IMG/VR virus record: IMGVR_UViG_3300011215_000019
Span: 62,001-89,486 of that record
DNA from: an uncultured virus (IMG/VR IMGVR_UViG_3300011215_000019)
Taxonomy: Duplodnaviria > Heunggongvirae > Uroviricota > Caudoviricetes
Strand: one strand, 5' to 3'
DNA: 27,486 nucleotides
Shown here: piece after piece, positions 1 to 27,486 of the stretch
Position numbering within the stretch: the first letter of the stretch is position 1
How the letters are laid out: each line of letters opens with the position of its first letter
The notes under the pieces: generated by a model
Database searches by the model: none
Seen by the model: only the letters and a program-made list of their open reading frames with translations
What the model was told of the DNA's origin: nothing
Position numbers and translations under genes: made by a program

Positions 1-1
1 C

Positions 2-139
2 GGCCTCGGAGCAATCGCTTACAGCATCGGAGCATCGTTCGAAAACCGGCAAAAGCACCAGCGCGAACAAAAAGCCCTAAAAGACATGCAAGCCGTAGTC
101 GATAGGCACGAAAAGTGGAGAAAGGAACGAGGACTATGA
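2..139 (+). CDS. 3' end of a small hypothetical phage gene (partial)
   Basis: Open frame GLGAIAYSIGASFENRQKHQREQKALKDMQAVVDRHEKWRKERGL*; its TGA (137-139) overlaps the next ATG (136) as ATGA. Confidence 0.6.
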   Translation, partial: GLGAIAYSIGASFENRQKHQREQKALKDMQAVVDRHEKWRKERGL

Positions 140-330
140 CCACCAGGAAATTGTGCGACTCAATCAGCACCCAAGGAACTTTCACCACCGCCGAACTACG
201 AGCGGTACTCGAAGGCAAACCAGACAACGCCAAAGTCAACATCGAGACATTTCGCGGCGACCCACGCGACCCCCGCGAGGCCGGATACAAGAAAACAGTT
301 ATCACCGTCGAATGGGAAGTGGAGATATGA
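136..330 (+). CDS. Hypothetical phage protein
   Basis: ATG 136 (MTTRKLCD...) after GAGG; ATGA overlaps at both ends. Confidence 0.7.
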   Translation: MTTRKLCDSISTQGTFTTAELRAVLEGKPDNAKVNIETFRGDPRDPREAGYKKTVITVEWEVEI

Positions 331-653
331 GCCAACGATTCACTGACGCAGAACTCGCCGCAGAGTTCTGGTTCGCAACAGGTGAATTCAACGCCGGAAC
401 CGAAGGACTAAACGCCGAATGGTTCGGAGGCGAAACCCGATTCACCCGCAACGACGAACTACGAGCACAAGCTCAAGTTGAAACCTTGAAACGCTTCGCC
501 ATGCTCCCACACGCGCAGGATGAACCGGGATCGCATGTCTTCCAATGCAAGAACTGTGCCGAACGCTGGGAAACAGACGACGAGAAAAGGTTGAACATTT
601 TCGCCCGAAACCACCAATACCTCGCGCACGACTACTGGAAGGAAAACCAGTGA
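327..653 (+). CDS. Hypothetical protein with C-terminal CxxC...HxxxxH zinc-finger-like motif
   Basis: Start re-called at ATG 327 (MSQRFTDAEL) from ATGA coupling and upstream GGAG; CKNC...HQYLAH. Confidence 0.7.
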   Translation: MSQRFTDAELAAEFWFATGEFNAGTEGLNAEWFGGETRFTRNDELRAQAQVETLKRFAMLPHAQDEPGSHVFQCKNCAERWETDDEKRLNIFARNHQYLAHDYWKENQ

Positions 654-781
654 TCCTCGCTATCGTCGGATGCCTCATCGCCACACTCGCCATCATCACC
701 GCACTACTCGCCATCGCCTGCGTCCAACCCGAACCCACCAAACCAAAACCTTGTGAAAACAAGTACAAGGACAAACCATGA
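650..781 (+). CDS. Small single-TM membrane protein
   Basis: GTGA overlap at 650-653; hydrophobic run ILAIVGCLIATLAIITALLAIAC followed by a basic tail. Confidence 0.6.
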   Translation: MILAIVGCLIATLAIITALLAIACVQPEPTKPKPCENKYKDKP

Positions 782-1119
782 ACCAACGCCGCGGAGGATG
801 CCCAACCACCGGCAAAGCAATGTTCTGGACCCGCGACCAAGCCAAACAATTCAAACGCCGCCACGAATACCGCAACCTCACCATATTCAAATGTGCTGAC
901 TGCGGATACTTCCACCTCGGCGGCAACCACGGCGAACAATCCAGACACGCACACCGCAACGGAATCGGCATGACACCAATCCCCGAAGCCGCACGAATGC
1001 TCGCCGTCTCCCAACAAGTCATCCGCCTCATCATCCAATCAGGCAAAGCACACGGAGACAGCGACAACATCCGAACCACAGACCTAACCCAACTACAAGA
1101 AGCGATGTACCGAACATGA
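778..1119 (+). CDS. Zinc-finger plus HTH (excisionase/MerR-like) DNA-binding protein
   Basis: C...K.F.T...A...FKCADCGYFHL, then IPEAARMLAVSQQVIRLIIQSGK HTH-like segment. Confidence 0.6.
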   Translation: MNQRRGGCPTTGKAMFWTRDQAKQFKRRHEYRNLTIFKCADCGYFHLGGNHGEQSRHAHRNGIGMTPIPEAARMLAVSQQVIRLIIQSGKAHGDSDNIRTTDLTQLQEAMYRT

Positions 1120-1316
1120 ACATCACCGCAAAAGAACTCTACGGAAAACCAGCGCGTGACTACAGGTCGCTATACGAAGCAGCAAAAGTGATCTTAGAAA
1201 TCCGCGAACACGAACTGATCCAAGCTTTAGGCCACTGCGACAACTCCAAGTGCAACCTGCATCGGAGACATGTTGGACAGTGCAACACCCCAATCACCAT
1301 CCAGGAGGGGCAGTGA
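1116..1316 (+). CDS. Hypothetical Cys/His-rich protein
   Basis: ATGA overlap; CDNSKCNLHRRHVGQC. Confidence 0.65.
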   Translation: MNITAKELYGKPARDYRSLYEAAKVILEIREHELIQALGHCDNSKCNLHRRHVGQCNTPITIQEGQ

Positions 1317-1549
1317 GCAAGACGCGCACCACAGCAGGCGAACTCATCGCCATGCTCAGCGAACTAGAACCAAACACACACGTCTACGTCGACATCGGCT
1401 CCCACGACTGGGAAGAATCAGACGCAATCGAACTCCGCACCACACAAGGGAGCGTCTACGGTAACAAGCGCAACGGCGACGTGCACCTCGCCGGACTAAC
1501 AGCCGAAGACGTGGAATGGCGCAACACCATCGAAGGAGAAGCGCTGTGA
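1313..1549 (+). CDS. Hypothetical phage protein
   Basis: GTG 1313 (VSKTRTTAGEL) with AGGAGG RBS and GTGA overlap. Confidence 0.7.
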   Translation: MSKTRTTAGELIAMLSELEPNTHVYVDIGSHDWEESDAIELRTTQGSVYGNKRNGDVHLAGLTAEDVEWRNTIEGEAL

Positions 1550-2133
1550 CCCTACGTTCTCTCGCGCAAGAACTATGCGAACCGCACCTAACCATGATCG
1601 GTGAACGCATCGGCAAAGTACCTGGACTCATCGCCGAACTCAGGGAAGCAGTTAGTGGGTCATCGGACACCGGAAGCGGTGGCAGCAGTTCCAAGGCACG
1701 CATCCTCGTAGACGCATCAGCCCTAGACCTACTCAACGACATCACCGACGAAGTCCGCATCGCCTACGCCAACCGATACCAAGATGCAGCACCAAACCTC
1801 GAACAATGCATCACCAAAATCAGTCAGGACACACACGAACCAGACTGGGAAACAACACTCGAAGGAATACTGAAATGGGCTAAGGATGAGATCGATACAT
1901 ACCTTCGCCCAAAGAAACTACGCAGACTCGACGGCGTAACCTGCCCCTCCTGCGGACAAGCAACCTACAGCGAAGACCGACTCACCGCACTCTACGTAGA
2001 CTGCTGGGCAGACAACGACAACCTCAAACCACACCAAGAATGGAGCGTCGAATGCAAAGCCTGTGAAACGCACTGGACAGGAACAAACGAAATCAAATGG
2101 GTACTAGTTGCACTGACCGCGAGCACCTGTTAA
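1546..2133 (+). CDS. Cys4 zinc-ribbon protein; putative late-gene regulator (by position)
   Basis: GTG 1546 with AAGGAG RBS; CPSC and CKAC motifs; last gene before the late promoter/terminator. Confidence 0.6.
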   Translation: MTLRSLAQELCEPHLTMIGERIGKVPGLIAELREAVSGSSDTGSGGSSSKARILVDASALDLLNDITDEVRIAYANRYQDAAPNLEQCITKISQDTHEPDWETTLEGILKWAKDEIDTYLRPKKLRRLDGVTCPSCGQATYSEDRLTALYVDCWADNDNLKPHQEWSVECKACETHWTGTNEIKWVLVALTASTC

Positions 2134-2136
2134 TCT
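2108..2136 (+). promoter_or_regulatory. Putative late promoter (SigA-type, extended -10)
   Basis: TTGCAC (2108-2113), 17 nt, TAATCT (2131-2136), with TG at 2128-2129. Confidence 0.55.
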
Positions 2137-2171
2137 GGTACCAGCTGCGGATACGTGTACCCACAGTCAGA

Positions 2172-2202
2172 AGCTTCAACCAAAAGGTTGGGGCTATTTT
2201 TT
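2172..2202 (+). terminator. Intrinsic terminator just downstream of the late promoter
   Basis: AGCTTCAACC-AAAA-GGTTGGGGCT followed by ATTTTTT. Confidence 0.65.
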
Positions 2203-2357
2203 ATGCCCTCGAACAGGGCAGACCCCCGGACGCTGGCCACCGGGCGAACAAGCCAGCACCCCCAGCGCAGACCTTCCCCCAATGAAGTGTGCGCAACAAG
2301 CCGTGCAGACCCTCGGTGGACACCGAGACTGCACGCAACGGTTCCTTGCGAGGAACC

Positions 2358-2430
2358 AGCGCTGTAGCTCAGCAGTAGAGCAGGTCTTCGAAAACGGACT
2401 TGGACGCAGGTGCAATTCCTGCCAGCGCAC
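2358..2430 (+). tRNA. Atypical or pseudo tRNA with 8-nt anticodon loop (identity ambiguous)
   Basis: Acceptor GCGCTG/CAGCGC, D-arm GCTC-AGCAGTA-GAGC, T-stem GCAGG/CCTGC; T-loop TGCAATT, A1:A72 mismatch, no CCA. Confidence 0.6.
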
Positions 2431-2509
2431 GACCGTCCGACCGGAACACGGAGGACGACCACACCCGCGAAGATAAAGCCGGAGACCTTGGGCCGGACGC
2501 AGCGGGCAA

Positions 2510-2585
2510 TGACCATTAGCTCAGCAGGCAGAGCACCTCACTGTTAATGAGGACGTCGCAGGTTCGAACCCTGCATGGTCAGCCA
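2510..2585 (+). tRNA. tRNA-Asn(GTT)
   Basis: Complete 76-nt cloverleaf: TGACCAT/ATGGTCA, CCTCA-CTGTTAA-TGAGG (anticodon 2543-2545), GCAGG-TTCGAAC-CCTGC, discriminator G, encoded CCA. Confidence 0.95.
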
Positions 2586-2700
2586 ACACAAAGACCCAAC
2601 AACCATTGGGGTTGAGGTGCAGCAACTGGACTACACCAACGCCGGGCCCCGGCAGACCGGACACTACCGGGGCCTAGCAATAAGCCCGTATGGTAAGGGT

Positions 2701-2856
2701 ATGAACAACACTCGCATCGACTTCTACAAGCCAAACCGGTACGTACTCACATGCAGATACTGTGGACAAATCAGTGAGAACACAGGCGACGATGACCTTC
2801 TCACTTACTTACAGCGCGACCACGAAGAGTCTTGCCCAGGTCCACAAGCACCATAG
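2701..2856 (+). CDS. Small zinc-finger-like protein (51 aa)
   Basis: ATG 2701; CRYC...HEESC. The longer ORF-track start (2575) lies inside the tRNA. Confidence 0.5.
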   Translation: MNNTRIDFYKPNRYVLTCRYCGQISENTGDDDLLTYLQRDHEESCPGPQAP

Positions 2857-2863
2857 AACAAGC

Positions 2864-2895
2864 AAAGCCCATCACCCTCACAGGTGGTGGGCTTT
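2864..2895 (+). terminator. Stem-loop, terminator-like
   Basis: AAAGCCCATCACC-CTCACA-GGTGGTGGGCTTT. Confidence 0.45.
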
Positions 2896-2918
2896 ACTCA
2901 TGCGCCAAGGCGGTGAAC

Positions 2919-3188
2919 ATGGCAACAGAGCGCAACAAGAACAACGCACAACGCTTCCGCAAAGTCATCGCCAAAACAAAAGCCAACTGCCACATCTGCG
3001 GCAAACCAATCGACTACACACTCCCACACCTAGACCCAGGCGCATTCGTAGTAGACCACATCAAACCCCTCAAACTAGGCGGCACCGACACACTCAACAA
3101 CACAGCCGCAGCACACCGCGAATGCAACTCCAAAAAACGAGCCCGAGCCTACGCACCAATCATCCGACGCTCCGGCTCACTCCAATAA
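2919..3188 (+). CDS. HNH endonuclease (terminase-associated)
   Basis: CHICG...VVDHIKP...GGTD.LNN...AHRECN; immediately upstream of terS, as in cos phages. Confidence 0.92.
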   Translation: MATERNKNNAQRFRKVIAKTKANCHICGKPIDYTLPHLDPGAFVVDHIKPLKLGGTDTLNNTAAAHRECNSKKRARAYAPIIRRSGSLQ

Positions 3189-3300
3189 ACACCACGGGGG
3201 GCACCCCCTACAGCCCAGCCCCCAAGCCCTCCGGGGTCAGGAAGAATCTCTCCCCGACATTTTTTCCACCAACGCTTTTTCAGAATCGAGGTGTTTCGTT
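3189..3300. other. Probable cos (cohesive end/packaging) region; candidate overhang near 3228-3238 (CCTCCGGGGTC)
   Basis: Intergenic between HNH and terS; GGGGGGCACCCCC palindrome, G/C runs and T-tracts; strand composition flips here. The exact overhang is inference. Confidence 0.55.
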
Positions 3301-3600
3301 ATGGCTGATCGACCTTCTTTGAGGGCGGTTTCTGATGGCGAGAAGCCATCGAAGCCGGCGAAGACGTTGACGGTTTCTGAAGCGGCTAAGGGTGGTTCGG
3401 CTCGTGATCTGCTGGTTGCTACTCGTGACCGTATTGCCTTAGCTGTTGAGAATGAATCGACTCCTGCCCGTGATCTCGCTGCTTTGACGAAGCGGTTGAT
3501 GGAGACGGTTCGGGAGATTGAGGCGATTGATGCACGGGCCTTGGAAGAGGGGTCTAGTGAAGAAGTCACCGACGGGGAGTTCGACGCAGAAGCGGTCTGA
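3301..3600 (+). CDS. Terminase small subunit
   Basis: GAGG RBS; helical ARDLAALTKRLMET motif typical of actinophage TerS; directly upstream of TerL. Confidence 0.8.
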   Translation: MADRPSLRAVSDGEKPSKPAKTLTVSEAAKGGSARDLLVATRDRIALAVENESTPARDLAALTKRLMETVREIEAIDARALEEGSSEEVTDGEFDAEAV

Positions 3601-5053
3601 TGCTCCGAAGTTGTCTGAGGTTGCGCGTGAGTTGGTGATCCCGAAGGGGATTGTGACTACGGCGTGGCCGCGGGTTGTTGCGAAGTGCGCTGAGATGGGC
3701 GTGAAGTTCGATTCGTGGCAGCACGGTATCGGCATGGTTGCTTTGGGTAAGCGCAAGGATGGGAAGTACGCGGCCACTGTGGGTGGCGTGGTGCTTTCGA
3801 TTCCGCGGCAGGTCGGCAAGACGTTCCTGGTCGGCATGATCATCATTGCGTTGTGTGTGATTCACCCGAATTTCAAGGTGTTGTGGACTGCGCACCGTAC
3901 CCGTACTGCGTCGATGACTTTCACTTCTTTGCAGGGCATGGTCCGTAAGAAGAAGATTTGGCCTCATGTGCTGGCGATTCGTACGTCGAATGGTGAGCAG
4001 GAGATCCGTTTCCGTAATGGTTCGGTCATCATGTTTGGTGCTCGCGAGCAGGGCTTTGGTCGTGGTTTCGATCAGGTCGATATTGAAGTTTTTGATGAGG
4101 CGCAGATCCTCACGGAGAAGGCGCTGGAAGATATGGTGCCGGCTGCGAACGCTTCGAAGCATGAGGCCGGTGCGTTGCTGTTCTTCATGGGCACGCCGCC
4201 TCGCCCGTCGGATCCTGGTGAGGAATTCAGCAATCGTCGGGCTAAGGCGAAGTCTGGCAAGTCTACGGACATGGTGTACGTGGAGTTGTCGGCTGATGAT
4301 GATGCTGATCCTGATGATCTTGAGCAGGTTTCTAAGGCTAATCCGTCGTTTCCTCATCGGACGCCGGTTGAGTCGATTCTGCGTATGCGGGAGAACTTGA
4401 CTGATGATGATTCGTTCAAGCGTGAAGCTTTGGGCATTTGGGATGCTGAGGATTCTTCACGGGTTATCGATGAGATCTCGTGGAACCGTGCTGCTGATCC
4501 TGCGTCGATGGCTATTGAGCGGTTGACGATTGCCCTCGATGTTCCTCCTAGCCGTTCTAACGCGTCTGTGTCGCTGTCTGGGCAACGTCCTGACGGGCGT
4601 TGGCATGTGGAGCTTGATGACACTCGTAAGGGCGTTGATTGGGTGATCCCGTGGGTGAAGTCCCGTGCGGAGAAGAACCGTTTGCATGCGGTCGTTGCCG
4701 ATGAGATGTGCGGCCTTGTGGAGGAACGCAAGGGTAAGCATTATCTGATCGGCACAGACATTGTCGTGACTTTGGCCGCGGCGGAAGGGCGTGACATGTC
4801 GATTGCGTGCGCGAAGTATTACGACTGCATTGTGGATGGGTCGCTGTTCCATGTTGATCAGCCGCAGGTTAATACGGCGTTGTCGGTGGCGACGAAGCGT
4901 CCTCTGGCTGGTGGTTGGGCGTGGAACCGTAAGGATGCCGCGTCGGACATCACGCCGATTGTTTCTCAGACTCTTGCCCTGTGGGGCGCTCAAAATGACA
5001 ACGTGAATCGTCCTCAGCGGCGTTCTGGCGGCAGGAAGGCTGTGGTGCTTTGA
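3518..5053 (+). CDS. Terminase large subunit (start uncertain: 3518, 3530 or 3611)
   Basis: Walker A IPRQVGKT, Walker B VFDEAQ, MGTPP coupling motif, C-terminal nuclease acidic residues (ALDV, DITP). Confidence 0.95.
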   Translation: MRRLMHGPWKRGLVKKSPTGSSTQKRSDAPKLSEVARELVIPKGIVTTAWPRVVAKCAEMGVKFDSWQHGIGMVALGKRKDGKYAATVGGVVLSIPRQVGKTFLVGMIIIALCVIHPNFKVLWTAHRTRTASMTFTSLQGMVRKKKIWPHVLAIRTSNGEQEIRFRNGSVIMFGAREQGFGRGFDQVDIEVFDEAQILTEKALEDMVPAANASKHEAGALLFFMGTPPRPSDPGEEFSNRRAKAKSGKSTDMVYVELSADDDADPDDLEQVSKANPSFPHRTPVESILRMRENLTDDDSFKREALGIWDAEDSSRVIDEISWNRAADPASMAIERLTIALDVPPSRSNASVSLSGQRPDGRWHVELDDTRKGVDWVIPWVKSRAEKNRLHAVVADEMCGLVEERKGKHYLIGTDIVVTLAAAEGRDMSIACAKYYDCIVDGSLFHVDQPQVNTALSVATKRPLAGGWAWNRKDAASDITPIVSQTLALWGAQNDNVNRPQRRSGGRKAVVL

Positions 5054-6465
5054 CGTACGAAATGATGACCGTGCCTGGCCTGACTGAATCTGAGAATGAC
5101 ACTCTGAATCGTCTTGCTGAAAAGTTGGTCAGTAAGCAGGATCGCAACCTTTTGCGCGCTTCATACTATGACGGTAAGCGTGCAGCGAAGATGGTTGGAA
5201 CCGTCATCCCGCCACAGTATTCACAAATTGGCTTGGCTCTCGGTTGGGCTGCAAAGGGTGTGGACGGTCTAGCGCGTCGTTGCAACTTGGAGCAGATGAT
5301 CTGGACCGATGGGGACCTTGACTCACTTGGCATGAAAGAGCTGACGGATAGCAATTTCTTGCTGTCTGAGATTTCTCAGGCCGAAACTGATTCTTTGATC
5401 AATGGCGTCTCGTATCTGATTACCACAAAGGGTGATGAGTCGGCCGGCGAACCGAAGGCTTTGGTTCACACTAAAGATGCGCTGAACGCGTTTGGCGAGT
5501 GGAACGCTCGAACTCGCAAGCTGGATAATCTGCTTTCGGTTACTGACCGCGAGAATGGCAAGATTTCCGGCTTTGTGCTGTACCTGAACAATTTGACCAT
5601 CAGCGCCGAGAAGAGCGGCGGCCTGTGGAAGGTTGACCATTCGGAGCATAGTTACGGCGTTCCTGCCGAACCATTGATTTACCGGCCTCGTGGTTCGCGT
5701 CGGTTGGGCCGCTCGCGCATTAGTCGTCCTGTGATGTCATTCCAGGATTCGGCGTTGAAGTCCTTGGTTCGCATTGAGGCTCACATGGACGTCTACACGA
5801 TTCCGAAACTGATCCTCCTTGGCGGCGATGACTCGATTTTCAAGAATGCCGATGGAACCGCGAAAGCTTCGTGGCAGTTGGCCCTTGGGCGCGTCTTCGG
5901 TATTCCTGACGATGAAGAAGCGGCCCCCGGCAATGAGCGCGCTGATGTGAAGCAGTTCGATGCGCAGTCGCCCGAGTCTCATTTGGCGCAGTTGAATGCT
6001 CTGGCGAAGCTGATGGCACGTGAGACGGATCTTCCTGATTCTGATTTCGCGTTGACTGACATGGCTAACCCGACTAGCGCGGACGCTTACAGCGCATCAC
6101 GAGAGAACCTTATCGCTGAAGCTGAAGGCGCGATGAATGATTGGTCGGTGTCGATTCGTCGTACCGTTACGCGTGCTTTGGCAATGCAGAATGGCGAGGT
6201 TTCGATCCCGGATTCTTGGCGTTCGATTGATACGAAGTGGCGTTCGCCTGTGTATTTGTCGAAGGCTGCTGCGGCTGATGCTGGTTCTAAGCAGTTGGGC
6301 GCGGTGCCTTGGCTCGCTGAGACGGAGGTTGGGCTTGAGCTTCTGGGGTTGGATGAGCAGCAGATTCGTCGTGCGATGGCTGAGAAGCGTCGTGCGGTTG
6401 GACGCGAGGTGGTTCTAGGAACCCTGGCTAAGGCGGTTGCTGATGGTAACGGCGAGGGAGTCTAA
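5050..6465 (+). CDS. Portal protein (SPP1 gp6-like)
   Basis: YYDGK, LGWAAKGVD and GRSRISRPV motifs; follows TerL with TTGA overlap. Confidence 0.93.
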   Translation: MTYEMMTVPGLTESENDTLNRLAEKLVSKQDRNLLRASYYDGKRAAKMVGTVIPPQYSQIGLALGWAAKGVDGLARRCNLEQMIWTDGDLDSLGMKELTDSNFLLSEISQAETDSLINGVSYLITTKGDESAGEPKALVHTKDALNAFGEWNARTRKLDNLLSVTDRENGKISGFVLYLNNLTISAEKSGGLWKVDHSEHSYGVPAEPLIYRPRGSRRLGRSRISRPVMSFQDSALKSLVRIEAHMDVYTIPKLILLGGDDSIFKNADGTAKASWQLALGRVFGIPDDEEAAPGNERADVKQFDAQSPESHLAQLNALAKLMARETDLPDSDFALTDMANPTSADAYSASRENLIAEAEGAMNDWSVSIRRTVTRALAMQNGEVSIPDSWRSIDTKWRSPVYLSKAAAADAGSKQLGAVPWLAETEVGLELLGLDEQQIRRAMAEKRRAVGREVVLGTLAKAVADGNGEGV

Positions 6466-7330
6466 GGCGGCGCTAACGCTCGTTACAACGGCGAGCGTTA
6501 GCGCTGTGGTGTCTTTGTTCAATGAAACGTACGCACAGCCTGAGGCGCAACGTGCGGCCCTGCTAGAGGCGGTTCCTGGTGCCATTGAGTATTACGCGTA
6601 CGGTGCTGCGGCGTTGGCTGCTGATTTCTACGACGATGAGCGTGAAAGGGAAGCCGCGCCGAAGCTATACATTGCCGAGCCGGTGATTGCTGATCGCGTG
6701 GTGAATATTCGTCGGGCGGTGGCTTGGGCTTCTGAACCTCTGTTCACGGATGATACGGCTGGTTCGGTGTCTCGCTTAGCTGAGGTCGTCTCATTGGAGA
6801 CTGCCCGGCCTTACCGTGACACGATTCTGACTAATCGACGGAGGGATCCTTCTGCGGTCGGTTGGCGGCGTATTACGCGTGGTGCTAAAAGTTGCCGGTT
6901 TTGCCGGATGCTCGCGGATCGTGGCGCTGTCTACATGGATTCGACAGCGCGTTTCGCAGCTCATTCGGCCTGTCAGTGCACGGCTCAGCCGGTGTTCTCA
7001 TCGAGTGATTTCGGTGAGGAAGCCAGCGTCATGCAATACATGGCCAGTAAGCGTAAGCGTTCAGCGTTGCAGAAAGAGCAACTACGCAACTACTTGGACG
7101 AGCACTTCCCAGAAGGCCGCGCCAAGTCGTACACGCCGCAAACGGCGAAGCTGAAATCCGCGGGCTTGAGTGCTGAGGATAAGCAGGTTCGGCTACGCGC
7201 CCAGCTTTCCTCTCTGGAAAAGTCGTTGCCTAACCTGCGTGATCGTGCTGCTGCTGGCGAGGATCTTTCGCAGGCGATCAAGTGGCAAGAGAACCGCATT
7301 TCTGTCCTGCGCACTGAGCTGGGCAAGTAA
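6437..7330 (+). CDS. MuF-like head morphogenesis / capsid maturation protein (start may be ATG 6443)
   Basis: WRRI...CRFCRMLADRGAVY...AHSACQCTAQP motif; located between portal and scaffold. Confidence 0.82.
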   Translation: MLMVTARESKAALTLVTTASVSAVVSLFNETYAQPEAQRAALLEAVPGAIEYYAYGAAALAADFYDDEREREAAPKLYIAEPVIADRVVNIRRAVAWASEPLFTDDTAGSVSRLAEVVSLETARPYRDTILTNRRRDPSAVGWRRITRGAKSCRFCRMLADRGAVYMDSTARFAAHSACQCTAQPVFSSSDFGEEASVMQYMASKRKRSALQKEQLRNYLDEHFPEGRAKSYTPQTAKLKSAGLSAEDKQVRLRAQLSSLEKSLPNLRDRAAAGEDLSQAIKWQENRISVLRTELGK

Positions 7331-7417
7331 CAAAGTTTCCCCATGTGGGGTGAGCGCTACGGTCGCGCTTCAAGACCGGTCAAACGATGTCCGACGGGAC
7401 AGAAACGGGGAAATCCG

Positions 7418-7930
7418 ATGAGTGAAAATCAGAATTCAAACCCTGCTGGCAACGAGCCGAACAATGCTGGTGAGCCGAAGCCGGGAGAACAGCTTACGGG
7501 CAAGACGTTCACCCAGGCAGACGTTGACCGCATCGTGCAGGATCGTCTCGCGCAGCAGGCGAAGAACAAGTTCGGCGATTACGACGCGTTGAAGACGAAG
7601 GCTGGGGAATCCGCCTCGTTGGAAGAACGTCTCGTTGGCTTGGAGACTCGTGCGCAGAAAGCTGAGCAGGACGCGTTGCGCGCCACTGTCGCCGCAGCGC
7701 ATGGGATCAGCACGAAGAAGGGCGACAAGGGCGAGCCTTCCGACGCTGACCTATTCCTCACCGGAACCGATGAAGCAACGCTCAAGGCGCAGGCTGAACG
7801 CCTCGCTGGACGGGCAGCCGAGCAGAAGAAGCACGGCAACTTTGCTCCGAACGAGGGCAAATCTACCAACGCTCCCAAGGCTGATCCGAAGCTTGAATGG
7901 CTTCGCTCGGTCAACGGGTCGAACGCCTAA
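7418..7930 (+). CDS. Head scaffolding protein
   Basis: ATG 7418; KTFTQADVDRIVQDRL motif and coiled coil; precedes the capsid gene. Confidence 0.85.
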   Translation: MSENQNSNPAGNEPNNAGEPKPGEQLTGKTFTQADVDRIVQDRLAQQAKNKFGDYDALKTKAGESASLEERLVGLETRAQKAEQDALRATVAAAHGISTKKGDKGEPSDADLFLTGTDEATLKAQAERLAGRAAEQKKHGNFAPNEGKSTNAPKADPKLEWLRSVNGSNA

Positions 7931-7944
7931 TAGGAGGCAACTAA

Positions 7945-8850
7945 ATGGCTGCATTGACCAGCTCTGATCTGTTTCTGCCGACTCAGATCGTAGATGGCAT
8001 CGTGGAGAAGTCGAAGACTAGCTCCACCATTGCCGCACTGTCCGGCCAGGAGCCGATGCGCTTCGGTAACGTCAACATCGTCACCTTTGACGATGACCTG
8101 ACTGCCGAATTCGTTGAGGAATCTGGTGCGAAGTCCGAAGACTCGGCTAAGCCGAGCTCGGTAATCGCCCTTCCGCGTAAGGCTGTCGTGAACTTCCGAA
8201 CTTCGGATGAGTTCAAGATCGCCGATGAGGAATACCAGCTGGGAATCCTGAACAAGTTCGAAGAGAAGTGTGGCCGCGCTCTGGCTCGCGCACTGGATCT
8301 TGGTGCTTACTACCGCATCAACCCACGTACCGGCAATCAGGTAACTACGTGGACGAATTACCTGAACCAGACCACCAACCGTGTTGAGATTGGCGCGAAC
8401 GCCGATATCGACGTGGAGACCGCAGCAGGTCTGGTCATCGGCGACGGCTACCGCCCAACTGGCATTGCCATGGATCCTGCCTACGCATGGACCCTTTCCA
8501 CCGCCCGTTACGCAGACGGTCGCAAGAAGTACCCGGAGCTGGGCCTCGGCGTGGACGTGTCCGCGTTCGAAGGTCTTCAGGCTTCGATTTCCAGCACCGT
8601 TTCGGGCAAGCCGAACGATGGTGACGCTGCTGATAACGGTGTCCGCGGTATCGTGGGTAATTTCCAGCAGGGCATTCGCTGGGGTGTTCAGAAGAACTTC
8701 CCGTTCCGCATGCTCGAATTCGGCGACCCGGACAACACCGGCCGCGATCTGGCTGGCCACAACGAGGTGCTGTTCCGTGCCGAGGTTATCTACGCCTGGT
8801 ACGTGTTCGCTGATCAGTTCTCGGTCATCGAGAACGGGGTGACTCCGTAA
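7945..8850 (+). CDS. Major capsid protein (HK97 fold)
   Basis: AGGAGG RBS; AEFVEES..K, GIVGNF and RDLAGHNEVLFRAE motifs. Confidence 0.93.
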   Translation: MAALTSSDLFLPTQIVDGIVEKSKTSSTIAALSGQEPMRFGNVNIVTFDDDLTAEFVEESGAKSEDSAKPSSVIALPRKAVVNFRTSDEFKIADEEYQLGILNKFEEKCGRALARALDLGAYYRINPRTGNQVTTWTNYLNQTTNRVEIGANADIDVETAAGLVIGDGYRPTGIAMDPAYAWTLSTARYADGRKKYPELGLGVDVSAFEGLQASISSTVSGKPNDGDAADNGVRGIVGNFQQGIRWGVQKNFPFRMLEFGDPDNTGRDLAGHNEVLFRAEVIYAWYVFADQFSVIENGVTP

Positions 8851-9128
8851 TGCCTCGCCTTCGCAATAAGGTGACCGGCGCTGTTGTGAACGTCTCCGAA
8901 ACCACTGCGGCTCGCATGAGTCGTGAGTGGTCGGATGCGGACGCTGCGCAGCGCAGTACGGAGCCTGACAACACTTGGAAGGTCGCTGAGCTCAAAGCCT
9001 ATGCGGCCGAGAACGGCATCGACGTGAGCGAAGCCAAGAACAAGGGTGATCTGCTGGAAGCGATCAACGCCGCTGGGGAATCCAGCGATGGTGAAGGCTC
9101 TGGCGACCCTGACGGCAACGACGACTAG
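8850..9128 (+). CDS. Small head-associated protein with helix-extension-helix (Rho-N/LEM-like) motif
   Basis: WKVAELKAYAAENGIDVSEAKNKGDLLEAI; TAATG overlap with the capsid gene. Confidence 0.65.
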   Translation: MPRLRNKVTGAVVNVSETTAARMSREWSDADAAQRSTEPDNTWKVAELKAYAAENGIDVSEAKNKGDLLEAINAAGESSDGEGSGDPDGNDD

Positions 9129-9142
9129 TTGAGGGGGCGGTT

Positions 9143-9622
9143 ATGCCAACTAAAGTTACACCCGAAAAGATCGCGGTAGCACTGGGTAAGACCGCCCCCA
9201 CGTCTGGCTCAGTTCAAGAAGCTCAGTGGCAGATGTGGATTGAAGATGCTGTGATGCTCATCGATTCCAAGGTCGCTGAGTTGGACGTTGAGTACCCGGA
9301 TCAAATGAAAGTCGATTATGTGGTGCGCGAAGCTGTGGTCGCCCACGTCCGTCGCCCAGACGATGCCACTCAGGTGACGATCTCTGTTGATGATGGGTCA
9401 TCATCTAAGACCTACAAATCCGGCAATGGGCTGGTAACTATCACTGATGCTTGGTGGGCGCTGCTCGGGCTTGTCGAGGTAAACAGTGGCGCTTATTCGG
9501 TGGACATGATTGGGCGCTCTGGTGGGCATCCGCCGTGGTGCTCGATCTACTTCGGTGGTTCTTGCTCGTGTGGCACGAACATTGCTGGCGGTCCGATCTA
9601 TGAGCCGGGCTGGCGGTGGTAA
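9143..9622 (+). CDS. Head-to-tail adaptor
   Basis: Synteny; VVREAVV...RRPDD...TISVDD.S.S pattern. Confidence 0.8.
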   Translation: MPTKVTPEKIAVALGKTAPTSGSVQEAQWQMWIEDAVMLIDSKVAELDVEYPDQMKVDYVVREAVVAHVRRPDDATQVTISVDDGSSSKTYKSGNGLVTITDAWWALLGLVEVNSGAYSVDMIGRSGGHPPWCSIYFGGSCSCGTNIAGGPIYEPGWRW

Positions 9623-9625
9623 TTC

Positions 9626-10033
9626 ATGAGTCTTGCTGATGATGTTCTTGGTGTATTGCCTGATCTTCAGGCGGCTGCGGAGTCTCTGATGATCGATGAG
9701 TGTGTTCTTGAGCGGCAGACTGGTGAGACGGTCACTGACCCGATCACGGGTGCTGTCACTGAGGAATGGGCGACGGTCTACGCGGGGAAGTTCAAGCTCA
9801 CTGGGCGAGTCGCGCAAGCAGCCACCCCGGAGGCGGGCGGACACGCTTTCACTGTTGAACAGCTCATGGTTCACCTGCCCGTTTCTACTGCTTCGGCTAC
9901 TGGCGACCGGGTAACCATCCTGGCGACTACGTTGGATCCACTGCTGGTGGGGTTGCAAGTTCGACTAACTGAGCTAGCACGCGGCGCGATTCGTACCGCG
10001 TACCGCTGGAACGTTGAACTGGTGACAGCATGA
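9626..10033 (+). CDS. Head-to-tail stopper
   Basis: AESLMIDEC...DPITG...VYAGK pattern; synteny. Confidence 0.8.
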   Translation: MSLADDVLGVLPDLQAAAESLMIDECVLERQTGETVTDPITGAVTEEWATVYAGKFKLTGRVAQAATPEAGGHAFTVEQLMVHLPVSTASATGDRVTILATTLDPLLVGLQVRLTELARGAIRTAYRWNVELVTA

Positions 10034-10416
10034 GCGGTGGTGACGATCTTATGAAGTTCGCTGCGGATCTCGGGAAGGTCGCCTCTCGGGCGGTGACTGA
10101 CGTTGATCCGGTCCTGAAAAAAGGTGCCCAGAACATCAAGAATGATCTGGTATCTGAGGCTAGGGGTTCTAGGACTCTTGGTGCCAACCTCGCTGGTTCG
10201 ATCAGTTATGACCCTATTGGAGGCTTAGGTTCGCTGGGTTACGAAATCGGTCCAGACAAATCGAGGCCTGGTGGCCCGCTGGGAAATATCTACTATTTCG
10301 GCACTAGCCGTGGTGGTGGCACTGGTGATCTTGAAGGGCCGCTGGTTCGTGAAGCGCCTGCTCTTGAGCGTGAGCTTGGGAAGCTGGTTGATGGGTGGGG
10401 TGATGCGCTTGAGTGA
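10030..10416 (+). CDS. Neck/tail completion protein (HK97 gp10-like)
   Basis: LAGSISYD...EIGP...LGNIYYFGT motif; synteny. Confidence 0.75.
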   Translation: MSGGDDLMKFAADLGKVASRAVTDVDPVLKKGAQNIKNDLVSEARGSRTLGANLAGSISYDPIGGLGSLGYEIGPDKSRPGGPLGNIYYFGTSRGGGTGDLEGPLVREAPALERELGKLVDGWGDALE

Positions 10417-10789
10417 GCATGCTGAGTTCCTGGCTTTGCTTGCCACGTTGCCGAGTAGAGCGCCGATTCATAAGGGAACTGTGCCGGCTAATCCTAGTTT
10501 CCCGTATGTGTTGGTAACTCGCGTGGTTCCGTATGCGTCGGAGCGGTCGTTGAATCGTACTGTTCATGCGCGCACGTCACGCTGGTTGCTGACTATTGCG
10601 GGGTTGAATGACACGTCGGTTGGGATCATTGCTCAGCAGTGCTTGGACGTGTTGGAAGGCGCGAGGATCAACGGCCAGCGGCTCGAAGAAATCCCTAACC
10701 GGCTCGGCATTGAACCCGACCTAGACGTGACACTCACTGGTGGTGCTCACCCCATGTTTACCAAGCAAGAGTGGCACGTCATGTCCTAA
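10403..10789 (+). CDS. Tail terminator
   Basis: Start re-called at ATG 10403 (MRLSEHAEF); G.VP....FPYVLV motif; synteny. Confidence 0.72.
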   Translation: MRLSEHAEFLALLATLPSRAPIHKGTVPANPSFPYVLVTRVVPYASERSLNRTVHARTSRWLLTIAGLNDTSVGIIAQQCLDVLEGARINGQRLEEIPNRLGIEPDLDVTLTGGAHPMFTKQEWHVMS

Positions 10790-10810
10790 CCGTATAACCC
10801 ATTTTTTCGT

Positions 10811-10840
10811 AAGACCTCATGTTCGCGTGGGGTCTTTTTT
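10811..10840 (+). terminator. Intrinsic terminator within the late operon
   Basis: AAGACCTCATG-TTCG-CGTGGGGTCTT followed by TTTT. Confidence 0.65.
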
Positions 10841-10866
10841 CATGCTCCAAACAGGAGGTAACCCGC

Positions 10867-11064
10867 ATGTATGTGCGTGTGAAAGACAAGTCCACCGGGC
10901 ATGAGCTTGACGTGCTGAGCACTGACAAGCGCATCGGTGAGGCTTTCACTTTGGTCAACAAGGCCAGTTACCCGGAGTCGCCTTTGCCGCGTGCTCCGAA
11001 GTTCAACCCATTGCCGTCTACCGCTAAGGGTGGCGCGGCCAAGTCTGAGAAGAAAGAGGGCTAA
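10867..11064 (+). CDS. Small hypothetical protein preceding the major tail gene
   Basis: AGGAGG (10853-10858) then ATG 10867, MYVRVKDKSTGHE. Confidence 0.75.
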   Translation: MYVRVKDKSTGHELDVLSTDKRIGEAFTLVNKASYPESPLPRAPKFNPLPSTAKGGAAKSEKKEG

Positions 11065-11066
11065 CA

Positions 11067-11576
11067 ATGGCCGAGATTCGTTCTACCCCTTATGACGGCA
11101 ACGTAAAGGCCGTCCTTGTCCCTGCTATCGCTGACGTGAAGAACCCTACGGTTGCTGAGCTGACCGGCGCAGGTGTCATCGACATTTCCTGCTACCTGAC
11201 CGGCGATGGCCTGGCCATTTCGGTGGATCAGCAGACCGTTTCGGATGAGCGTCTGTGCTCGACTTCGACGTTCGAGAAGCGTGGCCGCAAGACTCACTCG
11301 GTCGATGTGACCTACATCGACAACACGAACTCGGTGGCGAACGCTGACCAGAACGAAGCACGTGAAGCGCTCGAAGAGGGCTCGCACCATTACTTGGTGA
11401 CTCGTCGCAACGTGGCGTATGAGACCGCGATTGCTGCGGCTCAGAAGGTGCGCGTGTACCCGGTGGAGGCTGGTTTCCCGGCTGAGGTTCCGGGCGAGGC
11501 GAACTCGGTGACTCGTTCGACTTCGAAGCTGTTCGTTGAGGCTGAGCCTGGCATCGACGTGGCTGTTACTGCCTGA
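11067..11576 (+). CDS. Major tail (tube) protein
   Basis: PTVAELT...DISCYLT...DERLC motif typical of actinophage tail tube proteins. Confidence 0.9.
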   Translation: MAEIRSTPYDGNVKAVLVPAIADVKNPTVAELTGAGVIDISCYLTGDGLAISVDQQTVSDERLCSTSTFEKRGRKTHSVDVTYIDNTNSVANADQNEAREALEEGSHHYLVTRRNVAYETAIAAAQKVRVYPVEAGFPAEVPGEANSVTRSTSKLFVEAEPGIDVAVTA

Positions 11577-11677
11577 TCGGTTTTGTTCTTCCTGTCCCGT
11601 GCCATCTTGACAGGGTGTGGCGCGGGGCAGGTTCAAAAACCCTTGTTACCTGTCCCAATAGTTTTTAGGAGCCTGCG

Positions 11678-12232
11678 TTGGCTGAGAAGAAGAAGTTTGA
11701 GTTCAAGCGTCCGACTCGTTTGGTGCGTGTTTGCACTGACGGTGAGCTGGTGTCGGAGTACGAGGCTGTTCAGGCTGAGCTTGACGAAAAGCGTCGTGCG
11801 GCGATTGTTGACCGTCGTTTGAATCCTCCTGTCAAGGAGTTGGAGATCCGTTCTGCTGAGCTGTACAAGGCGCAGGAGGATTCCACCATTGTGTTCAAGC
11901 TCAGTGCCTTGCCTCGCAAGACTTGGGATGAGCTCAAGACGAAGAACCCTCCACGTGATGACAACGAATCTGACGAAAACCTCGGCTACAACGTGGACAC
12001 CTGCCTGGATGCTGCGATGGGTACCGAGGGTACCATCCTTGAGGTCACGCAGGACGGTGAGCCAATCGAGTTCACTACTGAGGACTGGAAGGTGTTGTCG
12101 CCTGAGCTGACCGATGGTCAGTGGACCGAGTTCCAGCTGGCTCTTAGCGGGCTGAATGGTGGTCGGCCGAAGGTCCCTTTTTCGCAGAGCGGATACAAGC
12201 TGATGCAGGATTCCGCCGAGAAGTCGAAGTAG
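11678..12232 (+). CDS. Tail assembly chaperone (gpG-like)
   Basis: AGGAG RBS and TTG start; lies between the tail tube and tape measure genes. Confidence 0.85.
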   Translation: MAEKKKFEFKRPTRLVRVCTDGELVSEYEAVQAELDEKRRAAIVDRRLNPPVKELEIRSAELYKAQEDSTIVFKLSALPRKTWDELKTKNPPRDDNESDENLGYNVDTCLDAAMGTEGTILEVTQDGEPIEFTTEDWKVLSPELTDGQWTEFQLALSGLNGGRPKVPFSQSGYKLMQDSAEKSK

Positions 12233-12522
12233 CTCGTTCTCTCGGGGTTTCGCATGGGGAGTTTTTGAGTTGGGATGAGGGCGAGCAGGATAAGATGCTC
12301 GCCCTCAAACTGTACGAGGACACCATGTTATGCCCGTTGTGTGGTGGTCCGATTAGTGAGTGTACGGATCCTGAGAATGAGATGGCGTTCAAGGTGGATC
12401 CGCCAACTCGTTGCCATAGGACTACCGCGAAATTGCGGTACATGGAGGGTGATGGGCAGTGGGATAAGCGTCCGCATAATCGAGCGTTGATGCTTATCAC
12501 TCGCTTTTTGACGGGGCGTTAG
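11678..12522 (+). CDS. Tail assembly chaperone, -1 frameshift product (gpGT-like)
   Basis: Slippery heptamer C CCT TTT (12175-12181) in frame; the -1 frame is open (FAERIQADAGFRREVEVARSLGVSHGEFLSWDEGEQDKML...CPLCG) to TAG 12522. Confidence 0.85.
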
Positions 12523-12728
12523 TCGTTGTTTTTGGCGGGTGTTTCTCGGCCTAGCCCGATGCCGACGATGAACGTGATGAACCCTGCCAGCGCGACTACG
12601 ACGCTGATGCTCATGAGGGTTTGCCCGTCGCCGTAACCTCCGGCTAATGCGAACGCTATTCCGAACACGAGCATGGCCAGCCCGGTCATGCGGGCATTGT
12701 GCCCTTTTCTTGAAACGAATTTACTCAT
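12519..12728 (-). CDS. Small 2-TM membrane protein (antisense moron)
   Basis: Two hydrophobic helices; TATGAT -10 box 7 nt upstream of ATG 12728 suggests a leaderless mRNA. Confidence 0.7.
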   Translation of the reverse strand: MSKFVSRKGHNARMTGLAMLVFGIAFALAGGYGDGQTLMSISVVVALAGFITFIVGIGLGRETPAKNND

Positions 12729-12774
12729 GCCTCCGATCATAGTCGGGGGCTTCTTCATTTAAGGAGTCCCTCTT

Positions 12775-15700
12775 TTGGCGCGCACAGTAAAACTCGAGAT
12801 TCAGGCTAACGTCCAAGGCGCTGTTGCCAATTTGAAGACCTTGGCGAAGGCTACTCAGGATACTGCGAAGCAGGTTGATTCGTGGGCGGCTAAGCATGAG
12901 GAAAGCCTGAACACTGTTGGTCAGGGGATGACCGCTTTCGGTGTCGTTGCTGCTGCCGGTGCTGGCATGGCTGTGAAGAAGTTTGCGGACTTCGATAAGC
13001 AAATGTCGTCGGTGCAGGCGGCAACGCATGAGACTGAGCAGAACATGGGTTTGCTTCGTCAGGCTGCTATTGATGCTGGTGCTGATACGGCTTTTTCGGC
13101 TGTTGAAGCGGCGCAGGGCATTGAGGAACTGGCTAAGGCTGGTGTGAGCGTTACCGATGTTTTGAGCGGTGGCTTGAACGGTGCGCTGTCGTTGGCGGCG
13201 GCTGGTGAGCTTGAGGTTGGTAAGGCCGCTGAGATCGCTAGTTCCGCGATGACTCAGTTCAAGCTTTCGGGCGATCAGATCCCGCACCTTGCTGACTTGT
13301 TGGCGGCTGGTGCTGGTAAAGCTCAGGGCGGGGTGGAAGACCTCGGCATGGCGCTGAACCAGTCAGGCCTTGTCGCGGCTTCTACTGGCTTGACCATTGA
13401 AGAAACCGTTGGCGGTTTGACAGCCTTTGCGTCTGCTGGCTTGCTGGGTTCGGATGCTGGTACGTCGTTCAAGACGATGTTGCAGCGCCTTACTCCGCAG
13501 TCGAAGGAAGCTCAGAAGCAGTTCGACGCCTTGGGTATCTCGGCGTATGACGCTAACGGTGAGTTCGTTGGGTTGGCTGACTTTGCTGGCCAGTTGCAGA
13601 CGAAGATGGCCGGCCTGACCCCTGAAGCCAGGAATGCGGCAATGGGGATCATGTTCGGTTCCGATGCTGTGCGTGCTTCGACTGTGCTGTTTGAGCAGGG
13701 TGCGGAGGGTGTTCAGAAGTGGATTGATCAGGTCAATGATGCTGGTTATGCCGCTGATACTGCGGCGATCATGCAGAACAACCTTGCTGGCGATCTTGAG
13801 AAGCTGGGCGGCGCGTTCGATACCGTGTTCATCCAGTCCGGCGGTGCCGCTAACGATGCGTTGCGTGGGCTGGTGCAGACTGCTGAGAGCGTTGTGGACG
13901 CTATCGGGAAGATCCCTGCCCCGATCCTCGGTGCCGGGGCTGTCATTGGTGGCTTGGCTGGCACTGCCGCGCTCGTAGGTGGCGGGCTAATCACCGTCCT
14001 GCCGAAGATCCGCGACACCCGCGACGCGCTGAATGACCTGTTCCCAGCTGGCAGCAAGGCAGAAGCTGGACTAAGCAAGGCCAAGTCTGGCATGGCAAGC
14101 CTCGCCAAGGGCGCGACCATTGCGGCCGGCATCATGGCTGTTGGTGTGGGCATCGGCAAGCTCGCTGAAATGTCCTACACCGGCAACATCATCGAAGGTA
14201 CTGGGCATCTGGCGAAGGCTTTGAAGGAAGTAGAAGCCAACGGTCCGGGTGCAGCTGATGCTTTGGATGCTGCTTTCAAGGGTGTTGACGGTCAGGGGAT
14301 CGTCAAAGAGATTTCTGGCATGGATGATGCTATTCATCAGCTGTTCTCTGATAATCCGGGCGATAAGTTCGACAACTGGGGCCAGGATGTCGTGAACGCG
14401 ATGACTGGCATCAAGGGTACGAAGCAGATTGCTGAGGATGCTTTCGGCGGGATTGATGCCGAGCTGGCGAACCTTGTGAATTCTGGGAACGCTGACGGTG
14501 CTGCCACGGCGATGAACGCGATTCAGGAAAAGATGAAGGCTGCGGGCGTTTCCGCTGAGGAATCGGCGTACCTGTTCCCACAGTACGCCGATGCTTTGAA
14601 TCGTGTTGATGCTGAGTCGCAGAACGCTGCTGGTGGTTCTGATGTGCTGGCTGGTGCTCTTGGCGGCGTTGGTGCTGAGGCTGAAGAAGTTGCGGCTTCG
14701 TTGGATGACATTCTGGCGTCGCTGTTTGAGCTTGGCCGTGAGACGCGGACAACTATTGAGGCTGAGGACGCGCTCACCAATTCGCTGTCGGCTTTGAATA
14801 CGTCGGTTGGTGAGAACGGTAAGAAGTTCGAGGGTAACTCGAAGGCCGCGATGGCTAACCGTGAAGCGCTGATCGGTGTTGCAGCGGACATGGAATCACT
14901 GATTGATGCGCAGGCTCGTGGCGGTGCTTCTGCTGGTGAGATTCAGTCCACGATGAAGTCTACATACGACGCGATGATGGAAGCGACTGGCGGTTCTGAG
15001 GAACTGGTCCGGTCGCTGTTGTCTATCCCGCCGAATGTGAACGTGAAGACGTGGATGGAGGAAACCGCCCGGGAGATTGCAGAGGGCACTGCTGATGCGA
15101 TTGAGGCGATTCCTGGTTATAAGAAGGTCGGTATTGCTGTCTCTGAGGATGGTACTGCTGGTCAGGTGCAGTCTCGTATCAATGAGGTCACGGGTAAGAC
15201 TGAGTACATTTTCGTTACTGAGAATGGCACGACTGCGCAGGTTCAAGCAGGCATTGCCGACATCGACGGAAAGAACGTGCCGGTTTGGGTTGGCGATGAC
15301 GGCACCGTGTACGGCACGCAGGGCAAGATCAACGGCATCAAGGGTAAAGATGTCACGATCTTTGCTGATGCCCAGACCCGTGATGCGATTTCGAAGCTGG
15401 ATGCTGCGGCCCGGGATCGTTATGCCACGATTCACACTCGTGTGGTGACGACGAAGGAAACTTACGAGTCCACTGGCCCTGGTGGTCGTGGTGGTATCAC
15501 TCGCGCTCGTGGTGGTTCGGTGTTTGGGCCGGGTACTGAAACAAGTGATTCGATTCCGGCGTGGTTGTCTACGAATGAGCATGTGCTTAGTGCGCGTGAG
15601 GTTCGTGGTCTTGGTGGGCACGGTTCGGTTGAGCGGTTGCGTGCTTTGGCGCGTAACGGTCAAGCTCCGGCCTTTGCTACTGGTGGTGCTGTTGGGCGTG

Positions 15701-16971
15701 CTGAGAAGCGTGTCAAGGACTTGCAGAAGACCTATAGCAGCATCGGTTCAGGCAAAGCCAACAAGGCGCGTAAGGCGGCAGCTAAGGATCAGCTGGACGC
15801 GGCGAAGGAAGAACTGAAGGCTGCGAAGGCTGCTAAGAAGTCTTCTGATCAGGCGGCTAAGGATGCGAAGGAGAAGGCTTCGCGTCTGGCGGAGTCTCGC
15901 CGTGATCTACGCACTGATCTACGCCGTGGAAACATCGTTGACTCGTTCACGTCGGGCTCTGGGTTGTCGCAGGTGGACAAACTGTTGGAAGTGTCGCGTA
16001 ACGGTGACTATTCCAAGGGCAAGCGGAAGGCTGCGGCACGGGATGCGGCTGGCTTGGAGAAGGCGCTCGCGTCACTCACGAAGCGGTCTGAAGGGCTTGA
16101 GAAAGCACTTGAGGCGGCGAAGGACAAGGCCGACGAGCTACGTGCTGTGCGTGATGCCGTGGCCGGTGATCTGCGGGGAGAGTTCTCCCTTTCCGGGATG
16201 CTTTCGGATACGCGCCGGGATTTGGGGTCTAACCCGTTCACTGCCAAGTCCATTGCATCCCGTGCCAGCCAGGTGGCCAAGCGTATTGAGGTTTTCGCTG
16301 GTCGGCTGAACCGTCTCCGCAAGCTCGGGTACGGCGAAACGATCATCCAGGAGATCGCGGCACTCGGCACTGAGGACGGCATCCTCGCCGCTGGTGCATT
16401 GATGAACGCTTCCAAACAGGAGCGCAACAACATCATAGGCGCGTACGACCGGCTAGACCGGGCTTCGGGCAAGGCTGGCCAGTACGTCACGGAGTCCATG
16501 TACAAGGGTGGGCTAGATGCTGCTGATGGGCTTGTGTCCGGGTTGGAGTCCAAGCAGAAGAAGGTCGAATCGGCGTTCTACAAGCTCGGCAAGAGCGCGG
16601 AGAAGTCTTTTCGCAAGTCCTTGGACATGCACTCGCCTTCCAGGACGATGGCTATCGGTGGCGTCGACTCCATCGACGGAGTTATCGTCGGTGCCGAGAG
16701 CAAGCGGCAGAGCCTGATCGACACATATGCGTCGATGGGACATGACGTAGCCTCGGCGTACCAGCCGAACCTCGCTTTGGCGGTTCCACCGTCCTATGAG
16801 GTCGCACGCTACGCGGCGGCACAGGCAGCTCCGGCGGCGGTCTCGGCGGATGCTATCGCCGCGGCGGTGCAGGCTGGCATGTCCAGTTGGCAGCCGATGG
16901 TGCAGATTGATGGGCGCAAGTTCTACGGAACCATGCAGCAAGTTACCCAGCAGTACGGCGCACGCCGATAA
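12775..16971 (+). CDS. Tape measure protein
   Basis: 1398 aa, Ala/Gly-rich; TP901-type core (FSAVEAAQGIEELAKAG, GSDAGTSFKTML), GPGT.TSDSIPA.LS..E and LDMHSPSR motifs; AAGGAG RBS. Confidence 0.95.
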   Translation: MARTVKLEIQANVQGAVANLKTLAKATQDTAKQVDSWAAKHEESLNTVGQGMTAFGVVAAAGAGMAVKKFADFDKQMSSVQAATHETEQNMGLLRQAAIDAGADTAFSAVEAAQGIEELAKAGVSVTDVLSGGLNGALSLAAAGELEVGKAAEIASSAMTQFKLSGDQIPHLADLLAAGAGKAQGGVEDLGMALNQSGLVAASTGLTIEETVGGLTAFASAGLLGSDAGTSFKTMLQRLTPQSKEAQKQFDALGISAYDANGEFVGLADFAGQLQTKMAGLTPEARNAAMGIMFGSDAVRASTVLFEQGAEGVQKWIDQVNDAGYAADTAAIMQNNLAGDLEKLGGAFDTVFIQSGGAANDALRGLVQTAESVVDAIGKIPAPILGAGAVIGGLAGTAALVGGGLITVLPKIRDTRDALNDLFPAGSKAEAGLSKAKSGMASLAKGATIAAGIMAVGVGIGKLAEMSYTGNIIEGTGHLAKALKEVEANGPGAADALDAAFKGVDGQGIVKEISGMDDAIHQLFSDNPGDKFDNWGQDVVNAMTGIKGTKQIAEDAFGGIDAELANLVNSGNADGAATAMNAIQEKMKAAGVSAEESAYLFPQYADALNRVDAESQNAAGGSDVLAGALGGVGAEAEEVAASLDDILASLFELGRETRTTIEAEDALTNSLSALNTSVGENGKKFEGNSKAAMANREALIGVAADMESLIDAQARGGASAGEIQSTMKSTYDAMMEATGGSEELVRSLLSIPPNVNVKTWMEETAREIAEGTADAIEAIPGYKKVGIAVSEDGTAGQVQSRINEVTGKTEYIFVTENGTTAQVQAGIADIDGKNVPVWVGDDGTVYGTQGKINGIKGKDVTIFADAQTRDAISKLDAAARDRYATIHTRVVTTKETYESTGPGGRGGITRARGGSVFGPGTETSDSIPAWLSTNEHVLSAREVRGLGGHGSVERLRALARNGQAPAFATGGAVGRAEKRVKDLQKTYSSIGSGKANKARKAAAKDQLDAAKEELKAAKAAKKSSDQAAKDAKEKASRLAESRRDLRTDLRRGNIVDSFTSGSGLSQVDKLLEVSRNGDYSKGKRKAAARDAAGLEKALASLTKRSEGLEKALEAAKDKADELRAVRDAVAGDLRGEFSLSGMLSDTRRDLGSNPFTAKSIASRASQVAKRIEVFAGRLNRLRKLGYGETIIQEIAALGTEDGILAAGALMNASKQERNNIIGAYDRLDRASGKAGQYVTESMYKGGLDAADGLVSGLESKQKKVESAFYKLGKSAEKSFRKSLDMHSPSRTMAIGGVDSIDGVIVGAESKRQSLIDTYASMGHDVASAYQPNLALAVPPSYEVARYAAAQAAPAAVSADAIAAAVQAGMSSWQPMVQIDGRKFYGTMQQVTQQYGARR

Positions 16972-16975
16972 ATCA

Positions 16976-17007
16976 GGAGGGCAACCCAAGCACATGGGTT
17001 GCCCTCC
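16976..17007 (+). terminator. Perfect 13-bp stem-loop after the tape measure gene
   Basis: GGAGGGCAACCCA-AGCACA-TGGGTTGCCCTCC; weak U-tract. Confidence 0.5.
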
Positions 17008-17022
17008 AAGTTTAGGAGTCAC

Positions 17023-17823
17023 ATGATTTACCTCGGCACACTGGGCCGCATGATCGGCATCAAATGCCCGGCGCAACAGCAAGTCCAATCGGAAGAGCGG
17101 TATACGTTCCAGGCGACATTGGAAGGGCATAGAAAGGCGCAAGTCCGTCCACGCAACCCGCGTACGTGGTCCCTACAAACTTCCGATGCCACAACACCAC
17201 AGCAAGCACTCGCGTTAACGCAGTTTGCTTCTGGCGCATGGGGGCCTGGCCCGTTTGTGTTTGTGTCTGCGGACGCTCCTGTGACGAACATGCTTACCCC
17301 TGCTGCGGCGTCATGTTCGCCTGAGATGGCGGAGGGTTATTCGCATCTGTCTGGTGGTGGGCCGGTTCAGTTGGGTGGTGTTTGGGCTGCTCGGTCGTTA
17401 CTTAGTAGTAGTCCTGGTGCGTTACTGATCATCAATGAGAAAGTACCTGTTCTTCCGGGCGTCCCGGTGACTATCTCTGCTTGGGTTCGTGGCGATGGCG
17501 GTTACGTTCGCGTCAGTTTTTATGACACATCTGACACCGTGGTTGGTTCCGCATCGTCGTCGGTCAAGTCAACGGCCGGTACCGCGCAACGGTCTTGGGT
17601 TTCCGCTAATCCGCCAGTGGGCGCGGCGTATGCCCGGATCGTAGGCGTGGGAGTGACAATGCTTGCCTTGCCTGAACTGACATGGACTAACGAACTTCTA
17701 CCTGAAGCCGAGGGGCAGGGGTGCGCGCAGGCAGTAGTTCACTCTGCTTCGAGGGATTTGGTGCTGGCTGCGCCGAGGGCTGTTTTTTCAAACATTTCTT
17801 TCACCGTGACGGAGGTGGGCTAG
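17023..17823 (+). CDS. Distal tail (Dit-like) protein with probable carbohydrate-binding insert
   Basis: AGGAG RBS and ATG 17023; first gene after the tape measure; VPVLPG.PVTISAWV...VSFYD...PPVGAAYARI beta-sandwich pattern. Confidence 0.72.
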   Translation: MIYLGTLGRMIGIKCPAQQQVQSEERYTFQATLEGHRKAQVRPRNPRTWSLQTSDATTPQQALALTQFASGAWGPGPFVFVSADAPVTNMLTPAAASCSPEMAEGYSHLSGGGPVQLGGVWAARSLLSSSPGALLIINEKVPVLPGVPVTISAWVRGDGGYVRVSFYDTSDTVVGSASSSVKSTAGTAQRSWVSANPPVGAAYARIVGVGVTMLALPELTWTNELLPEAEGQGCAQAVVHSASRDLVLAAPRAVFSNISFTVTEVG

Positions 17824-20058
17824 TTGCAGGCCGGTTCGTTTGTGTCTTCTTCGATTGCCGGATGGAAATCAACTGTTCTTGTGAACGGTGTGGCCCGTGC
17901 GGTCGAGTCTTGGTCTGTTGACAGGGAATTGTCCGGCGATCTACCTGCGCAAGTCGTGGCCGGGTCGGGAATCGTTCAAGCTACAGGGAGTATCACCTGG
18001 GCGGCTCAGGAGGATGTTTCTTCGAAGGTGCAGAATCCGTGGAATACGTCCTCGGGATGGTTGCCCAACAAGGGTGACAAGGTAGAAATTTTTGCCGGAA
18101 CTCAAAGCACGATGTGGAAGCAGTTCACTGGAATTATCGACTCTACGACTGGCTCCGTTGGCGGAACTGTTCAGTCGAAGATTGTGGACGAAATCGATAA
18201 GCTTTCCGTGAAGTTGACCAGCGGAGCTCTCCTGGCTGTGATGCCTCCTACTTCACCTGGTGGCGCTTATCGTTCCTGCGGTCTTTCGAGTTCTTACTAT
18301 GTTGACCAAGCTTTTCGTGCCGCAGGTTTTTTCAGTACTCCAAAGCAAGAAGCAGGCAACATCTTTCATGCACCGATGCAGACATCCTTGTGGCCTGACC
18401 GAGGCGACCTGCTCTCAGCAACACGCTACAACGGGGATGCGATATACCCTAAAAATAGGCCAGCGCCTTGGGGATGGACTCTTTCGGATTTCGATGCGAA
18501 GTATAAACCTTCGCTGCCTTTGGAGCCGTCGGACAATTTGCAGTTGACTGTTTGTAGTGCTTCTTCTCATGCTGGGGCATTCACTTTTACTGTCGATTAC
18601 GGGTCGTCTTCGAAAACTGTTGCGCTGTCGGTTACGTCTGCTCGGGTTGCTATTGCGTATGTCAACGGGGTGGAGTCTTGCAGAGTTAGTCTCGGTAGTG
18701 CGACTATTGTTTCCGCGCTTTTTAAGGGGGCAACAGTTCAGGTTCGCACTAATGCTGGTGGTGCCGCTTCTGGCGCTGGCGCTCGTTCGGGGACTGCAAT
18801 TTCTCAGATTCGGTTACTAGGAAATGACAATGCGAGAATTGCCGGCGCTCAGGTCAGCTCTCCGGCTACGACGGATCAAGAGTTTCAATCGTTGCTCCAT
18901 ACGCCGACTGCTGTAATGGACATGAGCAACCCTTCCCTCAATGGGATTATGGATGCTGGGCCTGCGATACGTGGCGAGGACGCTTCAAGTCTGTTGCGGA
19001 GAATCAGCGAGGCCACCCTGACAGCGATGTGGATTGATGAACTTGGGGTAATGCGGTGGGTGCCATCGCCGGCCTTAAACGAGCGAGGATCCGTCAAGAC
19101 AGTGACTACTCGCGACGACATAGTGGCTCTCGACTGGGAGGACTCCTACCTTGGTGCAGCATCACGAGTGTCGGTCGTTGCGAAAGTAGCGTCAATATCG
19201 AGAAGCAAGCATGCTTCAATCACTTTGTGGTCCGGTTCAGGTGACTCATTGGAATCCGGTGAGGCCCGTGAAGAAGTTATGGAACCAGGCGCCGATGAAG
19301 ACTGGGTTATCCCGGCCTCGAACTTGCAGGTTGTCGGGACTGCGAACTGGGGTGCTTTCAACCTTCGCAGAGGTACTTTCGCCGGCGTCTACTACTCTTC
19401 AGATGGCCAGACGACCAGTGAGGCTGGGTTGTCCACGGAGATAACGATGGAGCGGCTATCTGTCGATCAGTTCCGCATCAAGCATCAGGCGGGATATATG
19501 CCTGCGGGTGTAGTTGCTAACCTTTCCACCTCCCCGTCAGCTGTGGCACTCTGGGATAACAACCGTAACCAGCCGCTGCCACGCTTGGGCGGGTACGGGA
19601 GGGTGATGTGGTCAGAAACAAACATCACGCCTATCACGGTTTCGGGCAAGGGACCGGAGTTCACTCACGACGCGGATGTGTGGAACAACCAGCGGAGCAG
19701 CACTGAAATCGTGGAACGGTTCGCAACGTTCCTCGCAGATCAGCTAAGGATGCCGAAACCTGTGATCACTGGGATGGAGATCATTCCAGACCCACGACTC
19801 CAACTTGGTGACGTGATCACTATCAACTCGCCTAGTCTTTTAGGCGTGCGGATCCGAGCGCTAATCGTAGGGATGTCTACTAGCTTTACGGATTCTGGGT
19901 TGACGCAAGACTTGTCAGTCCGCGTTCTTTCTGCGGTAACTCTGCACACCACGTACGAGGAATACGACAAGTCGTTGGGTGCTCAAGCCATGACTTATTC
20001 GCAGTGGCAGGCCATTGCTCCGTCCACTGAAAAATATAGCGACTGGAATGCAAGCTAG
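17824..20058 (+). CDS. Minor tail / baseplate hub (Tal-like) protein
   Basis: FTGIID, MWIDELGVMRW and DPRLQLGDVITI hub motifs; synteny. Confidence 0.8.
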   Translation: MQAGSFVSSSIAGWKSTVLVNGVARAVESWSVDRELSGDLPAQVVAGSGIVQATGSITWAAQEDVSSKVQNPWNTSSGWLPNKGDKVEIFAGTQSTMWKQFTGIIDSTTGSVGGTVQSKIVDEIDKLSVKLTSGALLAVMPPTSPGGAYRSCGLSSSYYVDQAFRAAGFFSTPKQEAGNIFHAPMQTSLWPDRGDLLSATRYNGDAIYPKNRPAPWGWTLSDFDAKYKPSLPLEPSDNLQLTVCSASSHAGAFTFTVDYGSSSKTVALSVTSARVAIAYVNGVESCRVSLGSATIVSALFKGATVQVRTNAGGAASGAGARSGTAISQIRLLGNDNARIAGAQVSSPATTDQEFQSLLHTPTAVMDMSNPSLNGIMDAGPAIRGEDASSLLRRISEATLTAMWIDELGVMRWVPSPALNERGSVKTVTTRDDIVALDWEDSYLGAASRVSVVAKVASISRSKHASITLWSGSGDSLESGEAREEVMEPGADEDWVIPASNLQVVGTANWGAFNLRRGTFAGVYYSSDGQTTSEAGLSTEITMERLSVDQFRIKHQAGYMPAGVVANLSTSPSAVALWDNNRNQPLPRLGGYGRVMWSETNITPITVSGKGPEFTHDADVWNNQRSSTEIVERFATFLADQLRMPKPVITGMEIIPDPRLQLGDVITINSPSLLGVRIRALIVGMSTSFTDSGLTQDLSVRVLSAVTLHTTYEEYDKSLGAQAMTYSQWQAIAPSTEKYSDWNAS

Positions 20059-20084
20059 AACTAACTGAGCCCAGGAGGCTATCA

Positions 20085-21602
20085 ATGACAGGCATGACGC
20101 CTAACTATCAAATCCGCTACCCCGAGCCCACGGACCTGCTCAAGGACCCAAATGTGTCAAGCAAGTTAGCCAATGACATGAGGGACGGTTTCCTTGATGT
20201 GGATAACGCGCTGGCGTCGGAGCTTGAACCGCTCAACGAACAAATGAAGTCGTCGTTACGGTTCGTAAGGAATCTTAATGCCGGAGAGAACCTCAACGAG
20301 ATTCTTGAACCTGGCATTTATGGAATCCCTTCTACCACTGTTTCGAGTGGTCTTCTGAACAACCCGCTTGCCTGGGGGGTAGCTGCCAGGGGCAATGTTG
20401 TTGTAACAGGCCCCACCTCCGGCAACAGGCAACAGTTTGTTTACGGTTCTGCTGGTCAGTATCTTTATCGGAACACTTTGAGTGGGGGAGGATTCTCTGA
20501 CTGGTATCCACTAGATGGTATTGGAAGCCCAGTGCCAGAGAATATCGTCATGCAGGAGTTTAGGGTTCCCGGGACCCACTATGTAGGATCTTCAGCCTGG
20601 GCTTCGACCATTTCAGGGCGACCCCCGATCAACCCTGCTCCTGCTGTTGTCTTGCAATTTGGGCATAATGGTGGTCCGTCTACGCAACGCATCTGGATGG
20701 ACCAGACCGGGCAGGGAATATGGGTACAGCGTCTGTATTCTGGGTGGCAGCCATGGGAACCTTTGGCCGACGGTTCAGGTTCAGGGTTCGATGTCACGAA
20801 GGGTCACTACGGATCGCCTAATCAACTGCGACTCGAAGCTTTCAAGGAGAAATACCCGCTTGTGAGCACTGGTGGGAAAGGTGCTGTGGTGGTCCGGTGG
20901 GATCATGGTTTGACAAACTTTAAGTCAGATCTGCTGCCACTTCATGAGCAGTTCAATATGCCTGGCATAATCGCGATGAATTCAAGAAACTGGGGCCACT
21001 CGGAGAACGCTGGAATGTCTAAAAGCGAAGCTGCGGCTCTTGCCTCGGGAACTCTGATTGAATGGGGAAACCACGGAGCAGACGGGGCGCCGGAAGGCCA
21101 GCCGCATAAGGACGATCCAACAAAGGACGGTCTGTGGGATCAAATTGTTGTCGGTAGGAAAGAATTGGAAGCCGATCTCGGTATAGGTATTCACGCTTAC
21201 TTACGGCCGGGAACCGATGGAACTCAGGGTGGTCTGGGAAACATAAGCACGATTGATCAGCTCACAGAAACATATGCAGGCGCGCTTGTTCTCGGCCATC
21301 ATGCGGTTACTAGCGGATACTTCCCTAACAGTGCCAGCCGTGTCCTTGACGGAAAAATCAAGCAGGGTCAGGCGCATTGGAACATGGAGCAGCAAACTGT
21401 GGCTAGCGTTAAGACTCAGATCGACAATGCCATTGCTGCGAAGCGTTGTTTGTGCATTATGGGCCATCCGAGGAACTTGAATAAGCCGGGCTATTACACG
21501 ACGGCCGACGTGCAGGAAATTTTCGCGTACATCAACACGAAAATCCAGGAAGGCTTGTTATTTAGGATAAGCCCTCTCCAATCCTTGAATTCCACGCTAT
21601 AA
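20085..21602 (+). CDS. Tail fibre/receptor-binding protein with knob-like repeats and C-terminal CE4 (NodB) polysaccharide deacetylase-like domain
   Basis: AGGAGG RBS; TPNYQIRYPEPTD tail-attachment-type N-terminus; VVVRWDHG, EWGNHG...H, LRPG and IMGHP motifs. Confidence 0.72.
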   Translation: MTGMTPNYQIRYPEPTDLLKDPNVSSKLANDMRDGFLDVDNALASELEPLNEQMKSSLRFVRNLNAGENLNEILEPGIYGIPSTTVSSGLLNNPLAWGVAARGNVVVTGPTSGNRQQFVYGSAGQYLYRNTLSGGGFSDWYPLDGIGSPVPENIVMQEFRVPGTHYVGSSAWASTISGRPPINPAPAVVLQFGHNGGPSTQRIWMDQTGQGIWVQRLYSGWQPWEPLADGSGSGFDVTKGHYGSPNQLRLEAFKEKYPLVSTGGKGAVVVRWDHGLTNFKSDLLPLHEQFNMPGIIAMNSRNWGHSENAGMSKSEAAALASGTLIEWGNHGADGAPEGQPHKDDPTKDGLWDQIVVGRKELEADLGIGIHAYLRPGTDGTQGGLGNISTIDQLTETYAGALVLGHHAVTSGYFPNSASRVLDGKIKQGQAHWNMEQQTVASVKTQIDNAIAAKRCLCIMGHPRNLNKPGYYTTADVQEIFAYINTKIQEGLLFRISPLQSLNSTL

Positions 21603-21645
21603 GCGCAGCGAGACGCAGGACGCAGTGCTTTAGGGGTGCCACTAT

Positions 21646-21888
21646 TCAGGGGTTGCAGTAGTGTTCCTCGCCGAGGGTTCCTAAGAAGGACGATTCGCAT
21701 CTGGGACATGTTGATACTCCGTAGCCAAGTTGGTATTCAACCTCGTCCAATAAGTTCTGCCCGTGAGGGCAAGAGTGTCCAAAGTTCGGTTGATGGTGGA
21801 CGGCGGGAATCGTTTTTTCACAACTATCGCAGTAGATCAATTTGATGCGATTTGAATCAATTTTCTGTCCGTACACGTCAACAACCAA
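21646..21888 (-). CDS. Putative small Cys/His-rich zinc-binding protein (antisense moron)
   Basis: CDSC, CPH, CPRC, HYC; GAGG upstream of TTG; locally AT-richer. Confidence 0.45.
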   Translation of the reverse strand: MVVDVYGQKIDSNRIKLIYCDSCEKTIPAVHHQPNFGHSCPHGQNLLDEVEYQLGYGVSTCPRCESSFLGTLGEEHYCNP

Positions 21889-22027
21889 GGCGGCCTCGCA
21901 TAATCGTGCATCAGAACCTGGAATGTCTGATGGGATGGTAGTGGTTTCCCATCATTCTATCCGAGTAATCCCCGATTGTTCTCTCGGAGTTTTGCGCATC
22001 AAATCTCTACCACTGCGGAGGTACTGA

Positions 22028-22190
22028 ATGGATCAGATCCCTTGGGCGGCGATAGGTGCGCCCTTACCCAGTTACCGTGCCGACCCGGAAGGAACGCATG
22101 CCTGCTATCCCTGAAATCCTCGGTGGCCCGAATGGCCGGCTCGGCTGGACGATCTTCAGAGAACAACAGAAACACAACAAGGACTAGCCA
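22028..22190 (+). pseudogene. Relic of a membrane-protein gene (MDQIPWAAIGAP...)
   Basis: GGAGG RBS and ATG; stop after 28 codons; the same frame continues NPRWPEWPARLDDLQ. Confidence 0.4.
22029..22063 (+). repeat. 35-bp direct repeat, copy 1
   Basis: TGGATCAGATCCCTTGGGCGGCGATAGGTGCGCCC; 34/35 identical to 23473-23507. Confidence 0.95.
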
Positions 22191-22209
22191 CCGCTGGTCT
22201 ATATTTTTT
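22182..22209 (+). terminator. Intrinsic terminator-like hairpin
   Basis: GACTAGC-CACC-GCTGGTC followed by TATATTTTTT. Confidence 0.5.
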
Positions 22210-22228
22210 GCCCGAAGGAGGCTATCGT

Positions 22229-23335
22229 ATGAGCGCTTTGCCAGCTGAGTTGAGCACCGGGATGGTGCATGGCCGGTTCATTGTCGCGCTGGTTGACGGT
22301 GATGACGCTGATCAGGAACCGGAGGTGATCCCAGCGACTGGTCGTGTGTCGTTCAAAGCGTCGGTTGGGTATGTTCCCGTGCCGGTGACTGCTGAGGGGC
22401 CTGTGACGGTGATGAAGGGCCCCATCGTCGGTGTGCTGGATAATGAAGGGTATTTGTCGACCCCGCACCCTACGACTGGTGAACCAATGTACCGGGGCGT
22501 GAAACTCTTGGCGACGGATGACCCGGACATGGCCGTCAAGGATTGGACGTGGACGGCGGATTATCGTTTCGATTCGGTGAACGCGACCACCATGCAGATC
22601 CCCGCGCACAGCTTCGCCCTGCCGTCAGGTTCCACCTTAGATCTAACCACCATGGTTAAGGTCCCATCGTCGCCAGGGTACGGTCTGCCACAAGCTGAAG
22701 CGGCAGCGCTACGTGCTGAGACTGCGTCCGCGGAGTCGATTACTGGTGCTCAGGTGGTGGACGATGATCTGGTGCTTTTACGCCGCAATGGCGAGCAGAT
22801 CAACGCCGGCCCGGTTAAGGGGCCTCCAGGTGCTGATTCAGTGGTGCCGGGTCCGCGGGGCGAACAGGGTCCTGCAGGAATTTCGAATGCTAACCAGTTC
22901 TATAAGGTTTCCGAGACGGCCGGCCGCACCGTATCCGTCTGGGACTACCTCAAAAACCGTGATCAACTGATCTACGGTGATACCGGGATACGTGACATAA
23001 CCGCCCTTGCTCCAAACGTGACGGCGGGGAAGCTCTACCTTTATCGCGACGGGCAGACCGTGACGATGATCTTCGATGCTGTCCAGATGGCCGGTGCTAG
23101 TGGCGGTAGTTACGACATGATCGCCGCCGGGGGAATCCCAACTGGATTTCGGCCTACTCGAACATTTTGGTTCAACGGCATTGATGGCCCACCTGGGCTG
23201 CGCCGAGTTGGCGTTGCCGCGTCAGGATGGGTTCCTGTGTATCTTTCTCCGGCCCCAGGTGACGTGTATCGAGGAACGATTTCCTGGCGAACTATCCAAC
23301 CTTGGCCGACGACGTTACCGGGGGTAGCAGCATGA
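22229..23335 (+). CDS. Second tail fibre/receptor-binding protein with short collagen-like linker
   Basis: AAGGAGG RBS and ATG 22229; GPVKGPPGADSVVPGPRGEQGPAG; C-terminal LYRDGQTVTM...IPTGFRP head-domain pattern. Confidence 0.78.
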   Translation: MSALPAELSTGMVHGRFIVALVDGDDADQEPEVIPATGRVSFKASVGYVPVPVTAEGPVTVMKGPIVGVLDNEGYLSTPHPTTGEPMYRGVKLLATDDPDMAVKDWTWTADYRFDSVNATTMQIPAHSFALPSGSTLDLTTMVKVPSSPGYGLPQAEAAALRAETASAESITGAQVVDDDLVLLRRNGEQINAGPVKGPPGADSVVPGPRGEQGPAGISNANQFYKVSETAGRTVSVWDYLKNRDQLIYGDTGIRDITALAPNVTAGKLYLYRDGQTVTMIFDAVQMAGASGGSYDMIAAGGIPTGFRPTRTFWFNGIDGPPGLRRVGVAASGWVPVYLSPAPGDVYRGTISWRTIQPWPTTLPGVAA

Positions 23336-23472
23336 TGCACGAACTAGACGAACTGGGCGAACCGATCCACGTGGATATTGACCCGTTCATCCCCACCGGC
23401 ACCTGCGCGATCTGTGCAGGAGTCGAACAAGAGGACCTACCGCCCGAGGAACGCAACCCACAGGAGGAATAG
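23332..23472 (+). CDS. 46-aa acidic protein (fibre-associated, not in ORF track)
   Basis: MMHELDELGEPIHVDIDPFIPTGTCAICAGVEQEDLPPEERNPQEE*; ATGA overlap with the fibre gene. Confidence 0.6.
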   Translation: MMHELDELGEPIHVDIDPFIPTGTCAICAGVEQEDLPPEERNPQEE

Positions 23473-23507
23473 TGGACCAGATCCCTTGGGCGGCGATAGG
23501 TGCGCCC
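23473..23507 (+). repeat. 35-bp direct repeat, copy 2 (within 18-codon ORF 23472-23528)
   Basis: TGGACCAGATCCCTTGGGCGGCGATAGGTGCGCCC. Confidence 0.95.
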
Positions 23508-23527
23508 GCTGATTGGAGGTGGGCGTG

Positions 23528-24010
23528 ATGCCTACGCATGTTTTCAAACCGACCCGGAACCCGCCCCGATGGTGGGACAGGCTTTTGGTTCACCCCTTGG
23601 ATATGACGGTGGCTGTGGTCGCTGTCCTGTTCGGTGTGCTGGTGGTGTTGTCGTTGTTCGTGCCGGAGTTCATTCCGTCGAAGAGCATGGACAAGATGCC
23701 GTGGCCGATCGTGATTCTCGTGTCGGGGTTCCTCGGCACCGGGGGAATGATGTCGCTGATTGGGTTGAACTGGTGGGGTGACAATGTTTCCACGGGCTGG
23801 GCTGTTGAACAGTTCGGCTGGTGGTTCACCGCCGGAGGATTCGCCACCTACGCGCTCAGCGTCTCGTGGCACTATCCGGGCTCCTTGTTCTCATGGGGTG
23901 TTCCACTCGCGCTCGGCATCGGTTCCCTGATTAGGGCGATATCGATCATCATGATCGAACGTTCCGTGCGCGCCACTCTAAAGGAAGTGGAGGAACACAA
24001 CCATGGGTGA
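23528..24010 (+). CDS. Four-TM membrane protein (lysis cassette)
   Basis: GGAGG (23515-23519) then ATG 23528; four hydrophobic segments. Confidence 0.75.
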   Translation: MPTHVFKPTRNPPRWWDRLLVHPLDMTVAVVAVLFGVLVVLSLFVPEFIPSKSMDKMPWPIVILVSGFLGTGGMMSLIGLNWWGDNVSTGWAVEQFGWWFTAGGFATYALSVSWHYPGSLFSWGVPLALGIGSLIRAISIIMIERSVRATLKEVEEHNHG

Positions 24011-24413
24011 AGCCTCAATCGTTGCAATCATCATTGCTGTGCTGGGGGTAGCGGGCGGCGGCGGCTATTGGGGTTACAAGCAGTTCAAACGTGAAGCGCC
24101 CGTGAAGAAACGGGACGCTGATATTGCTGTGGCTGAGAAGTCGCAACAGATGGCGCTCGCGGTCGCGGAAGAATCACGCAAGGACATTAAGCGGTTGCGT
24201 GAAGACGTCACCTACGAACGGGAAGAACGGCAGAAACTCTCCGGACGTGTCGACTCGTTGGAAACACAGGTTCGGGAGCAGAACCGGACCATCCAAGCGC
24301 TCCGTGAAGGGCTTCGGATATTCCATGCTGCATGGGATGACCTGACGCATCGTTGGGCGCATTACCGGCAGTCTGAGCACCCGCCAGCACGCCCGAACAT
24401 CACCATCGACTGA
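24003..24413 (+). CDS. Single-TM coiled-coil membrane protein (lysis cassette)
   Basis: N-terminal TM helix, heptad-rich middle, Pro-rich end; GGAGG RBS. Confidence 0.78.
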   Translation: MGEASIVAIIIAVLGVAGGGGYWGYKQFKREAPVKKRDADIAVAEKSQQMALAVAEESRKDIKRLREDVTYEREERQKLSGRVDSLETQVREQNRTIQALREGLRIFHAAWDDLTHRWAHYRQSEHPPARPNITID

Positions 24414-24463
24414 CCGCCGTAAGCGGTCATTAGTTTTGCCCCGTCACAGTCGTGTGGCGGGGC
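24411..24463 (+). terminator. Two tandem stem-loops before the endolysin
   Basis: TGACCGC-CGTAA-GCGGTCA+TTAGTTTT and GCCCCGTCAC...GTGGCGGGGC. Confidence 0.5.
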
Positions 24464-24486
24464 TTCGTCATACCTAGGAGCTAAGC

Positions 24487-25344
24487 ATGGGAAAGATGGT
24501 TTCCCCTTTTGAAGGGCGCTTCACCCAGAATCACGGAGACAAGGGCGGATACCCGGGACACAAGGGCGTGGACATCGCACCGCCGAAGCCGGGACAGGTC
24601 GGCATGCCAGTTTACGCCGCATTCGACGGCACCATCCGCGTGCTGCACCGTACCGCCAAGCCGGGCAACAAGAACAGCACGTGGGCCAAGGGTCGCACCG
24701 GCAACGGCATGCTGGTATCCAACCCGGACGGCGAAGGCAACGGCTACAACCACATGCGCCCGCTGGACCACTTCAAGGTGGGGGACAAGGTCGTCGCGGG
24801 GCAGCTGCTCGGCTACAACGACCGCAGTGGTAACCAGACCGGCCCGCACCTGCACTTCGAACTGTGGGCGGACTGGCGCAACTCGAATTCGGACTACGCG
24901 CCGGAGAAAGCCTTCGCCAAGTTTGGTATTGACGAAGGCTCAGCACCGGAACGTACCAGTGTTGCCCCGGTGAAGCCTGCCGGCGGCGGGTCAAGGCCAG
25001 CAGCCAAGCCGTCCATACCGGCTGACGTGGTGAAGAAGCTCAAGGCCATGGGCTACAAGAACCCAGACGCAGGCGACGTCGAGAAGTACCAGGCATGGCA
25101 CGGACTCATCCCAGACGGCAACTGGGGCGACCGAACCGAAGCCAAGTACCAGGAAGTCGTCCGCGCACAGAACGCCACCAAGAAGATGCTCGGCGTCCCG
25201 GACAACTGGGCCTCCGACGGCTACTGGGGCACCACCTCGAAGAAGTGGGCAGGCTACACCTCCGGCCGCAACGGCTGGAACAACCCGCACGGGTACCTCA
25301 CCAAGAAGTACATCGGTAATCTCAAGAAAGCGCAGGCATGGTAA
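24487..25344 (+). CDS. Endolysin: M23 metallopeptidase plus peptidoglycan-binding domain
   Basis: HKGVD (HxxxD) and GPHLHFE (HxH); Pro/Ala linker; YQAWHGLIPDGNWGDRT and DGYWGTTS PG-binding repeats. Confidence 0.92.
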   Translation: MGKMVSPFEGRFTQNHGDKGGYPGHKGVDIAPPKPGQVGMPVYAAFDGTIRVLHRTAKPGNKNSTWAKGRTGNGMLVSNPDGEGNGYNHMRPLDHFKVGDKVVAGQLLGYNDRSGNQTGPHLHFELWADWRNSNSDYAPEKAFAKFGIDEGSAPERTSVAPVKPAGGGSRPAAKPSIPADVVKKLKAMGYKNPDAGDVEKYQAWHGLIPDGNWGDRTEAKYQEVVRAQNATKKMLGVPDNWASDGYWGTTSKKWAGYTSGRNGWNNPHGYLTKKYIGNLKKAQAW

Positions 25345-25637
25345 TCATGACTGAAACAGCTATGGCCCTCTGGGCCTCCATCGTCCGAACCATCGTCCCG
25401 CTGATCGTTGGTGGAGTGCTGTCGTTCGCGGTGGTACTCAACGTCCCGCTGGATCCAGAGTTCGAGAAGCTGCTCACCGCGTTGCTCACTGCTCTGCTGA
25501 CCGCCCTGTACTACGTGCTGGTGCGTCTGTTCGAGACGTACATCAGCCCGAAGCTCGGCTGGCTGCTCGGCTACGCCAAGTCGCCGGACTCGTACTCGGA
25601 AGACACCCCCGGCAAACACGTAGCCGAAAATAAGTGA
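25338..25637 (+). CDS. Holin (start may be ATG 25347)
   Basis: SIVRTIVPLIVG...YYVLVRLFE...LGWLLG pattern of actinophage holins; follows the endolysin. Confidence 0.8.
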   Translation: MVIMTETAMALWASIVRTIVPLIVGGVLSFAVVLNVPLDPEFEKLLTALLTALLTALYYVLVRLFETYISPKLGWLLGYAKSPDSYSEDTPGKHVAENK

Positions 25638-25665
25638 TAGTAAGGGAAATCCTTACTATCACTTA
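25631..25665. repeat. Perfect 15-bp AT-rich inverted repeat
   Basis: TAAGTGATAGTAAGG-GAAAT-CCTTACTATCACTTA. Confidence 0.9.
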
Positions 25666-25671
25666 AAAATC

Positions 25672-25706
25672 AGACCCCCGGATCTCGCAATGAGATTCGG
25701 GGGTCT
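25672..25706. terminator. Terminator between convergent holin and lipoprotein genes
   Basis: AGACCCCCGGATCTC-GCAAT-GAGATTCGGGGGTCT; T-tract on the minus strand. Confidence 0.7.
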
Positions 25707-25722
25707 ACACGTGTTTAAGAGG

Positions 25723-26121
25723 CTAGCCGAGGCACTTCTTCGCGTCCTCAGAAACTTTATCTGCCGACGACACCTGCCACGGCGAACCCTTAGCATCAGG
25801 CCAGTTCGTGAACTCCTTAGCAATACCATCAGCCGCACCGATCACCGAGCCTCCTGGCTCCAAGCTTCCAGAAGCCCACAGCCCGGTCAGATCCTCGTGC
25901 CCCTCGTTGAAGCTCATGGCGATCACGTAGAGTTCACCGTCTTTGGCTGCTGCACCCTTGATCGGCTTGATCGGGTTGCCTGATGTGCCGTCCGCGATGG
26001 TTTGAAGCATTGCGTCATCGACGGTTAGGCAGTCGGCGGATGCTGCTGGTTCGGATGAGCAGCCAGTCAATGCGACAGCGGAGAAGGCGAGTGCGGACAA
26101 GGTGGCAACAATTTTCTTCAC
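25723..26121 (-). CDS. Lipoprotein (moron; candidate superinfection exclusion)
   Basis: AGGAG RBS and GTG 26121; MKKIVATLSALAFSAVALTG-C lipobox. Confidence 0.82.
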   Translation of the reverse strand: MKKIVATLSALAFSAVALTGCSSEPAASADCLTVDDAMLQTIADGTSGNPIKPIKGAAAKDGELYVIAMSFNEGHEDLTGLWASGSLEPGGSVIGAADGIAKEFTNWPDAKGSPWQVSSADKVSEDAKKCLG

Positions 26122-26208
26122 AAGGTACTCCTGAAGGTGTGTGTGATTACTTCCGAGTGTAGATGATTGGTGCGACAACTACCCTGTTAGCCGACTAGAA
26201 TTCGGCTT

Positions 26209-26304
26209 ATGGATCAATACGGTAACCCTGGCCCTTACCAAGACCCGAAGATACGGCAATGGTGGGACGAACTAGAAGTAGAACAGCAAGACAACGACGA
26301 ATAA
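26209..26304 (+). CDS. Leaderless 31-aa acidic peptide (not in ORF track)
   Basis: TAGAAT (26196-26201), 7 nt, ATG; MDQYGNPGPYQDPKIRQWWDELEVEQQDNDE*; terminator immediately after the stop. Confidence 0.55.
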   Translation: MDQYGNPGPYQDPKIRQWWDELEVEQQDNDE

Positions 26305-26305
26305 C

Positions 26306-26342
26306 AGAACCCCGCAGAACAGTTTCTGCGGGGTTCTTTTCT
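26306..26342. terminator. Terminator between the peptide ORF and the integrase 3' end
   Basis: AGAACCCCGCAGAA-CAGT-TTCTGCGGGGTTCT followed by TTTCT. Confidence 0.75.
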
Positions 26343-26352
26343 CGTTAAGTGG

Positions 26353-27486
26353 CTAGTCCACCAGATCAGCTGCACGAACGTCTGATTCGGTCGTTACCTG
26401 CGCATAGATACGCAACGTGGTCTGCGGGTCCTGATGCCCCAACCGTGTCTGCACGTCCTTTACCGGGACGCCCTTTTGGAGTAGGTGCGTTGTATGGGCT
26501 TTGCGAATCTCGTGGATCCACGGCTTTTCGTCCAAGTCTCCATCCTCCACCAGCTTGTTGATGGCCGGCTGCCAGATCTTCTTGTGGAAGTAGCTGTTGC
26601 GCAGGAACTCGCCGTTCGGGCGGGTGAAGATCAACTCCCCCGGACGCATGTCTTTCATGTGTGCGATCAGGTCGGCGGATAGCTTCAGCCCGAGGTTGAC
26701 TTGCCGCTCCCCCTTCTTAGTCTTTGGTAGACCGATTTCTTCGCCGTTGCCGGTGTTTTTCCAAGCGCGAGTGACTAGCACGGTGCACCTATCCCCCGTT
26801 ACGCGAATGTCTCGTTTGCGCAGGGCCGTGGCCTCGTTGTACCGCAGCCCAGTCTTGCCGAGGAAGCGGATGAACAGTTGGTAGCGTTCCGGCATGGCTT
26901 CTTCGATGATGACAAGATCATCCTCGGACAGGTATACGGGTTCACGGGACTTGTGTAGGTCTGGGTCACCGATGCCCTTGGCTGGGTTGCGTTCCATGAT
27001 GCCGTTCTCCACCGCGGTATTGAAAGCCGTGGACAGTAGAGCGTGGACGTTCTTCTTCGTCCGCTGGCTCAGCTCACTCCCCTGCTCAATATTCGCCCCC
27101 TTGGTTGCACGTAGGCCGGCCATCCAGTCGATCACGTCTTTCTTGGTGACGTTCTGTGCTGGCATGTGCCCGATAGCTGAACCGTGGATGTGTGCTTTCA
27201 CCAAGTTCTTGTATCGCTGGATTGTTCCTGGCTGCGGCTTGGTGAGAAGGCTGATGTGCTGGTCAACGATTTCGGAGACAGTTGGCAGCTTGTTGTCCAT
27301 GCGTGTTTTGACTTCGCTGGCTGCGGCGTAGCTGTTGCCGTTCGCGTCCAAGAAGTCTTTGAGCGTGATCGCCTTGTCTTTGTCTGCGAAGCGGCGGGAC
27401 TTGATTTTCTTTGTTCCCGGCTCGCGCCACACTACTTTGTAAGACTCACGGCCATCTTTAGCCTTGTGTGTCTGAATCGTTGCCAA
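26353..27486 (-). CDS. int: Tyrosine integrase (start at window edge)
   Basis: GLRYNE (R), PKTK (K), HEIR (HxxR), LGH, RIY (Y); N-terminal arm-binding-type domain. Confidence 0.95.
   Translation of the reverse strand: MATIQTHKAKDGRESYKVVWREPGTKKIKSRRFADKDKAITLKDFLDANGNSYAAASEVKTRMDNKLPTVSEIVDQHISLLTKPQPGTIQRYKNLVKAHIHGSAIGHMPAQNVTKKDVIDWMAGLRATKGANIEQGSELSQRTKKNVHALLSTAFNTAVENGIMERNPAKGIGDPDLHKSREPVYLSEDDLVIIEEAMPERYQLFIRFLGKTGLRYNEATALRKRDIRVTGDRCTVLVTRAWKNTGNGEEIGLPKTKKGERQVNLGLKLSADLIAHMKDMRPGELIFTRPNGEFLRNSYFHKKIWQPAINKLVEDGDLDEKPWIHEIRKAHTTHLLQKGVPVKDVQTRLGHQDPQTTLRIYAQVTTESDVRAADLVD

Follow-up and report, generated by a model that had tools for sequence, protein, structure and literature searches.

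The window analysed here is a stretch of 27,486 nt that forms the end of an IMG/VR provirus record of 89,486 bases (IMGVR_UViG_3300011215_000019), which is composed of two tandem prophages with a tyrosine integrase at the end of each. In the window, early/right-arm genes are followed by a non-coding gap of 567 nt (2134-2700), a 51-aa ORF, the genes for an HNH endonuclease and terminase, and the virion genes (Table 1). Base composition flips sharply near 3200-3300, after the HNH gene, and the genome start of Arthrobacter phage Pitbull, which shares about 75% DNA identity from terminase to scaffold, coincides with this flip. Relatives of the terminase are found in prophages of Paenarthrobacter, Microbacterium and Mycetocola, and thus the host is probably a Micrococcales actinobacterium. 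A preliminary description of this DNA had placed about 500 nt of structured RNA at 2204-2700. This interval is non-coding, but the non-coding span starts earlier, at 2134. The absence of a convincing coding sequence is borne out: five ORFs lie in or overlap the gap, several of them overlapping the tRNAs, and none has a Pfam match at E<=1. The 51-aa ORF has no Pfam match above the cut-off; an ORF of similar size with the same CxxC...HxxxC pattern is present at the equivalent place in the nearest relative, L002, whose flanking proteins are 85-95% identical to those of the window (92% for one). An intrinsic terminator (stem 2172-2195 and T-run), absent from the preliminary description, lies directly 5' of the first hairpin listed there. 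It is common to the window, L002 and a metagenome contig, L048, with a near-identical stem, a retained T-run and a variable loop.

Table 1. Features in and around the non-coding gap (positions in the window)
Feature	Position	Strand	Remarks
DUF7341 protein gene, 205 aa	1516-2133		stop directly before the gap
Conserved non-coding block	2139-2171	+	3' of the DUF7341 gene stop; within 2139-2209, a stretch 85.9% identical to L002
Intrinsic terminator	2172-2202	+	terminator scan; 10-bp stem 2172-2195, 4-nt loop, T-run tail ATTTTTTATG
H1	2204-2209/2215-2220	+	TGCCCT/AGGGCA
Weak alternative pairings	2231-2267	+	CGCTGG/CCAGCG 2231-2236/2262-2267, or GCTGGC/GCCAGC 2232-2237/2252-2257 (favoured by RNAfold)
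H3 outer stem	2265-2269/2290-2294	+	GCGCA/TGCGC
H4	2302-2335	+	strong; CGTGCAG..CTCGGT/ACCGAG..CTGCACG
H5	2340-2346/2351-2357	+	GGTTCCT/AGGAACC; abuts the tRNA-like gene
Aberrant tRNA-like gene	2358-2430	+	Rfam RF00005, 42 bits (gathering score 29); RNAfold cloverleaf
Spacer	2431-2509	+	two hairpins, 2434-2457 (CGTCC/GGACG 2434-2438/2453-2457) and 2464-2506 (CCCGC/GCGGG 2464-2468/2502-2506)
tRNA-Asn (GTT)	2510-2585	+	ARAGORN; Rfam RF00005, 66.4 bits; CCA encoded
Trailer module	2588-2700	+	hairpins 2593-2610 and 2611-2626, Ht2; then TAGCAAT and RBS AAGGG
Trailer small hairpin	2593-2610	+	CCCAA/TTGGG 2593-2597/2606-2610
Trailer small hairpin	2611-2626	+	stem 2611-2614/2623-2626
Trailer long hairpin Ht2	2644-2652/2667-2675	+	arms GGCCCCGG/CCGGGGCC inside 2644-2675
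51-aa ORF	2701-2856	+	first gene 3' of the slot; CxxC...HxxxC pattern
HNH endonuclease	2919-3188	+	Pfam HNH, 6.7e-12
Terminase small subunit	3301-3600	+	PHROG, 3.7e-27
Terminase large subunit	3518-5053	+	Pitbull annotation

Two tRNA genes had been noted in the gap. That at 2510-2585 is a canonical tRNA-Asn(GTT), with a cloverleaf, a 7-nt anticodon loop, U33 and conserved D- and T-loops, on which independent programs agree; that at 2358-2430, on the other hand, is an aberrant tRNA-like gene that ARAGORN does not call. AAC ranks third in codon usage in the early-right genes next to the slot (48 per 1000, and 25 per 1000 in the late genes), and to judge from this usage the tRNA-Asn would fit the codon demand of these adjacent genes.

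All the hairpins listed in the preliminary description exist in the sequence, where it had placed them. The leader (2196-2357) folds with a z-score of -3.84, none of 200 dinucleotide shuffles being as good, and the trailer with z-scores of -3.0 to -3.4 over two runs (-3.42 in the first, with 1 of 200 dinucleotide shuffles as good), while the fold of the spacer (z -1.94, 10 of 200 dinucleotide shuffles as good) is not clearly beyond chance. A rerun of the segment folds gave z-scores of -3.77, -2.29 and -3.01, and the whole region (2196-2702) has a z-score of -3.98 against dinucleotide shuffles. Among control windows, 40 random 150-nt segments of late coding sequence have a mean z of -0.44 (sd 1.33, 3 of 40 below -3), and 25 segments of the early region a mean z of -0.07. 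The fold of both leader and trailer is far stronger than that of shuffles and of most coding windows. None of the hairpin sequences is repeated elsewhere in the 89-kb record. The heptamer GCAGACC occurs four times on the + strand in 2218-2658 and eight times in the whole window, which overall is not above shuffles. Its core CAGACC is found at 1.05 vs 0.25 per kb upstream of HNH in relatives, although it was rejected as a motif of this region; the coding sequences in which it stands, in A/C-rich early regions, are unrelated, and the excess is therefore read as an effect of composition.

The preliminary description took these hairpins as a single structured phage RNA of about 500 nt, with the tRNAs embedded in it, possibly of a new class resembling GOLLD and ROOL. 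GOLLD and ROOL are likewise tRNA-associated and phage-borne, and the z-score of the whole region would suit such an RNA. However, the Rfam search returns the two tRNA matches only; neither GOLLD, ROOL nor any other family reaches its gathering score in the whole window, and at E<=10 the interval 1900-3000 yields, beyond tRNA, only weak matches at the level of chance. The long-range pairs that are predicted are also absent from the centroid structure. Moreover, the leader of L002 folds with a z-score of only -0.18, and dense structure is consequently not a constant of the site; it was rejected as such, 8 of 23 flank segments in relatives having a z-score of -2.3 or below.

L002 retains the terminator, H1, H3 and the trailer; H4 and H5 are absent from it, a tRNA starts right after H3, and the cassette consists of a tRNA of undetermined type ('???', 6-nt loop), tRNA-Ser(TGA) and tRNA-Ser(GCT). 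Contigs from four public DNA runs (X1-X4) were compared with 1500-3600 of the window; none of the runs listed for this interval is recorded as RNA. The X1 and X2 contigs agree with the window over 1500-2261, apart from 2-3 differences; 2262-2587 is replaced in them by 333 other letters, and the match resumes over 2588-2616, so that the breakpoints of the cassette lie at 2261/2262 on the left and 2587/2588 on the right. The X3 contig matches 2245-2382 and departs inside the tRNA-like gene, after its D-arm, and the X4 contig matches 2289-2364 with 3 differences before departing; H4 is present in both of these contigs, which afterwards run on differently. One X3 contig end has H3 followed at once by the 5' end of another tRNA. 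L048 combines the same terminator with a tRNA-like gene that has the acceptor stem of 2358-2430 and a long internal insert. Searches for further relatives were scarcely productive: the DUF7341 protein retrieved one viral locus and no genome locus, the exact terminator/H1 pattern only the contig already found with DUF7341 in IMG/VR and nothing in genomes, and a metagenome scan for flank homologues one short contig only, L048. In L002 and the X1-X4 contigs, neither co-inheritance nor covariation of the whole unit is seen. Since the interior is replaced in L002, X1 and X2, and the X3 and X4 contigs break inside or next to the tRNA-like gene, the stretch, as far as these alignments go, is a mosaic of modules, with breakpoints at the borders of tRNAs and within conserved tRNA segments. 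This mosaicism appears largely to refute one large RNA, a reading that is now hardly tenable. The alternative offered in the preliminary description, an array of small RNAs set free by tRNA maturation, would be compatible with the arrangement.

Boundary hairpins are among what stays in place while the interior changes. The core stem of H1, TGCC/GGCA, recurs in L002 and L048, where it closes different loops, and no compensatory change is seen among the three sequences. The outer stem of H3 reads GCGCA/TGCGC in the window, GCCCA/TGGGC in L002 and AGCCA/TGGCT in L048, and 3 of the 5 pairs are changed on both sides over the three sequences, as aligned by inspection; CAGACC is conserved in it, running from the 5' arm into the loop (the arm-final CA plus GACC). 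The trailer has 80% column identity with that of L002. In Ht2, 6 of the 9 pairs are changed on both sides between these two sequences, while the 8-nt loop ACCGGACA (2656-2663) is invariant, and in the small hairpin 2611-2614/2623-2626, 1 of 4 pairs is compensatory with respect to L002. Thus, the preliminary expectation of conserved, covarying structure in homologues holds for H3 and Ht2 over 2-3 homologues but not for the unit as a whole. The covariation of H3 and Ht2 appears real but thin, as only two or three genomes contribute to it. The fold strength of leader and trailer, the compensatory changes and the invariant loop together argue for a specific function of the boundary hairpins beyond that of passive spacers.

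One such function would be to regulate the late/packaging operon in cis, as an RNA of the nut or put kind. The boundary hairpins, above all 2611-2675 in the trailer, would bind a protein or modify RNA polymerase and let transcription pass hairpins further downstream, and the tRNAs would be passengers in the leader. The compensatory pairs of Ht2, its invariant loop and the conserved flanks favour such an element, as does its placement 25 nt ahead of the RBS of the 51-aa ORF. A strong conserved hairpin (2865-2896) followed by TTTACT, also found in L002, lies between the 51-aa ORF and the HNH gene, and in Pitbull, too, the genes leading to HNH come after a terminator and a structured gap. However, the element is represented by two sequences only, the promoter scan found 0 sites, and no partner protein was found. 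A covariance model of the trailer alone (R1), trained on these two sequences, recovered only its training sequences from 56 related loci and nothing credible from 150 further loci (70+80, collected with a loose 16-base pattern and mostly chance matches). These loci include 40-odd relatives with the same HNH/terminase block, so the trailer does not generally belong to the HNH/terminase operon. A regulatory leader of this kind is on balance unlikely; for the trailer alone, the analogy with HK022 put made in the preliminary description may be kept as a possibility.

Upstream of terminase, tRNA or tRNA-like genes are found in 7 of 23 viral loci, which are those with the full 4 kb on that side, and in 2 of 7 genome loci (the Rfam search not extending to L040 and L047). 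The isotypes are Trp(CCA), Leu(CAA), Ser(CGA, GCT, TGA) and Asn, and the flanks of these tRNAs are often, not always, strongly structured. Among the 16 tRNA or tRNA-like genes in the slots, 6 are atypical, that is, missed by ARAGORN or called '???'. One atypical type is identical at 73 of 74 positions between L006 and L055, whose upstream flanks are unalignable. It is present in 7 records, the flanks of which are unrelated, and compensatory changes are seen in its acceptor stem (1 pair), its T-stem (2 pairs) and a 3-bp D-stem; its anticodon arm is invariant by construction, because the search pattern fixed that arm, and in the right register its loop reads a normal CT-GTA-AA. The near-identity of this type could reflect recent transfer of the module, and identity of modules across phages in general may stem from recent transfer and not from selection.

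The tRNA-like gene at 2358-2430 departs from the canon at several places. Only one anticodon stem of 5 pairs can form (2383-2387/2396-2400), and the loop within it, TCGAAAAC (2388-2395), has 8 nt in place of the canonical loop of 7 nt with U33 and a purine at position 37. The acceptor stem forms 6 of its 7 pairs, the exception being an A1xA72 mismatch that is marked non-canonical in the Rfam alignment. The D-loop, AGCAGTA, is devoid of the GG corresponding to G18G19, and the T-loop, TGCAATT, has G at position 55 where T54-Psi55-C56 is expected. No CCA is encoded, unlike in the neighbouring tRNA-Asn, with which the gene has the D-arm and T-stem in common, both at a spacing of 152 nt. The loop includes GAA, the anticodon triplet of Phe, and CGA, that of Ser; by textbook rules, Ser identity is presumably unlikely because the variable region is short. 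In IMG/VR, the anticodon arm has no exact match and the T-arm pattern is found only in one unrelated contig of low GC content, and blastn against phages gives generic tRNA similarity only and no second copy. On these features, the gene is best read as a degenerate or specialised paralogue.

Alternatively, 2358-2430 might encode a functional tRNA for a special purpose, either an unusual or +1-frameshifting decoder or a non-decoding decoy or inhibitor of host tRNA-targeting nucleases or tRNA enzymes. The cloverleaf and nearly all of the acceptor stem are intact, the score exceeds the Rfam gathering score, and the loop has the extra nucleotide expected of a frameshift suppressor. Functional natural tRNAs with 8-nt loops and +1 frameshifting tRNAs are described (PMC3113583; SufB2 preprint), and altered-loop phage tRNAs have been proposed to evade anticodon nucleases (PMC10264068). 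Atypical tRNA-like genes also recur in the slot, one type in 7 records with compensatory changes as described above. On the other side stand the joint failure of the 1-72 pair, G19/C56, position 55, the placement of U33 and CCA, the lack of a second copy in IMG/VR, and the departure of the X3 contig in the middle of the gene. An unsystematic look through the ORF list of the window revealed no gene split by a +1 shift, and the sole frameshift-type gene pair noticed (11067-11576/11678-12232) is in the usual -1 relation. A limited search of the open-access literature found no phage tRNA with an 8-nt anticodon loop. A special function of this kind is accordingly a doubtful reading of the gene.

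Altogether, we consider 2134-2700 to be, with a probability of roughly 65%, an intergenic slot for exchangeable tRNA cassettes in a temperate siphovirus-type prophage of a Micrococcales-like host. It would be bordered by the terminator closing the early/right-arm genes on one side and by the block of the small ORF, HNH and terminase on the other, with differing cassettes in related phages. In this phage, the tRNA-Asn(GTT) would be the one working tRNA, next to the degenerate or specialised paralogue. The hairpins would then be separate modules, namely the terminator, boundary hairpins (H1, H3 and Ht2) that stay put while the cassette changes, and cassette-borne hairpins (H4, H5 and those of the spacer) that travel with or beside individual tRNAs; hairpins in the spacers probably have a role in RNA processing or stability. 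The slot might be transcribed within, or just ahead of, the late packaging transcript, from which RNase P and 3' processing would free the tRNA(s). The stable hairpins would punctuate this processing and keep exonucleases off the flanks that it sets free, among them the 5' end of the mRNA that follows. The cassettes may be shuffled by recombination at the borders of modules and within conserved segments of tRNAs, which would leave aberrant tRNA-like genes behind.

By analogy with folded attC sites, the hairpins might instead function as DNA structures, serving as sites of recombination or as cassette boundaries and driving the exchange of tRNA modules. The breakpoints at 2261/2262, 2364, 2382 and 2587/2588 adjoin hairpins and tRNA ends, and hairpin modules precede different tRNAs in different phages. 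However, no dedicated recombinase adjoins the slot, the hairpin sequences are unrepeated across the record, and ordinary homologous or illegitimate recombination accounts for breaks inside conserved tRNA segments, which makes DNA-level sites very unlikely. A more far-reaching proposal, which seems quite improbable, would join two of the above possibilities: the slot would be the 5' leader of the packaging/late operon, in which H3 (with CAGACC) and Ht2 (with its ACCGGACA loop) form an undescribed cis element of the nut/put type, and the recurrent aberrant tRNA-like genes (8-nt loop, 6-nt loop, expanded anticodon arms) would be non-decoding tRNA mimics engaging host tRNA-directed defences or enzymes and not products of decay.

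If the slot for exchangeable cassettes is the right reading, hairpins that follow one another around phage tRNAs do not have to belong to one RNA; in this case they would resolve into a terminator, boundary hairpins and swapped tRNA modules. For temperate Micrococcales phages, the locus is a well-delimited example of tRNA cassettes turning over at a single fixed site, and its breakpoints are located to within a few bases. Standard tRNA finders overlook roughly one in three of the tRNA-like genes in these slots, and if the atypical ones are functional, a class that matters to the current debate about tRNA-based defence and counter-defence is undercounted in surveys of phage tRNAs. As a candidate regulatory element, the trailer hairpin is small and cleanly testable.

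Among known systems, GOLLD and ROOL resemble the region in being phage-borne and adjacent to tRNAs, but the region here has no Rfam match, is not inherited as a unit, and consists for much of its length of tRNA and replaceable modules. In HK022 put and lambda nut, paired leader hairpins lie upstream of genes behind hairpin-type terminators. The slot similarly has paired leader hairpins and a conserved loop on a variable stem, although it is without sequence or Rfam similarity to them, the promoter scan is blank and the likeness extends over two genomes only. Phage tRNAs have been proposed to counter host defences that target tRNAs (PMC10264068; PMC11555353), and an altered anticodon loop in an actinobacterial phage is common to those cases and to 2358-2430. 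However, such tRNAs are otherwise canonical and decodable, with point changes, whereas an 8-nt loop is combined here with broken elbow and acceptor features. SufB2, a +1 frameshift suppressor, and yeast mitochondrial tRNA-Thr are tRNAs with an 8-nt anticodon loop and, like 2358-2430, have a 5-pair anticodon stem closing it. Such tRNAs keep a canonical body and are charged, while 2358-2430 is without the 1-72 pair, the D/T-loop partners and the standard U33. A temperate actinobacteriophage with a tRNA gene and a tyrosine integrase also recalls tRNA-dependent lysogeny as outlined in PMC10865867. A tRNA-like 3' fragment is found between the two tandem prophages; compared by eye, it resembles neither tRNA-Asn nor 2358-2430, and the record ends at the integrase start, attL/attR of this prophage being outside. 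tRNA-dependent lysogeny could apply in principle, but the fragment gives it no support in this prophage. The classic phage case is the tRNA region of T4, a cluster in which small stable RNAs are processed together with the tRNAs. As in the tRNA clusters of T4 and of actinobacteriophages, tRNAs are packed here in a non-coding stretch and are probably co-transcribed and processed, their content varies among related phages, and the isotype suits a heavily used codon, AAC. This slot differs from such clusters in holding one canonical tRNA, in its unusually strong flanking hairpins and covarying boundary hairpins, and in lying immediately ahead of the HNH and terminase genes in a temperate phage. 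Collectively, the feature is of an ordinary kind, a tRNA cassette region of a phage.

The slot of related phages, which corresponds to the non-coding region holding the window's odd tRNA (an aberrant tRNA-like gene with an 8-nt anticodon loop), also carries tRNA-like genes, as found in the closest relative L002, in the relatives' loci L009 and L032, and in the short metagenome contig L048. In these genes, the anticodon loop is of 6 nt or the anticodon arm is replaced by insertions of 30-55 nt, and the acceptor stem of the L048 gene is common to the odd tRNA. The unannotated 439-nt gap of Arthrobacter phage Pitbull (fold z -2.5) contains a terminator-like hairpin followed by TTATTGCCCT, and a truncated tRNA-like remnant, the T-arm of which matches that of the odd tRNA at 19/20 bases. 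An identical copy of the 21-nt T-arm of the odd tRNA is found in L005, an unrelated, low-GC viral contig, where an acceptor-like helix of 8-9 bp closes it around an insert of ~100 nt; no program called a tRNA in this region.

Positions of the features in the window, its parent record and the related loci
Record	Position	Strand	Feature
L002	3780-3851		tRNA-like gene
L009	1750-1856		tRNA-like gene
L032	2537-2621		tRNA-like gene
L048	last ~110 nt	minus	tRNA-like gene
L004 (Pitbull, PQ184828.1)	3286-3725		gap
L005 (IMGVR_UViG_3300012956_000008)	~1385-1530		T-arm copy
L006	1377-1450		atypical tRNA
L055	897-970		atypical tRNA
L250-L256			atypical tRNA
Window	2218-2658	+	GCAGACC cluster
Window	2701-2856		51-aa ORF
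L002	4382-4534		~50-aa ORF
Window	2865-2896		hairpin
G000:C1	~47,480-47,540	minus	tRNA-like sequence

Four of the window's eight GCAGACC copies lie inside 440 nt, with varying placement relative to the hairpins, and L002 has one related copy only (CCAGACC). Biased composition, or duplication of modules, may account for this clustering. In a comparison of window 1-3200 with 3300 onward, the early/right-arm genes show on their sense strand a marked excess of A over T and of C over G, AT skew reaching +0.5 and GC skew -0.4, and the skew flips sharply at ~3200-3300 while the direction of transcription is unchanged. Codon usage tracks the skew, early genes preferring A/C-ending and late genes G/T-ending codons; the AAT codon occurs at 2.7 per 1000 in early genes versus 14.7 per 1000 in late genes. 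The same bias is seen on the second prophage's own early strand. In the whole record (G000), the stretches covered were 28-46 kb and 50-64 kb. Between the tandem prophages of this record, a sequence resembling a tRNA T-arm plus 3' acceptor strand, similar to neither tRNA-Asn nor the odd tRNA, is probably an att-site remnant.

Just downstream of the slot, the window and L002 have small ORFs in matching position, which share the pattern CxxCG...D(R)H..(S)C but have no tblastn link to each other at 1e-3. They may represent a slot-specific family of small zinc-finger proteins. Between the 51-aa ORF and the HNH gene, a strong hairpin of 13 pairs followed by TTTACT, kept in L002, may act inside the packaging operon as a terminator or as a site of processing.

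Another type of atypical tRNA, missed by ARAGORN and scoring ~34 bits with Rfam, recurs in L006, L055 and L250-L256. Seven phage or prophage records share this gene; the sequences flanking it are unrelated, and three of its stems show compensatory changes. It has a normal anticodon loop, CT-GTA-AA (Tyr anticodon), a 3-bp D-stem and a short variable region; a long variable arm is usual in bacterial tRNA-Tyr.
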